From: an uncultured Pseudomonadales bacterium
GTDB taxonomy: Bacteria > Patescibacteriota > Microgenomatia > UBA1400 > PJMF01
Assembly: GCA_964432115.1 (NCBI GenBank)
Contig: CAYSMC010000033.1
Location: 1,123 to 65,122, forward strand
DNA length: 64,000 nt
Reading direction: 5' to 3'
Shown here piece after piece: positions 1-64,000 of this stretch. The notes under the pieces are model-generated. The model made no database searches. It was not told the DNA's origin and saw nothing but the letters and a program-made list of their open reading frames with translations. The position numbers were made by a program, and so were the translations under genes. Within the stretch, counting starts at the first letter, position 1. Each line of letters begins with the position of its first letter.

Positions 1-63
1 TTAGAAAGAGCTGTACATTGGGCGACTAGTTTTAAGCTATTTCCTAAATTCATTAGAAAATTT

Positions 64-669
64 ATGGCTCAATTTAGTCGTAAACTACTAGGTTTAATGA
101 AAGCGCTTGATCAAGCTGAAAAAACTTCTATCTCACAAAGAGAAATTATTAGAATGTCTATCCAAAATATGGTTCATAAAAAAAACAGAACCGTTATCAC
201 AATTGGTGGCATGAGTATTGGTATTGGGGCAATTGTTTTTTTGGTATCAATAGGATTTGGCTTGCAAGATTTAGTAGTTTCTAGAATTGCTAAGTTAGAA
301 GAAATGAGACAGGCAGACATAATGCCTGATGCTCAGGGACAAGTATTCATTGATGACGGATCGCTTAGCGAATTTCAAAAAATTGGTGGAGTGGAAGAAG
401 TTTATCCTCTTATTTCGCTTGTGGGTCGAGTGAACATTAATAACTCAGTAACAGACGCCGTAGTTCATGGAGTAACAGGTGATTATTTAACTAATTCAGC
501 AATGAAGCCAATTAAAGGTGCTTTTTTTGAAAATAATCAAATTGCAAGAGAGCTTGATTCTGATGTGGGAGAGGTAGCTGGTATAGCTACATCGATCTAT
601 GAAGAGGCTGCTTATCAAAAAGGGGTATCTATTCAGGATTTGTTTTTTACCATAGATGCAGATACTTGA
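64..669 (+). CDS. ABC-transporter permease of the FtsX/MacB (LolCE-like) family, N-terminal part: TM1 plus the start of the periplasmic domain; ends at in-frame TGA 667-669
   Basis: N-terminus (RTVITIGGMSIGIGAIVFLVSIGFG) is the typical TM1 of MacB/FtsX permeases and is followed by the conserved MacB-type periplasmic-domain start. The ORF continues in the same frame after the TGA, see 670..1965. Confidence 0.6.
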   Translation: MAQFSRKLLGLMKALDQAEKTSISQREIIRMSIQNMVHKKNRTVITIGGMSIGIGAIVFLVSIGFGLQDLVVSRIAKLEEMRQADIMPDAQGQVFIDDGSLSEFQKIGGVEEVYPLISLVGRVNINNSVTDAVVHGVTGDYLTNSAMKPIKGAFFENNQIARELDSDVGEVAGIATSIYEEAAYQKGVSIQDLFFTIDADT

Positions 670-1965
670 TTGAGGGTTCGTTCTGGGCCAGGAACAGAGT
701 ATCCAATTATTGGATATACTAGAAGAATTGAAGGAAGCCAAGAGGGTGAAGAAGTTTGGGGCAGTTATTATCAATCTGAAGATGGGGCTGGGGAAGCTGC
801 TGTTGATAGTTCGGGAAATAATCTCGGACGTTGGATTAAAAGCAATTTTCCAATATGGAAGTCAACTGGATGTATAGATGATGATAACGTTGTTGAAGAA
901 GAGGGTTTATTAGCAGAATGTGAAGCTGGCTATCAAAAGATTGAAACGGTTGATGGACAAATGTGGATGGAGGGCTATATAGCAGAAATTGCTGTTTCGC
1001 TGCAAGAATTGCCCGACTTAGTTGATCCAAGAGTTTTGGGAGAAACAACTGAATTGGGAGATAATCAAGAAATTGCAACAGCCAGCGCAATTGATCAAGA
1101 GATAGTCGAATTTCTACAAGCAACGAACTCTTCTGAACTGCAATCAGTAACTAAGATTCCTCTAGATGCACGGGCTCAAAGACAAGCAGTAATTAATGAA
1201 TCGATGGCGCAAGTTTTAGGGATGACAGACGAATCTCCTATTGGAAAAGTTTTTCAAATTTCTTTTATTTTAGTAGAGGAAACTATGTCTGATGAGCAAG
1301 ATCAGAAGGTAGAGACAGAACCTGATACTTATGAAATTGTGGGTGTTTTATCTGGTGGTCAGAATCCGATTATTTATGTGCCATTTATTGATTTAAGGAG
1401 TTTAGGTATTGATCGTTTTTCGCAAGCTAGAATCGATGTAGAAAATACAGATGTTTTGCAAGAAGCCAGAGTTAAGGTGGAGGCTATGGGTTATGGTACT
1501 AGTTCTGTTGCAGATACTGTAAAACAAGTTGAAGATTTATTTGCCTCTTTGCGTCTGGTGCTGGGAACACTAGGAATGGTTGCTTTAGCAGTCGCAGCTC
1601 TCGGTATGTTTAACACGCTAACAATATCATTATTAGAGAGAACTAGAGAAGTGGGAGTATTAAAATCGATGGGAATGAAATCTAAAGAAGTGAAAAACTT
1701 ATTTCTAACAGAATCAATGATCATGGGCTTTTTTGGTGGAATAATTGGCATTATGTTTGGCATATTATCAGGAAAATTGCTTAGTTTAATTTTGTCATTG
1801 TTTTCTTTAATGAAGGGTGTGGGTTTCATTAATGTAGTTCATTTGCCGTTTAGTTTTGCTCTCACTATTATTCTCTTATCCTTAATGGTGGGTTTTGTTA
1901 CCGGATATTATCCAGCTAAAAGAGCAACAAAAATCTCAGCCCTTAATGCTCTACGTTATGAGTAA
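670..1965 (+). CDS. FtsX/MacB-family permease, C-terminal part, same frame as 64..669: SH3b-like/acidic insert followed by the canonical 3-TM FtsX domain
   Basis: The C-terminal roughly 130 aa (LRLVLGTLGMVALAVAALGMFNTLTISLLERTREVGVLKSMGMKSKEV...GYYPAKRATKISALNALRYE) is a textbook FtsX domain. The segment right after the TGA (RVRSGPGTEYPIIG) resembles a bacterial SH3 (SH3b) motif and is followed by a D/E-rich region. Confidence 0.6.
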   Translation: MRVRSGPGTEYPIIGYTRRIEGSQEGEEVWGSYYQSEDGAGEAAVDSSGNNLGRWIKSNFPIWKSTGCIDDDNVVEEEGLLAECEAGYQKIETVDGQMWMEGYIAEIAVSLQELPDLVDPRVLGETTELGDNQEIATASAIDQEIVEFLQATNSSELQSVTKIPLDARAQRQAVINESMAQVLGMTDESPIGKVFQISFILVEETMSDEQDQKVETEPDTYEIVGVLSGGQNPIIYVPFIDLRSLGIDRFSQARIDVENTDVLQEARVKVEAMGYGTSSVADTVKQVEDLFASLRLVLGTLGMVALAVAALGMFNTLTISLLERTREVGVLKSMGMKSKEVKNLFLTESMIMGFFGGIIGIMFGILSGKLLSLILSLFSLMKGVGFINVVHLPFSFALTIILLSLMVGFVTGYYPAKRATKISALNALRYE

Positions 1966-2004
1966 AAATTTGAACTTTTCGGAGAGTCAGCAGAATTGTT
2001 TTAA

Positions 2005-2385
2005 TTAAAAAAACAGCAATAAATATAACATTTGTATTAACATTTTTTTAAGTTCCTCAACAGTTTTAGCTTTTTTTAATTCTTTGATTTGATGGCCATT
2101 GAGTTGTACGTAATTTTCTACTCCGGCTTTTTTTGCCACTCTCATTTGAGCAGCTTTATGTCCATTGTTGTTGTCGTTTTTGCCGTTGCCAATTTCTACA
2201 TGCACGCTTTGATTGGTTTCTGGATCAGTTACAAAAAAATCCGGATGAGTAACCACTTTATCTTTTCTACCGTTATGATTTTTTACTGGCTCATCAATTC
2301 TAATTGTCTTAGCATCTTTTACAATAAAGCCTGCAGCCTTTGCTTGCTTTTCAAAAATTATCTCTAATGAGTGTCTTCTGCCCAT
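2005..2385 (-). CDS. hypothetical small protein; possible PD-(D/E)xK / Hjc-like nuclease fold
   Basis: 126-aa ORF. The N-terminal pattern RRHSLEIIFEKQAKAAGF and the HPDFFV...VHVEIGNGK stretch loosely resemble Hjc/Mrr-type restriction-endonuclease-fold proteins. I recognise no firm family. Confidence 0.35.
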   Translation of the reverse strand: MGRRHSLEIIFEKQAKAAGFIVKDAKTIRIDEPVKNHNGRKDKVVTHPDFFVTDPETNQSVHVEIGNGKNDNNNGHKAAQMRVAKKAGVENYVQLNGHQIKELKKAKTVEELKKMLIQMLYLLLFF

Positions 2386-2400
2386 ATCTTTAAAAATGAA

Positions 2401-3897
2401 TTACTTAATATATCTTAATCTACCTTCAACCTGACTTTGAATGTTTTGGTGAGTGCGCAAGTATTCTTCTAGTATTTGTTGGGCAGAAGTGCTAACAACT
2501 TTTGACTCGCCATGTTCTAACAGTTCTTTTTCAGAAATATTTAGATAAGCCTGACTATTACTAAAGTGATAGCCTTGAAGAGTCAGGGTGTAAATTGTTG
2601 TATTGTTAACATTTTTATTATTAATTTTTAAACTGCTCAATTTTTTTTGACCCTCATTGTAAACGGCTTCAACCTCTTTATTGATTTGATAACATTCACC
2701 CTCACTATTGCGATTGCTCGGACGCATAATGTAAGCAAAAATTTGCTTTAATTGTTGACCACTAACTTGAAAACGAGTTAAAGCGTCATCGTAGGGAAAA
2801 CAGGCAATAAAGTCTTTTAATCTTACTAAAGGACCCAGTTCTTTAACCCTGATTGAACCACTACCCACCAACATCACATCTGTTCCACTGGATTGAGTAA
2901 AAGCATCGGCTATTAAATTGCCCAAACTAGTTTCGATTTCTCGCTTGGGGTGGGTCAATTTAGTCGCGGTTTTGCATACTAAAGTATTATATTTTTCATC
3001 AACCTTTTTTTTGAAAGATTGAATAAATTTTTCTAAATCGTGGTCTGGTTCTGCTAAACTTTCATCAATGGGAATTAATTGCCAGTGGTAATCGACAATG
3101 CTGTTGGTGTCGTCATCAACAATAATGTCAAAGCGGCCAATTTGATCAGAACCTACTCCAGCCTGAGCGATTAAAACATTATTAACCATAGCTGGTTCTT
3201 TGAGTACGGTGTGAGAATGGCCACCAATAATCATATCCACACCCCACTCAGGATCCAACAGTTTAGCCAATTTTATATCAGACTCGTAACCAATGTGAGT
3301 TAGTAAAATAGTGAGATCAATGTCATCATTTTTGTAGGCATTGCAAATTTTTCCAACTTCTTGGCTTGCTTCTTCCAAATCAATAAAGCTACCAATTAGT
3401 TGGTCTTGTTTTAAGGAATCCATAATTTTCTCTGTGATAATGCCAGTAAATAAAACATCAAAACCATCCTTTTTTAAAATTAAATAAGGATTCATTAAGC
3501 GTTTGTTATATTTTTTAATGTAGAGATTAGCATTAACAATCGGAAAATTAGCCATTTTTTCTAAAAATAAAAGATGGGGTAAACCATAATCTAATTCATG
3601 ATTGCCTAAAGTAACAACATCAGGCGCCAAATAATTCATAATTTCTATGGTAGAAATACCTTTGTATTGACTGTCGATCAGTGAGCCTTGCAGCATGTCA
3701 CCGGCAATTAAATAAAAAACATTTTTTTCTTCAGCGCGGACTTTATTAATATATCCAGATAAAAGTGCTAAGCCACCCATTAACTTTCCCTTTTTTCCTT
3801 GGACTTCAGCCAGAAAATCACCATGAATGTCATTGGAATGTAAAATGGTAAATTTTTTTAAATTTTTTGGTAGCGCTTTTTTACTGTGTTTTAGCAT
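2401..3897 (-). CDS. bifunctional metallophosphatase / 5'-nucleotidase (UshA/CpdB-like)
   Basis: Calcineurin-like phosphoesterase motifs (HSNDIHGD, GDMLQG, GNHELD, GGHSH) are followed by a C-terminal 5'-nucleotidase substrate-binding domain. Confidence 0.8.
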   Translation of the reverse strand: MLKHSKKALPKNLKKFTILHSNDIHGDFLAEVQGKKGKLMGGLALLSGYINKVRAEEKNVFYLIAGDMLQGSLIDSQYKGISTIEIMNYLAPDVVTLGNHELDYGLPHLLFLEKMANFPIVNANLYIKKYNKRLMNPYLILKKDGFDVLFTGIITEKIMDSLKQDQLIGSFIDLEEASQEVGKICNAYKNDDIDLTILLTHIGYESDIKLAKLLDPEWGVDMIIGGHSHTVLKEPAMVNNVLIAQAGVGSDQIGRFDIIVDDDTNSIVDYHWQLIPIDESLAEPDHDLEKFIQSFKKKVDEKYNTLVCKTATKLTHPKREIETSLGNLIADAFTQSSGTDVMLVGSGSIRVKELGPLVRLKDFIACFPYDDALTRFQVSGQQLKQIFAYIMRPSNRNSEGECYQINKEVEAVYNEGQKKLSSLKINNKNVNNTTIYTLTLQGYHFSNSQAYLNISEKELLEHGESKVVSTSAQQILEEYLRTHQNIQSQVEGRLRYIK

Positions 3898-3921
3898 AAA
3901 TGTATTTTAATTAATATCTTT

Positions 3922-4272
3922 TTATTTCTTTGCTTTTGTTTTACGTTCCTCAATTTTTTTAAGAGTATACATAATACGATCGTGTAGATTAATATTTTTA
4001 ATTCGAGCAAAACGTAGAATTGTAACCAACAAATCCCCAAGTTCTTGTTCATATGATTCATCGGTTTGTGCTGCAATATTGGTTTTTTTCCGTCCATGTT
4101 CAGCTAAATAAGCACGTGACATTTCTCCTAATTCTTCAAGCAGGCTCAAAATCATGATTGAGCCAAATTCTTTAGAATAGCGCTTGCCTTTGTCAATTCT
4201 ATCTAGAACTTTAAAATATTCCCCAAAGGGGGTGTCGTGGTAGGGTTGGGTTTTTTTTGCTTGCTTACTCAT
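3922..4272 (-). CDS. MazG-like nucleoside-triphosphate pyrophosphohydrolase
   Basis: 116-aa all-alpha protein with the MazG EExxE-type motif (LLEELGEMSRAYLAEHGRK, ELGDLLVTILRFA). Confidence 0.7.
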   Translation of the reverse strand: MSKQAKKTQPYHDTPFGEYFKVLDRIDKGKRYSKEFGSIMILSLLEELGEMSRAYLAEHGRKKTNIAAQTDESYEQELGDLLVTILRFARIKNINLHDRIMYTLKKIEERKTKAKK

Positions 4273-4403
4273 AAAAGTATCTTATCAGCCAATACAAACA
4301 ATGTCGAATGATTTTTGTCTATGTCTAACAGCACAGTTATTAATAGCCAAATATCGCTTTTTATTTTTTTTGTTTTATAAAAATAAACAATAAATAAGAG
4401 TTT

Positions 4404-5030
4404 TCAAACTAATGGCACAAATCTAACTAAACCAAAACTTTCTTGTTCAAAGCCAGAGTTTGTTTTTTTAACTCTAATAATTTTTTGGCCATTTATTATT
4501 TTTAGGGGTAAAACAATTCTGCCGCCAATAGCTAGTTGCTCCTTCCAAGCCTCCGGAATATCTGAGCTAGCTGCGGCTGATTTGATGGCATCAAAGGGCG
4601 CTTCAGAAGACAAACCTAAACGTCCGTCTCCTTGTATGACTGTAACGTTTGTGTAGCCCAGTTTATTTAATCTTTCTTTTGCTTCTTCTGCTAAACTTTC
4701 TATTGTTTCTATTGTAAAGACTTCTTGACAAAGATAGCTAAGAATCGCAGCTTGATAGCCAGAGCCAGTGCCAATGTCTAATACTTTTTCGTTGCCGGTT
4801 AGTTGGAGAAGTTGACACATTTTGGCGACCACGTAGGGTTGAGAGATAGTTTGATTTTTACTGATTGGTAGAGGATTGTCACTGTAGGCTTGATCTTGCA
4901 GTGAAGCTGGTATAAATTTTTCTCTAGGAACTTTTTTGAAAGCGGCCAAAACCTGCTGATTAGTAATATCTCTAGCTTGCAATTGACTGCAAACCATTGC
5001 CTCTCTTCGTTGTTTGAAGACATTTAACAT
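4404..5030 (-). CDS. pcm: protein-L-isoaspartate O-methyltransferase
   Basis: SAM-binding motif VLDIGTGSGYQAAILS and PIMT family motifs (ISQPYVVA, GGRIVLP). Confidence 0.85.
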   Translation of the reverse strand: MLNVFKQRREAMVCSQLQARDITNQQVLAAFKKVPREKFIPASLQDQAYSDNPLPISKNQTISQPYVVAKMCQLLQLTGNEKVLDIGTGSGYQAAILSYLCQEVFTIETIESLAEEAKERLNKLGYTNVTVIQGDGRLGLSSEAPFDAIKSAAASSDIPEAWKEQLAIGGRIVLPLKIINGQKIIRVKKTNSGFEQESFGLVRFVPLV

Positions 5031-5055
5031 AAAGGAGTTAACTTACGTTATCTTA

Positions 5056-6660
5056 TCATGAAGCGAAAAACATTAACTCAGTGTTGTATGGAGGCAGGTT
5101 AATTTTAAGATTTTTTTCATCATTTTCAAGATGAGAGTAAAGATTTTCGTTGAGCTGATAAGTGCTGATAGCCTGATAATTATTTTGTTGAGGTATTTGT
5201 GCCTGAGTATGGTCTTTGCCCATATTAATGCACACTAAAGCTTTTATTGCTCGATCACTAGATATTACTTCTAACACTGCCAAATTTGATGCTTGTTTAT
5301 GAATTTTAGTCATTGACCACTGACCTTCACGAAAGAGTTTTGATTGTTTGAGTTGTAGTAAATTTTGATAATAACTTTTTAATTGATAATCTTTCTCTTC
5401 TTGAGGGGAACGAGTAATCTGCATTGGTGGCCTAATAGCTCTTCCTTCTTCTTGACCCTGATTGATAAGTAGCATGGTATTAGGCAAAAAACTGATTAAA
5501 GCGGCTGCTGCTTGAGAGAAATCTTTACCCATGATTTTTGTAGCGCGCTCTTCATCATGATTTTCTAGGTAGACTGTGTCTCTGCAAGTTCGCTGATCGT
5601 TAGCACAATGAAGCAAATGAGCGATATGCTCTTTTAAATTATGACAATTTTCCCCGCGAGCTACTCTTAGTAAGTGCTTATAAAGTTCGTCACGATAGAT
5701 ATAATCAAAATTTTCTGCCAAAAGATCCTTTCCCCAATACGCCTCCGCCATAAAATCAAAAGATTTTCCCAAAGACGTTGCTTTGGCTTTGGCTTGAGGA
5801 ATGGCCTCATGCCAAAATGGATGTTTGGTAATGAAATCACATTCTTCATTGTTCAAAGTCCAGCCCCAAGTATGTAGAAAAGTAGAGGGATTGAGCAACA
5901 TTGCCATGTCGCATCTCAAACCATCAACGTGATCAACTAATGATAGCAATTGCTTAGTCATGGCTTGATGAACTTCTGGACGACCATAGTTAAGCTGCAA
6001 GGTATCGGCCCACTCTGGGTAATTGGGATCTTTACCATGAGCTAAGTAGTGAGCTTGACCCCGCCCATTGTCAACGGCTTGGTAAAAATTAGGATGAGCC
6101 TGATATTGCCACTCGGAACCTTGAATAAAATATTCTGGATGCTCAATGGTCCAAGGATGATCTACAGCTGTGTGATTAGGTACAAAATCAATAAAAACTT
6201 TTTTATCTTTACTATGCAGTTTTTCTACCATATGATCCCAAGTTTGCCAATCTTTTACTAAATGTGGATTTGGCAAATAGTTGGCAACGGCAAAAGGACT
6301 GGCAACCACATCTTTTTCAGCATCTATATCTGGGAGAGCATAGGTATACTGATGAGTGTATTTTTTGGCGTGATTGGCGCTAAATTGACTGGGTAAATAA
6401 ATACCCATAAACCAAAAAATGTCATAATTAGCCAATTTTTCTGCCCACGCCTCATCAGGAATAGTATCAAGGGTTATTACTTTTTGATATTGTTGACTCA
6501 GTTCATTTAACCATAGCCGAGTATTAATCAAGTTAAGACTAAGTTGTTGGTCTTTTTTAGGGCTGGCTTGCAAACAATCGACAAGACGTTGATCAAAAAT
6601 TTCAGGAGAAATTAGTTTTTTTTCTGCTAGCTTATTACCTGTAATCTCTTTATTTATCAT
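5056..6660 (-). CDS. glycoside hydrolase family 13 (alpha-amylase family) enzyme
   Basis: GH13 conserved regions are present: FVPNHTA (region I), LRCDMAML (region II nucleophile), FMAEAYW (region III acid/base), LENHDEER (region IV). Confidence 0.8.
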   Translation of the reverse strand: MINKEITGNKLAEKKLISPEIFDQRLVDCLQASPKKDQQLSLNLINTRLWLNELSQQYQKVITLDTIPDEAWAEKLANYDIFWFMGIYLPSQFSANHAKKYTHQYTYALPDIDAEKDVVASPFAVANYLPNPHLVKDWQTWDHMVEKLHSKDKKVFIDFVPNHTAVDHPWTIEHPEYFIQGSEWQYQAHPNFYQAVDNGRGQAHYLAHGKDPNYPEWADTLQLNYGRPEVHQAMTKQLLSLVDHVDGLRCDMAMLLNPSTFLHTWGWTLNNEECDFITKHPFWHEAIPQAKAKATSLGKSFDFMAEAYWGKDLLAENFDYIYRDELYKHLLRVARGENCHNLKEHIAHLLHCANDQRTCRDTVYLENHDEERATKIMGKDFSQAAAALISFLPNTMLLINQGQEEGRAIRPPMQITRSPQEEKDYQLKSYYQNLLQLKQSKLFREGQWSMTKIHKQASNLAVLEVISSDRAIKALVCINMGKDHTQAQIPQQNNYQAISTYQLNENLYSHLENDEKNLKINLPPYNTELMFFAS

Positions 6661-6847
6661 TATTAAATTTATAAAAAAACAAAGCTAAAACTTGTTTAAT
6701 TTAGCACTGTCTTAATTGATTGTAAATCTCTGAAGAAATTGAAAGCAATGACAGAAACCTTATTTTTCCAGAATCAAAGAAATAGAATTTATAGTTAAAT
6801 TAAATAAAGAGTCTAGATCTTTTTATTAACTATGCTAGACTAAATTA

Positions 6848-7735
6848 GTGGAAGAAAACCCTCAAGTAAATCAAATATTAGATTTGGATTCAGAAAATAG
6901 TCCTATTGTTAATTATCCAGATCAACCCAATAACAATAAACAGAACACTGACAAGGATAAGTTTACAAAATTCCTAAAACTTGCTTTAGTTTTTTTTGCA
7001 ATAATGTTTGTGATTTTAAGCTCTATCTTTGCGTATAAGACTTATTTTTCTTTACCAGCTATTCAATCTTATGAAGAATGTGTTGTTGCTAAGGGAAGCT
7101 CTATTCAAGAATCTTATCCTCCAGTTTGCATTACTAAGAGTGGGCTTAGTTTTACTCAAGAATTAAGTAATTTAATTCCTCCCTCTGTTACTGAAGCACC
7201 AGTTTTGATAGGAGCTGAGGAATGTTATGAGCAAGCCATCAATCTTAAATGTCCAGAGGGAGTTAACTGCATGTTGTTGGCTCCTGAGGATTCTTTCTGC
7301 CAGTGCATGGGGGGCTTTTTGGAAAGAGCTGAAGATTCTACTTTTTGTATTATTGATGAAATAGAATATGGGGGAATATCTTTTGCCGAACTAGATCAAG
7401 GATGGTATTGGGCCAGTTTTAGTGACAAAAAACCTGGAACTCCAGTTGGCTGGGTGTTTAGCAACGCCGGGACACGCAGTGAGGGTTGGTATAAACCCGA
7501 GTCAATAGGGGAAGCCGATTATCTTCTTACAGCTGCTGAAGGCTCTTGTTCAGAAGACTCACAGTGTTATTGGGCAGATCAGGGTTGTGGAGGTGGACAT
7601 GGGGTGTGTACCAACAATCCAGAAAAATATGAAGATTTAATGAGTACTTGTGAGATAAATGAAAAATTCCCAGCAAATTTGGGTTACAGTTGTGGATGTG
7701 TTGAAGCTTTGGGTCAATGTGCTTGGAAAAAATAA
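6848..7735 (+). CDS. hypothetical membrane-anchored, Cys-rich extracytoplasmic protein
   Basis: Single TM (LKLALVFFAIMFVILSSIFAY) followed by a Cys-rich domain (about 20 Cys). GTG start; the true start is uncertain. Confidence 0.45.
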   Translation: MEENPQVNQILDLDSENSPIVNYPDQPNNNKQNTDKDKFTKFLKLALVFFAIMFVILSSIFAYKTYFSLPAIQSYEECVVAKGSSIQESYPPVCITKSGLSFTQELSNLIPPSVTEAPVLIGAEECYEQAINLKCPEGVNCMLLAPEDSFCQCMGGFLERAEDSTFCIIDEIEYGGISFAELDQGWYWASFSDKKPGTPVGWVFSNAGTRSEGWYKPESIGEADYLLTAAEGSCSEDSQCYWADQGCGGGHGVCTNNPEKYEDLMSTCEINEKFPANLGYSCGCVEALGQCAWKK

Positions 7736-7774
7736 GCTTGTTGTTACATTGCAAATTTTGTTATACTGAAAGCT

Positions 7775-8530
7775 ATGACAAATATTAAACCTGCCCCTTC
7801 TCAAAATAGCTTTAATGATCCAGTTATGCCGACCGTTGACTTCAATTCACAGCCAGCTATCAAAACTGCTGTTCAATCACCAACGCCAGATGCTAAAGCT
7901 CCAGTTGCCAATCAAGTTCACGTGCCTAAAGAGCAAATAAATATTAATAAAAACAGAGCTTCAAAAACTGATTCAAATAAACTGTGGATAATCCTGTTAG
8001 TGCTTATTGCAACAATTATTGGTTTTTGGATTGGATATTTTACTAATGAATATTTTTTTCGGAATGATTCTAATCCAAACAATCTTATTGGTGAGGATGG
8101 GCAGACAGCTCCAATTGTTCCACCAACTGTAGAACCAGTTGCTGACCCCACATCAGAACCAGTTGAGGTTAATAAAGAATATATTGTTTTTAAAGATGAA
8201 GAGAATTATTTAAACGATGGCCTAAATTTTATTTCTGATGAACAATGTGTTGAAGATGAAATTGCTATTTTAAAAGCTATTGGGGATGATTATTTAACCA
8301 TTCAAATAAACGAATGGACTTTGCAAGAAGATTCTGGTGAATATCTTGCCGAATTAGTTGATTTTCAAGTTAAAGATCAAGAATGTATTGCAGTTAGACC
8401 AATTTGTCCTAATGTGTTAATTGAGCGTTGTTTCTCTTTAGAAAATATTGATGGGGTCTATCATCTTGATTACGAATTTAGGGAAGGGGAGATGATGCCT
8501 CAGAGTCCTGATCTAGAATCAGAACTTTAA
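7775..8530 (+). CDS. hypothetical membrane-anchored protein
   Basis: Pro/Ala-rich N-terminus, one TM (LWIILLVLIATIIGFWIGYF), acidic C-terminal domain with 4 Cys. No family recognised. Confidence 0.45.
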   Translation: MTNIKPAPSQNSFNDPVMPTVDFNSQPAIKTAVQSPTPDAKAPVANQVHVPKEQININKNRASKTDSNKLWIILLVLIATIIGFWIGYFTNEYFFRNDSNPNNLIGEDGQTAPIVPPTVEPVADPTSEPVEVNKEYIVFKDEENYLNDGLNFISDEQCVEDEIAILKAIGDDYLTIQINEWTLQEDSGEYLAELVDFQVKDQECIAVRPICPNVLIERCFSLENIDGVYHLDYEFREGEMMPQSPDLESEL

Positions 8531-8585
8531 GCTATTTTCATTCTTGAGCTTTGTGAGAGACTAACTTATATTGCAATATCTGAGT

Positions 8586-9914
8586 ATGTCAAAAAAGAAA
8601 TCCATTTTTATTGTTGTCGTTATTTTTTCTTTAGTTGTGGGTTTGACTGTGGGCCTGTTAATCAGTCATTATCGTGAGCAAATTCCCTTTATTAAAAATT
8701 TAATCAATAAACAATCAGTTAATGAGGAGAGCGAAAACACTTATTTAGCTTTTTTACAAGAGATTCGAGAAATAATTTTTGAAAATTATTGGGACAAAAT
8801 AAATGAGGCTCAATTTATTAAATTACATGTTTTAGCTATTGAAAAACTAACTGGAACTACTTTGGGTGATGGAATAGAAAATTATGAAGATTTAGACCAA
8901 AAAATTCTTGATCTATTAAATGAATATCAAGAAGAAGAGCTTAAACAAGATTTTACTGCCCAATTAGCAGATCTGGTTTTGACTAATTTAGAACCTTTTG
9001 GTCGGAGCCGACTTTATTCTCAGCAACTTGAGCAAGAATTAGTTGAGCGCGTAAGCAATATTGATCCTGAAGCTGATCATTACCAAGCTTTAGGTGTAGA
9101 AAAGAATGCATCGAGCGAAGAGATTAATCAGGCTTATGAGGAACAGCAGGAGATTTTGATAGAAGATGATGGTGAGGAGGCTCGAGCCAAACTAGCAGTC
9201 ATCCAACAAGCTCATAAAACTTTAGCTGATGAAGCTAATAGAAATCGTTATGATGAGGCAGGAGTTAATCCGACCATGGAGTGGCGTTTATTAAGTCCCG
9301 AAGTTTTCTATTTACATATAAAACAATTTTCTCCAAATACTGTTCAAGAACTTTTAGAGGTAACACAAAAAGTCGATGATCGGAGTGAAGAATTAGATTC
9401 TCTAATTTTAGATTTGAGAGCCAATGTTGGTGGGGCTATTGATGGTTTGCCATATTTTTTGGGTCCGTTTATAGGTCCAAACCAATATGCCTATCAATTT
9501 CTTCAACAGGGAGAGATTACTGATTACAAAACACGTAGTGACTGGTTGCCTTCTCTCATGCGCTATAAAAAAGTAGCAGTCCTAATTGACGATCAAGTGC
9601 AATCGACCGCAGAGGTAATGGCCAGTGTTTTAAAAAAATACAATGTCGGGGTATTGATCGGCAGCACTACTATGGGTTGGGGTACTGTAGAACGAGTGTT
9701 TCCTATCGAAAGGCAAATTAGTGACAGCAAACAATATTCGGTTTTTCTAGTGCATCATTTAACTTTACGTGAAGATGGGGTGGTAATTGAAGGTAATGGA
9801 GTTAATCCCATGATTAATGTTAAAGACGTTGGTTGGCAAAGACAGTTGGAGAGATATTTTGGTGATTCAGCTATTGTGCCGGCAATTATGGAACAATTTG
9901 CCGTTCAGGAATAA
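8586..9914 (+). CDS. S41-family C-terminal processing peptidase (Ctp/Tsp-like) with an embedded J-like domain
   Basis: N-terminal TM anchor. S41 motifs LILDLRANVGG and AEVMASVL...GSTTMGWGT. Residues around DHYQALGVEKNASSEEINQAYEE...RYDEAG align to the DnaJ J-domain but have IED where the HPD motif should be. Confidence 0.65.
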   Translation: MSKKKSIFIVVVIFSLVVGLTVGLLISHYREQIPFIKNLINKQSVNEESENTYLAFLQEIREIIFENYWDKINEAQFIKLHVLAIEKLTGTTLGDGIENYEDLDQKILDLLNEYQEEELKQDFTAQLADLVLTNLEPFGRSRLYSQQLEQELVERVSNIDPEADHYQALGVEKNASSEEINQAYEEQQEILIEDDGEEARAKLAVIQQAHKTLADEANRNRYDEAGVNPTMEWRLLSPEVFYLHIKQFSPNTVQELLEVTQKVDDRSEELDSLILDLRANVGGAIDGLPYFLGPFIGPNQYAYQFLQQGEITDYKTRSDWLPSLMRYKKVAVLIDDQVQSTAEVMASVLKKYNVGVLIGSTTMGWGTVERVFPIERQISDSKQYSVFLVHHLTLREDGVVIEGNGVNPMINVKDVGWQRQLERYFGDSAIVPAIMEQFAVQE

Positions 9915-9976
9915 AAACAGTAATTTTTTCTTGGTGAAATTAATTATGTATTAACGCAACTCAACTCGTTTAAGTT

Positions 9977-10471
9977 TTATATTTTGTTTAGACCCTCATC
10001 TATAGCCAACTTAATGAGTTCTTGAAACACAGTTGGATCAACTGTGTAAATAATAGCGAAAGCATTCACAAAAATAATTCCAGCCAACCAGCGAGTAAAT
10101 CGTCCTCGATTATTGCTAATTAAAACGACAGATAAAACTGCCATTAGGGTGGGACTAATAACCTGGATATTTCCCAGAGGCACACGATACCCGCGGATAT
10201 AAGTAGTGGATTTACCTAAAAATTCTGCTAAATCAAGGTCGATATTAAAGAAAACAAAAACTAATTCAGCAATTAATAAAGCCAACATTCCCCAAGCAGC
10301 AGCTTTAGTACTTTTACCTTCAGTTCGATAAACTTCATAAATAGCGGTGGGAATGAGTAAGATAATTGGAATCAGAGCTTGCTGGTATAACAATCCCAAA
10401 ATAATACCGACAATTGACAAAATAGTTAAAAAAATACAAATGGGAGTAGCGTTTTTAGTAGGTTTTGCCAT
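9977..10471 (-). CDS. hypothetical integral membrane protein (4 TM)
   Basis: 164-aa hydrophobic ORF with no recognisable family. Confidence 0.45.
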   Translation of the reverse strand: MAKPTKNATPICIFLTILSIVGIILGLLYQQALIPIILLIPTAIYEVYRTEGKSTKAAAWGMLALLIAELVFVFFNIDLDLAEFLGKSTTYIRGYRVPLGNIQVISPTLMAVLSVVLISNNRGRFTRWLAGIIFVNAFAIIYTVDPTVFQELIKLAIDEGLNKI

Positions 10472-10628
10472 ATGATTGTTAGTATAACATCACAAAAAAT
10501 ATCAAATTGAAGAAAAAACCGGAATCAGGCGATTAATCTTGAAATCAAGCCTTGTTTTTACTCAAAAAATTTTCTATACTGGTAGCAGTTAACAACTACT
10601 AGATTTTATCAATAAAGACCTGCCATTC

Positions 10629-12269
10629 ATGCTTAGGATTTTCAATTTACTGTATCAGAAAAAAACTAAACTCATTTCGCAAAGAGTTTACTTTTGTGAG
10701 TACGGAGCTTTTGTTTATTTAATAGTTCAAGATAAAGATACAGGAAAAATTATTAAATCGGCTAAAAGCAAAGATGGCTTTTTGTTCCGTAAGGTAAGGG
10801 TAAAAGAGGAAGTGGTCAAGCAGTATCCTCAATTAAAAAAGAAAAGACGAGCTTTTATTAGAGAGCGTTATGTGGATCATTTAGCTCCAGCCAGTGAGTT
10901 TATTGATAAATCCAAAATTAGTGTACAAAATGCTTTTAGAACTCCAGAGGGAGTGTTATTGTTTTACCATTATCATAATTATCAGTCCTATCAAGTTGGT
11001 GTAGCTGGTTTCACACATGATGACAATCCCCAATTAATTTGGCGCCATCACCAACCTGTTTGGGAGATGTATGATCAAGTGGCTGATAAAAAAATTGAAT
11101 TTATTGATTTGATAGAAATCAATGGTCAACTAATTGCCTATTGGTTAGTAGAAAATGAAGCAGTTTGGGCAACTGTATATCCGAATTATCGAATTACTGA
11201 ACAAATTGAAATTGTTAAAGGTTCACAACTTGATCGACCAAAAGCTAATCCATTAATTAGCCCTAATCCTGCTCACGATTGGGAATCCTTTACCACTTTT
11301 AATCCTGGGGCTCTCTATGACGCTGGAAAAGTTCACTTGTTGTATCGAGCACAAGGTCACGACTATGTTTCTTCGATCGGTTACGCCAGCAGTGCTGACG
11401 GGATACACATCGAGCAACAATTAGAAAAGCCAGTATTTATTCCCACCCAACCTTTTGAAATTCCAATTCAAGCTGGACAAGTCAATATGAAATTCATGTC
11501 TGCAGGTTATGGAGGTTGTGAAGATCCACGTTTAACTAGAATTGACGATCGAATTTACATGACTTATGTTGCTTTTAATGGTTATTCTGAACCACGAATC
11601 GCTATTAGTTCTATTTCGGTCAAAGACTTTCTTGATCATAATTGGTTGTGGACTCATCCAGTTTTGATTTCTCGACCGGGGGTAGTAACAAAGAGTGCTT
11701 GTATTTTGCCAGAAAAAATTGACGGCAAATATGTTATTTTTCATCGAGTTTTTCCCGATATTTTAATTGACTACCGCGACGATTTAGATTTCAATGATGG
11801 TCAATATTTGTCCTCTCAAAAAAAGATAAGTCCGCGCTCAGCTCTATGGTGGGACAGTCGAAAAATTGGTGTGGGTGCTCCTCCGCTTAAAACGAAAGAT
11901 GGATGGTTACTAATCTATCAATCTATTGATGACAAAGAAGGTCATCCATATAAGGTTGGAGCAATGTTGCTTGATTTGAACGATCCTAGCGAGGTTTTAC
12001 ATCGTTCTCGACAACCAATTCTTGAACCACAAGAATGGTATGACAATGATGGTTTTAAAGCAGGGGTGGTTTATCCTTGTGGCGCAGTGATTATTGGTGA
12101 AACTCTCTTTGTTTATTATGGAGGAGCAGATTCTAGAGTGTGCGTGGCCACTGCTAATTTAGAAGAGTTTTTAAATCAGCTTAAAAAAGAAGGTGAGGCA
12201 AAAGTTGAACCAACTGTAATTACCAAATTAGATCAAAAAAGTTTAGCTAAAAAAGGCTTTTTTTCGTAA
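10629..12269 (+). CDS. GH130-family glycoside phosphorylase-like protein (beta-mannoside phosphorylase family, DUF377) with a roughly 190-aa N-terminal extension
   Basis: GH130 signature SAGYGGCEDPRLTRIDDRIYMTY together with FNPGALYD and GAPPLKTKDGWLLIYQS, which are typical 5-bladed propeller motifs. Confidence 0.7.
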   Translation: MLRIFNLLYQKKTKLISQRVYFCEYGAFVYLIVQDKDTGKIIKSAKSKDGFLFRKVRVKEEVVKQYPQLKKKRRAFIRERYVDHLAPASEFIDKSKISVQNAFRTPEGVLLFYHYHNYQSYQVGVAGFTHDDNPQLIWRHHQPVWEMYDQVADKKIEFIDLIEINGQLIAYWLVENEAVWATVYPNYRITEQIEIVKGSQLDRPKANPLISPNPAHDWESFTTFNPGALYDAGKVHLLYRAQGHDYVSSIGYASSADGIHIEQQLEKPVFIPTQPFEIPIQAGQVNMKFMSAGYGGCEDPRLTRIDDRIYMTYVAFNGYSEPRIAISSISVKDFLDHNWLWTHPVLISRPGVVTKSACILPEKIDGKYVIFHRVFPDILIDYRDDLDFNDGQYLSSQKKISPRSALWWDSRKIGVGAPPLKTKDGWLLIYQSIDDKEGHPYKVGAMLLDLNDPSEVLHRSRQPILEPQEWYDNDGFKAGVVYPCGAVIIGETLFVYYGGADSRVCVATANLEEFLNQLKKEGEAKVEPTVITKLDQKSLAKKGFFS

Positions 12270-12330
12270 CCAGAGATTCAAGTTAAATATTAGTTACTGC
12301 AATAATAAGTTTTAAAAATAGAAAGCATTT

Positions 12331-14271
12331 ATGAGTCAAGCCAAGCAAGGTCTACAGTTTGAAAGACATCAAAAAAATCCAATTTTGTCTCCCAAGTCTG
12401 GTAAAGACTGGCAGGCTCGAGCGGTTTTTAACCCCAGCGTTGTCAAAGAAACTGAGGACAGCTACCATATGTTGTATCGGGCAGTGTCTAATGAAAAAGA
12501 ACAGACTGGTCAGTGGATGAGTTTGTCAACTATTGGCTATGCTGCAAGCAGAAATGGGCTTGATTTTTCAAACACTAGACAATTAATTGTGCCTGAATAT
12601 GATTGGGAAAAATTTGGCTGTGAAGATCCTCGAGTGACTTTTATTGATGGTCAATATTTTATTTTTTACACTGCCCTTTCAGATTTTCCTCATAGCGCAG
12701 ATGGCATTAGGGTGGCGGTAGCGATTAGCGATGATTTAAGAACTATTAAAGAAAAACATTTAGTCACTCACTTCAACGCTAAGGCCATGGCTTTATTCCC
12801 CGAAAAAATTAATGGTCAGTATGTAGCTGTTTTAACTCCAAATACCGATTTACCACCAGCCATGATTGCTGTTGCAAAATTTGATGAATTGGAAGATATT
12901 TGGTCGCCAGGATATTGGGAAAAATGGTATGAATGTATTGATCGTCATCAAATTAATTTGGAGCGTATTGACACTGACCAAATTGAAGTAGGAGGAGTGC
13001 CGATCAAGACTGAGGATGGTTGGTTGTTGCTCTATGCTCATATTCAAAACTATCCAACCGAAAACAAGCGAATTTTTGGTATCGAGGCAGCATTGCTAGA
13101 TTCAAAAAATCCTCAGGAGATTAAAGTTAGAACCAAGGGGCCCCTTCTAACCCCAGGTGTTAAATATGAGGCTGATGGCATGGTGCCCAATGTTATTTTT
13201 CCTTCATCAGCTTTGATTGAGGGTGATAAATTGCGTTTATATTATGGTGCAGCCGATACTCATTGTTCAGCTGCAGAAATCTCCTTAGCTGATCTAGTTA
13301 AAGAGATGAAAGCCAATCTTTTTAAAGAGAGCTATCACTTGGTCAAATATCATCGCAATCCAATTTTGATACCTCGCAGTGAAAATTTTTGGGAAGCCAA
13401 TTCAGTGTTTAATCCAGCTGCAGTATATGTCGGTGACAAATTTTATGTAGTTTATCGAGCCCAATCGCCGGACAATACTTCAACTTTGGGTTTGGCAGAA
13501 AGTGATGACGGCTTTAATTTCAAGCGTTACCACGAACCAATTTATGTACCACGAAAAGAATTCGAACAAAAAAGAGAACCAGGGAGATTATCTGGCTGTG
13601 AAGATCCTCGTATTACTCGCCTAGGAGATGAATTTTTGATGTTCTATACCGCCTACGATGGTATTAATCCACCAAGAGTAGCTCTAAGTTTAATTGCGGT
13701 CAATGATTTTGTTAATCATAACTGGCAATGGTCCGAACCCATAGTTATATCTTCACCAGAAATCGATAATAAAAACAGTTGCCTATTCCCAGAAAAAGTT
13801 AGAGGGCGCTATGTAATCTTACATAGAATGGCTGGTAAAGAGATTGCTATTGATTATCTTGATGATTTAAGTGAGTTGCAAACTGAAGGAGTGTGGTTGG
13901 AAAAAGAACAATCAATTGCTCCTAGAACAGAACACTGGGATGGTTTAAAAATTGGTATTGCTGGGCCACCACTTTTGGTAGATCAAGGATGGTTGCTGCT
14001 TTATCATGGTGTGTCAGATATTGATCATCATTATCGAGTGGGTTTCATGCTTTTAGATAGAGATGATCCAGGCAAAGTTTTGTATCGCTCACCTTATCCA
14101 ATTCTCAAACCAACTGAAGAATTTGAAAGAATTGGTGATGTTGATAATGTGGTGTTTCCCTGCGGGGCAGTGATTGTGAAAGGCACGTTGTTTGTCTACT
14201 ACGGCGGGGCAGATAAGGTGGTTTGTGTAGCCACAGCTGATTTAAGTGAGTTATTGGCGCAAATTAAGTAA
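12331..14271 (+). CDS. tandem-duplicated GH130-family glycoside phosphorylase-like protein
   Basis: Two complete GH130 repeats, each with a GCEDPR(V/I)T motif (FGCEDPRVTFIDGQYF and SGCEDPRITRLGDEFL). It is a paralogue of the upstream gene. Confidence 0.75.
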   Translation: MSQAKQGLQFERHQKNPILSPKSGKDWQARAVFNPSVVKETEDSYHMLYRAVSNEKEQTGQWMSLSTIGYAASRNGLDFSNTRQLIVPEYDWEKFGCEDPRVTFIDGQYFIFYTALSDFPHSADGIRVAVAISDDLRTIKEKHLVTHFNAKAMALFPEKINGQYVAVLTPNTDLPPAMIAVAKFDELEDIWSPGYWEKWYECIDRHQINLERIDTDQIEVGGVPIKTEDGWLLLYAHIQNYPTENKRIFGIEAALLDSKNPQEIKVRTKGPLLTPGVKYEADGMVPNVIFPSSALIEGDKLRLYYGAADTHCSAAEISLADLVKEMKANLFKESYHLVKYHRNPILIPRSENFWEANSVFNPAAVYVGDKFYVVYRAQSPDNTSTLGLAESDDGFNFKRYHEPIYVPRKEFEQKREPGRLSGCEDPRITRLGDEFLMFYTAYDGINPPRVALSLIAVNDFVNHNWQWSEPIVISSPEIDNKNSCLFPEKVRGRYVILHRMAGKEIAIDYLDDLSELQTEGVWLEKEQSIAPRTEHWDGLKIGIAGPPLLVDQGWLLLYHGVSDIDHHYRVGFMLLDRDDPGKVLYRSPYPILKPTEEFERIGDVDNVVFPCGAVIVKGTLFVYYGGADKVVCVATADLSELLAQIK

Positions 14272-14282
14272 AGTTTAATTAT

Positions 14283-16964
14283 TTAAATTTTATTTTTGCT
14301 GACAATTATTTTTCTGCCCAATTTATATAACTCACCAATCACAAACACTAAAATTGACAGTAAAACACCCTCAGTTATTTCTTTATTACTCAATGGTGTA
14401 AAGTTAAAAATATTAACTAAAAAGCTATTACTTAGAGCTAAATATAGCAAAAATAAGGATGCCGCCACCGCTGCTAGCAGGTATTTGTTTGTAAAAAAGC
14501 CAATGCTAAATACCGAGCGATCAAGCGAGCGCATGTTGAAGATGTTGATTAACTGAGTTAAACAAATCACCAAAAAAGCTCCAGTCCTTGCTTTTTCTAA
14601 GCCTTGAGGTAAAAGATCTATAAACATCCACATTGAACTTGCTACCATGCAAAAAATAATAGGAGTTAAAAAACCCAACATCTTTCTAGACAGAATATTT
14701 TCTTGTTTAGTTCTTGGTGGTTGAGCTAAAACATCTCCGTGTCCTGGTTCTGCAGCTAAAGCAATATCTACTAATCCATCAGTAACAAGGTTTACCCACA
14801 AAATTTGTGAAGCCAACAGTGGCAGAGGAAAACCAAAAGCGATGGAAATAATAATAATCAAATCTTCAGCCAAGTTGGTGGTGATTAAAAAGGCACTGGC
14901 CTGTCTTGTATTAACAAAAACCACTCTGCCTTCCTCAACTGCATCAATTAAAGAAGCAAAATTATCATCAGCTAGCACAATGTCGCTGGCTTCTCTGGCG
15001 ACATCAGTGCCAATTTTACCCATAGCAATGCCAATATTAGCTTTTTTCAGTGCCAAAACATCATTAACGCCATCACCAGTCATGGCTACTGTGTGTCCCA
15101 ATTTTTGCAATCTTTCCAAGATTTTCAGTTTCATATTGGGTGTGAGTCGAGCAAACACTGACACTTCTTCGATTGCTTGATCAAATTCTTCATCATTTAG
15201 CGTTTCTAAGTCATTCCCAGTCATTACTGAGGAATATTCACCAGTTTTCTCATTTTCAGCAATAATGCCAATTTGTTTAGCAATAGCTAAAGCAGTTTCT
15301 TTGTGGTCGCCAGTTTTCATGATGACTCTAATACCCGCTCCCTTTGCTTTTTTAATTGCTTCGGCCACCCCTTGGCGTGGGGGATCGATCATGCCCACAA
15401 AGCCAACAAAAACAAGATTGTTAATGGCATCTACCGAAAGATTTCGTTTGTCACTAGCAGTTGTTTTATAAGCATAAGCAATGACCCTCATAGCTTGAGC
15501 AGAGTATTTTTTAACTTCGTCCAAAGCATTCTGTTTATCTTGCTTGTTAAAATTTTTTATCTCTTTATTGACTAATTGTTTATTACAAAGTTCGATAATT
15601 GCTTCCGGAGCCCCACTGACCTCGATTTCTCTATTTTTTTCCTCTTCAATTAGGACTGCTTTTAGTTTTAATTCTTGATTGAAAGGCAATTGATCTACAA
15701 TTTTAGTTTCTTTTAATTGATCATTAAATTTAGCTTTGTAGGTTAAGATGGTTGAGGCTCCTTCAGTGGGATCACCGCTAATTTGGTAATTGGGCTCTTC
15801 CTTGCTGCCTTTATTAATTAGGCGAGCCCGACTATTTAGTCCAGCAATTGTAATTAATTTTTTTAAGGCATAATTTTTTAGAGGATTAATCGCTTTTTCA
15901 TCTTTGAAAAATTCACCCTCAGGATTCCAGCCAGAACCAGAAACAACAAAAGACTGATTTGTTAAGCAAATTTGTTCAATGGTCATGGTGTTTTGAGTCA
16001 GAGTGCCGGTTTTATCGGTGGCAATTACATCAGTAATACTTAAAGTTTCAGTAGCAGGAAGAGAGCGAACAATAGCTTTTTTATTAGCCATTCTTCTAGC
16101 TCCAGAAGCTAGAATAATGACTAAAACTGCTGGCAAACCCTCTGGAATACCAGAAACTAAAGAAGCTACGGCAAAGGTAAAGATATCAGCAAATGTCATA
16201 TCTCTAAAGAAGTAACCAATCACAAAGGTAAATAAAGCGCCAAAAATTGCAATCACAGACATTTGTTTAGCTAGGCGATCAGTTTTAACTTCAAAATGAG
16301 ATTTTTCTTTTTTAATTTCTCCAAGAGTTTTAGCAATTTGTCCAATAGCGGTGTGATTGCCAGTTTCAGTGACCACAAATTTGCCAAATCCACTAACAAC
16401 AAAAGTACTCATCCATACATAATTTTTGCGATCAGCCAAAGCAGTTTTATTAGCGATAGTTCGAATATTTTTTTCTACAGCAAAGGCTTCACCGGTTAAA
16501 GACGATTCAACTACTTGTAAATTGTTACTTTCAATCAATCTACCGTCAGCTGAAATCCGATCTCCTTCTTCAAGCAAGACAATATCGCCCGGAACTAGCT
16601 CTTTAGATGGAATTTCAATTAATTGTCCCTCTCTAAAAACCTTGCTAGTAGCAACAATAATTTCTTTTAGTGATTCGATAGCTTTATTGGCTTTAAATTC
16701 TTGAGCAAAGCCAATAATGGTGTTAACCAGCAAAACAAACAAGATCACGTAAGTATCAATAGTATGATCAAGAAAATAGGTAATGGTGGCTGCCATTAGC
16801 ATCACCAAGACTAATAAATTATTAAGCTGATGCCAAAGAATACTAAATATTAAATGTTTTGGTTTGTCGTCTGCAATTTCATTACTACCATATTTGTTTT
16901 GTCTTTTATCAACTTCGTCTTTACTTAAGCCTTTTTCTGGATCGGTATTAAATTTTTCTAACAC
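14283..16964 (-). CDS. cation-transporting P-type ATPase (P2-type, Ca2+/Mg2+-like)
   Basis: DKTGTLT phosphorylation motif, TGD, GDGVNDVLALKKANIGIAMG hinge, and 10 predicted TM helices. Confidence 0.9.
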   Translation of the reverse strand: MLEKFNTDPEKGLSKDEVDKRQNKYGSNEIADDKPKHLIFSILWHQLNNLLVLVMLMAATITYFLDHTIDTYVILFVLLVNTIIGFAQEFKANKAIESLKEIIVATSKVFREGQLIEIPSKELVPGDIVLLEEGDRISADGRLIESNNLQVVESSLTGEAFAVEKNIRTIANKTALADRKNYVWMSTFVVSGFGKFVVTETGNHTAIGQIAKTLGEIKKEKSHFEVKTDRLAKQMSVIAIFGALFTFVIGYFFRDMTFADIFTFAVASLVSGIPEGLPAVLVIILASGARRMANKKAIVRSLPATETLSITDVIATDKTGTLTQNTMTIEQICLTNQSFVVSGSGWNPEGEFFKDEKAINPLKNYALKKLITIAGLNSRARLINKGSKEEPNYQISGDPTEGASTILTYKAKFNDQLKETKIVDQLPFNQELKLKAVLIEEEKNREIEVSGAPEAIIELCNKQLVNKEIKNFNKQDKQNALDEVKKYSAQAMRVIAYAYKTTASDKRNLSVDAINNLVFVGFVGMIDPPRQGVAEAIKKAKGAGIRVIMKTGDHKETALAIAKQIGIIAENEKTGEYSSVMTGNDLETLNDEEFDQAIEEVSVFARLTPNMKLKILERLQKLGHTVAMTGDGVNDVLALKKANIGIAMGKIGTDVAREASDIVLADDNFASLIDAVEEGRVVFVNTRQASAFLITTNLAEDLIIIISIAFGFPLPLLASQILWVNLVTDGLVDIALAAEPGHGDVLAQPPRTKQENILSRKMLGFLTPIIFCMVASSMWMFIDLLPQGLEKARTGAFLVICLTQLINIFNMRSLDRSVFSIGFFTNKYLLAAVAASLFLLYLALSNSFLVNIFNFTPLSNKEITEGVLLSILVFVIGELYKLGRKIIVSKNKI

Positions 16965-17095
16965 TTTTTTTGTAGCTAATGCTATAGTAGGGAATTTTGG
17001 GCATACGACTATTTAGTGTAGCAAAATTAGTATCATGAAACAAGCTTTTCCTCTGGTTTTTATGAGGACTAGCTGATAAACTAAAGCGCATAGTT

Positions 17096-18937
17096 ATGTT
17101 TAAGAAAATACTTGAATACACCAAGCCTTATCGCAAAACCCTAATTTTTATTAGTGCTTTAATTGTAGTGATGGCTTTACTCAATCAGGTTGAGCCATTT
17201 ATTACTCGAGCTATTACTGATCGTCTAGTAGACAATCAGGATCGAGGCTTGTTTTCTTATATTGCTATTTTGCTTCTAGTGTTGTTAGTGGTCAAATTAA
17301 TTCAGTCAGGCCTAAATCGTTTGTCTTGGTATTTAACTAATATTTTTGTGATTAAGTTTGAGGCTAGTTTAAAGCAGTTGGGTTTTGATCATTTAATGCA
17401 ACTGTCGCTATCTTTTTATAATGAGCAAGAAACTGGCAAGGTAATGAGCAAGCTTGATCGAGGGGTAAATCGACTGACTTCAATTGTTAATAATTCAGGA
17501 ATGCATTTCATTCCTAGTGTTACTACTGCTTTAATGTCTTTTGCCATAGTTCTTTATTATGAATGGCGCATTGGCGTGATCACAGTCTTGGCCTTTGTGC
17601 CCTATGTGGCGATTAATCGTTGGCGTTTTGAGAAAAACAATAAGTTGGAGCGTCGCGAATATCGCTTATATGACAAGCAGTACGCGCATTTTTGGGAAGT
17701 TTTAAGCTCCATGGAGTTAATCAAATCGTTTCGGGCAGAAGAATTTGAAAAGCGTCGATTACAAGATTTTTTCAAAAAAATTATTAATATTCGCCGAGAA
17801 ATGGAAAAAAATACCAATCGCTCAGTAATTGGCGACATCATTTTGGAGTCATTGAGTTGGGCGATGTACGCTTACATTGTTTATATTACTTGGCAGGGGC
17901 AGATCACCATTGGTACTTTGATTTTATTGGTAGGGTTAATTCAAATGATTCGTCAACCATTATGGCAAATTAACTGGATTTTTTGGGAGGTTAAACGAGC
18001 GCAAATTGGTGCACGAGATTTTTTTAAAATTATGCATGTTAAGCCAGAGATAATTGACCCAGTTAAACCAGTCATAATTAAAAATGTGCGTGGAGAAATT
18101 ATTTTTGATAATGTGTCATTTACCTATCGACAAAATATGCACAATTATTTTGACAAATATTATGAAGAACAAGAACATAACAACACTAAAACAAACAAAA
18201 AAGAAGACTTAAATACTACGGGGTTACAAGTTTTTGATCAAGTTTCTTTCACAATTGAATCTGGTAAAATGACTGCATTTGTTGGTCCTTCCGGAGCCGG
18301 TAAAAGCACCATCGCTAGTTTGTTAATGCGCTTTTTTGATCCCGATGAAGGACGAATTCTCTTAGATGGTGTTGATCTAAAAAAATTTTGTCAACATGAT
18401 TTAAGATCACAAATGGGCTTAGTTAGTCAAAGTGCTTACCTCTTTGCGAGTTCAATTGAGGAAAATTTAAGATATGCTAAACCGCGTGCTACTGAAGAAG
18501 AGATGTGGAGAGCTTGTAGGATTGCCAGAGCTGATGAATTTATTGAAAAGTTTGATCAAGGTTTAAAAACTACTATTGGTGAGCGAGGTGTCAAACTTTC
18601 TGGTGGACAACGCCAAAGATTGTCTTTGGCAAGAACCATACTCCGCGATCCTAAAATTGTTATTTTGGATGAAGCAACTAGTGCTCTAGATTCAGAATCA
18701 GAAATGTATATTCAACAAGCTTTGACTGAAGTTTTGAAAGGGCGGACTTCGATCGTGATTGCTCACCGCTTATCAACGGTTCAACGCTCTGACAAGATCA
18801 TCGTCATTAAGGATCAACATTTATTAGAGCAAGGCACTCACCAACAATTACTCAAAAAAGATGGTTTATATGCGAGTTTGTTTAAAATCCAGTCGGGTGA
18901 TGTGGCAAAATTGAAGGAATGGGATTTGGTTAGATAA
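17096..18937 (+). CDS. ABC transporter ATP-binding/permease fusion (MsbA/exporter type)
   Basis: 6-TM domain followed by an NBD with Walker A GPSGAGKST, signature LSGGQRQRLSLAR and Walker B ILDEATSALD. A roughly 30-aa insert precedes Walker A. Confidence 0.9.
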   Translation: MFKKILEYTKPYRKTLIFISALIVVMALLNQVEPFITRAITDRLVDNQDRGLFSYIAILLLVLLVVKLIQSGLNRLSWYLTNIFVIKFEASLKQLGFDHLMQLSLSFYNEQETGKVMSKLDRGVNRLTSIVNNSGMHFIPSVTTALMSFAIVLYYEWRIGVITVLAFVPYVAINRWRFEKNNKLERREYRLYDKQYAHFWEVLSSMELIKSFRAEEFEKRRLQDFFKKIINIRREMEKNTNRSVIGDIILESLSWAMYAYIVYITWQGQITIGTLILLVGLIQMIRQPLWQINWIFWEVKRAQIGARDFFKIMHVKPEIIDPVKPVIIKNVRGEIIFDNVSFTYRQNMHNYFDKYYEEQEHNNTKTNKKEDLNTTGLQVFDQVSFTIESGKMTAFVGPSGAGKSTIASLLMRFFDPDEGRILLDGVDLKKFCQHDLRSQMGLVSQSAYLFASSIEENLRYAKPRATEEEMWRACRIARADEFIEKFDQGLKTTIGERGVKLSGGQRQRLSLARTILRDPKIVILDEATSALDSESEMYIQQALTEVLKGRTSIVIAHRLSTVQRSDKIIVIKDQHLLEQGTHQQLLKKDGLYASLFKIQSGDVAKLKEWDLVR

Positions 18938-19060
18938 TATAATTTAACAGAAAAAATTGTTCGATAAAAAATTGTTTGTTTTGATTAATTTTTTTGAGTT
19001 TTACCTTATTTTTCATTTAATTTTGTAGTATATTATGATCAAGTCAATGAAAGGATTTTT

Positions 19061-20317
19061 ATGTCTCGTCGAGACTTTTTTAAAATTTTACAACAAGAAG
19101 TAGCTCGGATCGACGCTGCCAGCGTCACCAAAAGACAAGAACATTTAATTGAGGGTTTCACTAAAGAAGCTTCACCTAAAGCTGTAATTAATAACAAACC
19201 GTATCGGATTTTTAACTCTAATGATTATTTGGGGTTGCGTCATCATCGTAAATTAAAAAAAGCTGAGCATCAGATGTCCGAGCTTTGTGGAACTGGTCCT
19301 GGTGCAGTGCGATTTATTTCGGGATCGTTTCAAGTGCATCGCGATTTAGAAAAAGTGCTTGCTAATTTCCATGGCCAAGATGATGCGATGGTTTTTTCAA
19401 GTGCTTTTGCTACCAACTTAGCAGTGTTGTTTAGTCTAATTAAAGGTCAAAGCAAAGATTCTTTACTTACCAGTGAAGCCCTGGTAATTTCTGATGAACT
19501 AAATCATCGCAGTATTATTGATGGTATCCGTTTGGCCAATTTACCCAGTGAGCAAAAGGCTATTTTTAAACATTTAGACCCTCAATCTTTGGAAGAAATT
19601 TTGGCCAAAAATCTTAAAAAATTTAGGCGAGTATTAGTCATTACCGACGGAGTGTTTTCAATGTTAGGTGAATATCAAGACTTGAAAAAGATACGTCGTA
19701 TTATCGATCGTTATGACAAGCAATATCCTGAGGGAGTTGTGTTAGTGGTTGATGATTGTCATGGAGTGGCTGCTTTTGGTAAAACTGGTCGAGGAACGGA
19801 AGAAGTCTCTGGGGCTAGAGCCGATGTGTTGATTGGTACGCTGGGTAAGGGTTTAGGTGCCGATGGCGGCTATGTAGTGGCTAAACAAGCTGTCATTGAT
19901 TATTTACGGGAATCAGCTGCAACCTATATTTATTCAAACTCTATTTCTCCAGGAACTGCTGCCGCCGCATTGATGGCAGTGCAATTAATTGATACCCAAA
20001 CTGGAATTAAATTGCTTAAAAGACTAGCTGATAATTTAGCTTTTATTAAAAAAGAATTGTTAGCATTGGGTTTCCAGTTTGCTGCTGAATCTATTCATCC
20101 TATTCAAGCAATTTTAATTGGTGATACAGCTAAAACCAAAGCATTAACTCAAAAAATGTTTGAGCGAGGTTTTATCCTAACTAACATTAATTATCCAGTA
20201 GTACCTAAAGGCAGAGATGAGATTCGTGTACAAATTAGTGCCAGTCACAATAAAACAGATTTAAAAGCTTTTTTACAAAACATTAAAGAAGTAGCTAAAG
20301 AATTAGAAATTATTTAA
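19061..20317 (+). CDS. PLP-dependent alpha-oxoamine synthase (2-amino-3-ketobutyrate CoA ligase / 8-amino-7-oxononanoate synthase family)
   Basis: Class-II aminotransferase fold with the PLP-lysine motif GTLGKGLGADGGYV and FSSAFATNLAV. Fits the Kbl/BioF family. Confidence 0.75.
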   Translation: MSRRDFFKILQQEVARIDAASVTKRQEHLIEGFTKEASPKAVINNKPYRIFNSNDYLGLRHHRKLKKAEHQMSELCGTGPGAVRFISGSFQVHRDLEKVLANFHGQDDAMVFSSAFATNLAVLFSLIKGQSKDSLLTSEALVISDELNHRSIIDGIRLANLPSEQKAIFKHLDPQSLEEILAKNLKKFRRVLVITDGVFSMLGEYQDLKKIRRIIDRYDKQYPEGVVLVVDDCHGVAAFGKTGRGTEEVSGARADVLIGTLGKGLGADGGYVVAKQAVIDYLRESAATYIYSNSISPGTAAAALMAVQLIDTQTGIKLLKRLADNLAFIKKELLALGFQFAAESIHPIQAILIGDTAKTKALTQKMFERGFILTNINYPVVPKGRDEIRVQISASHNKTDLKAFLQNIKEVAKELEII

Positions 20318-20322
20318 ATAAT

Positions 20323-21438
20323 ATGTTTAAATTTTTAACTCATTTATTTCTTTTAATCGTTGTATTTTTCTTTTTTTCAAAACCAGTTGGCGCTCAACTA
20401 AGAGGAGAAACTCTGGAAGGTAATGTTATAGAAATTGTTGAAACTGGTGAAAAGTTATTTGATGACCAACATTTTCCTTATCAAGTTTTAGAGATTTTAA
20501 TAGAACGGGGAAGTCTAAAGGGTTCACAAATTCAGGTGCTTAATGAATCTGGTTTGGATGCTAATAATTCGAGCGTGATTAATTATCGAGTTTATGAGTT
20601 GGGCGATCGTTTAAGAATATACACTGATTTTAATCAGGAAGAAGAACGCTTTTTTTTAATAGAAGGAGTGGTTAAGCGTCAAGCTTTATTGTGGTTGTTA
20701 ATTTTATTTGTCGTTGCGGTGTTGGTAATCACAGGAAGTTTAGGTTTACTCGCGCTTGTTGGATTAGTGATTTCTTTTTTAGTTATTAGCCGGGTATTGG
20801 TGCCGATGGTTTTGGCAGGTCGACCACCTTTGTTATCAGCTTTGGTTAGTTCGTTTTTAATTATTCCGGCCAGTTTCTATTTAACTCATGGCATTAAAAA
20901 TAAAACCCATAGTGCAGTGTTGGCAACCACTATTTCTTTGTTAATTACCATGTTATTGGCTTTTTATTTTGTTAATTTAACTAATCTAACTGGTTTTGCT
21001 AGTGAAGAAGCAGCTTTTGTTAGCAATATGAGCCAGGGGCAAATAGATTTATTAAGTTTGTTATTCGCTGGTATCATGATTGGAGCACTCGGAGTACTTG
21101 ATGATGTAACTGTTGGTCAAGCGTCTGTAACTGAGCAATTAAGAATAGCCAATCCGCAATTGGATTCTTGGACCCTTTTTGTGCGAAGCATGAAAGTGGG
21201 TCGAGATCACGTTTCATCGATGATTAACACTTTAATTTTAGTTTACGCTGGATCAGCAATGCCGCTTTTAATTTTATTTTTTGATGGTCAGCATAGTTTT
21301 ATTGATGTGATTGAGTTAGAAATTGTTGCTGAAGAAATAGTTAAAACTTTACTTAGCAGTTTAGGTTTGATGTTAGCTGTGCCACTCACCACTTTTTTAA
21401 GTGTTTTTGTATTTAAGTCGGCAAAGGACTTGGATTAA
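20323..21438 (+). CDS. YibE/F-like polytopic membrane protein
   Basis: Signal peptide, an extracytoplasmic N-domain of about 110 aa, then 7-8 TM helices. The architecture resembles YibE/F, but the family call is tentative. Confidence 0.4.
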   Translation: MFKFLTHLFLLIVVFFFFSKPVGAQLRGETLEGNVIEIVETGEKLFDDQHFPYQVLEILIERGSLKGSQIQVLNESGLDANNSSVINYRVYELGDRLRIYTDFNQEEERFFLIEGVVKRQALLWLLILFVVAVLVITGSLGLLALVGLVISFLVISRVLVPMVLAGRPPLLSALVSSFLIIPASFYLTHGIKNKTHSAVLATTISLLITMLLAFYFVNLTNLTGFASEEAAFVSNMSQGQIDLLSLLFAGIMIGALGVLDDVTVGQASVTEQLRIANPQLDSWTLFVRSMKVGRDHVSSMINTLILVYAGSAMPLLILFFDGQHSFIDVIELEIVAEEIVKTLLSSLGLMLAVPLTTFLSVFVFKSAKDLD

Positions 21439-22144
21439 CTTTTTGATTGGCCAATTCAAAAACAATTTGCTCATGACCACGTTGATGTTTGTTGCCTATT
21501 TTTTTTGTAATAATTTGATAGAGATTTTTTAGTGTTCTCTTTCTTGTTGCAAATTGTGTAAACTTTTTATTAAATTTTTCTTGATAAGGAATCATCTCTT
21601 TTTTAATTGCTGGAGTTTCTCGACTGATAGTTTCCGCATCCTTTTTTGTCTGTCGATATTGTCGGGCTTCTTTTTCAATTAAATTAATTTGATTAGCTAT
21701 CAAGAGCTGAAATTGAAATAAAATCTCTTTTTCAAATTTTTCTATTAAAACAGTACCTTGTTGTGCATTGGTTTTACTATCTTGACGAGCTAAAACCTCT
21801 CTCTGTGCCAATTCAGCAAAAACGGTGGCAACTAGAGGGTCTCCTGGAGGACCAAATTTTTCACGCAAGAATAGGGCAGCTACTTGTTCTTTAACTTGCT
21901 GATTTAATTGTAATAATTTTTGCTCTATGAGGTTTGATAGTGTTTGTCCAGAATAAATTAAATTTTGCAACAAACTATTGAGAGTTGTATCAATTTCTTT
22001 TTCCAAAAATTGAGAAATTAATAAGGATTGATCTATATCATTGTCTGTTTTTAATAGTAATATGTCTGCTTGTGAAGTCAGTTTTTCCCACTCTCCTCCG
22101 TACCAATTATTCGCGTATTCGACTGATGAAATATTTTCTTTCAT
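21413..22144 (-). CDS. hypothetical coiled-coil protein
   Basis: 243-aa, Q/E/K-rich, predicted alpha-helical. Good RBS (AAAGGAG) before the ATG at 22144. Confidence 0.4.
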   Translation of the reverse strand: MKENISSVEYANNWYGGEWEKLTSQADILLLKTDNDIDQSLLISQFLEKEIDTTLNSLLQNLIYSGQTLSNLIEQKLLQLNQQVKEQVAALFLREKFGPPGDPLVATVFAELAQREVLARQDSKTNAQQGTVLIEKFEKEILFQFQLLIANQINLIEKEARQYRQTKKDAETISRETPAIKKEMIPYQEKFNKKFTQFATRKRTLKNLYQIITKKIGNKHQRGHEQIVFELANQKVNPSPLPT

Positions 22145-22173
22145 CGCTCCTTTCTTTGGCTAAATTAAGCCAG

Positions 22174-22192
22174 GTTCATCATATTGATGAAC
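22174..22192. promoter_or_regulatory. perfect 8-bp inverted repeat GTTCATCA-TAT-TGATGAAC between the putative -10 and RBS of gene 21413..22144 (minus): candidate operator, or weak bidirectional hairpin
   Basis: Read directly from the sequence. It is followed by TTTTT on the plus strand and lies about 30 nt upstream of the ATG on the minus strand. Confidence 0.35.
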
Positions 22193-22357
22193 TTTTTATA
22201 ATTTGCCGTGGAAAAGCTAGAAAAACGCTTGATGCTCGCCAAGACTTATGAGGCTGAAGACCGGACTTATTCGTTTTAAAACAAATTCACCGTTGCGGCA
22301 CAGTCACGGATTTACACCGTGTTCCACAGCAGAAATAATTTAGCAAAAATCCAAAGA

Positions 22358-23053
22358 CTAAGCAACCGGTAATTTATTTAGTCGGTAGGCTCGAATGAGC
22401 AAATTTTGCAGGGTTTTTTGTAGAACGAGGTTAATTTTGTTAACTATATTAAAATTATTGCTTTTTTCCTGAAAATAAATGGGTTTAGCATAATTAATGA
22501 TGTAAGCCCCTTTCCGATACCAAACAAAATTTTTTTCTTGACCTTTAATATTTATCGTAAATTTTTTTATTTTTTTTGGATTGACACAAATACTAATGGG
22601 AATAATCGGAGCCCGAGTTGCCAAAGCCATGCGAACAGTTCCAGTTTTTAAAGTTTTTAATTTTTTACAGTTTGGACTAACACCTCCCTCTGGAAAAATT
22701 AAAATTGAGCGATTTTTTTTGAGTAAGGCAATTGCCCGTTTAAGAGCTATTTTTCCAGAATTAGGACCGACGGGAATATGACCTGCCCAACTAATTAATT
22801 TATTTAAACCAAAAATTTTAAAAACATCTTCAGTTAAGAGAGCGTGAACCGGCTCTTTAATACTACTCATCACGTACAGAGGATCAAGAGTGCTTGGATG
22901 ATTCACGGCAAAAATTTTTGCACCTCGAGGAAGTTGTTCATTTGCTTTGATTTGTCTTTTTAAATCAATTTTCGTGTAGAGACGAGCTAACGAGCGGCCA
23001 ATAAAATATAAAAAGTTCTCTAAACAATAATTTTTTTTCATTATTTTCAGCAA
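22358..23053 (-). CDS. plsC: 1-acyl-sn-glycerol-3-phosphate acyltransferase (PlsC-family lysophospholipid acyltransferase)
   Basis: Acyltransferase motif I NHPSTLD (HX4D) and motif III FPEGGVS. Confidence 0.75.
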   Translation of the reverse strand: MLKIMKKNYCLENFLYFIGRSLARLYTKIDLKRQIKANEQLPRGAKIFAVNHPSTLDPLYVMSSIKEPVHALLTEDVFKIFGLNKLISWAGHIPVGPNSGKIALKRAIALLKKNRSILIFPEGGVSPNCKKLKTLKTGTVRMALATRAPIIPISICVNPKKIKKFTINIKGQEKNFVWYRKGAYIINYAKPIYFQEKSNNFNIVNKINLVLQKTLQNLLIRAYRLNKLPVA

Positions 23054-23167
23054 TTCATTAGGCCATACTTCTTGAATAACTGCAAGGGTAAGTTTGTTGC
23101 TTGTTTTTTAAAATGTTAAGAGCTATTTGTTTGCAATCACAGAAAAATCATATTAGAATGAAAGTCT

Positions 23168-23908
23168 ATGAAGAAAAGCATATTTTTGATCACTCTGTTT
23201 TTATTAACTTTTATTTTACTTCGTCCAGTTTTGGCTCAACAAGGCAAAACACAAAATATAATTTCTGAGGAAACGGTGATAACTGAAAAACAAATTCAGC
23301 AGCAAGAAAACACTCAAAATCAAGGTGAAGAACAAAATTTGCGTATTGAAAACTCTCTTCAAGGCGAAACCATGGAAGTTGTATTAGAAGGAGACTCGGT
23401 CCAAGAACAAACAACTTCGAATAGAGATGATTCTTTGTCGAGAGTAAAAGGTCAAGGTTTAACCATGAGCGAGGGTGCCCAAATTGTCAAAGAAAGAAAT
23501 AATGATGTAGCCAATCAAGTGCATAAATTGTTAATAGAAAGAGATTTTCGGGGCGGCATTGGTGAACAAGTGAAAACAATTGCTCAAAATCAATTAAAAG
23601 TTCAGGAAGAAGTTCAAAATAGATTAAGTAATTTAGAAAATAGACCCCTCTGGCAACGATTCTTTTTAGGTCAAAATCAAGACAATGTTGATGGTTTGCA
23701 AAATTCTTTAAGAAAAAATCAAGAGTACTTAACGGAATTACAAAGTTTGCTGGAAGATCAAGCTTTAAGTGCCGAAGATCGTTTAGCTGTTGAAGAAGCT
23801 TATTTAGAACTACAGGCTCAACAAGAATTAGTTGAAGTTCATTTGGAAAATATTTTGGGTGAATTTAGTGTTGTTGGTTTTTTTAAAAGATTATTTAATC
23901 GTTCTTAA
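23168..23908 (+). CDS. hypothetical secreted Q/E-rich coiled-coil protein
   Basis: Signal peptide MKKSIFLITLFLLTFILLRPVLA, then a low-complexity helical region. Confidence 0.45.
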   Translation: MKKSIFLITLFLLTFILLRPVLAQQGKTQNIISEETVITEKQIQQQENTQNQGEEQNLRIENSLQGETMEVVLEGDSVQEQTTSNRDDSLSRVKGQGLTMSEGAQIVKERNNDVANQVHKLLIERDFRGGIGEQVKTIAQNQLKVQEEVQNRLSNLENRPLWQRFFLGQNQDNVDGLQNSLRKNQEYLTELQSLLEDQALSAEDRLAVEEAYLELQAQQELVEVHLENILGEFSVVGFFKRLFNRS

Positions 23909-25029
23909 TTGAGAGCTTCTTGAATAAAATTTTGTAGTTCATTCCAATTATTATATCCAGCTTTGGGGACAAGTACGAAGCCATTGGTACTACTACTCGT
24001 GTTTAACACATTTTCTGTACTTAAATTGACATTTCTAATTTCAAACTCATGAGCATTAATTAATAAAGGAGCTAAATATTCCAGAATTTCTAAATCAAAA
24101 TTTGTGTAAACATGTTGTTTAACTTGTTTAAAAAATTGAGAAATATTGCTTAAAGCTTCTAAATCAAATAATTTTTTTCTAATACCATTTAAAACCTCTA
24201 CTTGGCGTCGACTTCGATCAAAGTCACTAGAACTATGACGCGATCGGACATATTTGAGAGCGTCATCCCCCTCCATGTTTTGGACTCCAGCAGGGAAATA
24301 AATTGTTTCATAGCGACAAGCAAATTGTTTTTCCAAATCAAAACCACTAAGAGTAGCTGTTAATTGAGCAATTTCTTCATTACTATAACCACAAGGTTCA
24401 AGTTGTTTGCCCTCAATTGGATACCATTGATCTTCAAAATTTTCTGCTACTTCCACTTCGATACCGCTTAATTCTTGACCAATTAATCGTTGAAAACCAA
24501 CAAAATCTACAGCTATAAAATATTTAATATTAAGATTGGTAACTGTAGACAATAGTTCTTTAGTTGCTTGGCCAGCATTAAGCATGGGTTCTGTACCAGT
24601 CATTTGAGAACTAAAAACATTATTAATTTTTCGGTAAGTACCATTGTTTAAATTGAGTTCTAAATCTCTAGGAATAGAAATAAAAGTGATGATTTGTTGT
24701 ACAAAATCTAGATGAGCAATTTGAATAAGATCAGCTAACATACCTCCTTGATGTCCAGCGCCACCATAGCCGATTAATAAAATATTAAGCTCTTTTTGAT
24801 CATCTGTTTCAATGTGACTAGTGTCTGAATTTAATTGATTGGCAATATTTGTTTTGGTGGTCATCTGCTCTTGATTTTTTTTCTTATTTTTCAAATGATG
24901 ATAAGTAAAGGTGGCAGATACAATAATGATCAAAGTTAAGAAAAATAAAAAAGCCCAGTAAATATTTTTTTGTTTTTGATTAAATTGTTGATATGTTGTG
25001 ACTAAACGCTGTCTAATTTTTTTAATCAT
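23905..25029 (-). CDS. LCP-family (LytR-CpsA-Psr) cell-envelope glycopolymer transferase
   Basis: N-terminal TM anchor and the LCP core (LNILLIGYGGAGHQGG, SIPRDLEL). Confidence 0.75.
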   Translation of the reverse strand: MIKKIRQRLVTTYQQFNQKQKNIYWAFLFFLTLIIIVSATFTYHHLKNKKKNQEQMTTKTNIANQLNSDTSHIETDDQKELNILLIGYGGAGHQGGMLADLIQIAHLDFVQQIITFISIPRDLELNLNNGTYRKINNVFSSQMTGTEPMLNAGQATKELLSTVTNLNIKYFIAVDFVGFQRLIGQELSGIEVEVAENFEDQWYPIEGKQLEPCGYSNEEIAQLTATLSGFDLEKQFACRYETIYFPAGVQNMEGDDALKYVRSRHSSSDFDRSRRQVEVLNGIRKKLFDLEALSNISQFFKQVKQHVYTNFDLEILEYLAPLLINAHEFEIRNVNLSTENVLNTSSSTNGFVLVPKAGYNNWNELQNFIQEALN

Positions 25030-25068
25030 AAGCTTATTTTAGTATAGCTTAAATGATATAATAAGAAT

Positions 25069-25776
25069 ATGTTAAGCAAATCTTTTTTTATTTTACAAAA
25101 TAGTAATTTTCCTTACGATCAATTACGTTTTCCTGGTCAAGCTAGTGATGAGAAGGTCTTGTACTTAACTCGAGAACACTCGCTTTTTTTAATTTTTAGA
25201 TTATTATTCATTCTGCTTATTGGTATTAGTATTATCTTGGCTAGCGTGATTTTAAATAGAGTTATTGGCCAAGTGTTTGCCAGTCAGCTATTATCCATCG
25301 TTTTATTAGGGATGTTATTAGTGTTTCTTTTATTTACGATTGTTGGCTCTTGGTGGGTTTTTACTTTATGGAAAAAATCTGTAGCGATTGTGACTAATAA
25401 ACGTTTGATTAAATTTATTTATACCACTCCCGTGAATCGTTATAATATGAGTTTGCCTTTGGAAATGATTGTAGACACTAGTTCTCATAATCGTGGACTG
25501 TTAAGTTCTTATTTAAAAATTGGTAGTATTACGGCTCGTTCCAGTGCGAGTAGTTCTGGAGTAGCTACTAATGATAATTTGCGAGTGAATAAAAAATATT
25601 TTTATTTAGAAAACATTAAATATTTTGAAGATCTACAACAATATTTAAATAAATTAATTAATACTTTGCACAAACAACCAGCAGAATTAAATAAATTCAG
25701 ACCATTTTTACCCCACTTAAAAGGGCAGGCTAGAGAAGAATTCTTAAGAGCTAATTATCCACAATACGCTAAATAG
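25069..25776 (+). CDS. hypothetical membrane protein (2 TM, cytoplasmic C-domain)
   Basis: ORF with two hydrophobic helices. No family recognised. Confidence 0.4.
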   Translation: MLSKSFFILQNSNFPYDQLRFPGQASDEKVLYLTREHSLFLIFRLLFILLIGISIILASVILNRVIGQVFASQLLSIVLLGMLLVFLLFTIVGSWWVFTLWKKSVAIVTNKRLIKFIYTTPVNRYNMSLPLEMIVDTSSHNRGLLSSYLKIGSITARSSASSSGVATNDNLRVNKKYFYLENIKYFEDLQQYLNKLINTLHKQPAELNKFRPFLPHLKGQAREEFLRANYPQYAK

Positions 25777-25813
25777 TCTTGGTGATGTATTAAGGGAGTG
25801 TTAAACTAACAGC

Positions 25814-26977
25814 ATGAGAGATGATTTTGCCCAAGCTTTAGCCAATTTTCACTATGATTTGCCTAAGAACAAAATTGCCAATCAGCCCCTAGTAAAAAGA
25901 GATCAGTCTAAGCTTTTAGTACTTGATCGGCAAACCGGTTTATTGAGTGATTATCAATTTTTTCAATTAGACCAGCTTTTAACTGATCAAGATGTTTTAG
26001 TGCTTAATGAAAGTAAAGTTTTTCCAGCTCGGCTTTTAGGTAAAAAAGATACGGGTGGAAAAGTTGAATTGTTGTTATTAAAACAAATAGCTAGTGATAG
26101 TTGGCAAGCGATTAGTAAACCATCACTCAAATTAAAGCAACAGTTGTATTTTCCTCCACGAAATTATTTATCAGAGGACAATCTAGATTTAGAAGATTTA
26201 CTACAAGCAACAGTTGTTGTTTGCAGTGATAGTTCTGCTCAAGTTGAAATTAAGTTTAATCGTGATGATGAAGGCTTATGGCAAGCAATTGAAAATTGTG
26301 GTTATACCCCATTGCCACCATATATCAAAAATCAACAAAATGAAGATCTGCGTCGTCAAGAATATCAAACTGTTTATGCAAAACATCTTGGTTCAGCTGC
26401 TGCCCCGACAGCAGGTCTACATTTTACCAAACAATTAATACAAAAAATAAAAAATAAAGGAGTGCAAATTGAAAAGATTGATTTAGCTGTAGGTTTGGGT
26501 ACTTTTGCCAAATTAACGAGAGATAAATGGCAGAGTCAAACTCTCCATCAGGAATATTATCAAATTCAAAACGAAGTTGCTAAGCGCTTAATTAGAGCCA
26601 AAAAAACTGGTAAACGAATTATGGCGGTTGGGACGACTACGGCTCGCGCTTTAGAAAGTGCATTGATTAATATTGAAAAAGTTGAAAAAAAATCAGTCAA
26701 ACCTAAAAAAAATTCTTTATTACTAAAAAGTGGTCAACAAAGTACCAATCTTTTCATTAATCCACCATACAAATTTCAGATGGTTGATGCTTTAATTACT
26801 AATTTTCATTTACCTGAATCAAGTTTGTTAATGATGGTCTCAGCATTTACTAGTCAACCTAATTCGCCTTTTATTTTTGAAAATTTTATTCAATCTGCGT
26901 TGGGCAAAGCTTATCAGCACGCCATACACGCTGATTATCGATTTTTTAGTTTTGGCGACGCGATGTTGATTGTTTGA
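25814..26977 (+). CDS. queA: S-adenosylmethionine:tRNA ribosyltransferase-isomerase
   Basis: N-terminal FHYDLPKNKIANQPLVKRDQSKLLVL, TPLPPYI and a conserved C-terminus. Contains lineage-specific inserts. Confidence 0.85.
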   Translation: MRDDFAQALANFHYDLPKNKIANQPLVKRDQSKLLVLDRQTGLLSDYQFFQLDQLLTDQDVLVLNESKVFPARLLGKKDTGGKVELLLLKQIASDSWQAISKPSLKLKQQLYFPPRNYLSEDNLDLEDLLQATVVVCSDSSAQVEIKFNRDDEGLWQAIENCGYTPLPPYIKNQQNEDLRRQEYQTVYAKHLGSAAAPTAGLHFTKQLIQKIKNKGVQIEKIDLAVGLGTFAKLTRDKWQSQTLHQEYYQIQNEVAKRLIRAKKTGKRIMAVGTTTARALESALINIEKVEKKSVKPKKNSLLLKSGQQSTNLFINPPYKFQMVDALITNFHLPESSLLMMVSAFTSQPNSPFIFENFIQSALGKAYQHAIHADYRFFSFGDAMLIV

Positions 26978-27004
26978 ACTTTTCTTGCTAGGCTGATCAG
27001 GAGC

Positions 27005-28198
27005 ATGTCAAAGACTGAAAAGCAACAACTGAATTTATCTGAAGATAAAAAACTTGTTTTAAAGCAAATTTTGCACTGGTTAGAATTTAAAAGCAATAAA
27101 CAACAATATTTAACAGTGGGCGGTTATGCGGGAACTGGTAAAACCACTTTAATAGCTGTTTTGCGACGCTTACTTTATAAAAAAAATCCTAAATTAAAAG
27201 TGGCTTTTGCTGCTTTTACTGGTAAAGCCACTCGAGTTTTACAAAATTATTTAACCGAATTTGATTTACTTTATAAGCAGGATTCTGTTAGCACCATTCA
27301 TTCTTTAATTTATAGTGTAGTGGAAAATGAGCAGCAGCAAATTATTGCTTGGCGCAAAAAAGATCGTTTAAAAACGGATCTAATTATTATTGATGAAGCA
27401 TCCATGTTGGATCAGGAAATTTGGTTAGATCTTTTATCATATCGCATTCCAATTTTAGCTGTTGGTGATCATGGGCAATTACCACCAATTCATGGTTATT
27501 TTAATTTGATGAAGGAACCAATGTTGCGTTTGGAGAGTATTCATCGTCAAGAGATTAATAACCCCATCATTGATGTGTCAATTTTGGCAAGAACTAAAGG
27601 TAGCATTCCGGTTGCTAGTTATGGTCGAAAAGTAAAAAAATTATTAAAGACTGATCCAGAAACAGCCGAGCAAGTAGAAAATTATTTACAAATGGCAGAT
27701 GAAGAAACTTTAATTGTGTGTGCTTATAACAATACTAGATTAAAACTTAATCAATATTTGCGTTCTCTAAAGGGTTTTGAAGAAGAAGACCCCCAAGCTG
27801 GTGACCGAGTGATTTGTTTGCGCAACAATCACCAGAAACAAATTTATAACGGTATGTTGGGTACTATTGATCGAATTAGACGAATAGATAAAAATTTTTT
27901 TGAACTAATTGTTGATTTTGATGATCAAAATATGACTTATGAGGGTCTGGCAGTAGCTAAACAGTTTAATAGTCCTCAAACGATTAGTTTTAATAGTCAA
28001 GATAGACAATTGTTAAAAAAGGCTGATCTTTTTGATTTTGCCTATGCTCTAACGGTGCATAAGGCCCAAGGCAGCCAGGCTAAGCGAGTTATTGTGTTTG
28101 AAGAGCGATTTAAACAGATGAATGATGAAGATTGGCGACGTTGGTTGTATACAGCTGTCACTCGCGCCGAGGAAGAATTAATTATTATTGGTGATTAA
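27005..28198 (+). CDS. SF1 ATP-dependent DNA helicase, RecD/TraA (AAA_30 + UvrD_C_2) type
   Basis: Walker A GGYAGTGKTT, IIIDEASML, VGDHGQLPPI, and C-terminal ALTVHKAQGSQAKRVIVF. Confidence 0.75.
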   Translation: MSKTEKQQLNLSEDKKLVLKQILHWLEFKSNKQQYLTVGGYAGTGKTTLIAVLRRLLYKKNPKLKVAFAAFTGKATRVLQNYLTEFDLLYKQDSVSTIHSLIYSVVENEQQQIIAWRKKDRLKTDLIIIDEASMLDQEIWLDLLSYRIPILAVGDHGQLPPIHGYFNLMKEPMLRLESIHRQEINNPIIDVSILARTKGSIPVASYGRKVKKLLKTDPETAEQVENYLQMADEETLIVCAYNNTRLKLNQYLRSLKGFEEEDPQAGDRVICLRNNHQKQIYNGMLGTIDRIRRIDKNFFELIVDFDDQNMTYEGLAVAKQFNSPQTISFNSQDRQLLKKADLFDFAYALTVHKAQGSQAKRVIVFEERFKQMNDEDWRRWLYTAVTRAEEELIIIGD

Positions 28199-28265
28199 AT
28201 TATTAATATTTAATTAAATATAACAAATTTTTTAATGATTTAACGTATATAATTAACAAAGATTT

Positions 28266-29018
28266 ATGAGTGTGCGGATCAACAAATTACTAGCCGATTT
28301 AGGTTTAAGTTCTCGTCGAGGGGCCGATCTGTTAGTTGTTGCGGGTAAAGTCAAAATTAATGGTCGTAAGGCAAAATTAGGAGAAAAAGTGAATTTAGCC
28401 AAAGATAAACTAGTGGTGAATGGTGAACTAATTAATCAACAATTATTACAAACAACAATCGATAGAGACAATTATGAATATTGGTTGTTAAATAAACCAC
28501 CAGCAGTAATTTCAGCAATTAGTGATCCGGCCAATCGTCCAACAGTTATTAATTATCTAAAAAATAAAACTCAAGCTCGGTTGTATCCGGTGGGACGTCT
28601 TGACTATGATTCGGAGGGTTTGTTATTGATGACAAACGATGGTGAATTAACTTATTGTTTAACTCACCCCAAATATCAAGTAGAAAAAGAGTATTTAGTT
28701 GATGCTAGGGGAATTTTTAATCAAAATAAAATTATTAGATTAGAAAATGGAGTGCTGTTGGCTGGCAAAAGAGCTAAAGTGGATCAAGTTGAATTGTTAA
28801 ACAAAGAAGGTCGAAATTTGCAATTAAAGTTTGTTCTTCACGAGGGGCGCAAACGCGAGGTTCGCCGACTATGTGCTAAAGTTGGTTGGGAGGTGCAGCG
28901 TTTGGTGAGAGTGCGTTTGGGTAATTTGCAATTAGGCAATTTGCAAGCTGGAACAGTGCGAAAATTAACCGAGCAGGAAATCACAGAATTAAAAAACAGT
29001 GTCAAATTAGAAAAATAA
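28266..29018 (+). CDS. rRNA pseudouridine synthase (RsuA/RluB family, S4 domain + catalytic domain)
   Basis: S4-like N-terminus (INKLLADLGLSSRRGAD) and the catalytic-Asp motif GRLDYDSEGLLLMTNDGEL. Confidence 0.85.
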   Translation: MSVRINKLLADLGLSSRRGADLLVVAGKVKINGRKAKLGEKVNLAKDKLVVNGELINQQLLQTTIDRDNYEYWLLNKPPAVISAISDPANRPTVINYLKNKTQARLYPVGRLDYDSEGLLLMTNDGELTYCLTHPKYQVEKEYLVDARGIFNQNKIIRLENGVLLAGKRAKVDQVELLNKEGRNLQLKFVLHEGRKREVRRLCAKVGWEVQRLVRVRLGNLQLGNLQAGTVRKLTEQEITELKNSVKLEK

Positions 29019-29021
29019 ATA

Positions 29022-29663
29022 ATGCCAAACAATTTTAAATATTTAATTTTTGATTTTGATGGTACTTTAGCCAATACCACAGAAATTTATTTAATAGCTT
29101 TTAATCGGATTCATGCTCGTTTTAATTTGCCAAAGATTGGCAAAAAAGACTGGAACAAGTTCCAGTCAAGCAGCATGAAAGATCTTTGTCTGGAATATAA
29201 TATTGGCCCTGTTAAATTGTTAAAAATGGCTAAAGCAATTAATCAAGAATTTATTTCTTTAATTGCTCAGGCCGATTTTTATCCAGACATCAAGCAAACC
29301 CTATTTAGTTTAAAGAAAAACTATCAATTGGGAATTTTAAGCTCCAATGAGTTAAGCAATATTGAACGATTTTTTACTGATAAGAATTTATCCTTATCTA
29401 GTATTTTTTCTTTCTGGCGTTGTGAGAAAGAATTGTTTGGTAAAGATCGAGCGCTTAAAGCTTTGATGAAGGAACAAGAGATTGATTCGACGCAAATATT
29501 ATATTTTGGAGATCAAGTGAGAGATATCGAAGCTTGTCAACGGGTTGATGTTCAAGTTGCTGCTGTCAGTTGGGGTTTTGTTAGTGAAGAGCTGTTGGCT
29601 AGTGCTAAACCCAATTATTTACTTAATCAACCCAGCGAGATAATGGATTTATTAGCTGTCTAG
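29022..29663 (+). CDS. HAD-superfamily hydrolase (phosphoglycolate-phosphatase-like)
   Basis: Motif I LIFDFDGTLANT and motif III/IV (YFGDQVRDIEA). Confidence 0.7.
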   Translation: MPNNFKYLIFDFDGTLANTTEIYLIAFNRIHARFNLPKIGKKDWNKFQSSSMKDLCLEYNIGPVKLLKMAKAINQEFISLIAQADFYPDIKQTLFSLKKNYQLGILSSNELSNIERFFTDKNLSLSSIFSFWRCEKELFGKDRALKALMKEQEIDSTQILYFGDQVRDIEACQRVDVQVAAVSWGFVSEELLASAKPNYLLNQPSEIMDLLAV

Positions 29664-29717
29664 CTGTTAATTTTTCAGTTACAAGAGTATAATCATACTT
29701 TTGATTTTAGGAAATTC

Positions 29718-31577
29718 ATGCAAATTCGTAATGTTGCTATTATTGCTCATGTTGATCATGGCAAAACCACTTTAATTGATGGGATGCTTAAGCAAACCCA
29801 TGCTTTTCGTGATAATCAAGCAGAAATGTCTCAGGAGACGATTTTAGATAGTAATGATCTGGAACGAGAAAAAGGCATTACTATTTTAGCTAAAAATACT
29901 TCCATTAATTATCGAAGTAAAGCTGGTGAAGAAGTTAAGATCAATATTATTGATACTCCAGGACATGCAGATTTTGCTGGTGAGGTGGAGCGAGTAATTA
30001 GTATGGCTGATGGAGCCATTTTATTGGTTGATGCGGCAGAAGGGCCTTTACCTCAAACTAAATTTGTTCTCCAGCAAGCAATTAAACAAAAAATACCAAT
30101 TATTGTTTTAATTAATAAAATTGATCGTCGAGATAGTGAACCACAGCGGGTTTTAAATCAGGTTGAAGAGTTGTTTTTAAGTTTAGCTGACGACAGTGCT
30201 CAACTGGATTTTCCCGTTTTATATTCAGTTGGCAGAATGGGTAAAATTTGGTCAGAATTACCTGAAAAGAATCAGGCCGAATTTTTAAGTAAAGAAAATG
30301 GTAATTTACAACCCTTGTTTGAAGAAATTATTCACACTATTCCTGCTCCACAAACTAATTCACAAAAGCCGTTTAAAATGCAAGTATCAACTCTTGATTT
30401 TGATTCATATAAGGGCATTTATGCTATTGGCAAAGTTACACAAGGATTAGTTAAAAGTGGTCAGCGCTTAATTATTTTACAAGAACAAGAAAAAGTGGGT
30501 GAAATGACTGTTGCTCATTTAATGGAGAGCGCTGGTTTAGAAAAAAAAGAGATTCAACAATCACGACCAGGAGATATTATCGCTATTACTGGAGCAGACA
30601 AGATTGCTATTGGTCAAACATTGGCAGCTTTAGGTGAAACTGAGGGTTTCCCAATGATCAAAATTACCGAACCAACGCTTAAAATTCAAATTGCCGCTAA
30701 TAGTTCCCCTTTTGTTGGCAGGGAAAGTGAATTTTGCACAGTTCGTCAGTTGGCTGAACGACTCAAACGTGAACAAAAAACTAATTTGGGTTTGCGTATT
30801 GAGCAGAAAGAGGGAGGTATTTTTATTGTAGCGGGACGAGGTGAACTACATTTGTCTATTTTAATTGAAACAATGCGTCGTGAGGGTTATGAAATGGAAG
30901 TTGGTCGTCCTCAAGTTATTTTTAAAGAAATTGATGGAGTTAAGCAAGAACCAGTTGAAGAATTAGTTGTTGAAATTGAACAGGATTATGTGGGAATTAT
31001 CACTGAAGAATTGGGGAAACGTCATGCCCAATTGCAAAGTAGCGTCACTAATCATAGGGGTGTGAGCCGAATGGTTTATCAAATTACTAGCCGCAACCTT
31101 CTTGGTTTTCGTAGCGAAATTTTAACTAAAACTAAAGGCAATGGTTTATTTACCAGTTCTTTCTTACATTATGCTCCCCTGCAAGATAAAAGATTAAAAT
31201 TAAGAAATGGAGCCCTGATTGCTACTGAAACTGGCATGGTTACTGCTTATGCCTTAGAAAGTGTTCAGCAGCGAGGAAAAACCTTTGTTATTCCTGGTGA
31301 ACAGGTTTATGAAGGACAAATAGTTGGTTTGTGCAAGCAAAAAGGCGATTTAGAGGTAAACGTCTGTAAAAGTAAAAAATTAACTAATTTTCGTTCTAAT
31401 GCAGAAGTAATGATAGTGCTCAATACTAGAATCGATTTAAGTCTTGAGCAATCTCTAGATTTTATTGAAAATGATGAATTGCTTGAAGTTACTCCGCAAA
31501 ATCTTCGTTTACGTAAGCGTTATTTAAACAAATTAGAACGTAGTAAAAAAACCACCCAAAGAATTAAGAATTGTTAA
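29718..31577 (+). CDS. typA: translational GTPase TypA/BipA
   Basis: IRNVAIIAHVDHGKTTL, DTPGHADF, NKIDR, plus the EF-G-like domain arrangement and BipA C-terminal domain. Confidence 0.9.
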   Translation: MQIRNVAIIAHVDHGKTTLIDGMLKQTHAFRDNQAEMSQETILDSNDLEREKGITILAKNTSINYRSKAGEEVKINIIDTPGHADFAGEVERVISMADGAILLVDAAEGPLPQTKFVLQQAIKQKIPIIVLINKIDRRDSEPQRVLNQVEELFLSLADDSAQLDFPVLYSVGRMGKIWSELPEKNQAEFLSKENGNLQPLFEEIIHTIPAPQTNSQKPFKMQVSTLDFDSYKGIYAIGKVTQGLVKSGQRLIILQEQEKVGEMTVAHLMESAGLEKKEIQQSRPGDIIAITGADKIAIGQTLAALGETEGFPMIKITEPTLKIQIAANSSPFVGRESEFCTVRQLAERLKREQKTNLGLRIEQKEGGIFIVAGRGELHLSILIETMRREGYEMEVGRPQVIFKEIDGVKQEPVEELVVEIEQDYVGIITEELGKRHAQLQSSVTNHRGVSRMVYQITSRNLLGFRSEILTKTKGNGLFTSSFLHYAPLQDKRLKLRNGALIATETGMVTAYALESVQQRGKTFVIPGEQVYEGQIVGLCKQKGDLEVNVCKSKKLTNFRSNAEVMIVLNTRIDLSLEQSLDFIENDELLEVTPQNLRLRKRYLNKLERSKKTTQRIKNC

Positions 31578-31599
31578 CAATGAGTGTTAAAATAGAGCT

Positions 31600-32807
31600 G
31601 TGTCTGATTTTACAGAACCGCTAGCTTCAATTTTGCGCCCCAAGAATTTAGATGAATTTGTTGGTCAAAATCATTTGGTGGGTCAAGGTAAACCTCTAAG
31701 CGCCATGATTGCTTTGGGCGCACCTTTTTCTTTAATTTTTTGGGGACCTCCTGGAGTTGGTAAAACCACTTTGGCTAAAATTATTGCTAGGGAAACGGGT
31801 CGTTCATTTATCGAATTATCTGCTGTTTCTGCCAGCAAAGCTGATGTTAAAAAAGTGCTGGATCAAACAAGAGAACAAAAGACTTTATTAGAATCTTACC
31901 AAGCACCAGTTCTTTTTTTAGATGAGATTCATCGCTTTAATAAAGCTCAACAAGATTTTTTATTGCCCAGTGTGGAAAGTGGCCAAATAGTATTAATTGG
32001 TGCCACCACGGAGAATCCGTCCTTTGAAGTGATTGCTCCTTTATTATCCAGAATGAGAGTGTTTGTTTTACATCCCCTCAAAAATGAAGAACTAGTTTTA
32101 ATCATTGATAAAGCACTCAAACTTTTAAAAATAAAAAAAATTGCCAAGTCAAGTCAAGAGTTTTTATTAAACTATGCCGATGGTGATGCTCGTAAATTAT
32201 TAACCATCATCGATAATGCTTACGCTCTTTATGGGGATTTAAAATTAACTTCACTAAAAAATGCTTTGCAGTCTAAGCAAATTCTTTACGATAAAAAAGG
32301 CGACGAACACTACAACATTATTAGTGCTTTTATTAAAAGCTTACGAGCTAGCGATGTCGATGCAGCCTTATATTATTTAGCCAGAATGGTCAAGGCTGGA
32401 GAAGATCCTAAATTTATTGCCAGGAGAATGGTGATTTTTGCTAGTGAAGACGTGGGTATGGCTCAACCAACAGCTTTGGTAGTGGCTAATGAAGTGTTCG
32501 AAGCAGTGATGAAAATTGGTTATCCAGAAGCCCAAATTAGTTTGGCTCACGGCGTGGTTTATTTAGCTTTAGCTAAAAAGATCGCAGTGCTTATGATGCT
32601 TATTTCAAAGCGCTGGCAGATGTAGAAAAATATGGCAATTTGTCCATCCCGTTTAAATTGCGCAATGCGCCCACAAAATTAATGAAAAATTTAAAATATG
32701 GTGAAGGCTATGTTATGTATAAACCAGGAAAAGATCAAAGAGAAGAAAGTTATTTACCCGATAAAATTAAAGGAAAAAGATATTATCAAAGTAAATCGAA
32801 AGGTTAA
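31600..32807 (+). pseudogene. rarA: replication-associated recombination protein A (RarA/MgsA AAA+ ATPase), disrupted by a 1-nt frameshift in a poly-A tract near 32575-32580
   Basis: Frame 1 (31600..32625) gives the AAA+ domain (FWGPPGVGKTTLAKIIA...AHGVVYLALAKK). Continuing in the 0 frame gives the conserved C-terminus ([45 protein letters not shown]...[12 protein letters not shown]) to TAA at 32805-32807. Adding one A to the AAAAA run restores one ORF. Confidence 0.7.
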
Positions 32808-32808
32808 A

Positions 32809-33546
32809 ATGTCTGATCAAAATTTACAAAATTGTTGTTTAAACTGTCAATGCCAGGTTTGTAAGCATTCTGCTGGTAATGGTGCGAATAGCGTTTCAAG
32901 CTTTCCCCTAATTGGTGATAAGTTTCCTGATTTAGAAGCTCATAGCACTCATGGTCGTTTATCTTTCCCCAAAGATTTAATGGGCAAATGGACAGTGTTG
33001 TTTAGTCATCCAGCAGATTTTACTCCGGTCTGTACCACTGAATTTGTATCTTTTGCTAAATACGCTCCCCAATTTAAAAAAATTAATACTCAGCTAATAG
33101 GTCTATCAATTGATCAAGTTTTTTCTCACATTAAATGGGTGGAATGGATCCAGGAAAATTTAGATATTAAGATTCCCTTTCCTATCATTTCAGATAATAC
33201 TGGTCGAGTGGGCAAGCGCCTCGGCATGATTCATGAAAAACAAGGGACAGATACAGTGCGAGCAGTATTTGTGATGGACGACAAAGCAGTTATTCGTTTG
33301 ATTCTCTATTATCCTCAAGAAGTGGGACGCAACATGGCAGAAATTTTGCGGGCAGTTAAGGCCCTGCAGTTTTCCACCGCTAATAAAGTAGCGATGCCGG
33401 CCAACTGGCCTGAAAACGAATTGGTAGGTGATCATGTTATTGTGCCACCAGCTAAGACTGAAGTTGAGGCCAAAGCCAGAGCGGGTAAAAGAGATTGTTA
33501 TGATTGGTGGTTTTGTCATAAAAAGGTAGTAGCCAAGAAAAAATAA
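32809..33546 (+). CDS. 1-Cys peroxiredoxin (Prx6-like) with a Cys-rich N-terminal extension
   Basis: Peroxidatic motif FTPVCTTE in a thioredoxin fold. The roughly 30-aa N-terminal tag is [23 protein letters not shown]. The start is chosen right after the rarA stop; the upstream start at 32698 would overlap the rarA C-terminus. Confidence 0.85.
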
Positions 33547-33595
33547 TTTCATTTGTTCTAATTTTTAAACTAGCTTATAATAACAACTTGAGTGC

Positions 33596-33669
33596 GCGCC
33601 CATAGCTCAGCTGGATAGAGCGTTTGTTTGCGGAACAAAAGGCCAGAGGTTCGAATCCCCTTGGGCGCA
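33596..33669 (+). tRNA. tRNA-Arg, anticodon loop reads UU-GCG-GA (anticodon GCG)
   Basis: Hand-folded cloverleaf: acceptor GCGCCCA/TGGGCGC, D-arm GCTC/GAGC with A20, anticodon stem TTTGT/ACAAA, T-arm with TTCGAAT loop, discriminator A73, and no encoded CCA. Confidence 0.7.
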
Positions 33670-33758
33670 CAGTTTATTTCATAATTTGCTAATTTAGTTT
33701 CAACTATGTAATTTTTAATAAAATGGTTTTTTTAATTAAGCTGGGTTAAAATAGACAA

Positions 33759-33956
33759 ATGACACCCAGAGAACATAATGATTCTTTTTTAGCTGGTCTT
33801 TTACGAAAAAAAGCCGCAGTAGAAGAAATAGAAAATGAAACTGGAGCTAATGTAAATTCAGCCCTTAAGGAAGTTGATCGGCAAATTAGTCAGTGCTTAT
33901 CTGGTGGTAACCCGATTAAAGGTAAAGGAGTGACTAAATCTGGAGAGTTAGATTAA
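33759..33956 (+). CDS. hypothetical small protein (65 aa) between two tRNA genes
   Basis: ORF only, with no homology recognised. It may be spurious. Confidence 0.25.
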   Translation: MTPREHNDSFLAGLLRKKAAVEEIENETGANVNSALKEVDRQISQCLSGGNPIKGKGVTKSGELD

Positions 33957-33961
33957 AGCTA

Positions 33962-34045
33962 GGAAGGGTCGCATAGTGGCTATTGCATCAGCCTCGAAAA
34001 CTGACGCCTTTTTGGGCATCGCGGGTTCGAGTCCCGCCCCTTCCG
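33962..34045 (+). tRNA. tRNA-Ser (anticodon CGA), type II with long variable arm
   Basis: Acceptor GGAAGGG/CCCTTCC, 3-bp D-stem, anticodon loop CT-CGA-AA, long variable arm, T-loop TTCGAGT, and G73. Confidence 0.7.
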
Positions 34046-34055
34046 CTCTAACTTT

Positions 34056-34721
34056 ATGAAAAAATTAATTATCTCAGACACCCATCTTTCCAGATTTAAT
34101 AAAAAACAATTTAGTTTTTTGCGTGATTTAATTAAATCTGTAGATGAGGTGATTATTAATGGTGACTTTTGGGATAGTTGGTGTATCTCTTTTGAAAAAT
34201 TTGTCAATTCAAAGTGGCAACAATTATTTGATTTACTGCTTGAAAAAAACACTATTTATATTTATGGCAATCACGATCCTAAACACTTGTGTGATGAGCG
34301 TTGCTCATTATTTGCTGTGAAAACTTGTAATAGTTATCAATTTGAATTATTGGGTCAAAAATTTCATTGTGAACATGGTCATCATTTAATGACTCATTTT
34401 AACATGAGTAACTTTATTAATATTTATTATAAATTACTACATCGTCAACCCAAAGTACTTTGTTATTTAATTGCTGAATTTGAGCGCCTACTTTTTTATG
34501 TGTTTCCCAACACCAACAGGCACTCCAAAGTTGGTCAGCACACTAATCAAATTCTTAGAAAAAATTTGCACCATAAATATATTAATATTTATGGTCACTC
34601 TCACTGTGCAGATTTAGATTTGGAGAATAATTTTGTTAATAGTGGTTCTATTATGTGTAAAAATGCGAGTTATGTATTGATTGATAATAAAAAAATTAGA
34701 TTAGAACGCATGAGATATTAA
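34056..34721 (+). CDS. metallophosphoesterase (calcineurin-like MPP superfamily)
   Basis: MPP motifs ISDTHL, INGDFWD, GNHD and GHSH. Confidence 0.7.
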   Translation: MKKLIISDTHLSRFNKKQFSFLRDLIKSVDEVIINGDFWDSWCISFEKFVNSKWQQLFDLLLEKNTIYIYGNHDPKHLCDERCSLFAVKTCNSYQFELLGQKFHCEHGHHLMTHFNMSNFINIYYKLLHRQPKVLCYLIAEFERLLFYVFPNTNRHSKVGQHTNQILRKNLHHKYINIYGHSHCADLDLENNFVNSGSIMCKNASYVLIDNKKIRLERMRY

Positions 34722-34745
34722 TTTTTTTCCGCTATAATTCTATTT

Positions 34746-35552
34746 ATGAAAAGTAGACAAAAAAAATTAGGTTTAGCTCTTGGTGGTGGTGGTTGGCGAG
34801 GCTTAGCTCACATCGGGGTCATTAAAGAATTATTAAAAAACGAAATTGAAATTAGTTATATTGCTGGTAGCAGTGCTGGAGCGTTAGTGGGTGGGATGTA
34901 TGCTGCTTTTCAAGATATTGACAAAGTAGAAGCCATATTTCGTGAAAACATGAATTATCGCCGCCTACTTTATGCTTTTTCTGATCCCAAACCAAAGTGG
35001 GGCATTTTTGCTGGGGATAAGATGCAGGATCTTTTTGAAAAATATTTAGGTAAACGTCAAATTGAAGATTTAAAAATCCCCTTTTGTGCTTTGGCTTGTG
35101 ACTTATTGACTGGTCAAGCGGTAGAGTTGCATAGAGGTAAATTAAGCAAAGCCATTCATGCCAGTATATCTGTACCATTTTTCTTAAAACCAGTTAAGTG
35201 GGGCAAGATGCGCTTGATTGATGGTGCGGCGGCTGTGCCCATACCAGTTAAAACAGTTAAACAAATGGGAGCTGAAATAGTGATTGCCGTTAATTTGCAA
35301 AAAAATCATTTTCCAATGATCGACCACAAAATTTCTGCTTTTAAAACTGCTTTAAAAACCTCTCAAGTGATGCTTTATCATTTGGCGGAATATAATCAAG
35401 AATCAGCCGATTTAGTGTTGTTGCCTGATATAGATGAAAATGGCGATTATAAAAATCCATTTTTAGGATTTGTCAAACGCGGTGATGTTTTTATTGATGG
35501 TGAAGAGGTGGTTAAAGAGAATATTGAAGAGATAAAAAAATTATTGTTTTAA
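34746..35552 (+). CDS. patatin-like phospholipase
   Basis: Oxyanion-hole motif GGGGWRG, nucleophile elbow GSSAG, and catalytic Asp in DGAAA. Confidence 0.85.
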   Translation: MKSRQKKLGLALGGGGWRGLAHIGVIKELLKNEIEISYIAGSSAGALVGGMYAAFQDIDKVEAIFRENMNYRRLLYAFSDPKPKWGIFAGDKMQDLFEKYLGKRQIEDLKIPFCALACDLLTGQAVELHRGKLSKAIHASISVPFFLKPVKWGKMRLIDGAAAVPIPVKTVKQMGAEIVIAVNLQKNHFPMIDHKISAFKTALKTSQVMLYHLAEYNQESADLVLLPDIDENGDYKNPFLGFVKRGDVFIDGEEVVKENIEEIKKLLF

Positions 35553-35577
35553 ATAAATTATAAAAAAGTTAAAAAAA

Positions 35578-36315
35578 ATGACTCAAATTACCAAAAAAAT
35601 TATTTTAACCATTAAAAAATCGGCAAATTCCCACAAGGCTCAACATTTTCAGCGTTTTTTTAAAACTGGAGTTGGAGAATATGGTGAAGGAGATTTGTTT
35701 TTAGGTTTAACTGTTCCAGAACAAAGATTGATTGTCAAAAAATTTGCTGATCAAATTGTTCTTGAGGATTTAGCTATTTTAATTGTTAGTCCATATCATG
35801 AAATTCGTTTAGTTTCATTATTATTATTGGTTGAACTTTTTCAACAAGCTCGTGATCAGAAAGAAAAAAAACAATTAGTTGACTTTTATTTAGCTCATTC
35901 TACTTATATTAATAATTGGGATTTGGCTGATTTGTCTGCATATAAAATTGTGGGCCAGTATTTATTTGAAATAAATCAGGAAAAAAATTCTCAAAAAACT
36001 CCAAAGGTATTAATTAAACTAGCAAGATCAAGTTTGCTATGGGATAGGCGCATTGCAATATTATCTACTTTTCCTTTTGTCAAAGCTGGACAATTTTTAC
36101 CCACTTTAGAATTAGCCAAAATCTTAATTAATGATCAAGAAGATTTAATGTACAAGGCGGTTGGTTGGTTATTGCGAGAAGTTGGCAAGCAAGACGAAAA
36201 AATCTTAACTGATTTTTTAGATCAATATACTTTGCAAATGCCTCGCACTATGTTGCGTTACGCCATTGAAAAATTTCCTGATGAAAAGAGGCAATCTTAT
36301 TTAAAGAAAAACTAA
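35578..36315 (+). CDS. DNA alkylation repair protein (AlkD/AlkC-like HEAT-repeat glycosylase family)
   Basis: All-alpha HEAT-like repeats with the family N-terminal pattern (FQRFFKTGVGEYGEGDLFLGLTVPEQR) and WDxxD (NWDLADL). Confidence 0.75.
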   Translation: MTQITKKIILTIKKSANSHKAQHFQRFFKTGVGEYGEGDLFLGLTVPEQRLIVKKFADQIVLEDLAILIVSPYHEIRLVSLLLLVELFQQARDQKEKKQLVDFYLAHSTYINNWDLADLSAYKIVGQYLFEINQEKNSQKTPKVLIKLARSSLLWDRRIAILSTFPFVKAGQFLPTLELAKILINDQEDLMYKAVGWLLREVGKQDEKILTDFLDQYTLQMPRTMLRYAIEKFPDEKRQSYLKKN

Positions 36316-36548
36316 TTAGGTCGATGAAAATAAAAAGTCGTGTTTTGCTGCGGTATGTTTTTTATTGAAAATCTTTTGGCAAAATCTGTTGTTAATTCAG
36401 GGATAAGGACTTGAATTGCTCCAGGTAAATATTCGAGCACTATTGCTTGCAAATTTTTTTTAGCGATATAGTAATCATCATCTTCATGAAGTCCTTGATT
36501 AAGCATGCTGCCAGCCGGAATAAGAATTTTCTCCTGATTTTTTCCCAT
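36312..36548 (-). CDS. hypothetical small protein (78 aa)
   Basis: ORF convergent with and overlapping the alkD-like stop. No homology recognised. Confidence 0.3.
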   Translation of the reverse strand: MGKNQEKILIPAGSMLNQGLHEDDDYYIAKKNLQAIVLEYLPGAIQVLIPELTTDFAKRFSIKNIPQQNTTFYFHRPN

Positions 36549-36664
36549 ATTTTATTATATCAATTAATATCAAATTTTGTAAGAAACAATAAAATTAATT
36601 TATTTTTTTTATCTACTTAAGGCTTTTAGCTTAAGGAAAAAACGCTATAATAAGACATCTTTAA

Positions 36665-36747
36665 GGAGGTGTCGCATAGCGGTCAATTGCACACGCTTGG
36701 AAAGCGTGAGCCTCGCGGCTTCAAGGGTTCGAATCCCTTCACCTCCG
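36665..36747 (+). tRNA. tRNA-Ser (anticodon GGA), type II
   Basis: Acceptor GGAGGTG/CACCTCC, anticodon stem CACGC/GCGTG, loop TT-GGA-AA, long variable arm, T-loop TTCGAAT, and G73. A TATAAT box lies about 20 nt upstream. Confidence 0.75.
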
Positions 36748-36826
36748 CAGTCAAGAATAAATAAAGTGAATTCTTGACTCGTACCCGAATGGTACACTGC
36801 CGATTAGTAATATTATTGGATTAATT

Positions 36827-38314
36827 ATGAAAAAAATAATCATTGCTATTTTAGGAATTGCTTTATTAATTGTTGGAGTTTGGTTTTTTTGTAAAAACAA
36901 AAGATTAGAAAGTTTAAATAAAGAGTCAATAGTTTTGCAAGAAACTTATGATATCTCCAAAGAATATCTGTCTTTGCGTTATCGCACTGATAATATTTTG
37001 GTCAATGCTAGGGAATATGCAGACTATGTCACCTGGGATGCAGACATGACTCAACTAATTAAGGATTGGGAAGAGTTAGCTAAAGAAACAGAAGAATTGG
37101 AACAATCGGCCACCAATATTGCCGACACAGTCGCCAGCAATTTTAAGTTAGTGCAAAAAACTCATGCCTACTCTGCTCAAGAAATTTCAAACATCTACGA
37201 TAAAGCGCCGAAATTTAAGGGTATCGCTGCCATAGCCAAACATCTTAATGTGGATGCCAAAAGAGCCCAAATCATTTTAGATTCAGCTCAAGCTCAAATT
37301 AACTCTGGTGTTTTTAGCGAAGAAGGAGATGCTTTTGAAAATTTGGAAAATACAGCCATAGTGGTCAAAGATGGTTGTAAGGTAGCTGGTTTTGTTGGCG
37401 GAGTAGTTATAACAGGAGGTGCAGCTGGATTTGCCGCTGCCGGTACAATGACTCAAGTTGGGGTAGTCATTGTTGGTGCTGATCTAGCACTAGAAGTGAC
37501 TGAAGATGGAGCACAAATTGCATTTGGAGATAAGAACAAAGTCTCTTCTTTTGTCAAAGATGTTAGAACAGTGACTGAGCCCATTGCCACCGTCATTTCA
37601 ATCACTAGTATTCCTAGTAATTTAAGTAGCGCCTATGGCAAATTTGATAGTATCATGGTTGGACTAGAGCAATTCAGAGAATCAGCTCAGGAAGGTAAAG
37701 TAATTGGTGTAGACCTAAAGAATTTTGCCTATCAAAAACCCTTCCAACGCATCCGTCAAACAAAATACCCAGGAACAGTGACTGCTGCTGAATTGGAAAT
37801 GGCCGAAGTCGAAACTTGGTTGCAGAGTCTAAACCAAGAGTATAAACCCATGACTCAAGAAGAGGTCAAAGAATTTTTATCAAGCTCAGCTAAAGACACT
37901 CAGCAAGAGCAAGCAATTGAAGAACAAGAATTTGTAGAAGAAGTTGGTCCGGTACAAGAAACTGACAAAGATTTCTCTACTGGATCACAGGCAATGGCTG
38001 GCACTTATAGTGGGAGCGCGATCCTGCAACACGTCGAAGAAGACGTGGAGGCTGATGAAAGTCTGGCAGTGACCTTACAACTCAATGAGTCCGGTACTGG
38101 TACGGCGACAGTGTATGGCTATAGTGGGGATGCACAATACGCAGGCAATAATGTTAGTTTTTCTGTAACAATGAAGGAGAACGGCGCGGCGGTGAATTGT
38201 TCGTTTAAGGGTAAGGCAAGCCACAGTGGTAGCCAGACTGTAATTAGTGGTGATTTGTACTGCAGCATGATGGGCATTACTTTTGCTACTTATTCTTGGA
38301 GTGCTCAGAAGTAA
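36827..38314 (+). CDS. hypothetical membrane-anchored extracytoplasmic protein (helical N-domain, Gly/Ala-rich middle, Ser/Thr/Gly-rich C-terminus)
   Basis: N-terminal signal-anchor MKKIIIAILGIALLIVGVWFF. No family recognised. Confidence 0.45.
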   Translation: MKKIIIAILGIALLIVGVWFFCKNKRLESLNKESIVLQETYDISKEYLSLRYRTDNILVNAREYADYVTWDADMTQLIKDWEELAKETEELEQSATNIADTVASNFKLVQKTHAYSAQEISNIYDKAPKFKGIAAIAKHLNVDAKRAQIILDSAQAQINSGVFSEEGDAFENLENTAIVVKDGCKVAGFVGGVVITGGAAGFAAAGTMTQVGVVIVGADLALEVTEDGAQIAFGDKNKVSSFVKDVRTVTEPIATVISITSIPSNLSSAYGKFDSIMVGLEQFRESAQEGKVIGVDLKNFAYQKPFQRIRQTKYPGTVTAAELEMAEVETWLQSLNQEYKPMTQEEVKEFLSSSAKDTQQEQAIEEQEFVEEVGPVQETDKDFSTGSQAMAGTYSGSAILQHVEEDVEADESLAVTLQLNESGTGTATVYGYSGDAQYAGNNVSFSVTMKENGAAVNCSFKGKASHSGSQTVISGDLYCSMMGITFATYSWSAQK

Positions 38315-38329
38315 GCAACACTACAAATT

Positions 38330-40054
38330 ATGTCAACAAAACCATCTTGCTATCAAATAATTTGTCAGCAATGGCAAAAACACAAGTATTTTTTTTCTTT
38401 TTTATTGTTAATTATCTTGGCTATTATTTTAAGATTACCTTTTTTAAGTATTTTTCCACCAGCCATGGTGCAGGATGAAGTGGGCTTGGGGTATTCAGCT
38501 ATCAGTATTGCTGAAACTGGCAAGGATGAATGGGGAGAAACTTATCCTCTATTATTTAAATCATTTGGTGAATATAAATTGCCAGTGTTTGTTTATGTGA
38601 CTGCTATTTTATATAAAATAATTGGCTGGCAACAGGTGTTGCCAAGAATTACTTCTGCCCTGGCCGGTGTAATTTTAGTTTTCTTGACTGTATTATGGGT
38701 TCGACAGCTAACTAAATCCAAAAAATTAGCCTTATTAGCCGGATTAATATTGGCTACTAGTCCTTGGACTATTCATCTCAGCAGAATGGCTTTGGAAAGC
38801 AATTTGGCTTTAGTTTTTTTTATGGCTGCTCTATTGATGATTAGTTCACAAAAATCGTCTTTAAAAGTGATACTGGCTGCCATCTTTTTTAGTTTAAGCA
38901 GTTACACTTATAATGCTTATAAATATTTAGTGATTTTATTTTTAACTTCATACATTGTCGGCATTCTTCTTTTTTATTACAAAAAAATTACAAGTCAAAA
39001 ACAACTCCTAAAAAATCTGCTGGCTATTTTATTAATTTCTAGCTGTTTGTCTTTACTCATCTTTTTTGCCAAAGGAACAACTGTAAGGCTCGATCAAACT
39101 TTTTTATTAAATTCAGAACAACAACTTGGTTTATATAAACATTATGAAAACAATTGTCATCTCGCTCTTAATGCAATTAGTCCCCGTTTAAATGTACTTT
39201 GCAGACTGCAGTACAATAAATTTTCTAGAGCGATACTTATAGTTGTGGACAGTTATACTAAACATTTATCTCCAGGTTTTTATTTTTTTTCTGGAGATAG
39301 TGAACCAGGTAGAAACCCTACCCAAACTGGTCAATTTTATGCTCCACTGTTAGTTTTTTGTTTATTTGGAGTAGTAACTATGATCAAAAATCCAAAAAAA
39401 TATTTACTAATTATTGTTGGTTTTTTAACCGCTCTTTTGCCATCTGCCGTGTCTGGTAATCCTCACGCAATTAGATTATCGGCAGCCATTCCCTTCGTTT
39501 TATTGATGATTATATGGGGTTATCAGTCTGTGCAGAAATTAATCTTACGTAAAAAATTATTTGATTGGCTGTTTGTCTTGTTGATTTTATTATCAACAAT
39601 TTTTTATTCTATAAAATATATGGCTAGTACTTATGTGGCTTGGGAAAATACCGGAACCTATTTATCCTTTGCTAAAAAAATTGCCAAGCTAAGTTATGAC
39701 TATGCCGAGCGAGGTTATGTGGTTTATGCTGATTTTAACCTCTATCCAGAGCCACATATTTATTATGCTTATTGGAATAAAATTGATCCATTAATTGCTC
39801 AGCAATCTTTTGTTAATGTGTTAAATGAAGCAGATGGTTTTTCACGACCTAGACAGTTTGGCGATCAGGTGTTTTTTGAGAAAGGTGATACAGATCTTAT
39901 AAATTGTCAAAGTGATACCATTCCTTTAATTGTTTATTTTAGAAAAGAACCAATTTCGGGTGTTCAGGCTGTGCAAATTATCAGGGACAATGCCAATATA
40001 TATGATTTTGCTTATGTTTATGAAAGTTGGCAATTTTGTTCAATTGAGAATTAA
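38330..40054 (+). CDS. GT-C fold glycosyltransferase (PMT/ArnT-like, GT39/GT83 family)
   Basis: About 11 TM helices with a DE motif in the first extracytoplasmic loop (MVQDEVGLGYSA...GKDEWGETYP), which is characteristic of ArnT/PMT-type lipid-linked sugar transferases. Confidence 0.6.
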   Translation: MSTKPSCYQIICQQWQKHKYFFSFLLLIILAIILRLPFLSIFPPAMVQDEVGLGYSAISIAETGKDEWGETYPLLFKSFGEYKLPVFVYVTAILYKIIGWQQVLPRITSALAGVILVFLTVLWVRQLTKSKKLALLAGLILATSPWTIHLSRMALESNLALVFFMAALLMISSQKSSLKVILAAIFFSLSSYTYNAYKYLVILFLTSYIVGILLFYYKKITSQKQLLKNLLAILLISSCLSLLIFFAKGTTVRLDQTFLLNSEQQLGLYKHYENNCHLALNAISPRLNVLCRLQYNKFSRAILIVVDSYTKHLSPGFYFFSGDSEPGRNPTQTGQFYAPLLVFCLFGVVTMIKNPKKYLLIIVGFLTALLPSAVSGNPHAIRLSAAIPFVLLMIIWGYQSVQKLILRKKLFDWLFVLLILLSTIFYSIKYMASTYVAWENTGTYLSFAKKIAKLSYDYAERGYVVYADFNLYPEPHIYYAYWNKIDPLIAQQSFVNVLNEADGFSRPRQFGDQVFFEKGDTDLINCQSDTIPLIVYFRKEPISGVQAVQIIRDNANIYDFAYVYESWQFCSIEN

Positions 40055-40127
40055 AGCAATTACTAAAAAATATTGCATTTTTGTCCTTCTCAAGCTATAA
40101 TGTCCCATAATGTTAAATAACAAGACG

Positions 40128-40931
40128 ATGGTCAAATTTTATCAAAAGGCCCCCGTCAAATTTCTGTTAAAAAAAACTAAAGGTCTGAAAAAGTTGGCTG
40201 TGACTTCTTTTGCTTTCAGCATAATATTTTTATTGTTAAGCAATCCTTTTCTTAGTTGGCAAGGAATTAAGAATTTACCAAATATACTTAATAAATCAAA
40301 AGAGATCATCTCAACTATTCCTGAATTTATCAAAAATTTGCCAGAGGAAGCAGAAAAAAATACTTTTGCTTTCTTTGATTGGACTAAGATGCAGTTAGAT
40401 AATGCTTGGCCAATTTTTGCCAGAGAAAAAGAAGAGAGTCAAGAAGCGGGTCAGAGTGCCTCAACACAAGTGATAGATACACCCGATTACGCCACTTTGC
40501 CTTTTTATATCGAAATTCCCAGCTTAAAAATATATGAAGAGGTGCACGCCAATATTGATCCCAATGAAGCCAAAGAATATCAAATAGCTTTGGAAAATGG
40601 AGTAGCTCACGCACTCAACTCAGCTTTTCCAGGTCAAGACAAGTTGATTTATATCTTTAGTCATTCCACCAATGGCATTTGGAATGTTGAGGCATACAAT
40701 GCTGTTTTTTATCAAATTAAAGATTTGGCCATTGGCGATCAGGTAATTTTGCATCTGGGCGATGAACAATTTATTTATGAGGTTAGCGCTCAAGATATAG
40801 TAGCCAGTAGTGAAGTAGATTTTGTTAATAATTTAAAAGAAGAGAACATCTTATTATTGCAAACCTGTTGGCCTCCGGGAACTAGTTGGCAGCGTTTATT
40901 TGTCAGTGCTGTGCCTGTGCTAGGCGAATAG
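40128..40931 (+). CDS. sortase-family transpeptidase
   Basis: N-terminal TM anchor and catalytic triad context: IFSHST (His), LLLQTCWP (TLxTC Cys), QRLFVSA (Arg). These align to SrtA LAGHTF / QLTLITC / RKIFVA. Confidence 0.75.
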   Translation: MVKFYQKAPVKFLLKKTKGLKKLAVTSFAFSIIFLLLSNPFLSWQGIKNLPNILNKSKEIISTIPEFIKNLPEEAEKNTFAFFDWTKMQLDNAWPIFAREKEESQEAGQSASTQVIDTPDYATLPFYIEIPSLKIYEEVHANIDPNEAKEYQIALENGVAHALNSAFPGQDKLIYIFSHSTNGIWNVEAYNAVFYQIKDLAIGDQVILHLGDEQFIYEVSAQDIVASSEVDFVNNLKEENILLLQTCWPPGTSWQRLFVSAVPVLGE

Positions 40932-40943
40932 TATCCCATAATA

Positions 40944-40972
40944 TTGACAATTAATAATTATAAATATATAAT
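40944..40972 (+). promoter_or_regulatory. consensus sigma70-type promoter TTGACA-N17-TATAAT inside a shared 18-nt motif ATCCCATAATATTGACAA
   Basis: Read directly: TTGACA 40944-40949, 17-nt spacer, TATAAT 40967-40972. It lies about 40 nt upstream of the ATG at 41011. Confidence 0.55.
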
Positions 40973-41010
40973 ATATGCTCATAAATAATAAAATATCAAT
41001 TAGAGTACCT

Positions 41011-41688
41011 ATGAAAAAAATAATTTCTTACCTTTTAATAGTGATCGGTCTTTTTCTATTAGCTATAAATGTAGCTAATGCTAGAGAGTGTCACACTGTT
41101 TATGGTGGTGGTGAAGTCTGTGAAAACGGTGACATTAGTTTGGACAAAAAAGTTTTTAATCCCGAAGCTAATGAATATTGGGATAATATTGCTGCTAGTT
41201 CTTACACTTTTGCTCCTAATCAAGAAGTAAAATTTAGACTACGTATTAAAAATATTGCTGACGTTGAAGTCGATGGCGTTCGTTTGGAAGACGATTTTGC
41301 TCGTTTAGTTGATTATATGGTTTACATCGGCGCCGATGGCGAAAGTTATCCAATTGAGTTTGAAGACAATGTGCTCAAATTTGATTTTGATGATGTCGCT
41401 GCTGGTCAAGAAATTACCGTGTATTTTAACGCTCATTTTAAAGCCGAAAGTGAATTACCAGTTGGGACTACTTGTATCACTAATAAAGCTAAAGTTTATT
41501 CCAAAGAAGATGATGTAAGCGACAGCGATTATGCCAGTTTCTGTGTCAAAGCAGATGAGGGGCAAATTATTAGTGAAGTTACTCCAGATACTGGTTTTGA
41601 TTTAAGCACTATTTTAGCTCTCGAGGCTGTAGCCTTGGCTGGTTTAGGTGCTTTTGCCCTAACAAAAGCTAAGAAAATTAGTAAATAA
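41011..41688 (+). CDS. cell-surface protein with a sortase sorting signal (TPDTG motif + hydrophobic segment + basic tail)
   Basis: Signal peptide MKKIISYLLIVIGLFLLAINVANA. C-terminus EVTPDTGFDLSTILALEAVALAGLGAFALTKAKKISK matches the LPXTG-like tripartite sorting signal. It sits next to the sortase gene. Confidence 0.55.
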   Translation: MKKIISYLLIVIGLFLLAINVANARECHTVYGGGEVCENGDISLDKKVFNPEANEYWDNIAASSYTFAPNQEVKFRLRIKNIADVEVDGVRLEDDFARLVDYMVYIGADGESYPIEFEDNVLKFDFDDVAAGQEITVYFNAHFKAESELPVGTTCITNKAKVYSKEDDVSDSDYASFCVKADEGQIISEVTPDTGFDLSTILALEAVALAGLGAFALTKAKKISK

Positions 41689-41712
41689 TTGTTTTAATTA
41701 AAAATGAAAAAA

Positions 41713-41739
41713 CCCTTCTTTTACAGAAGGGTTTTTTTT
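41713..41739 (+). terminator. Rho-independent terminator (CCCTTCT-TTTAC-AGAAGGG + T8)
   Basis: 7-bp GC-containing stem, 5-nt loop and TTTTTTTT, immediately after the stop of 41011..41688. Confidence 0.6.
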
Positions 41740-41818
41740 AAAATAAAAGAAACATGTGTGAGGCTTAATTATTTATTGTTTAGCCTGGAAAGGAATCTCA
41801 ATTTAACATCCCATAATA

Positions 41819-41847
41819 TTGACAAAAATGACTTTATTTGATATACT
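41819..41847 (+). promoter_or_regulatory. second copy of the shared motif, with promoter TTGACA-N17-TATACT, heading a roughly 340-nt leader before gene 42195
   Basis: ATCCCATAATATTGACAA is repeated exactly at 41807-41824. -35 at 41819-41824 and -10 at 41842-41847. Confidence 0.5.
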
Positions 41848-42194
41848 TTTACATACTTATCAAATCTTTTTATTAGAGAACAGATTTTGACATTCCAATC
41901 TTTTTTCCCAACCCCTCGTGTCGAAAATTGTTCTCTACTTGAAAGAGTAGAAGAAGGAGCTCTTAAGTAAGGTCTTAAAACCTGAGAATCGCTTTCAGAG
42001 TTTTGAGTCACTTACAAAAAGAGACGCACCTTAACAAGGAGGAAAAGAATGCCCTAGGCATTTTGGTCCAGCTTTTGTGACAATCATTGCAATGTGGTTG
42101 TTAGAGAAGCTGGTCCAATTGTGCCGAAAGGCAAGGGACGAGCCGGTGGCCACTGACGTGCAGTGGAAACTTTCGCGCTAAAAAGGAGAATGCC

Positions 42195-43130
42195 ATGCGC
42201 AAAAAAATGTTTATTTTGGTTTGTGTACTTTTAGTGGCGAGCTTGCTCGCCGCCTGCAAACCGCAGGTTACCGTCAATGTTCCAGAGCAAAAACCACCAG
42301 ATGTTGTGGTAAATGTTCCAGAACAGGAACCTCCGTCAATCAATGTGGAGGTGATTGTTCCCAAAACATCAAAAGAAGCAGAACCGGTTGAAGAACCAGA
42401 GTTGGTTGAAGAACCCGAGCTCGTTGAAGCTTCTGAAGCCATAGTCGTCCAAAATTGGGCTAAATGCCCATTGGAGGACAAAGGCGTTCGCCTCGAATTT
42501 GATGGTCCGAATGATGGTGAATTTTACCTCATTTCTGGCCTCAGCGAGGATTTTGCAGTCTATGAAGGCTGTAATTTCCTATTCGAGGGCCGTCAATTTT
42601 TGACCGAAGAACACCATATTTGGGTCTTCCAAGATCCAGATTGGCAATTGAAGGTTCGAGAGGGTAGCCTCTGGGCTTATCCCTCAGACTGGAACATGGT
42701 TGACTTCTCAACTGAGAAGCCGCCGATCGTAGCCGAGTTCGTAACCGCGAAGCGGCAAAATCAGTTGATTAACGGCTATGACTGGGTAATTTTTGTCCAC
42801 GACGGTGAGATTCTTTATGAATTTCCCGTTGGGCAAGATACGCCCAAAGTAGTTTTACCCGACAACGCCGACTTCACAGAACCCGAACCACTCGTGGTTC
42901 AAGGCGTCTGGGATGGTGAGATGTTTGATGCCTCAATTGGGGCAGAAAATACAATCACCGTTTCGATGTTGGATGGACAATTGTTTTATTGGGCGAATGC
43001 CCAAGACAACATTGTCTACAAAACCGTTGAAGCCTGGATCATGCCGTCAGCATGGTCGCTCGAACAGATTGAGAGTTGGGCAGAACAAAATTTTCCCAAC
43101 CAAAGTTTGGTCGAATACAACGGCGGCTAA
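42195..43130 (+). CDS. lipoprotein (lipobox LLAAC) with tandem VNVPEQxPP / EEPELV repeats; GC-rich relative to surroundings
   Basis: Signal peptide plus Cys lipobox MRKKMFILVCVLLVASLLAAC. GC is clearly elevated versus neighbours. It is followed by a 9-bp GC hairpin at 43144-43175. Confidence 0.55.
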   Translation: MRKKMFILVCVLLVASLLAACKPQVTVNVPEQKPPDVVVNVPEQEPPSINVEVIVPKTSKEAEPVEEPELVEEPELVEASEAIVVQNWAKCPLEDKGVRLEFDGPNDGEFYLISGLSEDFAVYEGCNFLFEGRQFLTEEHHIWVFQDPDWQLKVREGSLWAYPSDWNMVDFSTEKPPIVAEFVTAKRQNQLINGYDWVIFVHDGEILYEFPVGQDTPKVVLPDNADFTEPEPLVVQGVWDGEMFDASIGAENTITVSMLDGQLFYWANAQDNIVYKTVEAWIMPSAWSLEQIESWAEQNFPNQSLVEYNGG

Positions 43131-43228
43131 TCTTTCCTCCTTGCCCACGTCTACCTCTAGAAAAGAAGACGTGGGTAAAGCAAAGCTCATCAAATAGCAT
43201 TGGTGATTTTTGCTTTACTAAAAAAATC

Positions 43229-44608
43229 ATGAAATTAACTAAGAAAACCTACCAGCGTTTTAATGATCCAGCTACTTTACTGCTAGTATCTAGTTTTCCG
43301 CTGCAGGGTGAGGAAATTGCCAAGCGCAATGCGGTTTCACGTTATAGCAAATTTTTACTTGAGCATTTTCCAGATCAGCAACAAGTGGTGGTGCTGTGTG
43401 AGCAGGTCACAGGTCAAAATAATCAAGCTTATTTGCTCAAAGATAATATTTTAGTGATTCCTACTTACACTATCAATTCACTGAAACTTTTTGCTCAATT
43501 AAACCAGCAATTTAAGCGTTTTCCTCAAGTTAAAAACATTCTTTTACAATTTGAATTTAGTTTATTTGGTAAAGAAATTATTACCTTTTTATTGCCCTTT
43601 TTCTTTATTTGGCAGCGCTTGTTTGGTAAAAAGGTTTATACCATGCTTCATCAGGTGGTTTTGGATTTATCTACTTTATCAGGACAGGTAGCTTTGCCTG
43701 CCAGTTCAATCAAAACCTTGTTTTTTAATGGGGTGATGCGTCTTTTTTACAGTATTTTAGGCTTAGCTAATCAACAGGTTTTAGTTCATGATCAATTTTT
43801 AGCTGACAAATTACGTTTCTTAGTGCCTCAGCGCAAGTTAGTCATTATTCCTCATGGAATCAATGGTTATCGGGGCTTTAAACAGCTACAAAAAGATAGT
43901 TTTAAGAGAAGTTTGGGTTGTAAAGCTAGCGATCAATTAGTTTTAGCTTATGGTTATCATTCTTGGTATAAAGGTACGGATTGGTTAATAAAAAACTTTT
44001 TGCGTTTAAAAAAATCTGGTCAGTTAGCAAAAAACACCAAGTTATTGTTAGCTGGAGATGTGGCTCCTACTCAAAAAAATCAGCTTCATTTACAAGATTT
44101 TTACCATAATCTCAGCAAGTTGATTGAAAACAATGGTCAAGACATTATTCACACTGGTTTTGTACCAGAAAAAGAGGTGGCGAAGATCTTTGCTATTGCC
44201 GATTTGGTGGTTTTTCCTTATCGCGCGCGCATGTCTAGTTCTGGAGCTTTAGCTTTAGCGCTGCAATATCGCAAGCCTTTTATTTGTTCCAAGTTTTTTG
44301 CCGAAAATTTAGTGACTGATGAGTTGAAAAAACTGGCTGAAAAAAACAAAATCGCTACTGATCGATTGCTGTTTGATTTAAATTATTCTTCTTTTACTAA
44401 AGTTTTCTTAAATAATTGGCAGAATCAATCTCTAAGTAAAAAAATGACTGCTTTTGGTCGCCAGGTATCCAAAGCTCATGAGTGGAGCGAGGTTGCTTTG
44501 CAATATTTAACTGTTATTGAGCAAGCTAAAAAACAAGCCGTCAGAGCTACTAAGGTGCAAAAAGTTTACTTTTGGCAAAGACCAGCTTATTCCCAAGCTG
44601 GCACTTAA
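43229..44608 (+). CDS. GT-B fold glycosyltransferase (GT4-like)
   Basis: C-terminal GT4-type nucleotide-sugar-binding region (LLLAGDVAP...GFVPEKEVAKIFAIADLVVFPY...SSSGALALALQYRKPFICS). Start chosen at the first ATG after the upstream gene. Confidence 0.6.
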   Translation: MKLTKKTYQRFNDPATLLLVSSFPLQGEEIAKRNAVSRYSKFLLEHFPDQQQVVVLCEQVTGQNNQAYLLKDNILVIPTYTINSLKLFAQLNQQFKRFPQVKNILLQFEFSLFGKEIITFLLPFFFIWQRLFGKKVYTMLHQVVLDLSTLSGQVALPASSIKTLFFNGVMRLFYSILGLANQQVLVHDQFLADKLRFLVPQRKLVIIPHGINGYRGFKQLQKDSFKRSLGCKASDQLVLAYGYHSWYKGTDWLIKNFLRLKKSGQLAKNTKLLLAGDVAPTQKNQLHLQDFYHNLSKLIENNGQDIIHTGFVPEKEVAKIFAIADLVVFPYRARMSSSGALALALQYRKPFICSKFFAENLVTDELKKLAEKNKIATDRLLFDLNYSSFTKVFLNNWQNQSLSKKMTAFGRQVSKAHEWSEVALQYLTVIEQAKKQAVRATKVQKVYFWQRPAYSQAGT

Positions 44609-44634
44609 GCTGAATTTTTGTATACAATTAAGTT

Positions 44635-47600
44635 ATGAAATTTTTTTCTCTATTAAAAAAAGTCTGGCCCCAGCTTTTTTTATTTCTTCTAGTAACCCTT
44701 CTTGTTTATCTGAATTTTACTCCAGCTACTTATTTAATTGGCTGGGATAATCTACAGGTTGAACTTGATCTCGGCATTAATCTAGAAAGAGCTTTTAATG
44801 TCTCTTGGCAGGAATATCAGGGCTTAGGTTTATTAGGAGGCATGGGACATGGAGCAGATCTAGTCAGGCAGATTTTGTTGTGGCCTTTTTCGCTTATCTT
44901 AAAGCAAAATTGGCTGCGTTATTTTTGGAATTATTTGGCTTTATTGTCTGGTGTTTGGGGGGCTTATAGTTTATTTGCTTATTTATTAAAGAATAATAAA
45001 CAATATCAACTTTTGGCTTTACTCGGCGCTAGTTTTTATCTATTAAATCTTGGCACGGTGCAAAATTTCTACGTTACTTTTGAGCCTTTTGCCGCTTTTT
45101 TTGCTTTTTTTCCCTGGTTAATTTATTACTTTTTAACTTATCTTGAACGATCCAACAAAAAAAATCTGCTGGGCTTTATCGCTTTTTCTTTATTAGGAAC
45201 AATTTTTGGCTATGTGCAGACGGTTTTTATTGTTTATCTGCTAGTTTTGTTATTAATCATGGCTTTTTTTCTGTTCAAGAAAAAAATTACTTGGAAAAAA
45301 GTAGGCTTAATTTTATTAGTGGTTTTTTTGACCAATGCTTTTTGGTTATTGCCGGTGGTTTATTTCACGATTTTTGCAAGTGCCACCACCCTAGCAGCCA
45401 AGATTAACTTGATGTCTACTGAGGTGACCTTTTTAAAAAATAACCAGTTTGGTAGTTTTACTAATTTGGCCACACTTAAAGGTTTTTGGCTTGATCATAC
45501 TGATTTTAACCAGTGGGGCAACAGTGTTTATTTAATGGATGTTTGGAAAAGCCATTTAAATCAGGGATGGCTGGCAGTTTTAACTTGGCTTTATTTTGCC
45601 TTATTAGTTCTTGGTATTGGATCATTATTTTTGGCTAAAAAGAGCCAGTCGCATTTGCGTCACAGCCATTTGTCAATTTTAGTGGTTTTTTTGTTTACGG
45701 CTTTTATTTTGGCCGGTTCCAATCCACCCTTAGCTTTTGTTTATGACTTTTTGCGCCAAGTGGTGCCTTTATTTGGTCAAATATTTCGCTCAGCCTTTAC
45801 CAAATGGATCGTTCCCTACAGCTTATTTTATAGCTTGTTGTTGACTTTTGGTTTAGCTTTTCTTTTTTCTTTTTTCAAAAAGAAAATCTGGCAATTTCTT
45901 ATAGCCGGCGCATTTTTCTTATCTTTAATTTTTTATTCCTTACCTAGTTTTACTGGTAATTTCTTTTATTCTCGCTTGCGAGTGAGTGTTCCCGATGCCT
46001 ATTTTCAAGTGTTTGATTATTTTAAAAATGAGGCGCCAGAGAGTAGTCGGATTGCTAATTTGCCTCAGCATACTTTTTATGGTTGGCAATGGAATGATTG
46101 GGGTTATCGTGGCTCTGGTTTTATTTGGTACGGGATTAAACAGCCAATTTTAGATCGGGCTTTTGATGTCTGGAGTGAGGCCAGCGAGCGCTATTATTGG
46201 CAATTACAGGCAGCGCTAGATAAAAAGGATATTGCTGCATTGGAAAATGTTTTAGCTCAATATGCAGTTGATTATTTGCTACTTGATGAATCAATTATTA
46301 ATCGCAATACCAAAAAGCCTTTTAATTATCAGGCACTCAAAGAGTTTTTACAAAGTGCAGACAATATCGAATTAATTGAGCAATATGATTTTATAAGTAT
46401 TTATCGGGTTAATAATCAAGCACAAGAAAAGAGCCAGGACTTTATTACTTTGTATAAAGATTTGCCTTTGCTAGCCAATGACTATCGTTTTGCTTGGTCT
46501 GATCAAGCCTTTAGTGACTTTGGCCATTATTTAACTATGGATAATCATAATTTCTCTATTGAAGATCTGAATATTGATGCCATTTATCCCTTTCCCGCCC
46601 TGTTTAGCAACCATTGGCAGGAGGATTTAGAATTTTCTTTAACCAAAGATGACAGCTACTTTTATCTAAGTAGTTTGAAAGACAGCCCAAGCGCCGATTT
46701 TCAATTGCAGTTAGCAGATTTGATGAAATCTGAAGAGCAGTTGCCTTTTCGCTTAACTTGGGTAGTGGAGGATAATTTGGCGAAACTCAATTTTAGCTTG
46801 CTAGCCCCAGAAATTATTGATAGCCAGCAAGTAACTCATTTTACTCTAGAGAAAGAATTTATTTTTGATGCGCGATTGTGTATGGCTAGCGAAACTTGTT
46901 ATATCAACATCAATAATCAGCTACTTACTCAATTAGGTGAGAGTGGTGAACTGGATTTATTATTAAGCACCAGTGTTCCCAACAGCATTGCCCTTAGTAG
47001 CGAGCAAAAAACTGCTTATTTCGACTATGCTTTTTTTGATTTAAATCTTTACAATTTGATCGTTGAGCAAAAACCCTATCGGGGAGATAGCCAGCTAAAA
47101 GTTAAAATCCCCAAAGTCATCTTGCAAAGCAATGTGTTAGTTAGTGAACTTAATCTTTTTGAGCCAGTCGATTGTCGGCCACTGCAAGAAGGTTTGGTGG
47201 CTAAAGAACAGTGGGATGAGGGGACTTTTTATCAGGCGGTTGGCACTAGTGTTTGTGATCATTTCTATTTGGCTAATTTAGCTCATAATTTAGGCTATCT
47301 GATTAAGCTAGATGCGCAGAATTTAGCTAGTTTGCCAGCCATTTTTGCGGTGCAGTCAGACAGCATTGGTCGTAGTCCTTTAGAGACCTATTTAAGTGAG
47401 GGAGTTAATTACCACATATTGCCTCCGACTGAGGATTTCAATCAAGGTTACACCCTGTATTTTTCCACTGATTCTTATGGTTGGGAAATCAATAATAACC
47501 TAATCAAGTCTGTGGAAGTTTTCTTTTTCCCCTACAATTTCCTAAAAGAATTGCGCTGGCAAAAAACTCAAGCACCGGTTTTGCCCAATCAGTTGAGTAA

Positions 47601-47925
47601 TTGTGATTTTAGCGTTAACAAAAAAGCTCTTTGGTTATATCAAATTGATTTGCCAACTAATTGTGATGCTCAATATTTAAGCTTAGCTCAGGCTTATGAC
47701 GGGGCTTGGTTGGCTTACCAAGATGGGCAAAGACTTAAACAAGCCAAAGTAAATAATTGGGCCAATGCTTGGTTCTTAGACAATCAAGACAGTGAAAGTC
47801 GAATTTATCTTTTCTTTTGGCCACAATTACTTCAATATTTTGGCTTTTTACTGATCGTTATTAGTTTATTTTTCTTATTGCTAAAATTGCGAAAAAAGCG
47901 ACCAGATCGTTTAAAAAGCAATTAA
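44635..47925 (+). CDS. very large polytopic membrane protein (about 14 TM N-terminal region + roughly 600-aa extracytoplasmic domain + C-terminal TM); putative GT-C/YfhO-like glycan polymerase or transferase
   Basis: 1096-aa ORF. The hydrophobic N-terminal half resembles GT-C family membrane glycosyltransferases. No specific family recognised. Confidence 0.55.
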   Translation: MKFFSLLKKVWPQLFLFLLVTLLVYLNFTPATYLIGWDNLQVELDLGINLERAFNVSWQEYQGLGLLGGMGHGADLVRQILLWPFSLILKQNWLRYFWNYLALLSGVWGAYSLFAYLLKNNKQYQLLALLGASFYLLNLGTVQNFYVTFEPFAAFFAFFPWLIYYFLTYLERSNKKNLLGFIAFSLLGTIFGYVQTVFIVYLLVLLLIMAFFLFKKKITWKKVGLILLVVFLTNAFWLLPVVYFTIFASATTLAAKINLMSTEVTFLKNNQFGSFTNLATLKGFWLDHTDFNQWGNSVYLMDVWKSHLNQGWLAVLTWLYFALLVLGIGSLFLAKKSQSHLRHSHLSILVVFLFTAFILAGSNPPLAFVYDFLRQVVPLFGQIFRSAFTKWIVPYSLFYSLLLTFGLAFLFSFFKKKIWQFLIAGAFFLSLIFYSLPSFTGNFFYSRLRVSVPDAYFQVFDYFKNEAPESSRIANLPQHTFYGWQWNDWGYRGSGFIWYGIKQPILDRAFDVWSEASERYYWQLQAALDKKDIAALENVLAQYAVDYLLLDESIINRNTKKPFNYQALKEFLQSADNIELIEQYDFISIYRVNNQAQEKSQDFITLYKDLPLLANDYRFAWSDQAFSDFGHYLTMDNHNFSIEDLNIDAIYPFPALFSNHWQEDLEFSLTKDDSYFYLSSLKDSPSADFQLQLADLMKSEEQLPFRLTWVVEDNLAKLNFSLLAPEIIDSQQVTHFTLEKEFIFDARLCMASETCYININNQLLTQLGESGELDLLLSTSVPNSIALSSEQKTAYFDYAFFDLNLYNLIVEQKPYRGDSQLKVKIPKVILQSNVLVSELNLFEPVDCRPLQEGLVAKEQWDEGTFYQAVGTSVCDHFYLANLAHNLGYLIKLDAQNLASLPAIFAVQSDSIGRSPLETYLSEGVNYHILPPTEDFNQGYTLYFSTDSYGWEINNNLIKSVEVFFFPYNFLKELRWQKTQAPVLPNQLSNCDFSVNKKALWLYQIDLPTNCDAQYLSLAQAYDGAWLAYQDGQRLKQAKVNNWANAWFLDNQDSESRIYLFFWPQLLQYFGFLLIVISLFFLLLKLRKKRPDRLKSN

Positions 47926-47950
47926 TTTCTTAATTTGCTATACTAAAGTT

Positions 47951-50092
47951 GTGCTAAAAAACCATCTCTTATTAAAAATTAAAACCAGCAAGGACAGTGA
48001 CGAGACTGAAGAAGCAGCAGTTCAGCTGTTTTCGACTCTTCCCAAGTTAAAAAATAGCTTATTTGACAAGTTGCAGGGCAAGAATGAGAGTTTAAGTTTT
48101 GAAATTTTGGTTAAAGAGCAAAACATTCATTTTCTAGTTCAGGTGCCGGCCAGACTCTTAGAATATTTCAAAGGAGCAATCCAGGCCAGTTATCCTGAGG
48201 CGGTGATTGAAAAAATGATTACTGATCCGGTAGATCTGTTTTTTGCTAAAGATCAGCAATTGACTGTAGCCAGCTTGAAATTAAAAAATCATAGTTACTT
48301 GCCGCTTAAAACCTATCAAGATTTTAGTGAGATCGATCCTTTATCGACGTTGATGTCGACCTTGTCTAAAAATCAAGGGCAGGACGCTATTTTAGTGCAA
48401 GTATTGTTATCTAATGACTTGGGTTTAATGTTGGGAAAGCAAAGTTTATCTAGCGAAGACTTAGTTGATCACCCTCAACAAGCTTTAATTAAGCAAAAAA
48501 TGGAACAGCGCCAATTAAGAGCTGCTTTTAAAATTGCGGTAGTGACTGATGATAAAAAAAGAAGCAAACTGCTGTTAAGCAATATTGCCGCTGCTTATCA
48601 AGCCACCTCCAAAAGTGAAAGCAATGAGTTGGCTTTAAAAAAATGCCATTTATTTAAAAAATGCTTTTTAAAAAGCATGAAAAAGCGCAGTTTGAAGATG
48701 TCTCCTAGTTTGATTTTAAGTGTTGATGAATTGGCTACGCTTTATCATTTTCCTAGCCAAAAATTAAGTAATATTAAGAATATTTCCTGGGGTAAGAAAA
48801 TCCTTGGTGAAGCGCCAGATAATTTACCGATAGTTAGTGCTGACAGTTCAGATAAAACTAAAAACGAAATTAATATTATTGGCGAGACTGTTTATAAAAA
48901 TCGCTCTGTCAAATATGGCTTATTAAATGCTGATCGGCGTCGTCATGTCTATGTGATTGGTAAAACTGGTACTGGTAAATCTACTTTGTTGGCTAACATG
49001 GCCATTAATGATCTCAAGCACAATAAGGGCTTGTGTGTTATTGATCCGCATGGGGATTTAGTTGAAACCTTACTAGATTATATTCCCAAGCATCGCATTA
49101 ATGACGTGGTTTATTTTGATCCAGCCGATACTGAGCGAACGGTGCAAATTAACCTCTTTGAGGGGGAGAATGTTGTTCACCGCGAGCTAATTGCGTCTGG
49201 AATAATTTCTGTCTTTAAAAAACTTTATGGTTACTCTTGGGGGCCAAGACTTGAGTATATTTTGCGCAATTGTCTGCTAACTTTATTAAAAAGCGAAAAA
49301 GCCAAGTTATCTGACGTTGTAGATCTGCTAACCGATGAAAAATTCCGCGAAAAAGTTATCAGCAAACTTAATGATCCAATTCTCAAAAACTTTTGGGTCA
49401 ATGAATATAACAAAATGCACGATCGCCAGCGCCAAGAACAGATTGCTTCAATCCTCAACAAAGTTGGTCAATTTGTCTCTTCGCCACTGGTGCGCAATGT
49501 GGTTAATACCACCCAGTCTTCTTTTAGCATTGAACAATTAATGGACGAGGGCAAGATTTTATTGATTAATTTATCTCAAGGACGTTTGGGTGAGGATAAT
49601 GCCACTCTGTTGGGGGCAATGATGATTACTAAAATTCAATTAGCGGCCATGGCTAGAGTCAATACTAGTGAAGAAAAGCGCCGAGATTTTTATCTTTATG
49701 TTGATGAGTTTCAAAATTTTGCTACCGATGCTTTTGTCAAAATTTTGTCTGAAGCCCGTAAGTATCGACTTAATTTAATTTTGGCTAACCAATATATTGA
49801 TCAAATTCCTGAGGAAGTGCGCAATGCTATTTTTGGTAACTGTGGCAATATTATTAGTTTTGTGATGGGGGCTGGTGATGCTAACTATTTTCAAGCTGAA
49901 TATGGTGGACTTTATACTCAAGATGATTTGCTTAATTTAGATAAATATCAAGTCATTAATAAAATTTCGATTGATAATGTGCTGAGTCGACCCTTTCCTG
50001 CCTATACTTTACCTTTGGCGAGCAGTAAAAACCAAAATCGAGCAAAGGTGATTCGCAATAGTCGGGAACGCTACGCTAAAAAAAAATATTAG
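47951..50092 (+). CDS. P-loop ATPase of the TraD/VirD4/HerA (type IV secretion system DNA-binding / DUF87) superfamily with a roughly 300-aa N-terminal domain of unknown function
   Basis: Walker A YVIGKTGTGKST followed by VIDPHGD, Walker B LYVDEFQNFA, and a C-terminal RKYRLNLILANQ sensor region. No TM segments. GTG start. Confidence 0.6.
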   Translation: MLKNHLLLKIKTSKDSDETEEAAVQLFSTLPKLKNSLFDKLQGKNESLSFEILVKEQNIHFLVQVPARLLEYFKGAIQASYPEAVIEKMITDPVDLFFAKDQQLTVASLKLKNHSYLPLKTYQDFSEIDPLSTLMSTLSKNQGQDAILVQVLLSNDLGLMLGKQSLSSEDLVDHPQQALIKQKMEQRQLRAAFKIAVVTDDKKRSKLLLSNIAAAYQATSKSESNELALKKCHLFKKCFLKSMKKRSLKMSPSLILSVDELATLYHFPSQKLSNIKNISWGKKILGEAPDNLPIVSADSSDKTKNEINIIGETVYKNRSVKYGLLNADRRRHVYVIGKTGTGKSTLLANMAINDLKHNKGLCVIDPHGDLVETLLDYIPKHRINDVVYFDPADTERTVQINLFEGENVVHRELIASGIISVFKKLYGYSWGPRLEYILRNCLLTLLKSEKAKLSDVVDLLTDEKFREKVISKLNDPILKNFWVNEYNKMHDRQRQEQIASILNKVGQFVSSPLVRNVVNTTQSSFSIEQLMDEGKILLINLSQGRLGEDNATLLGAMMITKIQLAAMARVNTSEEKRRDFYLYVDEFQNFATDAFVKILSEARKYRLNLILANQYIDQIPEEVRNAIFGNCGNIISFVMGAGDANYFQAEYGGLYTQDDLLNLDKYQVINKISIDNVLSRPFPAYTLPLASSKNQNRAKVIRNSRERYAKKKY

Positions 50093-50390
50093 TGAACAAG
50101 TATCTTCCAGTAATCGCCAAAAAAACGTTGAGCCTTGGTGGGTTTATATAGTTGAGTGCAGTGATGGCTCTTACTATACGGGTATTAGTAATAATATTAA
50201 TAAGAGACTGAATAAACACAATTTGGGCAATGGAGCTAAATATACCAAACTAAGAAAACCCGTTGCTTTAGTTTACTTTGAAAAACATGCTGATCGATCA
50301 ACTGCGGCCAAGAGAGAATATCAAATCAAACAGCTGACCCGTCAAGAAAAAGAACAACTAGTTGTTGGTTTTTTATACACTAAGCTTTGA
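50093..50390 (+). pseudogene. GIY-YIG nuclease-family small protein (UPF0213/YhbQ-like), frameshifted in an A7 run (50119-50125); GTG start directly after the ATPase stop
   Basis: Frame 0 encodes EPWWVYIVECSDGSYYTGISNNINKRLNKHNLGNGAKYTKLRKPVALVYFEKHADRSTAAKREYQIKQLTRQEKEQL, with the GIY-YIG core (YIV...YTG, R..KH, E). A plausible N-terminus MNKYLPVIAKK sits in frame +1 from the GTG at 50093. One extra A joins the two frames. Confidence 0.55.
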
Positions 50391-51327
50391 TTTTCTTTTT
50401 GACTCCCTCATATAGAGCCTCAGTCATCTTGTTTAAATCAAACTGTTCTTGCCAGCCCCAATCTTCACGTGCCACGTTGTCGTCTATAGTTTTTGGCCAA
50501 CTATCAGCAATCGCTTGTGTGTGGTTGGGTTGATAATCAACCGTAAAATCTGCTTGTATCTTTTGAATGGCGGCAACTAACTCAGCTGGGGTGAAGCTAA
50601 TGGCACTAAAATTATAACTGGTACGCACGGTCAAATTTTCAGCTGGTGCCTCCATGAGTTTAATAGTACCCTCAATAGCATCATCCATATACATCATTGG
50701 TAGGCGAGTGTCTGGTTTAAGTGGGCAAACGTAGTGACCCTCTTTGATGGCGGCATAAAAAATGTGAATAGCATATTCAGTAGTGCCATCTCCTGGATCA
50801 GCCTGATAACCGTTTAAGCCCGGATAACGGAGACTGCGAAAATCAACCCCATATTTAAGATGATAATATTGACCCAGTAGCTCTCCTGCCACCTTATTTA
50901 CTCCATACATGGTCGTTGGTTCTAATACGGTGTGTTGGGGGGTGTTTTGCGTGGGTGTAGTCGGTCCAAAAGCGGCAATTGATGATGGCCAAAAGACTTT
51001 TAGTTGATATTTAACCGCTAAGTCTAAAATATTTTTCAATCCGCCCATATTAACATTCCAAGCTAGTTGAGGATTTTTTTCACCGCCAACTGATAAAATG
51101 CCGGCTAAATGATAAATCGTGTCAATCTGATATTGCTCAATTAATTCTTCTAAATGCGCCAGATCAGTAACATCACCTTTTTCTAAAATACCAATAAAAT
51201 TATCAGTCAGAGTTTTTCTAGCTAAGGCAACAACTCTATCCTGACCATACTTTTTTTGTAGAGCAGGTACTAATTCTGAACCAACTAACCCAAAAGCTCC
51301 AGTTACCAAAATCTTATTTTTTGTCAT
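50380..51327 (-). CDS. tdh: NAD-dependent epimerase/dehydratase-fold L-threonine 3-dehydrogenase-like enzyme
   Basis: Rossmann motif VTGAFGLVGSELVPAL. The pattern ILSVGGEKNPQLAWNVNMGGLKNILDLA...VFWPSSIAAFGP closely matches SDR-type L-threonine dehydrogenases. Confidence 0.7.
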   Translation of the reverse strand: MTKNKILVTGAFGLVGSELVPALQKKYGQDRVVALARKTLTDNFIGILEKGDVTDLAHLEELIEQYQIDTIYHLAGILSVGGEKNPQLAWNVNMGGLKNILDLAVKYQLKVFWPSSIAAFGPTTPTQNTPQHTVLEPTTMYGVNKVAGELLGQYYHLKYGVDFRSLRYPGLNGYQADPGDGTTEYAIHIFYAAIKEGHYVCPLKPDTRLPMMYMDDAIEGTIKLMEAPAENLTVRTSYNFSAISFTPAELVAAIQKIQADFTVDYQPNHTQAIADSWPKTIDDNVAREDWGWQEQFDLNKMTEALYEGVKKKIKA

Positions 51328-51430
51328 ATAAAATAAAGATAGGCGACAAAGTAGCTTTGGTCAAGAATTAAAGCTGTGTTTTTTCATCAAAAGATTGGAT
51401 AAAATAATCCAATTTGGCAAATCTCTCAAT

Positions 51431-52615
51431 TTAAATACTGTTTTTTTCTAATTTAACCCGCAGTGTCTGTTTTTCACCCTCTCTCCAGATCTCTAGCTCT
51501 ACTTCACTACCAACGCGAATTTCGTTAAGTAATTTGGGGAGAGTTTCAGCTTCTGTAATTTTTTGACCATTAAATTTAATAATGATGTCACCAGCCCGTA
51601 AACCGGCTTGATCAGCATTAGAGTCTTTGAATACCTCTTGAATATAGGCGCCTTGTGGTACTTCATTGACGAGAGCAGCTTTCTCGGAAATTAAAGTATA
51701 TGACACTCCCAAAACAGCTCGATCAAATTCGCCAGTAGCCTTAAAATTTTCAAGAGAGTTTTTGACGATATTGATAGGTAAGGCAAAACCAATGTTATCA
51801 GCACCGGCAGAAGTAGCAACATTGACTGCTATTACTTCACCTCGAGCGTTGATTAATGGTCCACCAGAATTGCCAGGATTAATGGCGGCATCTGTTTGAA
51901 TAATATTATCTAAATTTTCTTGTTGACCACCAAAAGCATTACTGGTGGTAATCCCACGACCAACTCCTGAAATAATACCTCTAGTGACAGTGTTGCGAAA
52001 CTCGCCAAGAGCGGTGCCAATAGCGATCACCGATTCTCCAATTTGAATCTGATCCGAGTCTCCGAGTTTTAATGCGGGTAAGTTCAACTCCTTTACCGCC
52101 AAAATTGCTAAATCATTTATTGGATCGCGATAAATATCACTAACTTGATAAACCCGATCTTCATAATCATAAACTAAGTAGTTGAGATTAAAGTCACTAA
52201 CCACATGTCGATTGGTTATGACAAATAATCGATTATTTTCTTCAGCCAAAACTACAAAACCAGTGCCAATGTCTTGCTCGATGGTTGCAAAATCATCGGC
52301 ATTGGGTTGTTGATAAAACTGTTTAAATAAAGAGCCAAAACCAAAGGGATTAAAACTGGAACTACTAGGTTGAAGCACACTTTTCTCTGCACTAATAGTC
52401 ACCACTGACGGACCAACGGTTTTCACTACTTCGCTAATACTCAACTGATCATCACTAAAACTAGTGATTTGTTGTTTGGTTTCCGAGTTTTTAAATTGAT
52501 TATTTTTTTCAAGAAAATTTGGTAAAAGTTTTTCTATTTGATCAGTACTGCTTAGATAAACACCGCCAGTAAAGGCAAGCAAGATTAATATGATCAAAAC
52601 AATAGTTTTTTTCAT
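51431..52615 (-). CDS. htrA: HtrA/DegP-family serine protease (trypsin domain + PDZ)
   Basis: N-terminal TM anchor, catalytic His/Asp/Ser (GNSGGPLIN), and a C-terminal PDZ domain. Confidence 0.85.
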   Translation of the reverse strand: MKKTIVLIILILLAFTGGVYLSSTDQIEKLLPNFLEKNNQFKNSETKQQITSFSDDQLSISEVVKTVGPSVVTISAEKSVLQPSSSSFNPFGFGSLFKQFYQQPNADDFATIEQDIGTGFVVLAEENNRLFVITNRHVVSDFNLNYLVYDYEDRVYQVSDIYRDPINDLAILAVKELNLPALKLGDSDQIQIGESVIAIGTALGEFRNTVTRGIISGVGRGITTSNAFGGQQENLDNIIQTDAAINPGNSGGPLINARGEVIAVNVATSAGADNIGFALPINIVKNSLENFKATGEFDRAVLGVSYTLISEKAALVNEVPQGAYIQEVFKDSNADQAGLRAGDIIIKFNGQKITEAETLPKLLNEIRVGSEVELEIWREGEKQTLRVKLEKNSI

Positions 52616-52648
52616 AGTTCTGGCTCCTTAATTAATTAATTTTAATAA

Positions 52649-53065
52649 TTAATCATTTTTCTCAGCAATTTTAAGCTTTTTGGGTTCAGCAATTTTTTGT
52701 TTCTTAAATTTAATTTTAAGAATGCCCTTGCTTAACTCAGCTTGGGGTTCGCTTTGCTGATCGATTTGGCCGGGAACTGCAACCTTGTAGGAATAGCTCC
52801 AGTTAGCCTTGGAATAATGCTTTTTATCTTTGTGGCCTTCTTCTTTTTCGGCTTCAGCCTTAATCCAAAGTACACCTTTGTTAAAGCTTAGATCAATTTG
52901 GTCAGCTTTGACTCCAGCTACATTGGCTTCAACCACCACCTGATTATCTTTTTCATAGATGTTAAGGTGTTGACGCTGATTGCTGTCATGCAGAAAATCA
53001 TCTTCCCAAACGTCTGGCCAACTATCCAATAAAGATTGGTAGGGACGCCATTGAATTAGATTCAT
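52649..53065 (-). CDS. Hsp20 / alpha-crystallin family small heat-shock protein
   Basis: Alpha-crystallin domain pattern (HLNIYEKDNQVVVEANVAGVKADQIDLSF...GVLWIKAE...AVPGQID...AELSKGILKIKF). RBS AAAGGAG upstream. Confidence 0.85.
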   Translation of the reverse strand: MNLIQWRPYQSLLDSWPDVWEDDFLHDSNQRQHLNIYEKDNQVVVEANVAGVKADQIDLSFNKGVLWIKAEAEKEEGHKDKKHYSKANWSYSYKVAVPGQIDQQSEPQAELSKGILKIKFKKQKIAEPKKLKIAEKND

Positions 53066-53103
53066 GATTTCACTCCTTTCTTTAATTAACTAATAATCTG
53101 TTT

Positions 53104-53130
53104 TTAGCAGTCATCTTTTACGACTGCTAA
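53104..53130. promoter_or_regulatory. CIRCE-like inverted repeat TTAGCAGTC-N9-GACTGCTAA (HrcA-operator-like) in the hsp20-htrA promoter region
   Basis: Differs from the CIRCE consensus TTAGCACTC-N9-GAGTGCTAA by one compensatory change per arm. On the minus strand it lies between a TTGACA-like -35 (complement of 53155-53160) and the RBS/ATG of hsp20. It also overlaps the divergent promoter (TATAAT 53132-53137) of gene 53176. Confidence 0.55.
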
Positions 53131-53175
53131 GTATAATTTAACAATTGAATAAAAAATTGTCAAGGGTTTTTATTA

Positions 53176-53706
53176 ATGATTAAATTCAGCTCATATTTTT
53201 TGTTAGCTGTGTTACAATTTTGCTCTATGGTTAAAAGGAATTCTGCAAAAATTTTATCAATTTTAATGGGTTTGACTGGCGGATTAGTGGTTATTTTTTT
53301 CATTTTAGCTTCTTTATTTCCTGATCTAGATTTACCAACTCTGAGTGATTTGTTAAAGCAAAACAATAATCAAGAAAATAATTTAGAGCAAGTTATAGAT
53401 CACAATGAAAATGCTTTAGAATCAATTGAGTTAATAGCTGACGAAGCCAAGCTAATTGCTTTAACTGCCACCGAAGATAACACTCAAGCTTGGGAATTAT
53501 TAATTAATAATCATCAAATTATTTATCAAGAGTATGACTCTGGTATCTTTTTAGAAGGCATTGATGGTTTAAAAAGTGATCAACAACATTTTTGGGCAAT
53601 CTATGTCAATGGAGGAAAAAGCGAACTAGGAATTTCTGACACTATTCTGAATGAAGGTGATCTACTTGAATTAAAATATGAAGCAATTGAAGAATCATTT
53701 AATTAG
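53176..53706 (+). CDS. DUF4430-domain secreted/anchored protein (putative transcobalamin-like ligand-binding protein often paired with ECF-type transporters)
   Basis: N-terminal TM/signal (ILSILMGLTGGLVVIFFILASLF) and a C-terminal DUF4430-like core (IFLEGIDGL...WAIYVNGGKSELGISDTILNEGDLLELKYE). Confidence 0.5.
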   Translation: MIKFSSYFLLAVLQFCSMVKRNSAKILSILMGLTGGLVVIFFILASLFPDLDLPTLSDLLKQNNNQENNLEQVIDHNENALESIELIADEAKLIALTATEDNTQAWELLINNHQIIYQEYDSGIFLEGIDGLKSDQQHFWAIYVNGGKSELGISDTILNEGDLLELKYEAIEESFN

Positions 53707-54166
53707 TACTGTGGGGGTTTTGGCCATTAGAATTGGCAAAATTTTGCCAGCCAACTTTAGTCCTCTCGGATCTTTTGGCTTTTTTTCCAGTAATCCAAGT
53801 TTTTATTTTTTATCAATTTTGCTTTTTGATTATTTTTTTGGCGGTTTTTATCAGGGACAGATTTGGGTTTATCTGGCTTTTAGTATTTATCCACTATTTG
53901 GCTATATAAGTCGCGACAAAATTAAGAAACAAGTGCTCTTGCTACCTCTGGCCTCTCTTTTGTTTTTCTTAATTTCTAACTTTGGGGTATGGCTGAATTG
54001 GTATCCTAAAAATATTGAGGGATTAATTCGATGCTACATATTGGCTTTACCCTTTTACGGACGCACCTTGATGGGTGATTTAATTTTTGGCTATGTTTAT
54101 TTAATTTTTAAAAAATACAAAATAGTGAAAAAGAGCGCTAGATTTTTGATTGAGAATTCTAACTAG
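53678..54166 (+). CDS. small polytopic membrane protein (5 TM), ECF-transporter S-component-like
   Basis: Hydrophobic 150-160-aa ORF immediately downstream of the DUF4430 gene. The start may be the GTG at 53714. Family assignment is tentative. Confidence 0.4.
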   Translation: MKQLKNHLISTVGVLAIRIGKILPANFSPLGSFGFFSSNPSFYFLSILLFDYFFGGFYQGQIWVYLAFSIYPLFGYISRDKIKKQVLLLPLASLLFFLISNFGVWLNWYPKNIEGLIRCYILALPFYGRTLMGDLIFGYVYLIFKKYKIVKKSARFLIENSN

Positions 54167-54168
54167 TT

Positions 54169-54510
54169 TTATTTCTTTTTATCTAATTTTTCTAAACCCA
54201 AACCTTTAACACCAAAATAAACTACTGCAGCTATAATTGTAAAATTAATTAAAGTGGCAATAAAATTACCCCAAGCAACTTCAGCCGAACCGATTTGCCA
54301 AACTGCTTGAGAAAAATCTACTTTACCCAGCAATAAACCTAAAAGAGGATTGATTAAATCATTAACGATTGAATCAACGACTGAACGAATTGACCCACCT
54401 AAAATAAAACCGATGGCTAAACCAACCACACCCTGATTGCGAATAAATTCTAAAAAACCCAAGGCTGGTTTTTTGACAATGTTTTTAGGTTTAATTTTAT
54501 TTTGATTCAT
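54169..54510 (-). CDS. mscL: large-conductance mechanosensitive channel
   Basis: FLEFIRNQGVVGLAIGFILGGSIRSVVDSIVNDLINPLLG is the canonical MscL TM1/TM2 pattern. Confidence 0.85.
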   Translation of the reverse strand: MNQNKIKPKNIVKKPALGFLEFIRNQGVVGLAIGFILGGSIRSVVDSIVNDLINPLLGLLLGKVDFSQAVWQIGSAEVAWGNFIATLINFTIIAAVVYFGVKGLGLEKLDKKK

Positions 54511-54580
54511 ATAAAGACATTATAACAAATCTGATTCATATTTTCTTATTTTAGTATTGAGATATAATTAACGACTAATT

Positions 54581-55570
54581 ATGCTAACCACACCCGTTAG
54601 TAAATTAGCAATTAAGAAAATTGCTATTTTATATTCTGATGCTAAGCGTCAGTATTTTCCCACTGAACAGCTATATATTACTGAAGCTGAGGTCAAAGGG
54701 CGGGCTCAACTTATTGCTAAAATTTTGAAAAAGAAAGGTTTTTTGGTCGAACTTTTTCCCGGTGATGCTTGTTTACACGAGGCTTTATTAAAATTTAAAC
54801 CAGATAGAGTAATTAATTTGGTGGATTCAGTTTATGGCAAAGAGTATTTGGCTGGTACTATTCCAGCCACCTTAGAACTTTTGCAAATTCCTTATACTGG
54901 CAGTGGTATGTTAGCGATTTCAATTAACGCCAATAAGTATTTAAGTAAATCTTTGTTAGAACAATATGGAGTTACCACTCCCAAGTACCAATTAATTAGG
55001 CATTCCGCAGACGAAATCGATGAGGAATTAGATTTTCCCTTGTTTGTTAAACTTAATGAAAATCATGGCTCTCTAGAAGTTTCAGATGTATCGGTATGTT
55101 TTGATGAAAAAATGGCCAAAAAACAAATCGATTATTTATATAAAACCTATCAACAGCCGATTTTGCTAGAGGAATTTATTGCTGGTAGAGAAATTACAGT
55201 GGTTTTGGTTGAAGGTGGTAATATTAAAATTTATGCGGCTGAAAAAATTTTTCATCGTTCTAGTGACGATCCATTCAAAAAAATTGTTACTTTTGATGAT
55301 AATTGGGTATCGGCAGAAGAAACTATTACTTATCAAAAATATGAATTACCCGACTCAGTTAAAAAAGCGGCCAAAACTGCTTTCAACATTTTAAAAATTG
55401 AAGATTATGCAAAATTTGATTTTCGTTTAGATGAGGCCGGACGTCATTATTTAATTGATGTCAACGTCAATCCTGCGCTTGGTCCAAGTGAAACTTGCGC
55501 TATTGCTAGCATTTTAGAACTTTATGGTGTTTCTTTTTATACTTTATTGGATAGGTTGATTAACAACTAG
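54581..55570 (+). CDS. ddl: D-alanine--D-alanine ligase family ATP-grasp enzyme
   Basis: ATP-grasp motifs (FPLFVKLNENHGSLEVSDV, LEEFIAGREITVVLV, DFRLDEAGRHYLIDVNVNPALGP) with a Ddl-type N-terminal domain. Confidence 0.7.
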   Translation: MLTTPVSKLAIKKIAILYSDAKRQYFPTEQLYITEAEVKGRAQLIAKILKKKGFLVELFPGDACLHEALLKFKPDRVINLVDSVYGKEYLAGTIPATLELLQIPYTGSGMLAISINANKYLSKSLLEQYGVTTPKYQLIRHSADEIDEELDFPLFVKLNENHGSLEVSDVSVCFDEKMAKKQIDYLYKTYQQPILLEEFIAGREITVVLVEGGNIKIYAAEKIFHRSSDDPFKKIVTFDDNWVSAEETITYQKYELPDSVKKAAKTAFNILKIEDYAKFDFRLDEAGRHYLIDVNVNPALGPSETCAIASILELYGVSFYTLLDRLINN

Positions 55571-55573
55571 CTT

Positions 55574-56317
55574 GTGTCTAAAAGCATTTCTTATCACATC
55601 AAAAAAGTAGATGATTATTGTTTGAGAGATAATCGCTGGTTATCGTTGGATTGGCGGTTGCGCACAGACAATTTAATTCAATTAGAGAAAGAATTACAAG
55701 AGGCGAGGCTGTATGCCAAAAAAAAATTTGTTAATAAAATTGAAATTTTATTAACTGTTAAAATACCAGATCGCTTAAGTGAATTTTTATACAGGCAAAC
55801 TTTTAAACCGGCTTTGGTTGAATTAAAATTTGATTTGGAAAAATTTGTTCAGTCATCATTTGTTATTCCCAATCTAAATTTTACTACTCAGATTAAAAAT
55901 AAAAATTTGTTAAAGAAATTATTGCTTGAACAAGCTAGTTTTCATTATCAAAATTTACCAGATTATTATTTGTCTCCACAGGAAATCAATTGGTTTTTTT
56001 ATTTGAGGCAAATTAACATAGACGCCACAAAGGAGAATGGTTTATGCTATTTAATTCAAGATAAAAAATGTTTCAGCGCTTTGGTTTTGGGAGAATATTT
56101 AGCTAAAACTGCTTTTATTTGGGAATTGGTAGTTAGTCAGGAAAAACGCCAGTTTCATTTAGGAACTTTTTTGCTTAATCAATATTTAGCCAAGCTAAAG
56201 ATTCTAGGTGTAACGAGAATTTATTTAGAAACGATGACTGAGTCTTATGCTAGAAGTTGGTATCAACATCAGGGATTTATTGACGTTAGTCAATCTTGGT
56301 TTTGTCGGTTAAAATAG
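55574..56317 (+). CDS. hypothetical protein with a GNAT-like C-terminal acetyltransferase fold
   Basis: The C-terminal 100 aa (ALVLGEYLAKTAFIWELVVSQEKRQFHLGTFLLNQYLAKLKILGVTRIYLETMTESYARSWYQHQGF) match GNAT motifs A/B. GTG start. Confidence 0.4.
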   Translation: MSKSISYHIKKVDDYCLRDNRWLSLDWRLRTDNLIQLEKELQEARLYAKKKFVNKIEILLTVKIPDRLSEFLYRQTFKPALVELKFDLEKFVQSSFVIPNLNFTTQIKNKNLLKKLLLEQASFHYQNLPDYYLSPQEINWFFYLRQINIDATKENGLCYLIQDKKCFSALVLGEYLAKTAFIWELVVSQEKRQFHLGTFLLNQYLAKLKILGVTRIYLETMTESYARSWYQHQGFIDVSQSWFCRLK

Positions 56318-56398
56318 TTTAATCTGCAAAAAAAAACTTATTTATTCGTCCTGATCTCAATTGCCTTTTTTAGTCTCATTTATTTATTAATAATTGCG

Positions 56399-57322
56399 GT
56401 GGGTAAACAATCTTTATTGCTTCAATCCGATCAAAATTTTAGTCCAAGTCCAGCGCCAATGACTTTTTCTTTAATTGTGGGTGGTGATTTAATGTTTGAT
56501 CGCCACATTCGCACTAAAGCTGAAGCTAAGGGTAATTATGATTTTATTTTTGAGCAACAGTTGAGTGATTTTTTGCATAGTGCCGACTATGTTTTAGCTA
56601 ATTTAGAGGGACCAATTACTCTGGAGAAATCAGTTAGTCAGGCTAGTTCACCAGGTGGTCCAGGCAATTATACCTTTACTTTTTCTCCAGATATTATTCC
56701 AGCTTTGCAAAATAATAATTTAACCCTGCTTAATCTTGGCAACAATCATATTTTAAATTTTGGGGTTGAAGGTTTAGATAGTACACGTCAATATTTAAAC
56801 GATGCTCAAATAAAATATTTTGGAGATGTAGGCGTTGATCAAAATGAACAGCGTTATTATTTTTTGGAACTGTTTGGACAAAAAATTGCTTTAATCAGTT
56901 ACAATCAATTCACCGAAAGCGCAAAAAATAAGACATTGGCCGATATTGCTCAAGCTAAAAAACAAGGAGCCAGCTTAATTTTACTGTTTAGTCATTGGGG
57001 TAATGAATATGTTTCAGAAGCTAATCAAGTTATTGTTAATTTGGCTCATGAATTTATTGATGCCGGAGTTGATTTAATTGTTGGCGGACATCCTCATGTT
57101 GTACAAAATCAAGAAACATATCGAGATAAGACCATTTATTATTCTTTGGGCAATTTTGTCTTTGATCAATATTTTTCCAAAGAAACCCAAGAGGGATTAT
57201 TACTAAAAATCAATTTTCTTTTTGATCCACACTTGACGACCTGGACTTATCAAGTTGAAGAAAAAAAAGTACAAATGGATCGAGATGGAATTACTAGATT
57301 ACAGACGGAATTAACTCAATAA
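56399..57322 (+). CDS. CapA/PgsA-family protein (poly-gamma-glutamate-synthesis-type metallophosphatase fold)
   Basis: CapA motifs ANLEGPIT, LGNNH, FSHWGNEY and GGHPHVVQ. A hydrophobic segment (FVLISIAFFSLIYLLIIAV) lies in frame just upstream of the GTG without any canonical start codon, so the start is uncertain. Confidence 0.7.
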   Translation: MGKQSLLLQSDQNFSPSPAPMTFSLIVGGDLMFDRHIRTKAEAKGNYDFIFEQQLSDFLHSADYVLANLEGPITLEKSVSQASSPGGPGNYTFTFSPDIIPALQNNNLTLLNLGNNHILNFGVEGLDSTRQYLNDAQIKYFGDVGVDQNEQRYYFLELFGQKIALISYNQFTESAKNKTLADIAQAKKQGASLILLFSHWGNEYVSEANQVIVNLAHEFIDAGVDLIVGGHPHVVQNQETYRDKTIYYSLGNFVFDQYFSKETQEGLLLKINFLFDPHLTTWTYQVEEKKVQMDRDGITRLQTELTQ

Positions 57323-57326
57323 ATTT

Positions 57327-58115
57327 ATGTCACAAGCAGCAACCATAATTAAAGCTTTAGCTTGGGAAGAACAAAGGAAAAATGATTTTCGGGCTGGGCG
57401 ATATTTAGCCGTCAGACAGTCTTACCAAGAACAACAAGATTTTTTAGCCGATCATAATCGACCAAGTTTTTGGGATAAACGGTTTATAGAACAGAAAAAG
57501 AATCAAGCACAAGCTTTTGCCTATGAGTCAGCAATGGAAAAATGGCGTATAGAAAAAGTTTTAAGTAAAATTAATTATCAGCAAAGCATGTTGAATTTAG
57601 GAGTAGGCTCTGGTCGTTTAGAGGCGCGGCTTTTGCCAAAAATTAAGCCAGATCAGTATTTAGGTACCGATATTACCAAACACACACTAGCACAACTACG
57701 CCGCGCCTTCCCTCAATTTCATTTTCGCAGCGCTCAATTAGATAAATTACCTTTAGCTGACCATAGTTTTGATCAGGTTTTATTTCTCGAAGTTTTAGAA
57801 CATATTCGACCCAATCGAACCCTTCAAGTTTTAGCGGAAATCAATAGGGTGTTGAAAAAAAATGGACAGTTGTTTATTTCGGTACCAGTCAATGAGGGTT
57901 TAGAAAAAATGTTGCCGCAAAACCCCAATGCTCATCAGCGACTTTACTCATTACCACTGTTACTTTTTGAACTTGCCCAAAGTGGTTTTTTTGTTAGAAA
58001 AGTTTATCAAGCCAGTGCTTTTTCGACACACTTTAAAATTAAACATTTAATTAATTGTTTATTCAAACTGCGCCAAACAAATAATTATTTATTAATCGCT
58101 GAGAAAAAAACTTAA
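57327..58115 (+). CDS. class I SAM-dependent methyltransferase
   Basis: Motif I LNLGVGSGRL, motif II DQVLFLEVLEHI, motif III NGQLFISVP. Confidence 0.7.
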   Translation: MSQAATIIKALAWEEQRKNDFRAGRYLAVRQSYQEQQDFLADHNRPSFWDKRFIEQKKNQAQAFAYESAMEKWRIEKVLSKINYQQSMLNLGVGSGRLEARLLPKIKPDQYLGTDITKHTLAQLRRAFPQFHFRSAQLDKLPLADHSFDQVLFLEVLEHIRPNRTLQVLAEINRVLKKNGQLFISVPVNEGLEKMLPQNPNAHQRLYSLPLLLFELAQSGFFVRKVYQASAFSTHFKIKHLINCLFKLRQTNNYLLIAEKKT

Positions 58116-58202
58116 GAAAACAATCAACACAGTAAGTATGAATTAACATAATTCTTATTATAATTGACTTTTCTCAATAAAAAGTATATTTTACAGCTAA
58201 AG

Positions 58203-60020
58203 ATGTCGCAAATACAAGAGGTTAAAGACGCGAATAATATTGTTGAGATTGTTGGCGAAAAAATTGATTTAAAGCCCTCAGGTGGTAGTTTTAAGGCTCG
58301 TTGCCCTTTTCACAGTGAAAAGACTCCTTCCTTTTTTGTTCACCCAGAAATGCAACGCTATCGTTGTTTTGGTTGTGGTGCTACGGGTGATGTTTTAGAT
58401 TTTTTACAAAATTATGATGGGATGACTTTTTATGAAGCCCTAAGGTACTTGGCCGATCGCGCCTCGATTACTTTAAAAGATTTTAGTCGGACCAATGAAG
58501 ATGAAGAGCGAGAACAATTATTGGGTATTTTAAATTTGGCCAAAGAATATTATCACTATTTGCTAACTAAGCACGAAGCCGGTCAAGAAGCTTTAGCTTA
58601 CTTAAAAAAACGAGGAACTAACAGTCAGTCAATTAAACTATTTTATTTGGGTTATTCTTTACAAAGTTGGGATGGTTTAATCAAGTATTTGCATCAAAAA
58701 AAGAAATACCCTTTAGAATTAATTGCCAAAACTGGCCTAATTATTCAGGGTAAAGGTGGTCGTTATTATGATCGTTTTCGAGGACGACTCATGTTTCCCT
58801 TAAAAAATCATCGAGGTCAAGTGGTGGGTTTTTCTGGACGACTGTTGGATGCTCAGGCAAAAGAAGCTAAATATATTAATAGTCCAGAGACCAGTTTATA
58901 TCATAAATCAAAATTACTCTATGGTTACAGTGAATTATTTAGGGAAATTAGGAAAACTGATAAAGTGGTGGTGGTAGAGGGTGAATTTGATGTTATTTCT
59001 TCTGCTCAAGCTCATGTCAATAATGTAGTAGCAATCAAAGGTAGTGCCTTAACCAGCGATCAAATAGAATTACTAGCTAGAGTGGCCCAGACGGTGATTT
59101 TGGCCTTTGACCAAGATGAAGCGGGGATAACAGCTTGTAAAAGAGCAATTACTTTAATCAAAGATAAGGATTTAGATTTACGGGTTATTGATTTTCAATT
59201 TTTAAACAATTTAGCAAAATCCAAAGATCTCAAAGATCCAGACGATTTTGCTCGACAAGAGCCAAAATTATGGCGGCAAGCTGTTGACGAAGCGATTTCT
59301 ATTTATAGTTTTTTACTCAACATCGCTTTGGCTAGTCATGATGCTGATAGTCCAGATGGAAAACGAAAAATTATTGACGATTTAGCTCCCGTTATCGATG
59401 GCATTAATCATCTAGTAGAGAAAGAATTTTATTTACAAAAATTAGCAGAAAAATTAAATGTTAAATTGGATTTAATTAAAGAGGATGTGGCTCGAGTTGC
59501 TCAACGAAAAAATGCAAAAACGGGCTTGGTTAAAAAGAAAAAAGTTGTTGACAACAATTCTAAGCAGAGTAAGAGTCACCAACAAATTATGGAAGAATAC
59601 TTATTGTTTTTACTTTTCCAGCTTGAAGAAAAAACATTTATTAAAGAAGTCAAAGAGATCTCATTATTAAATTGGCAAACTCCAGGTTTGAGTAATATTG
59701 TTGAATTGCTCGCTCAGCAACTAAAAAATTTTGACTTAGAAAAATTTAGCAAAAAACTGGCTGAGGATTTAAAAGAAAAGCTTATGGAATTGTTACTTAA
59801 TCCAGAATTTCAAAAAAATATTAAAAATGTTAAATTGGAAAAAGAGTGGCGGATCATTTTAGCTCAAGTTAAGAAAAATATAGTTCACGCTGAAATTGAG
59901 GAAATTAACCAAGAAATTAAAGAATTGGATAAGAAAAATAAAAAAACTAGTAGTGAAGAATTACGCTTAGATGAACTATTAGAGCAAATTGTTAAGAAAC
60001 AAAATCAATTAAAAAGTTGA
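58203..60020 (+). CDS. dnaG: DNA primase
   Basis: CHC2 zinc finger (CPFHSEKTPSFFV...YRCFGCG), RNA-polymerase domain and Toprim (VVVVEGEFDVIS...DQDEAG). Start chosen at the ATG preceded by an RBS rather than 58164. Confidence 0.85.
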   Translation: MSQIQEVKDANNIVEIVGEKIDLKPSGGSFKARCPFHSEKTPSFFVHPEMQRYRCFGCGATGDVLDFLQNYDGMTFYEALRYLADRASITLKDFSRTNEDEEREQLLGILNLAKEYYHYLLTKHEAGQEALAYLKKRGTNSQSIKLFYLGYSLQSWDGLIKYLHQKKKYPLELIAKTGLIIQGKGGRYYDRFRGRLMFPLKNHRGQVVGFSGRLLDAQAKEAKYINSPETSLYHKSKLLYGYSELFREIRKTDKVVVVEGEFDVISSAQAHVNNVVAIKGSALTSDQIELLARVAQTVILAFDQDEAGITACKRAITLIKDKDLDLRVIDFQFLNNLAKSKDLKDPDDFARQEPKLWRQAVDEAISIYSFLLNIALASHDADSPDGKRKIIDDLAPVIDGINHLVEKEFYLQKLAEKLNVKLDLIKEDVARVAQRKNAKTGLVKKKKVVDNNSKQSKSHQQIMEEYLLFLLFQLEEKTFIKEVKEISLLNWQTPGLSNIVELLAQQLKNFDLEKFSKKLAEDLKEKLMELLLNPEFQKNIKNVKLEKEWRIILAQVKKNIVHAEIEEINQEIKELDKKNKKTSSEELRLDELLEQIVKKQNQLKS

Positions 60021-60057
60021 AATACTCAAGTAATTTGCTTCTTGCCAAGATACCCCC

Positions 60058-60339
60058 ATGGGGTATAATAAAAATATGGATTTTGCAAAAAAGAAACTTA
60101 GTTTAACTAGTGAAGATAAAACAATTACCCAACTCAAACGCATTCGTGGTCAAGTTGACGGTTTGATTCGGATGTATCAAAACGAAAGATCTTGTGTCGA
60201 AATAGCGCACCAAATCACAGCAGCTCGCAATTCGCTGTCGCGAGTTGCTCGCGATGTCTTGACTAACGCCGCTAATCACTGTATTAAAGAAAAAGATCAA
60301 AGCCAATTAAATTCAATTTTAAAAGAATTATTAAAGTAA
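60058..60339 (+). CDS. CsoR/RcnR/FrmR-family (DUF156) metal- or thiol-sensing transcriptional repressor
   Basis: LKRIRGQVDGLIRMY...CVEIAHQITAARNSLSRVARDVLTNAANHCI follows the CsoR-family helix bundle with the conserved Cys (RSCVE) and His/Cys (NHC) sensing positions. Confidence 0.7.
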   Translation: MGYNKNMDFAKKKLSLTSEDKTITQLKRIRGQVDGLIRMYQNERSCVEIAHQITAARNSLSRVARDVLTNAANHCIKEKDQSQLNSILKELLK

Positions 60340-60360
60340 TAAATAGATAGAAAGGTGTCT

Positions 60361-60699
60361 ATGCCAGCACAACATTTAGATAGTAGTAATTTTCAAGCCA
60401 CGCTAGACAGCGCGTCAACACCAGTTTTAGTTGATTTTTTTGCAGAATGGTGTGGCCCGTGTCAGATGGCTGCGCCAATAATTGATAAATTGGCCGATGA
60501 TTACAAAGATAAAATGATTATTGCTAAACTTAATGTCGATGAAGCACAGGATGTGGCAATGCAATTTAACGTGATGAATATTCCTACTGTTATTGTTCTC
60601 AAGAAAGACGATGATGGTAAAATGGTGGAGTTTGATCGCAAAATTGGTTTCCCAGGAGAAAGTGGTTACCAAAAAATGATTGATGAAGCGCTTGCTTAG
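60361..60699 (+). CDS. trxA: thioredoxin
   Basis: WCGPCQ active site in a thioredoxin fold. ATG with RBS AAAGG upstream. Confidence 0.85.
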   Translation: MPAQHLDSSNFQATLDSASTPVLVDFFAEWCGPCQMAAPIIDKLADDYKDKMIIAKLNVDEAQDVAMQFNVMNIPTVIVLKKDDDGKMVEFDRKIGFPGESGYQKMIDEALA

Positions 60700-60740
60700 A
60701 TCGATCAATTTGTTTAAATTATTAGTTAATTGGAAAGAGT

Positions 60741-61817
60741 ATGCAAAATTTAACAGTGGCTATTATTGGTTCAGGACCAGCCGGTCTGACAGCAGGAATT
60801 TATTTGGGTCGAGCTTTATTAAAACCCACCTTGTTTAGTGGCTTGAATATTGGTGGTCAGTTAATGTTTACTCGCGATGTTGAAAATTTTCCTGGTTTTC
60901 CAGATGGAATGCGTGGTCCAGAATTTATGATGAATTTAAAAAAACAAGCAACTAAATTTGATACAGAAATTCATCATGAGCAAATCACGGCCGTGGATTT
61001 TAATCAAGAACCTTTTCGCTTGTGGACTTCTTTACCAAACAACATGGAGTTTAAGGATCTACAAGATTTATCAAAGCAAGAACTGTTAAAAGTCACTGAA
61101 TTAATTAAAAAAAATCAGGAAGCAGATTATAGTGCTCGTAGTGTATTGATTACTACTGGAGCTGAACACATTAAACTTGCTGTTCCTGGAGAAAAAGAAT
61201 TTTTGGGTAAGGGTGTGGGTTTTTGTGCGGTTTGTGATGGAGCTTTTTATCGAAATAAAAAAGTATTTGTAGTGGGTGGAGGTGATACTGCTTTGGGTGA
61301 TGCCTTAGTGTTGAGTAAATTCACCGACCAAGTATTTATTATTCATCGTCGAGATCAATTTCGTGCTAGTAAAATTTTGCAAAAGCAAGTTTTAGCTGAT
61401 GAAAAATTTAAAATTTTATGGAATACAGAAGTTAAAGAGATAATTGGTGATAAACAGCGAATTACTGCTTTAAAACTTGCGCGAGAAGGAAAAGAGGAAA
61501 AAGTTGTTGCTGATGGAATATTTGTTGCTATTGGTTATAATCCCAACAGCACTTTGTTTACAAATCAGCTAAAAATGGATGATCATGCTTATATTATGAC
61601 TAGGCAATTTGGTAGTGAAATAGCTGTCAAGGAATTAATTCAAGACCATGAAGAAAGTTCAGCTAATTATTTTCCAACAATGACTTCGGTGCCTGGGGTA
61701 TTTGCCGCGGGTGATATAACCGATAGTCGTTATCATCAGGCAATAGTTGCAGCGGGTTCTGGAGCAATGGCTGCTATCGACGTTGAACGCTGGTTGGAAA
61801 TGATCAATGACGGTTAA
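60741..61817 (+). CDS. trxB: thioredoxin-disulfide reductase (with a roughly 35-aa lineage-specific insert)
   Basis: FAD motif IIGSGPAGLTAGIY, redox-active CAVC, NADPH motif VVGGGDTALGDA, and C-terminal FAAGDITD. Confidence 0.85.
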   Translation: MQNLTVAIIGSGPAGLTAGIYLGRALLKPTLFSGLNIGGQLMFTRDVENFPGFPDGMRGPEFMMNLKKQATKFDTEIHHEQITAVDFNQEPFRLWTSLPNNMEFKDLQDLSKQELLKVTELIKKNQEADYSARSVLITTGAEHIKLAVPGEKEFLGKGVGFCAVCDGAFYRNKKVFVVGGGDTALGDALVLSKFTDQVFIIHRRDQFRASKILQKQVLADEKFKILWNTEVKEIIGDKQRITALKLAREGKEEKVVADGIFVAIGYNPNSTLFTNQLKMDDHAYIMTRQFGSEIAVKELIQDHEESSANYFPTMTSVPGVFAAGDITDSRYHQAIVAAGSGAMAAIDVERWLEMINDG

Positions 61818-61826
61818 AAAATATGC

Positions 61827-62702
61827 TTATTGTTGCTCGATAAATTTTTTAATTTCCTGCCACATGATTTCATCATCTCTAGCAACAGTCAGATTGGCCA
61901 GCAACCAACCCAAAGGATAACCGCCATCGAGATATTCTCCCTGAGGTTGGTGAATGACTACTTTTTCAGTCAGAGCAAGTTGGTTAACAGTATCGGTAAT
62001 ATACAGCTCTCCAGATTGAGGATTGGTTTGTTGCACATCGATTAAATCAAAAACTGATTGAGGTAGAATGTATTTACTGATGTTAGCGAGATTAGATGGA
62101 GCAGTACCCGGTTTAGGTTTTTCAATTAAAGCTTGTAAATAACGAAAGTTATTTTCTTGAGCTAGTTGTGTTACTCCATAGCGATGCAGTGATTCATCTG
62201 GTTTTTCAATGCAGGTGACCAAACCGCTAGCTCCAGATTTTTCATAGGTATCGATCATAGCTGCCACTTCGCTTCGACCATTGTGGTTATAAATAAAGTC
62301 ATCACCCATTAAAACCAAAAATGCTGCTTCATCTTTTAAATATTCTTTGGCTAATTGGACAGGAACAGCAGTGCCATAATCGTCGGCATCACTTTGCCTA
62401 ATAAAATGAAAATTAGCTTTTTGATGAATATTTTTGATTGAGTCATAAAGTTCTAATTTATTATTTTTTTTCAGATATTGATATAGTCTTTGATTTTCTC
62501 GATAATAATGCAGGACTTGGTAGTTATGTTCACTGATGACAAAAATAATATCGCTAATGCCAGCCTTGATACAGTCTTCTACCACGTAGTCGATAAGTGG
62601 TCGATCTAAAATAGGTAGCATCTCTTTTTGAATAGTTTTACTGATGGGTAAAAATCTGGTGCCAAAACCAGCTGAAGTAATGACTGCTTTATTAATTTTC
62701 AT
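61827..62702 (-). CDS. galU: UTP--glucose-1-phosphate uridylyltransferase
   Basis: KAVITSAGFGTRFLPISKTIQKEMLPI N-terminal motif and the rest of the nucleotidyltransferase fold. Confidence 0.85.
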   Translation of the reverse strand: MKINKAVITSAGFGTRFLPISKTIQKEMLPILDRPLIDYVVEDCIKAGISDIIFVISEHNYQVLHYYRENQRLYQYLKKNNKLELYDSIKNIHQKANFHFIRQSDADDYGTAVPVQLAKEYLKDEAAFLVLMGDDFIYNHNGRSEVAAMIDTYEKSGASGLVTCIEKPDESLHRYGVTQLAQENNFRYLQALIEKPKPGTAPSNLANISKYILPQSVFDLIDVQQTNPQSGELYITDTVNQLALTEKVVIHQPQGEYLDGGYPLGWLLANLTVARDDEIMWQEIKKFIEQQ

Positions 62703-62743
62703 ATTTTATCTTTTTAACACATTTTTGTATAATTGTTAAGTTT

Positions 62744-63358
62744 ATGCAGTTTATTTTAGCATCACAATCACCCCAACGGGCAAGGCTTTTAGCAACTTTA
62801 CCTTATCGATTTAAAATTTATCCAGCAAATATTGATGAATCAACAATTATTTTTAAAAATCATCAAGATAAAGCCAAAAAAATTGCTCTAGCTAAAGCTG
62901 AAGCAGTAATGCGAAATATTACAGGCGAGGCAATTATTGTAGCTGCTGATACCTTTTGTGTGTGTCGAGGTAAAATTTTAGAAAAACCAAAAACTAAAGC
63001 TGACGCAAGAAAGATGTTGGAATTCCAGAGTAGTCAAAAAATTCGGGCTATAACTGGTTATGCTTTTGTTTATCAAAATTCTCCAGAAAAAATTATTGAG
63101 AATGCCAGTGTTGCTACTAAAGCTTGTTTTCGTCAGTTGTCATCAATTGAGATCGAGAACTATATTAGTTATCAACCTGTTTTGACATGGTCAGCTGCTT
63201 TTAGTCCCGCTTACGATGCGGGAATGGCTTTGTTGGCTTGGTCAAAAGGTAATTTAACGGCTTTTACTCATGGTTTACCCATTAACTTGCTGGTTAGATT
63301 TATTAATCGACAGTTAAAATTAAGCGTAAATAACAAACATTACTCCCACAAACCATAA
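62744..63358 (+). CDS. maf: Maf-family nucleoside-triphosphate pyrophosphatase
   Basis: ILASQSPQRARLL N-terminal motif plus ADT..V...ILEKP. Confidence 0.8.
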   Translation: MQFILASQSPQRARLLATLPYRFKIYPANIDESTIIFKNHQDKAKKIALAKAEAVMRNITGEAIIVAADTFCVCRGKILEKPKTKADARKMLEFQSSQKIRAITGYAFVYQNSPEKIIENASVATKACFRQLSSIEIENYISYQPVLTWSAAFSPAYDAGMALLAWSKGNLTAFTHGLPINLLVRFINRQLKLSVNNKHYSHKP

Positions 63359-64000
63359 AAAAACAGTCAATAATAGTGTTTTGTCTTTTAATAGCACATC
63401 TACTGGGGCTTCGCCACGATTTTCTTCATAAACCAATTGTAAATAGCGCATAATTCCAAAAATTACAAAAGGTAGGGTTAGCATTAATAATTTTTGTGAT
63501 TGGAGAGTGCGCGGTAAATTAACTACTAGATTGGGAAAACGTTCATATAATAAATTTAAACCATCACCTGGAGAATTTTGAAAAGCAAAAAGTGCGTAAG
63601 TGAGCCAAGTAGAAGTAGCGAAAATACTGGTGTATTGATCTAAAAGACGAATGCTGTAAGTATCTAAACTTTTTCTCACAAAAGATAATTTATGTTCGGT
63701 CATCAGAGTTCTTTCACTTTGTCTTTTACCAACTGCCATGAATAAAGACATAGAAATGACCGTTAATAAAAACCACACGCTCATGTGGAGGTTGACGACC
63801 ACTGCTCCAGCATAGACTCGAATCAAAAATCCCCCGGCAATGGAAATGATGTCCAAAATTGCAATTTGCTTAAAATAAATTGAGTAAATAATTTGTAATA
63901 ATAAATAAGCAAAAATTAAAATTTTAAAAATAGACGGAAGAGGTAAACATAGCCAAAAAACCAGAGCCAAACAAAAAGCTATGGCAAAAATAGCCATGGG
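63320..64000 (-). CDS. UbiA-family prenyltransferase (decaprenyl-phosphate phosphoribosyltransferase-like), 5'-partial: N-terminus lies beyond the window end
   Basis: Polytopic membrane protein with UbiA-type motifs (ILDIISIAGGFLIRVYAGAVVV...). Only about 225 aa of an expected 290 or so lie in the window. Confidence 0.6.
   Translation of the reverse strand, partial: PMAIFAIAFCLALVFWLCLPLPSIFKILIFAYLLLQIIYSIYFKQIAILDIISIAGGFLIRVYAGAVVVNLHMSVWFLLTVISMSLFMAVGKRQSERTLMTEHKLSFVRKSLDTYSIRLLDQYTSIFATSTWLTYALFAFQNSPGDGLNLLYERFPNLVVNLPRTLQSQKLLMLTLPFVIFGIMRYLQLVYEENRGEAPVDVLLKDKTLLLTVFLWFVGVMFVIYA

Follow-up and report, generated by a model that had tools for sequence, protein, structure and literature searches.

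The window, that is, the whole 64-kb stretch of DNA analyzed here, carries on its forward strand (to which all coordinates refer) an open reading frame of 311 amino acids at 42195..43130. Judging by its signal peptide and lipobox pattern, its product is a bacterial lipoprotein exposed at the surface. The protein starts with MRKKMFILVCVLLVASLLAAC followed by K. Residues 1–21 make up the signal peptide, including a lipobox, LAAC, that conforms to the rule [LVI][ASTVI][GAS]C at positions −3 to +1 within MRKKMFILVCVLLVASLLAAC; the column of the lipobox cysteine, Cys21, is nearly invariant among 21 homologs. A repeat-rich Pro/Glu linker (residues 22–88) leads to a conserved C-terminal domain of about 220 amino acids without a recognised fold. 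The lipobox and the VNVPEQxPP and EEPELV repeats ascribed to this ORF by an initial annotation of the DNA are indeed present.

A dedicated promoter is found upstream (41808..41847). It consists of an extended −35 element, ATCCCATAATATTGACA (41808-41824), then a 17-nt spacer, and a −10 element, TATACT (41842-41847), with a TG upstream of the −10. The arrangement TTGACA-17-TATACT at 41819-41847 matches 11 of 12 consensus positions, in agreement with the promoter previously placed at 41819, and transcription is predicted to start near 41854. The 17-mer promoter element is found in exactly two copies in the window; the second, at 40933-40949, precedes a pilin-like gene, and the paired copies (pilin-like gene and leader) are kept in nearly all related loci. 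In loci L013 and L025, too, this promoter precedes the leader RNA; there, as in the window, the only promoter-like site is the one upstream of the RNA. Because of this, and because no terminator is predicted between the leader RNA and the ORF in the window, it is plausible that leader, ORF and 3′ UTR belong to one transcription unit.

A structured leader RNA

The leader is about 340 nt long and contains at least 11 helices. The segment 41854-42215 folds to −124.6 kcal/mol, compared with −87.0 ± 4.9 kcal/mol in shuffled sequences (z = −7.66). The earlier proposal that a long structured cis-RNA precedes a surface lipoprotein gene is supported.

The 5′ domain (41871..42043; covariance model R1, 181 bits) opens with P1, a long hairpin at 41877-41934 whose base extends to 41874/41937 and which contains the inverted repeat AGAGAACAG/TTGTTCTCT noticed earlier. 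P2 is a GNRA hairpin, CUACUU-GAAA-GAGUAG (41935-41950), followed by a purine-rich junction, GAAGAAGGAG (41950-41959). P3 is a long-range helix, CUCUU/AAGAG (41960-41964 / 42019-42023), and encloses P3a (41967-41970 / 42012-42015), P4 (41974-41981 / 42000-42007) and the hairpin P5 (41982-41998). Further downstream lies an invariant core, GCACCUUAAC-AAGGAGGAAAAG (42026..42047), identical in 20 leader sequences, which includes a CYUUAAY motif (42029-42035) and a Shine-Dalgarno (SD)-like sequence, CAAGGAGGAAA (42035-42045). The 3′ domain (42048..42194; model R2, 171 bits over 42024-42194) comprises the hairpin P6, ATGCC-CTA-GGCAT (42048-42062); P7, GGTCCAGCTT/AAGCTGGTCC (42065-42076 / 42105-42116), whose arms are not perfect complements because of a conserved U.U mismatch at the third pair; P8 (42078-42086 / 42095-42103); P9, a GNRA hairpin, UGCC-GAAA-GGCA (42122-42133); and P10, CCACUG-ACGUG-CAGUGG (42150-42166), which contains the previously reported repeat CACTG-ACGTG-CAGTG. 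The GAAAGGCAAGGGACGAGCCGG stretch spans the GNRA loop and the 3′ arm of P9 as well as the junction that follows, and the SD of the lipoprotein gene, AAGGAG, is found at 42183-42188. Two additional pairings are candidates: a pseudoknot joining the loop of P1 (CUCGU) to ACGAG at 42139-42143, and an extra helix GAAGGAGC/GCACCUU.

Conservation of the fold was measured on covariance-model alignments, which lean towards the modelled structure; the latter was curated by hand and then tested. On alignment A8 of the 5′ domain, 92.5% of the cells are paired (77% in shuffles, 43–52% in slid controls), and 31 of 41 pairs change on both sides, compared with 5–10 in slid controls. The corresponding figures for the 3′ domain (alignment A10) are 94.5% paired cells (84% in shuffles, 32–55% in slid controls) and 21 of 36 pairs changed on both sides (3–13 in slid controls). 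Hence, the leader is conserved in related loci, and inverted repeats that had been noticed in a single sequence correspond to real covarying helices (P1, P6, P7 and P10). Partly different registers were obtained when RNAalifold was run on different alignments (the base of P1 vs that of P2; a local hairpin vs P3). The leaders of L011, L017 and L022 were not detected by R1 or R2, and their alignment was made by MAFFT and by eye only. A conserved upstream ORF following the SD-like core was also considered and rejected: it has 2 codons in the window and 14–24 in other loci, and its AUG is missing in group B.

When the whole window was searched with the 4,227 models of Rfam 15 at the gathering threshold, only 3 tRNAs were detected. 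At E ≤ 10, a search of 41600-43300 yielded nothing above 22 bits in 41850-42195; the residue was miRNA-type noise and a 14.5-bit rpsL_pseudo match. The leader thus matches no known riboswitch or other Rfam family, in line with the failure of the initial annotation to assign a class, and by this comparison it is a new RNA family.

Elements downstream of the stop codon

A post-stop element, UCUUUCCUCCUUG (43131..43143), begins 1–3 nt past the stop codon. It is followed by two hairpins that covary on a structure-agnostic alignment. Hairpin 1, CCCACGUCU...AGACGUGGG (43144..43175; z = −4.0), had been predicted from the window as a 3′ GC hairpin; it proved to be real and to covary in relatives, with A-U to G-C exchanges, and is conserved across 15 loci in a MAFFT alignment. 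It does not have the makeup of an intrinsic terminator: no U-run comes after it, and the next sequence is UAAAGCAAAG. Hairpin 2, UAAAGCAAAG-CUCAUCAA...UUGGUGA-UUUUUGCUUUA (43176..43217), is 17 bp long and has an outer stem made of an A-tract and a U-tract, so that its U-run is inside its own 3′ arm; 99.6% of the cells are paired, and 6 pairs are changed on both sides. By its sequence, hairpin 2 may be a leaky terminator. A glycosyltransferase-type ORF designated GT1 starts at 43229, 11 nt past hairpin 2, without an SD.

Complementarity between the leader core and the post-stop element

The SD-like segment of the core (42035-42045) is complementary to UUUCCUCCUUG (43133-43143), within the post-stop element. 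We refer to these segments as the 5′ and 3′ strands of a clamp. Complementarity is kept through five sequence classes: ACAAGGAGGAAA / UUUCCUCCUUG; AAGGAGGAGAA / UUCUCCUCCUU; ACAGGUGAGAAAA / UUUUCUCAC(U)CUGU; AAUCGAGGC / GCCUCGAUU; and UAGGCAUACAG / CUGUAUGUCUA, the last with one G.U pair.

The cognate duplex of the window has a predicted energy of −18.4 kcal/mol (z = −3.6), and cognate duplexes across loci range from −11 to −19 kcal/mol (z from −2.3 to −7). Among 120 permutations of the strands, the cognate assignment ranks first, with −83.3 kcal/mol, compared with −50.5 kcal/mol for the best full mismatch. Prediction of duplexes between the whole leader and the whole 3′ region gave sprawling, meaningless structures, and a search for the longest Watson-Crick complement was used instead. 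When the whole leader was compared with the 100 nt downstream of the stop codon, without pre-selection of sites, the clamp sites were the longest complement in 13 of 16 loci. The complement in a single locus (8–11 nt) is only modestly above chance, as shuffled sequences give a mean of 7.5 and a maximum of 11.

Covariation of the clamp was scored in an alignment of 12 nt, since a fixed register of 16 nt overran the stop codon. Both sides change in 11 of 12 pairs, against 4.1 in shuffles, a count in which the 3′ register was chosen for each sequence; the covariation score is 0.435, compared with 0.167 in shuffles and no more than 0.18 in slid controls. The case for the clamp is made by its constant position and by about five independent sequence classes, three of which are represented by one or two loci each. 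No clear clamp was found in the alternative cassette of L063 (z = −0.9). In L011, L017, L021 and L022 the clamp strands are neither SD-like nor anti-SD-like and do not pair with the functional SD; the post-stop elements of these four loci are not complementary to their own AAGGAGG-type SDs.

A GC-rich slot for exchangeable lipoproteins

In 500-nt windows, GC content reaches 46.6–47.4% at 42001-43000 and is about 35% elsewhere in the 64-kb window. The lipoprotein gene has 47.1% GC and a GC3 of 0.48. Compared with the 46 other ORFs of at least 200 amino acids in the window (35.5 ± 2.7% GC; GC3 0.265 ± 0.038), these values correspond to z scores of about +4.3 and +5.6, respectively, and both are the maximum of the window. 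The early impression that gene and leader are GC-richer than their surroundings is thus borne out, and the atypical base composition often taken as a sign of a genomic island holds when measured quantitatively.

The GC excess consists of a U-to-C shift at third codon positions only. C-ending codons amount to 0.42 vs 0.19 in two-fold families and to 0.36 vs 0.18 in four-fold families, and G-ending codons stand at 0.31 vs 0.24. This shift has the look of codon selection, or of biased conversion, operating at the slot rather than of foreign ancestry, and such codon usage suggests that the lipoprotein is highly expressed. Ribosomal-protein genes with which to calibrate codon bias are absent from the window.

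A metagenome scan with a 17-mer returned 68 loci, which were sorted by nhmmer into about 13 real homologs and chance matches. Across about 25 related loci, a conserved order is observed: sortase, pilin-like gene, leader, lipoprotein, GT1, a 1,100-aa protein and a VirD4-like ATPase, with identical orientation in all. The leader is absent from a distant family member, P0034. Position and GC excess are the same in the relatives, including loci whose lipoprotein is only 45–50% identical; in every locus the lipoprotein gene has 42–56% GC, compared with 32–41% in the rest of the locus. Flanking proteins are 73–85% identical and the lipoprotein 46–68%, and their relationships are incongruent.

Exchange of the lipoprotein can be seen between L030 and L071, which are 99.2% identical over 1,740 nt ending at the lipobox Cys codon and then encode unrelated mature domains. 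The swap junction is thus the Cys codon itself, and the exchanged segment includes the downstream glycosyltransferase (GT) gene. From these alignments, and as the initial annotation had anticipated, the gene behaves as a cassette: mature domains are exchanged behind the same promoter, leader and signal peptide. In L063, where an unrelated lipoprotein occupies the same slot, its GC3 is 0.51, whereas the co-swapped gene GT2 has a GC3 of 0.21 and only 29% GC.

That the gene and its leader are a recent island transferred horizontally from a GC-richer donor, a reading in the spirit of the horizontally acquired cassette of the initial annotation, would explain why GC and GC3 are the highest in the window and why the gene has an incongruent phylogeny and diverges faster than its flanks. 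We consider this explanation extremely unlikely. Its location is neither patchy nor variable, as position, synteny and GC excess are constant in every relative; no mobility genes flank the lipoprotein gene; and homologs were detected neither in phages nor in plasmids or viral contigs. A donor could not be found either: none of 20 close and 67 remote homologs belongs to a GC-rich lineage, and no GC-rich lineage with close homologs and matching codon usage was found among 1.84 billion representative proteins. Furthermore, the bias is specific to C-ending codons, and the gene in the slot is rich in GC regardless of family, unlike the AT-rich GT2 exchanged together with it. On the evidence of these comparisons, the GC excess is a property of the slot and not a sign of recent foreign origin.

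Discussion

We are mildly inclined to view the locus as an mRNA frame, specific to one small clade of Patescibacteria, in which an exchangeable surface lipoprotein is expressed. For the complementarity, the reading that we prefer, with a confidence just above even, is a clamp between 5′ and 3′ UTRs that would close the ORF into a loop of about 1.1 kb, as described in the hbs mRNA of Bacillus subtilis. Beyond the patterns observed (structure and covariation of the leader, complementarity and covariation of the clamp strands, synteny, cassette swap and codon usage), we infer that both clamp elements reside on one transcript and pair as RNA. By analogy with hbs, stabilization of the mRNA and high expression would be the effects of the clamp.

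In hbs, a 14-bp duplex between 5′ and 3′ UTRs modulates cleavage by RNase Y and couples stability with translation (Braun, Durand and Condon 2017, PMC5737220). In the locus under study, too, the UTRs are complementary over about 10 bp or more, and this complementarity is conserved. There are differences, however: sequence or structural homology with hbs is lacking, the leader has about three times the size, the 3′ strand lies right next to the stop codon, and the ORF inside the loop is exchangeable. In addition, pairing is backed here by phylogenetic covariation rather than by experiment, and an effect on nucleases is extrapolated from hbs. Another precedent is icaR of Staphylococcus aureus, where a C/U-rich, anti-SD-like motif in the 3′ UTR pairs with a purine-rich, SD-like sequence in the same mRNA's 5′ UTR (Ruiz de los Mozos et al. 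2013, PMC3868564). The motifs are alike in the window. However, the icaR motif pairs with the functional SD, which leads to repression and RNase III cleavage (PMC3868564); here, the partner (42035-42045) is a decoy-like core located about 150 nt upstream of the functional SD (42183-42188), and four lineages have strands that resemble neither an SD nor an anti-SD.

Other systems offer partial resemblances. The leaders of S-layer genes are long 5′ UTRs that stabilize abundant surface-protein mRNAs by means of simple 5′ hairpins of about 100 nt. A strong promoter, a long structured leader and an envelope protein are common to both, with abundance deduced here from codon bias only; at least 11 helices and a 3′ partner set our locus apart. 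In its size, its several covarying helices, its GNRA loops and its limited phylogenetic range, the leader is reminiscent of OLE, ROOL, GOLLD, raiA and riboswitch aptamers. Unlike the large noncoding RNAs of Rfam, the leader is fixed in a 5′ UTR, one of its strands pairs beyond the ORF, and none of the 4,227 models matches it. As in rRNA processing stalks, complementary segments bracket a long functional RNA, and a gene for an intervening-sequence protein is inserted in L021; in contrast with those stalks, the segments here enclose a protein-coding ORF, their helix is short, and processing by RNase III is hypothetical.

A tentative mechanism can be proposed as follows. A strong dedicated promoter would drive synthesis of the leader of about 340 nt, the ORF, and a 3′ UTR containing the post-stop element and two hairpins. 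The core, 3′ of CYUUAAY, would pair over 9–13 bp with the element located 1–8 nt past the stop codon, and this pairing would therefore close the ORF and the 3′ domain of the leader in a loop of about 1.1 kb, bringing the structured 5′ domain and the 3′ hairpins together. Protection from endo- and exonucleases, of the kind described for B. subtilis hbs, may be conferred on the mRNA by the clamp together with the structures next to it. Stability of the mRNA may be coupled to translation, since the helix has to be opened by a ribosome that reaches the stop codon and terminates. The outcome would be very high expression, independent of the ORF, and the conserved RNA-coding flanks may double as homology arms for swaps of the mature domain. 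The role of the large 5′ domain is left unaccounted for by this explanation.

A bolder speculation, which we regard as rather improbable, is that one composite split RNA, with the ORF in its large loop, is built from the 5′ domain, the clamp and both 3′ hairpins. Such a structure might serve as a portable, ORF-independent expression slot, closing the mRNA for protection or for ribosome recycling in the manner of viral genome cyclisation; its coding DNA might act as recombination arms for surface-antigen cassettes, and conversion or selection at the slot might produce the excess of C at third positions and of GC.

Alternative explanations must also be weighed. The leader could be a sensor (a new riboswitch class, or a leader that binds a protein or tRNA) that switches expression on or off by attenuation or SD masking, with the 5′-3′ complementarity as part of the expression platform; for instance, the anti-SD-like post-stop element might compete for SD-like sequences. 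Its large, conserved and covarying fold, with two GNRA loops and an invariant core, does recall ornate aptamers, and the core and post-stop element of classes A and B resemble an SD and an anti-SD, as in icaR (PMC3868564). In L013, moreover, the interval from the RNA to the SD contains a terminator-like hairpin (CCCCGG-CGCA-CCGGGG, then AUUUUU), which from its sequence fits regulation better than pure stabilization. Even so, we find a sensor rather unlikely: Rfam gives no match; neither a terminator nor a helix sequestering the SD is present in the window or in most loci; the genes downstream are unrelated surface proteins rather than metabolic or transport functions suggestive of a ligand; and the clamp strands of L011, L017, L021 and L022, which resemble neither SD nor anti-SD, cannot pair with a functional SD. 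In the minimum-energy fold of the window the SD lies outside any stable helix, with at most two of its nucleotides engaged in a short 2-bp pairing. Of the riboswitch or attenuator control envisaged in the initial annotation, the conserved structured 5′ UTR domain holds (z = −7.7); as for a candidate expression platform, L013 alone has a terminator-like hairpin in this position, and the window has no terminator and no stable SD-sequestering helix. A different possibility is that the leader, in whole or in its 5′ domain only, constitutes a noncoding RNA in its own right (a ribonucleoprotein scaffold or a catalyst), which shares the promoter and which processing at the clamp helix might set free, as happens with rRNA. 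Its size and complexity are on a par with those of large bacterial noncoding RNAs, and the 5′ domain is a closed unit that ends exactly at the clamp strand; the terminator-like site of L013 is located past the RNA; and the gene found inside the bracketed segment of L021 encodes a 23S-rRNA-intervening-sequence protein, a type of gene typical of rRNA insertions. (This gene is Avd-like and raised the idea of a diversity-generating retroelement, DGR, which was dropped.) We nevertheless judge an independent RNA to be quite improbable, because the 3′ strand of the clamp lies beyond the ORF and thereby ties the RNA to the mRNA. Besides, the RNA is always directly upstream of the surface-protein ORF of the same locus, in one copy per locus with none elsewhere in the 64-kb window or in the searched flanks of related loci, and most loci have no terminator after it.

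A reading at the DNA level would make the core and the post-stop element inverted repeats that bound an invertible or mobile cassette, used for phase variation or site-specific exchange. Inverted repeats of 11–13 bp do bracket exactly the GC-rich variable segment, replacement has occurred between near-identical strains, and ends recognised by one recombinase would also co-evolve. This reading is nonetheless very unlikely in our opinion. The conserved neighbourhood contains no recombinase or transposase, and orientation is the same in all of the roughly 25 loci; the swap junction is the lipobox codon and not the repeats, with the downstream GT gene included. Pairing in L021 needs a G.U, which in DNA is a mismatch, and the surroundings are full of strand-specific RNA helices that contain G.U pairs.

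To our knowledge, only a handful of interactions between 5′ and 3′ UTRs have been described in bacteria, each by experiment in a single species. In the clamp reading favored here, comparative sequence alone makes such an interaction visible, in five sequence versions and inside a large RNA fold that had not been catalogued. Likewise, we are aware of almost no information on gene expression in Patescibacteria (the candidate phyla radiation), or on the surface proteins that mediate their episymbiosis. If the locus is indeed an expression slot, it would explain a recurrent compositional anomaly otherwise misread as horizontal transfer. It would also point to the likely dominant surface antigen of the host cells, and would provide a compact natural module of promoter, leader and tail for high-level expression. 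As far as sequence comparison can tell, this previously undescribed RNA frame is likely a novel means of high-level expression for an exchangeable surface protein.

A structured leader RNA precedes the lipoprotein gene

The window has a GC content of ~35% and a gene content of the Patescibacteria genome type, and encodes a sortase, a pilin-like sortase substrate, GT-C and GT1 glycosyltransferases and a VirD4-like ATPase. The lipoprotein ORF (42195-43130, + strand) specifies 311 aa in three parts: a predicted lipoprotein signal peptide (MRKKMFILVCVLLVASLLAAC), a repeat-rich Pro/Glu linker and a conserved C-terminal domain of ~220 aa. No recognisable fold or family was found for it. A predicted promoter upstream of the leader (TTGACA-17-TATACT with TG; 41819-41847, + strand) matches 11 of 12 consensus positions.

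The leader folds at -124.6 kcal/mol, compared with -87.0 ± 4.9 kcal/mol for shuffled sequences (z = -7.66). The initial annotation could not confidently place it in a known riboswitch class, and Rfam gave no match to the leader at the gathering threshold or at E ≤ 10, and the sole Rfam matches in the window are three tRNA genes (33596-33669, 33962-34045 and 36665-36747), none of which borders the lipoprotein cassette. The leader counts as a new structured RNA; literature searches turned up no description of it or of the locus.

When metagenomes were scanned with the invariant 17-mer GCACCTTAACAAGGAGG and filtered with nhmmer, ~20 distinct leader sequences were recovered, which form two subgroups and some outliers. 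Each locus has a single copy, viral contigs have none, and nucleotide identity is 82-87% across loci whose proteins are far more diverged. The structure was curated by hand, and covariance models of the 5' and 3' domains (R1 and R2) were built on it. It begins with P1, a long hairpin, and P2, a GNRA hairpin (CUACUY-GAAA-GAGUAG), followed by a purine-rich junction and the long-range helix P3, which reads CUCUU/AAGAG in group A, CUUUU/AAAAG in group B and CUUCC/GGAAG in locus L025, and has 11 bp in L066. P3a, P4 and P5 lead to an invariant core, after which come P6, P7, P8, a GNRA hairpin (P9) and P10. Every inverted repeat listed in the initial annotation corresponds to one of these helices.

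Paired cells amount to 92.5% in the 5' domain (shuffles, 77%; slid controls, 43-52%) and 94.5% in the 3' domain (84%; 32-55%). Both sides have changed in 31 of 41 pairs of the 5' domain (5-10 in slid controls) and in 21 of 36 of the 3' domain (3-13), and the covariation score of the 5' domain is 0.55 against at most 0.16 in slid controls; the alignments were fitted to the models and are thus biased towards structure, but the margins over controls are still large.

A two-codon mini-ORF (AUG CCC UAG) is present in P6, 7 nt past the SD-like core (42036-42058). It was rejected as a conserved uORF, as its length in relatives ranges between 2 and 24 codons and group B lacks the AUG.

The leader core is complementary to an element past the stop codon

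The leader core (42035-42045), just 3' of a CYUUAAY motif, has its reverse complement in a post-stop element (43133-43143), so that a "clamp" can be drawn across the ORF. Complementarity is kept while both sequences change. Core and post-stop strands are ACAAGGAGGAAA and UUUCCUCCUUG in class A, AAGGAGGAGAA and UUCUCCUCCUU in class B (L013, L025), ACAGGUGAGAAAA and UUUUCUCAC(U)CUGU in L017 and L011, AAUCGAGGC and GCCUCGAUU in L022, and UAGGCAUACAG and CUGUAUGUCUA, with one G.U pair, in L021. The 3' strand always begins 1-8 nt past the stop codon.

Cognate duplexes have energies of -11 to -19 kcal/mol (z from -2.3 to -7). In a cross-matrix, cognate pairing was the best, or was equalled only by the close classes A/B and L011/L017; the cognate assignment was also the best of 120 permutations (-83.3, versus -50.5 for the best derangement). 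When sites were not pre-selected, a search of the whole leader against the 100 nt past the stop codon placed the longest perfect complement on the clamp sites in 13 of 16 loci; the same sites pair in the other three, where the helix has a bulge or a G.U pair or overlaps the stop codon. With the 3' register picked per sequence, 84.5% of cells are paired (70.2% in shuffles). Changes on both sides affect 11 of 12 pairs (4.1 in shuffles, 1-6 in slid controls) and the covariation score is 0.435 (at most 0.18 in controls), a covariation that rests on only ~5 independent sequence classes.

The region between the stop codon and the GT1 gene is conserved in all loci, and contains two hairpins besides the post-stop element; this 3' UTR probably forms one unit with the leader. 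Hairpin 1 (43144-43175, + strand; CCCRCGUC...GACGYGGG) is the 3' hairpin of the initial annotation; it is real (z = -4.0) and is not a canonical terminator. Hairpin 2 (region 43176-43231) has 17 bp, with an outer stem in which an A-tract pairs with a U-tract and a U-run inside its own 3' arm; it might act as a leaky terminator and in this way set the lipoprotein:GT ratio. In a plain MAFFT alignment, 97.7% of cells are paired (39-52% in slid controls) and 10 pairs have changed on both sides (0-2 in slid controls). The GT1 gene (43229-44608) starts 11 nt past hairpin 2 and lacks a Shine-Dalgarno sequence.

The best reading of these sequence patterns is that the clamp would be an RNA-level pairing that closes the mRNA. 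A reading as DNA-level inverted repeats is disfavoured, as no recombinase is found in the conserved neighbourhood, all loci show a single orientation, one clamp class requires a G.U pair, and the cassette swap described below has its junction elsewhere. Another possible view is that the leader is an independent non-coding RNA freed by processing. In its favour, locus L021 has a gene for a 96-aa 23S rRNA intervening-sequence protein (3373-3663; PF05635, 92.5 bits; DGR Avd proteins belong to this family) inserted inside the clamp-closed segment, past the leader core and ahead of the lipoprotein homolog.

The leader could also act as a sensing riboswitch or an attenuator, a less likely reading than closure of the mRNA. 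Group B leaders (L013, 5946-5961; L025, ~2940-2990) have additional GC-rich hairpins in the stretch from P10 to the SD, and the one that follows the RNA in L013 fits the terminator pattern (CCCCGG-CGCA-CCGGGG, then AUUUUU), which hints at attenuation in the L013 lineage only.

The slot is GC-rich and its content can be replaced

Close homologs of the lipoprotein number 20 in a search of 5.8 billion clusters, and a deep profile search detected 67 relatives among 1.84 billion representatives; all sequences compared are metagenomic. Among GTDB species representatives just 4 have it, Paceibacterota and Woesebacteria MAGs included. The MAG contigs L019 and L021 are titled 'uncultured Pseudomonadales bacterium', yet have a Patescibacteria-type locus with 34-39% GC; these labels are probably wrong. 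The synteny of the gene is the same in every recovered locus, and a non-coding gap of 500-1,075 nt precedes it. A ~45-nt GC-rich element, GAGGGAATGTCCGAAGTGGAGRCGGAGGACG, recurs within the long intergenic region of L013 (4925-5620) and is present once in L023 (~500-545).

The compositional anomaly noted in the initial annotation is real: the lipoprotein gene has the highest GC (47.1% versus 35.5 ± 2.7%) and GC3 (0.48 versus 0.265 ± 0.038) among the 47 ORFs of the window. A recent horizontal acquisition is not supported, as synteny and GC excess are shared by every recovered locus (slot gene, 42-56%; surroundings, 30-41%) and a search for phage or plasmid homologs found none. In the window gene the excess comes from third positions that have shifted from U to C: C-ending codons reach 0.42 in 2-fold Y families and 0.36 in 4-fold families (other window ORFs, 0.19 and 0.18), and G-ending codons 0.31 in 2-fold R families (0.24). 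The GC-rich island (~42050-43180) matches the clamp-bracketed segment.

Within the main group, flanking proteins are 73-85% identical and the lipoprotein only 46-68%, with incongruent relationships. Loci L030 (reverse strand, 1-1740) and L071 share 99.2% identity over 1,740 nt, comprising the pilin-like gene, promoter, leader and signal peptide, and similarity ends completely at the lipobox Cys codon. Past this point, L030 and L063 encode an unrelated mature domain (170-180 aa) and, after it, a GT2 in place of GT1; the downstream 1,100-aa membrane protein is retained. This difference is a strain-level cassette replacement (in L063, at 363-938). Because the unrelated slot gene is likewise GC-rich (54.8%, GC3 0.51), the co-swapped GT2 is AT-rich (29% GC, GC3 0.21) and the shift is from U to C at third positions, GC-richness goes with the slot. 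Selection on codons in a very highly expressed gene may underlie it, or else biased conversion at a recombination hotspot; it does not indicate foreign ancestry.

A possible role in surface-protein expression

If the mRNA is closed, the clamp would join the 170-nt 5' domain of the leader to the 3' hairpins. A ribosome terminating at the stop codon would have to melt it, and melting could couple translation to stability or ribosome recycling. The closest precedent is hbs, in which a 14-bp 5'/3'-UTR interaction in a highly structured leader alters the access of RNase Y and links stability with translation (PMC5737220). The clamp strands of classes A and B mimic SD and anti-SD as in icaR (PMC3868564); unlike in icaR, however, the conserved 5' partner is not the functional SD, and four lineages lack such mimicry.

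An extended -35 element, the 17-mer ATCCCATAATATTGACA, has exactly two copies in the 64 kb (40933-40949 and 41808-41824); the first lies ahead of the pilin-like sortase-substrate gene, the second ahead of the leader. This arrangement is kept in nearly all related loci, and suggests that two surface-protein genes have in common a dedicated regulator, sigma factor or UP-like element. A 574-aa PMT_2/PMT protein is encoded upstream (38330-40054), and the 1,096-aa conserved membrane protein downstream (44635-47925) has a sub-threshold N-terminal PMT_2 (GT-C) match. The locus resembles an island for surface glycosylation and a sortase pilus; the slot proteins may become glycosylated at their P/T/E-rich linkers.

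Follow-up and report, generated by a model that had tools for sequence, protein, structure and literature searches.

A CstR-like two-cysteine CsoR-family regulator heads a conserved trxA-trxB operon in CPR/Patescibacteria and is a candidate thiol-oxidation switch

What does a member of the CsoR superfamily, textbook members of which respond to Cu(I), Ni/Co, formaldehyde or persulfides (PMC11672702), sense when the genes behind it encode thioredoxin and thioredoxin reductase? The question is raised by a 64-kb stretch of DNA, hereafter the window, the + strand of which carries in succession a PF02583 (CsoR/RcnR-family) gene, trxA and trxB. An earlier sequence-only reading had described these genes as an operon headed by a CsoR-family regulator, and both the ORFs and their identities were confirmed by profile matches. 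The interpretation that we favor, tentatively and with somewhat less than an even chance of being right, is that the regulator would be a two-cysteine repressor serving as a thiol-oxidation switch over the Trx operon, which encodes the main antioxidant system of these candidate phyla radiation (CPR) bacteria, and that it would be released from DNA upon oxidation and subject to feedback from thioredoxin.

The gene identities are established at the level of sequence by profile and motif matches. The regulator ORF, called at 60058-60339, matched PF02583 (Trns_repr_metal) with 70.9 bits (cutoff 22.8; E 1.2e-19). The ATG at 60058 that had been taken as its start lies in the center of the putative operator described below, 5' of the -10 box, and is unconserved (relatives harbor CATAG at this place); the close homologues of the regulator, moreover, were all called at 86-88 aa from an ATG equivalent to 60076. 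The regulator gene was thus reassigned to 60076-60339 on the + strand, from which a protein of 87 aa is encoded with an x-C-A-C fingerprint and only two cysteines, Cys40 (codon at 60193-60195) and Cys69 (codon at 60280-60282). The following gene, trxA (60361-60699, + strand), encodes a thioredoxin of 112 aa that scored 92 bits against PF00085 and 103.5 bits against the equivalog model TIGR01068 (cutoff 96.8) and displays the WCGPC active site at 60448-60462, the two features by which a thioredoxin is recognized. Its start is probably the ATG at 60361, with a gap of 21 nt to the regulator, since the 111-112-aa TrxA homologues begin at the equivalent ATG. The 15-nt spacing given earlier had been counted from GTG 60355, a start disfavored by ATG 60361, by the homologue starts and by the position of the Shine-Dalgarno sequence GAAAGG, read at 60350-60355 (+ strand) and represented by AAAGG or AAGGAG 5' of trxA in relatives. 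After a gap of 41 nt, in which a Shine-Dalgarno-like GGAAAGAG was read at 60732-60739 (+ strand), trxB (60741-61817, + strand) encodes an NADPH-type low-Mr thioredoxin reductase of 358 aa. Its score against TIGR01292 was 337.2 bits for a cutoff of 343.45, with an insertion of ~30 residues dividing the match into two parts; the protein carries the CxxC redox center CAVC (residue 162, encoded at 61224-61235) and FAD/NADPH motifs (GSGPAG, GGGDTA, HRRDQFR), and its best 40 PDB matches were all deposited as thioredoxin reductase (top E 2.9e-76). An NTP-transferase ORF convergent to trxB (61827-62702; ORF list and profile match) abuts the end of the operon.

Scanning for promoters revealed a -35 hexamer, TTGCCA (60042-60047, + strand), and a -10 hexamer, TATAAT (60064-60069, + strand), that are separated by 16 nt and together (60042-60069) match the consensus at 11 of 12 positions, making this the best site in 59800-62100. 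The sequence-only reading had proposed looking upstream of the regulator for a palindromic operator, and one was indeed found inside this promoter, the only good one of the cluster: a perfect palindrome, ATACCCC-CAT-GGGGTAT, with 7-nt arms that are 100% complementary, occupies 60050-60066 in the promoter spacer and overlaps the -10 box, the first two bases of which are common to both elements. A GC-tract inverted repeat within the target promoter, by which CsoR/RcnR operators are recognized, is thus present at the locus, and judged from its sequence the palindrome is a classic CsoR/CstR-type operator; the core of the S. mitis cst operator, ATACCCTTATGGGGTAT (PMC8643695), agrees with it at 15 of 17 positions. 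The exact operator is the sole copy in the 64-kb window. A second candidate at 9638-9654 was rejected as it bears 3 mismatches, lies inside an ORF and is at chance level (at least 2 matches in 18 of 100 shuffles). Within the regulator gene, the 7-nt palindrome TCGCGAG/CTCGCGA (60238-60254) was attributed to chance since relatives use other synonymous codons, and other inverted repeats in 60098-60184 are imperfect and without support. No riboswitch or RNA leader was found at the locus, the Rfam matches in the window being three distant tRNAs only.

The promoter and operator architecture is conserved. In related loci, the -35 box is an exact TTGACA in 38 of 62 cases, the -10 box is TATATT or TATAAT, the spacer measures 16-18 nt in 60 of 62, and the operator is always placed between the two boxes. 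Of 61 non-redundant loci, 57 carry the strict motif TACCC-N3-7-GGGTA ahead of the regulator, and all 61 do so when one mismatch is allowed. Elsewhere, the strict form did not occur once in 367 kb, a scan that covered the 64 kb of the window genome and about 6 kb (4-8 kb) per relative. The regulator ATG follows the -10 box at a distance of exactly 6 nt in 21 loci and of 5-11 nt in most, and reading of the sequence before ATG 60076 revealed no Shine-Dalgarno sequence. With a start codon only 6 nt past the -10 box, the operon mRNA is probably leaderless at the regulator start.

A single strong sigma-70-type promoter would thus appear to drive regulator, trxA and trxB together, although one may picture instead that the regulator controls only itself or a basal level of the operon, that trxA-trxB are mainly transcribed from a separate constitutive promoter in or after the regulator gene, and that the synteny carries no regulatory meaning. 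This is the case that the earlier reading had named as its own refutation. Thioredoxin systems are usually housekeeping systems, and weak promoters can hide in AT-rich coding sequence; an internal promoter in the AT-rich regulator gene may accordingly lie beyond consensus scans. A few relatives do possess long, structured spacers between regulator and trxA (80-190 nt with stable hairpins in L010, L012, L019 and L037), which could uncouple the two genes, and a weak promoter-like site matching the consensus at 9 of 12 positions lies within trxA itself (60596-60623). Against a separate promoter, the gap contains nothing other than the Shine-Dalgarno sequence and measures 10-60 nt in most relatives, the consensus scan returned no promoter-like site between 60069 and 60596, and the number of such sites in the region is that of shuffled sequence (7 found vs 8.8 expected). 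Neither were any terminator-like sites seen on the + strand in 59800-62100. The linkage is, furthermore, kept down to 38% regulator identity and across changed flanks, which would be unexpected under neutral synteny, and we regard a separate promoter as quite improbable. Repression of the whole operon through the 60050-60066 operator is, in contrast, very probable on the strength of the sequence comparisons.

How far the arrangement extends was apparent from its relatives. Regulator, trxA and trxB occur in the same order and on the same strand in 53 of 55 GTDB species loci, the remaining two of which end at contig edges, so that the layout is present in all 53 assessable ones; these all show CPR-like synteny and are mostly labelled Patescibacteria. 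Gene order was likewise kept in 7 of 7 initial metagenome loci, some with different flanks, and in members whose regulators share just 38-46% identity. The recurrence of gene order and operator in every assessable related locus is more than chance would produce. The claim that this is not a common layout therefore holds for the searchable literature and fails within the CPR lineage. In a family search against 1.84 billion representatives, scores fell steadily from 145 to ~75 bits over ~35 matches and then reached a plateau of ~60-70 bits; the matches listed by a profile search of a 5.8-billion-protein set were close family members only, and one member (P0174) sits on a 595-bp contig that offers no view of its gene context. 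The neighbors found across the called loci were trxA, trxB, malic enzyme, glutamate dehydrogenase (GDH) and dnaG. Approximately 37 of 50 relatives carry malic enzyme and/or GDH genes 3' of trxB on the same strand, with a gap as narrow as 1 nt in L072, an arrangement that would fit a co-expressed supply of reducing equivalents.

The residues of the regulator bear on the nature of its signal. An AF2 model (pLDDT 84.5) comprises helices 7-35, 40-72 and 76-85, with Cys40 at the start of helix 2 and Cys69 near its end, as in the protomers of the family. A Foldseek search of the PDB yielded CsoR-family proteins as its top 18 matches, a result that confirms the fold and does not separate CstR from CsoR. 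Among the 141 family members, equivalents of Cys40 and Cys69 are invariant (141/141), and 127 proteins contain exactly two cysteines. The strings RSCVE and NHC pointed out by the sequence-only reading are present in the translation, but the conserved His-Cys sensing pair derived from the latter did not survive alignment: only 9 of the 141 members have the His of NHC, and its place is not the Y position. This position, four residues before the second Cys, is occupied by Glu in 110 and by Ala in 28 of the 141 members, the window protein being among the latter, and by His in none; 97 members have no His at all. The x-C-H-C fingerprint of CsoR is accordingly missing, as are the H-C-H-H and H-C-H-C fingerprints of RcnR/InrS and the P-C-H-x fingerprint of FrmR: residue 2 is Asp in the window regulator, just 7 of the 141 members have Pro there, and the N-terminal length varies across the family. 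What is present is the x-C-x-C pattern of CstR, with Cys at X and Z and no His at Y. Profile scores were in keeping with this (FrmR model, 31 bits vs cutoff 133; RcnR model, 29 bits vs cutoff 138). The alignment with CstR, CsoR and FrmR that the earlier reading had suggested thus places the regulator as CstR-like. Of the signals then put forward, thiol or persulfide stress fits the residues, while copper, Ni/Co and FrmR-type formaldehyde sensing fail for lack of the defining residues.

This outcome weighs on the proposal that the two thiolates alone sense Cu(I) or another thiophilic metal, with Trx and TrxR repairing metal-induced thiol damage. The name of the Pfam family refers to metal sensing, the best partial NCBIfam match of the regulator is the copper sensor RicR, and dithiol sites of the CstR type do bind Cu(I) in vitro (PMC8643695). 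The same study, on the other hand, states that Cu(I) binding leaves the CstR-DNA complex intact, dissociation not being driven by Cu(I) when the Y His is missing, and this His is lacking in 141 of 141 members. The RicR match amounts to 42.5 bits for a cutoff of 175, and no copA, copZ or any metal exporter adjoins the regulator in the window locus or the gene-called related loci. Variants that lack the first Cys have, in turn, a second Cys five residues past the Z Cys (RCADQQC) and remain, with the same operator before them, at the head of trxA-trxB-gdh. Moving the pair in this way would ruin a fixed metal site and is easier to reconcile with a thiol switch; metal sensing is in our view the least probable of the explanations considered, to the point of being highly improbable. 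The variants also speak against the regulator being a ligand-less autorepressor that buffers operon dosage and whose cysteines are structural. Placement of the regulator at the start of its operon would by itself suffice for homeostasis without a signal; nevertheless, both cysteines are found in every member, exactly at the positions of inducer recognition in the family, their relocation in the variants is compensatory, and the review PMC11672702 contains no signal-blind member among CsoR-family repressors. We therefore deem this explanation very improbable, and a signal perceived through the Cys pair probable, as far as residue conservation can tell.

Whether the regulator is a true CstR, specific for persulfides or reactive sulfur and without a response to general oxidants in vivo, with Trx/TrxR acting as a depersulfidase in sulfidic, anoxic habitats, is a closer matter. 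In line with this possibility are the x-C-x-C fingerprint, the S. pneumoniae CstR (SpCstR; 7MQ1-3) as best solved relative with both Cys aligned, and the near identity of the operator to the S. mitis cst core. In surveys of 2021 and 2024, every x-C-x-C cluster is counted among the candidate persulfide sensors (PMC8643695, PMC11672702). The cluster of the CstR-like YrkD of B. licheniformis holds a thioredoxin-like gene, ydfQ, and its authors cite the reduction of persulfide to H2S by thioredoxin (PMC9918477). Several relatives, furthermore, bear isolate names (e.g. Go_SlDig) that hint at digester or sludge sources. In contrast, the sulfide-detoxification genes on which CstR assignments in the literature are based were absent: no rhodanese, persulfide dioxygenase (PDO/CstB), SQR, CoA-persulfide reductase or TauE gene stands by the regulator in gene-called loci. 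The wedge Asn of characterized CstRs (x-C-N-C in the definition of PMC11672702) is replaced by Glu or Ala, and the similarity to SpCstR (45 bits) barely exceeds that to the Geobacillus copper sensor CsoR (40 bits), InrS (39 bits) and M. tuberculosis CsoR (38 bits), suggesting that the regulator may not fall inside a known CstR cluster. A strictly persulfide-specific CstR is thus unlikely, though a good deal less so than a metal sensor. From its sequence, the regulator would best be described as a CstR-like x-C-x-C dithiol sensor that has the Trx system, in place of sulfide-detoxification genes, as its regulon.

The favored thiol-oxidation switch could operate as follows. In its thiol-reduced form, the CsoR-fold protein, by family precedent a dimer-of-dimers tetramer, would bind ATACCCCCATGGGGTAT and lie over the spacer between the -35 and -10 boxes as well as over part of the latter, thereby blocking RNA polymerase. 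Cys40 and Cys69, which would face each other across the subunit interface of the family's dimer, would become oxidized to a disulfide or, with sulfane sulfur, to a longer bridge, and oxidation of the pair would free the repressor from DNA. The leaderless regulator-trxA-trxB transcript would then be made, and the additional Trx and TrxR would bring cellular thiols back to their reduced state. The repressor would probably be re-reduced by them as well, so that the circuit forms a negative feedback loop, and in Trx-reliant organisms the whole may thus act as a homeostat of thiol redox state. We infer DNA binding, repression, oxidation of the Cys pair as the signal, the triggering oxidant and re-reduction by Trx from these comparisons and from family precedent, and the inducer and the transcript structure of the operon are inferred likewise. 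The chemistry has a counterpart in CstR, a hallmark of which is a persulfide-induced di-, tri- or tetrasulfide crosslink that abolishes DNA binding. Persulfides, tetrathionate and H2O2 all react with CstR dithiol pairs, and the crosslinked form no longer binds DNA, a loss that is reversed by reductant (PMC8643695). Within the cell, a two-Cys CsoR protein can nonetheless show a narrower selectivity than its chemistry would imply; provided that sensing proceeds through the Cys pair, the chance of general thiol/disulfide stress rather than strictly persulfides being the signal is slightly better than even. Regarding the strength of repression, the Trx system is normally a housekeeping one that serves, for example, ribonucleotide reductase. 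This makes tight repression implausible, and the operator may do no more than fine-tune expression.

Carried further, the regulator could represent a fifth CsoR class devoted to thiol redox (disulfide stress), a repressor that monitors the redox state of the Trx pool and is reset by its own TrxA/TrxB. It might then serve a large CPR/Patescibacteria lineage as its principal, perhaps its sole, oxidative-stress regulator, and in many members NAD(P)H-producing dehydrogenases would have been drawn into the operon. We hold this extended proposal to be doubtful, if conceivable. To our knowledge, no regulator has been experimentally characterized in the CPR/Patescibacteria, which are largely uncultured, and we found no description in the searchable literature of a CsoR/CstR regulator with trxA-trxB, in this lineage or otherwise; the 2021 survey of the CsoR superfamily makes no mention of thioredoxin in the text consulted (PMC8643695). 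A clade in which the Trx system is the only conserved target would add a physiological output, and possibly a new signal, to the superfamily, and the module suggests that in CPR/Patescibacteria the Trx system, in many cases joined by malic enzyme and/or GDH, is the regulated redox defense. The current labels of these genes ("metal-sensitive/copper-sensing repressor" or "FrmR family") are misleading. Natural variants with Ala or Glu at the wedge position or with a moved Cys pair should be useful in finding what makes a dithiol site oxidant-specific. The module is also portable: it consists of one promoter, a 17-bp operator and a protein of 87 aa, and lends itself to tests in vitro or in E. coli.

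Set beside known systems, the regulator resembles the CstRs of S. aureus, E. faecalis and S. pneumoniae/S. mitis in fold, size, Cys residues at X and Z, absence of the Y His and a nearly identical operator core (ATACCC..GGGGTAT), and oxidative crosslinking of its Cys pair would by analogy be expected to release DNA. It differs from them in that their regulons consist of rhodaneses, persulfide dioxygenase, SQR and CoA-persulfide reductase, as opposed to trxA-trxB often joined by malic enzyme and/or GDH; in having Ala or Glu for the wedge Asn; in an identity of ~35-39%, which is no closer than that to Cu or Ni sensors; in being the first gene of its own putative target operon, on a probably leaderless mRNA; and in its occurrence in CPR/Patescibacteria rather than Firmicutes. 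With the Cu(I)-sensing CsoRs of M. tuberculosis, B. subtilis, Geobacillus and Streptomyces lividans it shares the PF02583 fold, both Cys residues and a GC-tract palindromic operator overlapping the promoter, and the protein from Geobacillus even has the local string ANHC in common with the window regulator. In place of the Cu-ligand His that these sensors have four residues before the second Cys, however, the window regulator has Ala and most of its relatives have Glu; neither copZ nor copA is a neighbor, and most members of the present family are devoid of His. The only precedent found for a CsoR-family repressor with a thioredoxin-like gene is the YrkD cluster of B. licheniformis, where ydfQ is one of 11 genes, mostly for sulfur trafficking and sulfide oxidation, and no thioredoxin reductase is included (PMC9918477), whereas Trx and TrxR make up the regulon here.

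In its logic, the proposed switch matches circuits that induce Trx and are reset by it, namely SigR-RsrA-trxBA of Streptomyces, SigH-RshA of mycobacteria, Spx of B. subtilis and OxyR of E. coli, in which oxidation of a Cys sensor leads to induction of Trx and to re-reduction of the sensor. These rely on unrelated proteins (an anti-sigma factor, an ArsC-like RNA polymerase binder and a LysR activator) and govern large regulons. The module described here would, in contrast, achieve the same with a one-protein repressor and a single operator, its sensor being encoded on the same transcript as its targets.

The sequence-only reading had placed a CsoR/FrmR-family sensor at the head of a thioredoxin/thioredoxin-reductase operon at 60058-61817, and both ORF calling and family matches bore this out, with three open reading frames lying head to tail on the plus strand at those coordinates. 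The product of the first matched PF02583, the 'metal-sensitive repressor' family of CsoR and RcnR, at 70.9 bits (cutoff 22.8). The second, trxA, encodes a canonical thioredoxin with a WCGPC motif and matches to PF00085 and TIGR01068 above cutoff. The third, trxB (60741-61817), encodes a low-Mr thioredoxin reductase carrying CAVC, GSGPAG, GGGDTA and an NADPH-type HRRDQFR, whose best 40 matches among solved structures were all deposited as thioredoxin reductase (top E-value 2.9e-76). Compared to these solved enzymes, TrxB harbors insertions of ~30 residues (~95-125) and ~15 residues (~293-308), owing to which its TIGR01292 score fell just below cutoff and the HMM match was split; TrxB is similarly long in most relatives (about 355-370 residues) and measures 329-337 residues in the most distant loci, L068 and L069. 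The operon is preceded by dnaG (58164-60020, plus strand) and followed by a convergent sugar-nucleotidyl transferase gene on the minus strand, ending at 61827. A same-strand dnaG directly 5' of the regulator was found in 38 of 49 species loci, a conserved neighborhood with no obvious functional link. The G+C content of the window is ~35%, and its three tRNA genes (Arg-GCG, Ser-CGA and Ser-GGA) lie at 33596-36748. Among its 57 non-overlapping ORFs of at least 90 residues, CxxC is confined to TrxA, TrxB, the DnaG zinc finger and ORF 32698-33546.

A promoter scan identified a plus-strand -35 box (TTGCCA, 60042-60047) and, after a 16-nt spacer, a -10 box (TATAAT, 60064-60069), which together match 11 of the 12 consensus bases and form the best-scoring site of the scanned region. 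The palindromic operator anticipated upstream of the regulator was present inside this spacer, reaching into the -10 box, as the perfect palindrome ATACCCC-CAT-GGGGTAT (60050-60066), of which the window holds a single exact copy. This candidate operator shares 15 of its 17 positions with ATACCCTTATGGGGTAT, the S. mitis cst operator core employed in CstR binding assays (PMC8643695). An operator-like sequence, ATACAATGTCGGGGTAT, at 9638-9654 inside ORF 8571-9914, was set aside, its three mismatches placing it at chance level.

The position of the operator also required the gene starts to be revised. ATG 60058, which opens a 93-codon ORF and had been taken as the start of the regulator, cannot serve as such since it lies at the center of the palindrome and upstream of the -10 box. 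The next in-frame ATG, at 60076, is located 6 nt past the -10 box and lacks a preceding Shine-Dalgarno sequence, and it is from the equivalent ATG that gene callers call the homologues, at 86-88 residues; a transcript beginning at this codon would be leaderless. ATG 60361 is the most likely start of trxA, given the GAAAGG Shine-Dalgarno sequence at 60350-60355 and the 111-112 residues of its homologues, which brings the spacing between regulator and trxA from the 15 nt proposed to 21 nt. The gap between trxA and trxB is 41 nt, and trxB has a Shine-Dalgarno-like sequence of its own. An Rfam search revealed no element in the operon region. The possibility that trxA and trxB are transcribed from a separate, constitutive promoter, on which the initial proposal would have foundered, appears highly improbable, the region scan having yielded no further promoter-like site and no plus-strand terminator between 60069 and 60596. 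The operon encoding the repressor, TrxA and TrxB thus begins with a repressor-family gene and carries a family-type operator inside its sole good promoter.

The closest homologues of the regulator are metagenomic, the few named ones being assigned to 'Candidatus Pacebacteria' or 'Woesebacteria', i.e. to the CPR/Patescibacteria. The first seven loci examined for context (regulator identity 54-74%) all showed the order regulator-trxA-trxB, some of them with differing flanks, and a scan of GTDB with one genome per species, in which gene order was determined by tblastn, recovered it on the same strand in 53 of 55 species loci; in the remaining two, the contig edge falls inside or just past the regulator. 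All upstream regions compared, otherwise divergent, share the -35 box, the operator and the -10 box. Of 61 non-redundant upstream regions, 57 contain the strict motif TACCC-N3-7-GGGTA, which is otherwise absent from 367 kb of locus DNA. Among 62 loci, 38 have a -35 box that reads TTGACA without mismatch, and 60 have a spacer of 16-18 nt. The distance from the -10 box to the regulator ATG is exactly 6 nt in 21 loci and falls at 5-11 nt in most. Unlike the regulator, trxA of relatives has an evident AAGGAG-type Shine-Dalgarno sequence ahead of it, and the two genes usually lie 10-60 nt apart.

Some loci depart from this layout. In L010, L012, L019 and L037, long regulator-trxA spacers (58-172 nt) fold into stable hairpins (-49.7 kcal/mol in L019) that may represent attenuators or inserted repeats. 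In L027, L029, L034 and L039, TATGCTTGACA directly follows the operator, forming a second TTGACA downstream with the start codon further off, pointing to promoters in tandem or to a shift of the promoter. Many contigs with CPR-typical synteny (L015-L067 and that of the homologue P0054) have public records titled 'uncultured Pseudomonadales', 'Vitreimonas sp.' or 'Limisphaerales', and some isolate names of contigs so titled contain 'PATE'; these titles are probably taxonomy-label errors.

More distant members were sought with HMMER against 1.84 billion representatives, yielding 5,546 PF02583-like proteins whose scores drop steadily from 145 to ~75 bits over the first ~35 representatives and then plateau at ~60-70 bits. 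Four members taken from the stretch over which scores drop (94.6, 92.5, 77.9 and 74.1 bits) all precede trxA, which in three of them is directly followed by trxB; two of the four were compared with the window protein, showing 46% and 38% identity. Their operators retain the position and vary in sequence: ATACT-G7/C7-AGTAT in L068 (~3940-3960) and L069 (~795-815) and ATACTCCCCCCTAGTAT in L071 (~235-255) lie between the -35 and -10 boxes, and ATACCCCACGGGGGTAT in L072 occupies the same position. The contigs of L068, L069 and L071 have a G+C content of 38-48%. As judged from gene order and upstream sequence, the arrangement of regulator, operator, trxA and trxB is deeply conserved.

The inducer of a CsoR-family protein can be read from its W-X-Y-Z fingerprint, which is x-C-H-C in CsoR (Cu(I)), H-C-H-H in RcnR (Ni/Co), P-C-H-x in FrmR (formaldehyde) and x-C-N-C or x-C-x-C in CstR (persulfide) (PMC8643695; PMC11672702). 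Alignment to solved structures placed Cys40 at X, Ala65 at Y and Cys69 at Z, giving x-C-x-C. The His of the 'NHC' motif, previously listed as a conserved position, did not hold up as such: it immediately precedes Z, is not at a ligand position and is found in 9 of 141 family members. Geobacillus CsoR reads 'ANHC' as well, but its ligand His lies four residues earlier. Across the 141 members, Cys is present without exception at X and Z, Glu occupies Y in 110, Ala in 28 and His in none, 97 lack His anywhere, 127 have exactly two Cys, and the N-termini differ in both length and sequence, with Pro at residue 2 in seven only. Because His is missing from Y, most members are His-free and Pro2 is rare, the copper, nickel/cobalt and FrmR fingerprints do not fit, and among the inducers envisaged at the outset it is the persulfide type whose fingerprint the family carries. 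By these residues, the metal and formaldehyde ligand sets are absent, making a metal sensor extremely improbable; with the Cys pair invariant at the sensing positions, we also regard a ligand-less autorepressor as highly improbable. An AlphaFold model (pLDDT 84.5) showed the three expected helices and placed both cysteines in helix 2, Cys40 where it begins and Cys69 close to where it ends, and top Foldseek matches were CsoR family members only. Three 50%-cluster representatives (P0156, P0157 and P0165) lack the X Cys and have an extra Cys five residues past Z (RC-x4-C, e.g. RCADQQC); for one of them, P0157 (L072, 1314-1553), the locus was examined, and there the regulator still leads a compact trxA-trxB-gdh operon with the same operator in front.

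Genes for malic enzyme and/or glutamate dehydrogenase come after trxB, in the same orientation, in about 37 of 50 related species loci (L007, 5727-8228; L012, 5746-8249; L072, 3025-4341; and L019-L067), with gaps down to 1-3 nt (1 nt in L072). Neither gene follows trxB in the subclade of the window (L001-L006, L013-L018) or occurs in the 64-kb window. This layout suggests that the operon may include a co-expressed, putative supply of reducing equivalents.

We propose that the reduced protein would bind the operator and occlude the promoter, and that oxidation of its Cys pair would free it from DNA, on the precedent of CstR, which is reversibly released by persulfides, tetrathionate and H2O2 (PMC8643695). 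The induced thioredoxin system would then repair thiols and re-reduce the sensor. Our preferred reading, held tentatively, is that of a general thiol-oxidation (disulfide-stress) homeostat, because no sulfur-detoxification genes adjoin the regulator in any locus with called genes, the regulon consists of the universal system for disulfide reduction, and genes for malic enzyme and/or glutamate dehydrogenase are often next in line. The same lack of sulfur-detoxification neighbors speaks against a persulfide-specific, CstR-like sensor, which we consider possible but unlikely, even though S. aureus CstR, reactive with H2O2 in vitro, is not induced by it in cells (PMC8643695), thioredoxin is a known persulfide reductase with a thioredoxin-like gene in the YrkD cluster (PMC9918477), and isolate names suggest anaerobic digesters as the source of several relatives.

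Thioredoxin is unmentioned in a 2021 survey of the superfamily (PMC8643695), and a 2024 review lists sensors of Cu, Ni/Co, formaldehyde and persulfide only (PMC11672702). In full-text searches of literature outside subscription-only papers, no account was found of trxA-trxB control by a CsoR-family regulator or of such a module in CPR bacteria. That regulator, operator, trxA and trxB form a real, conserved regulatory module is well supported by comparative sequence evidence. The best solved relative of the regulator was S. pneumoniae CstR at 45 bits, against 38-40 bits for Cu and Ni sensors, and by score it does not appear nested in a known CstR cluster; it also differs from characterized CstRs in two of their defining features, the regulon and the wedge Asn, which the window protein lacks. 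The regulator is a CsoR superfamily member that would be CstR-like in its working. The logic of the circuit resembles that of SigR-RsrA-trxBA, Spx and OxyR, with a sensor that is unrelated to these and much simpler.
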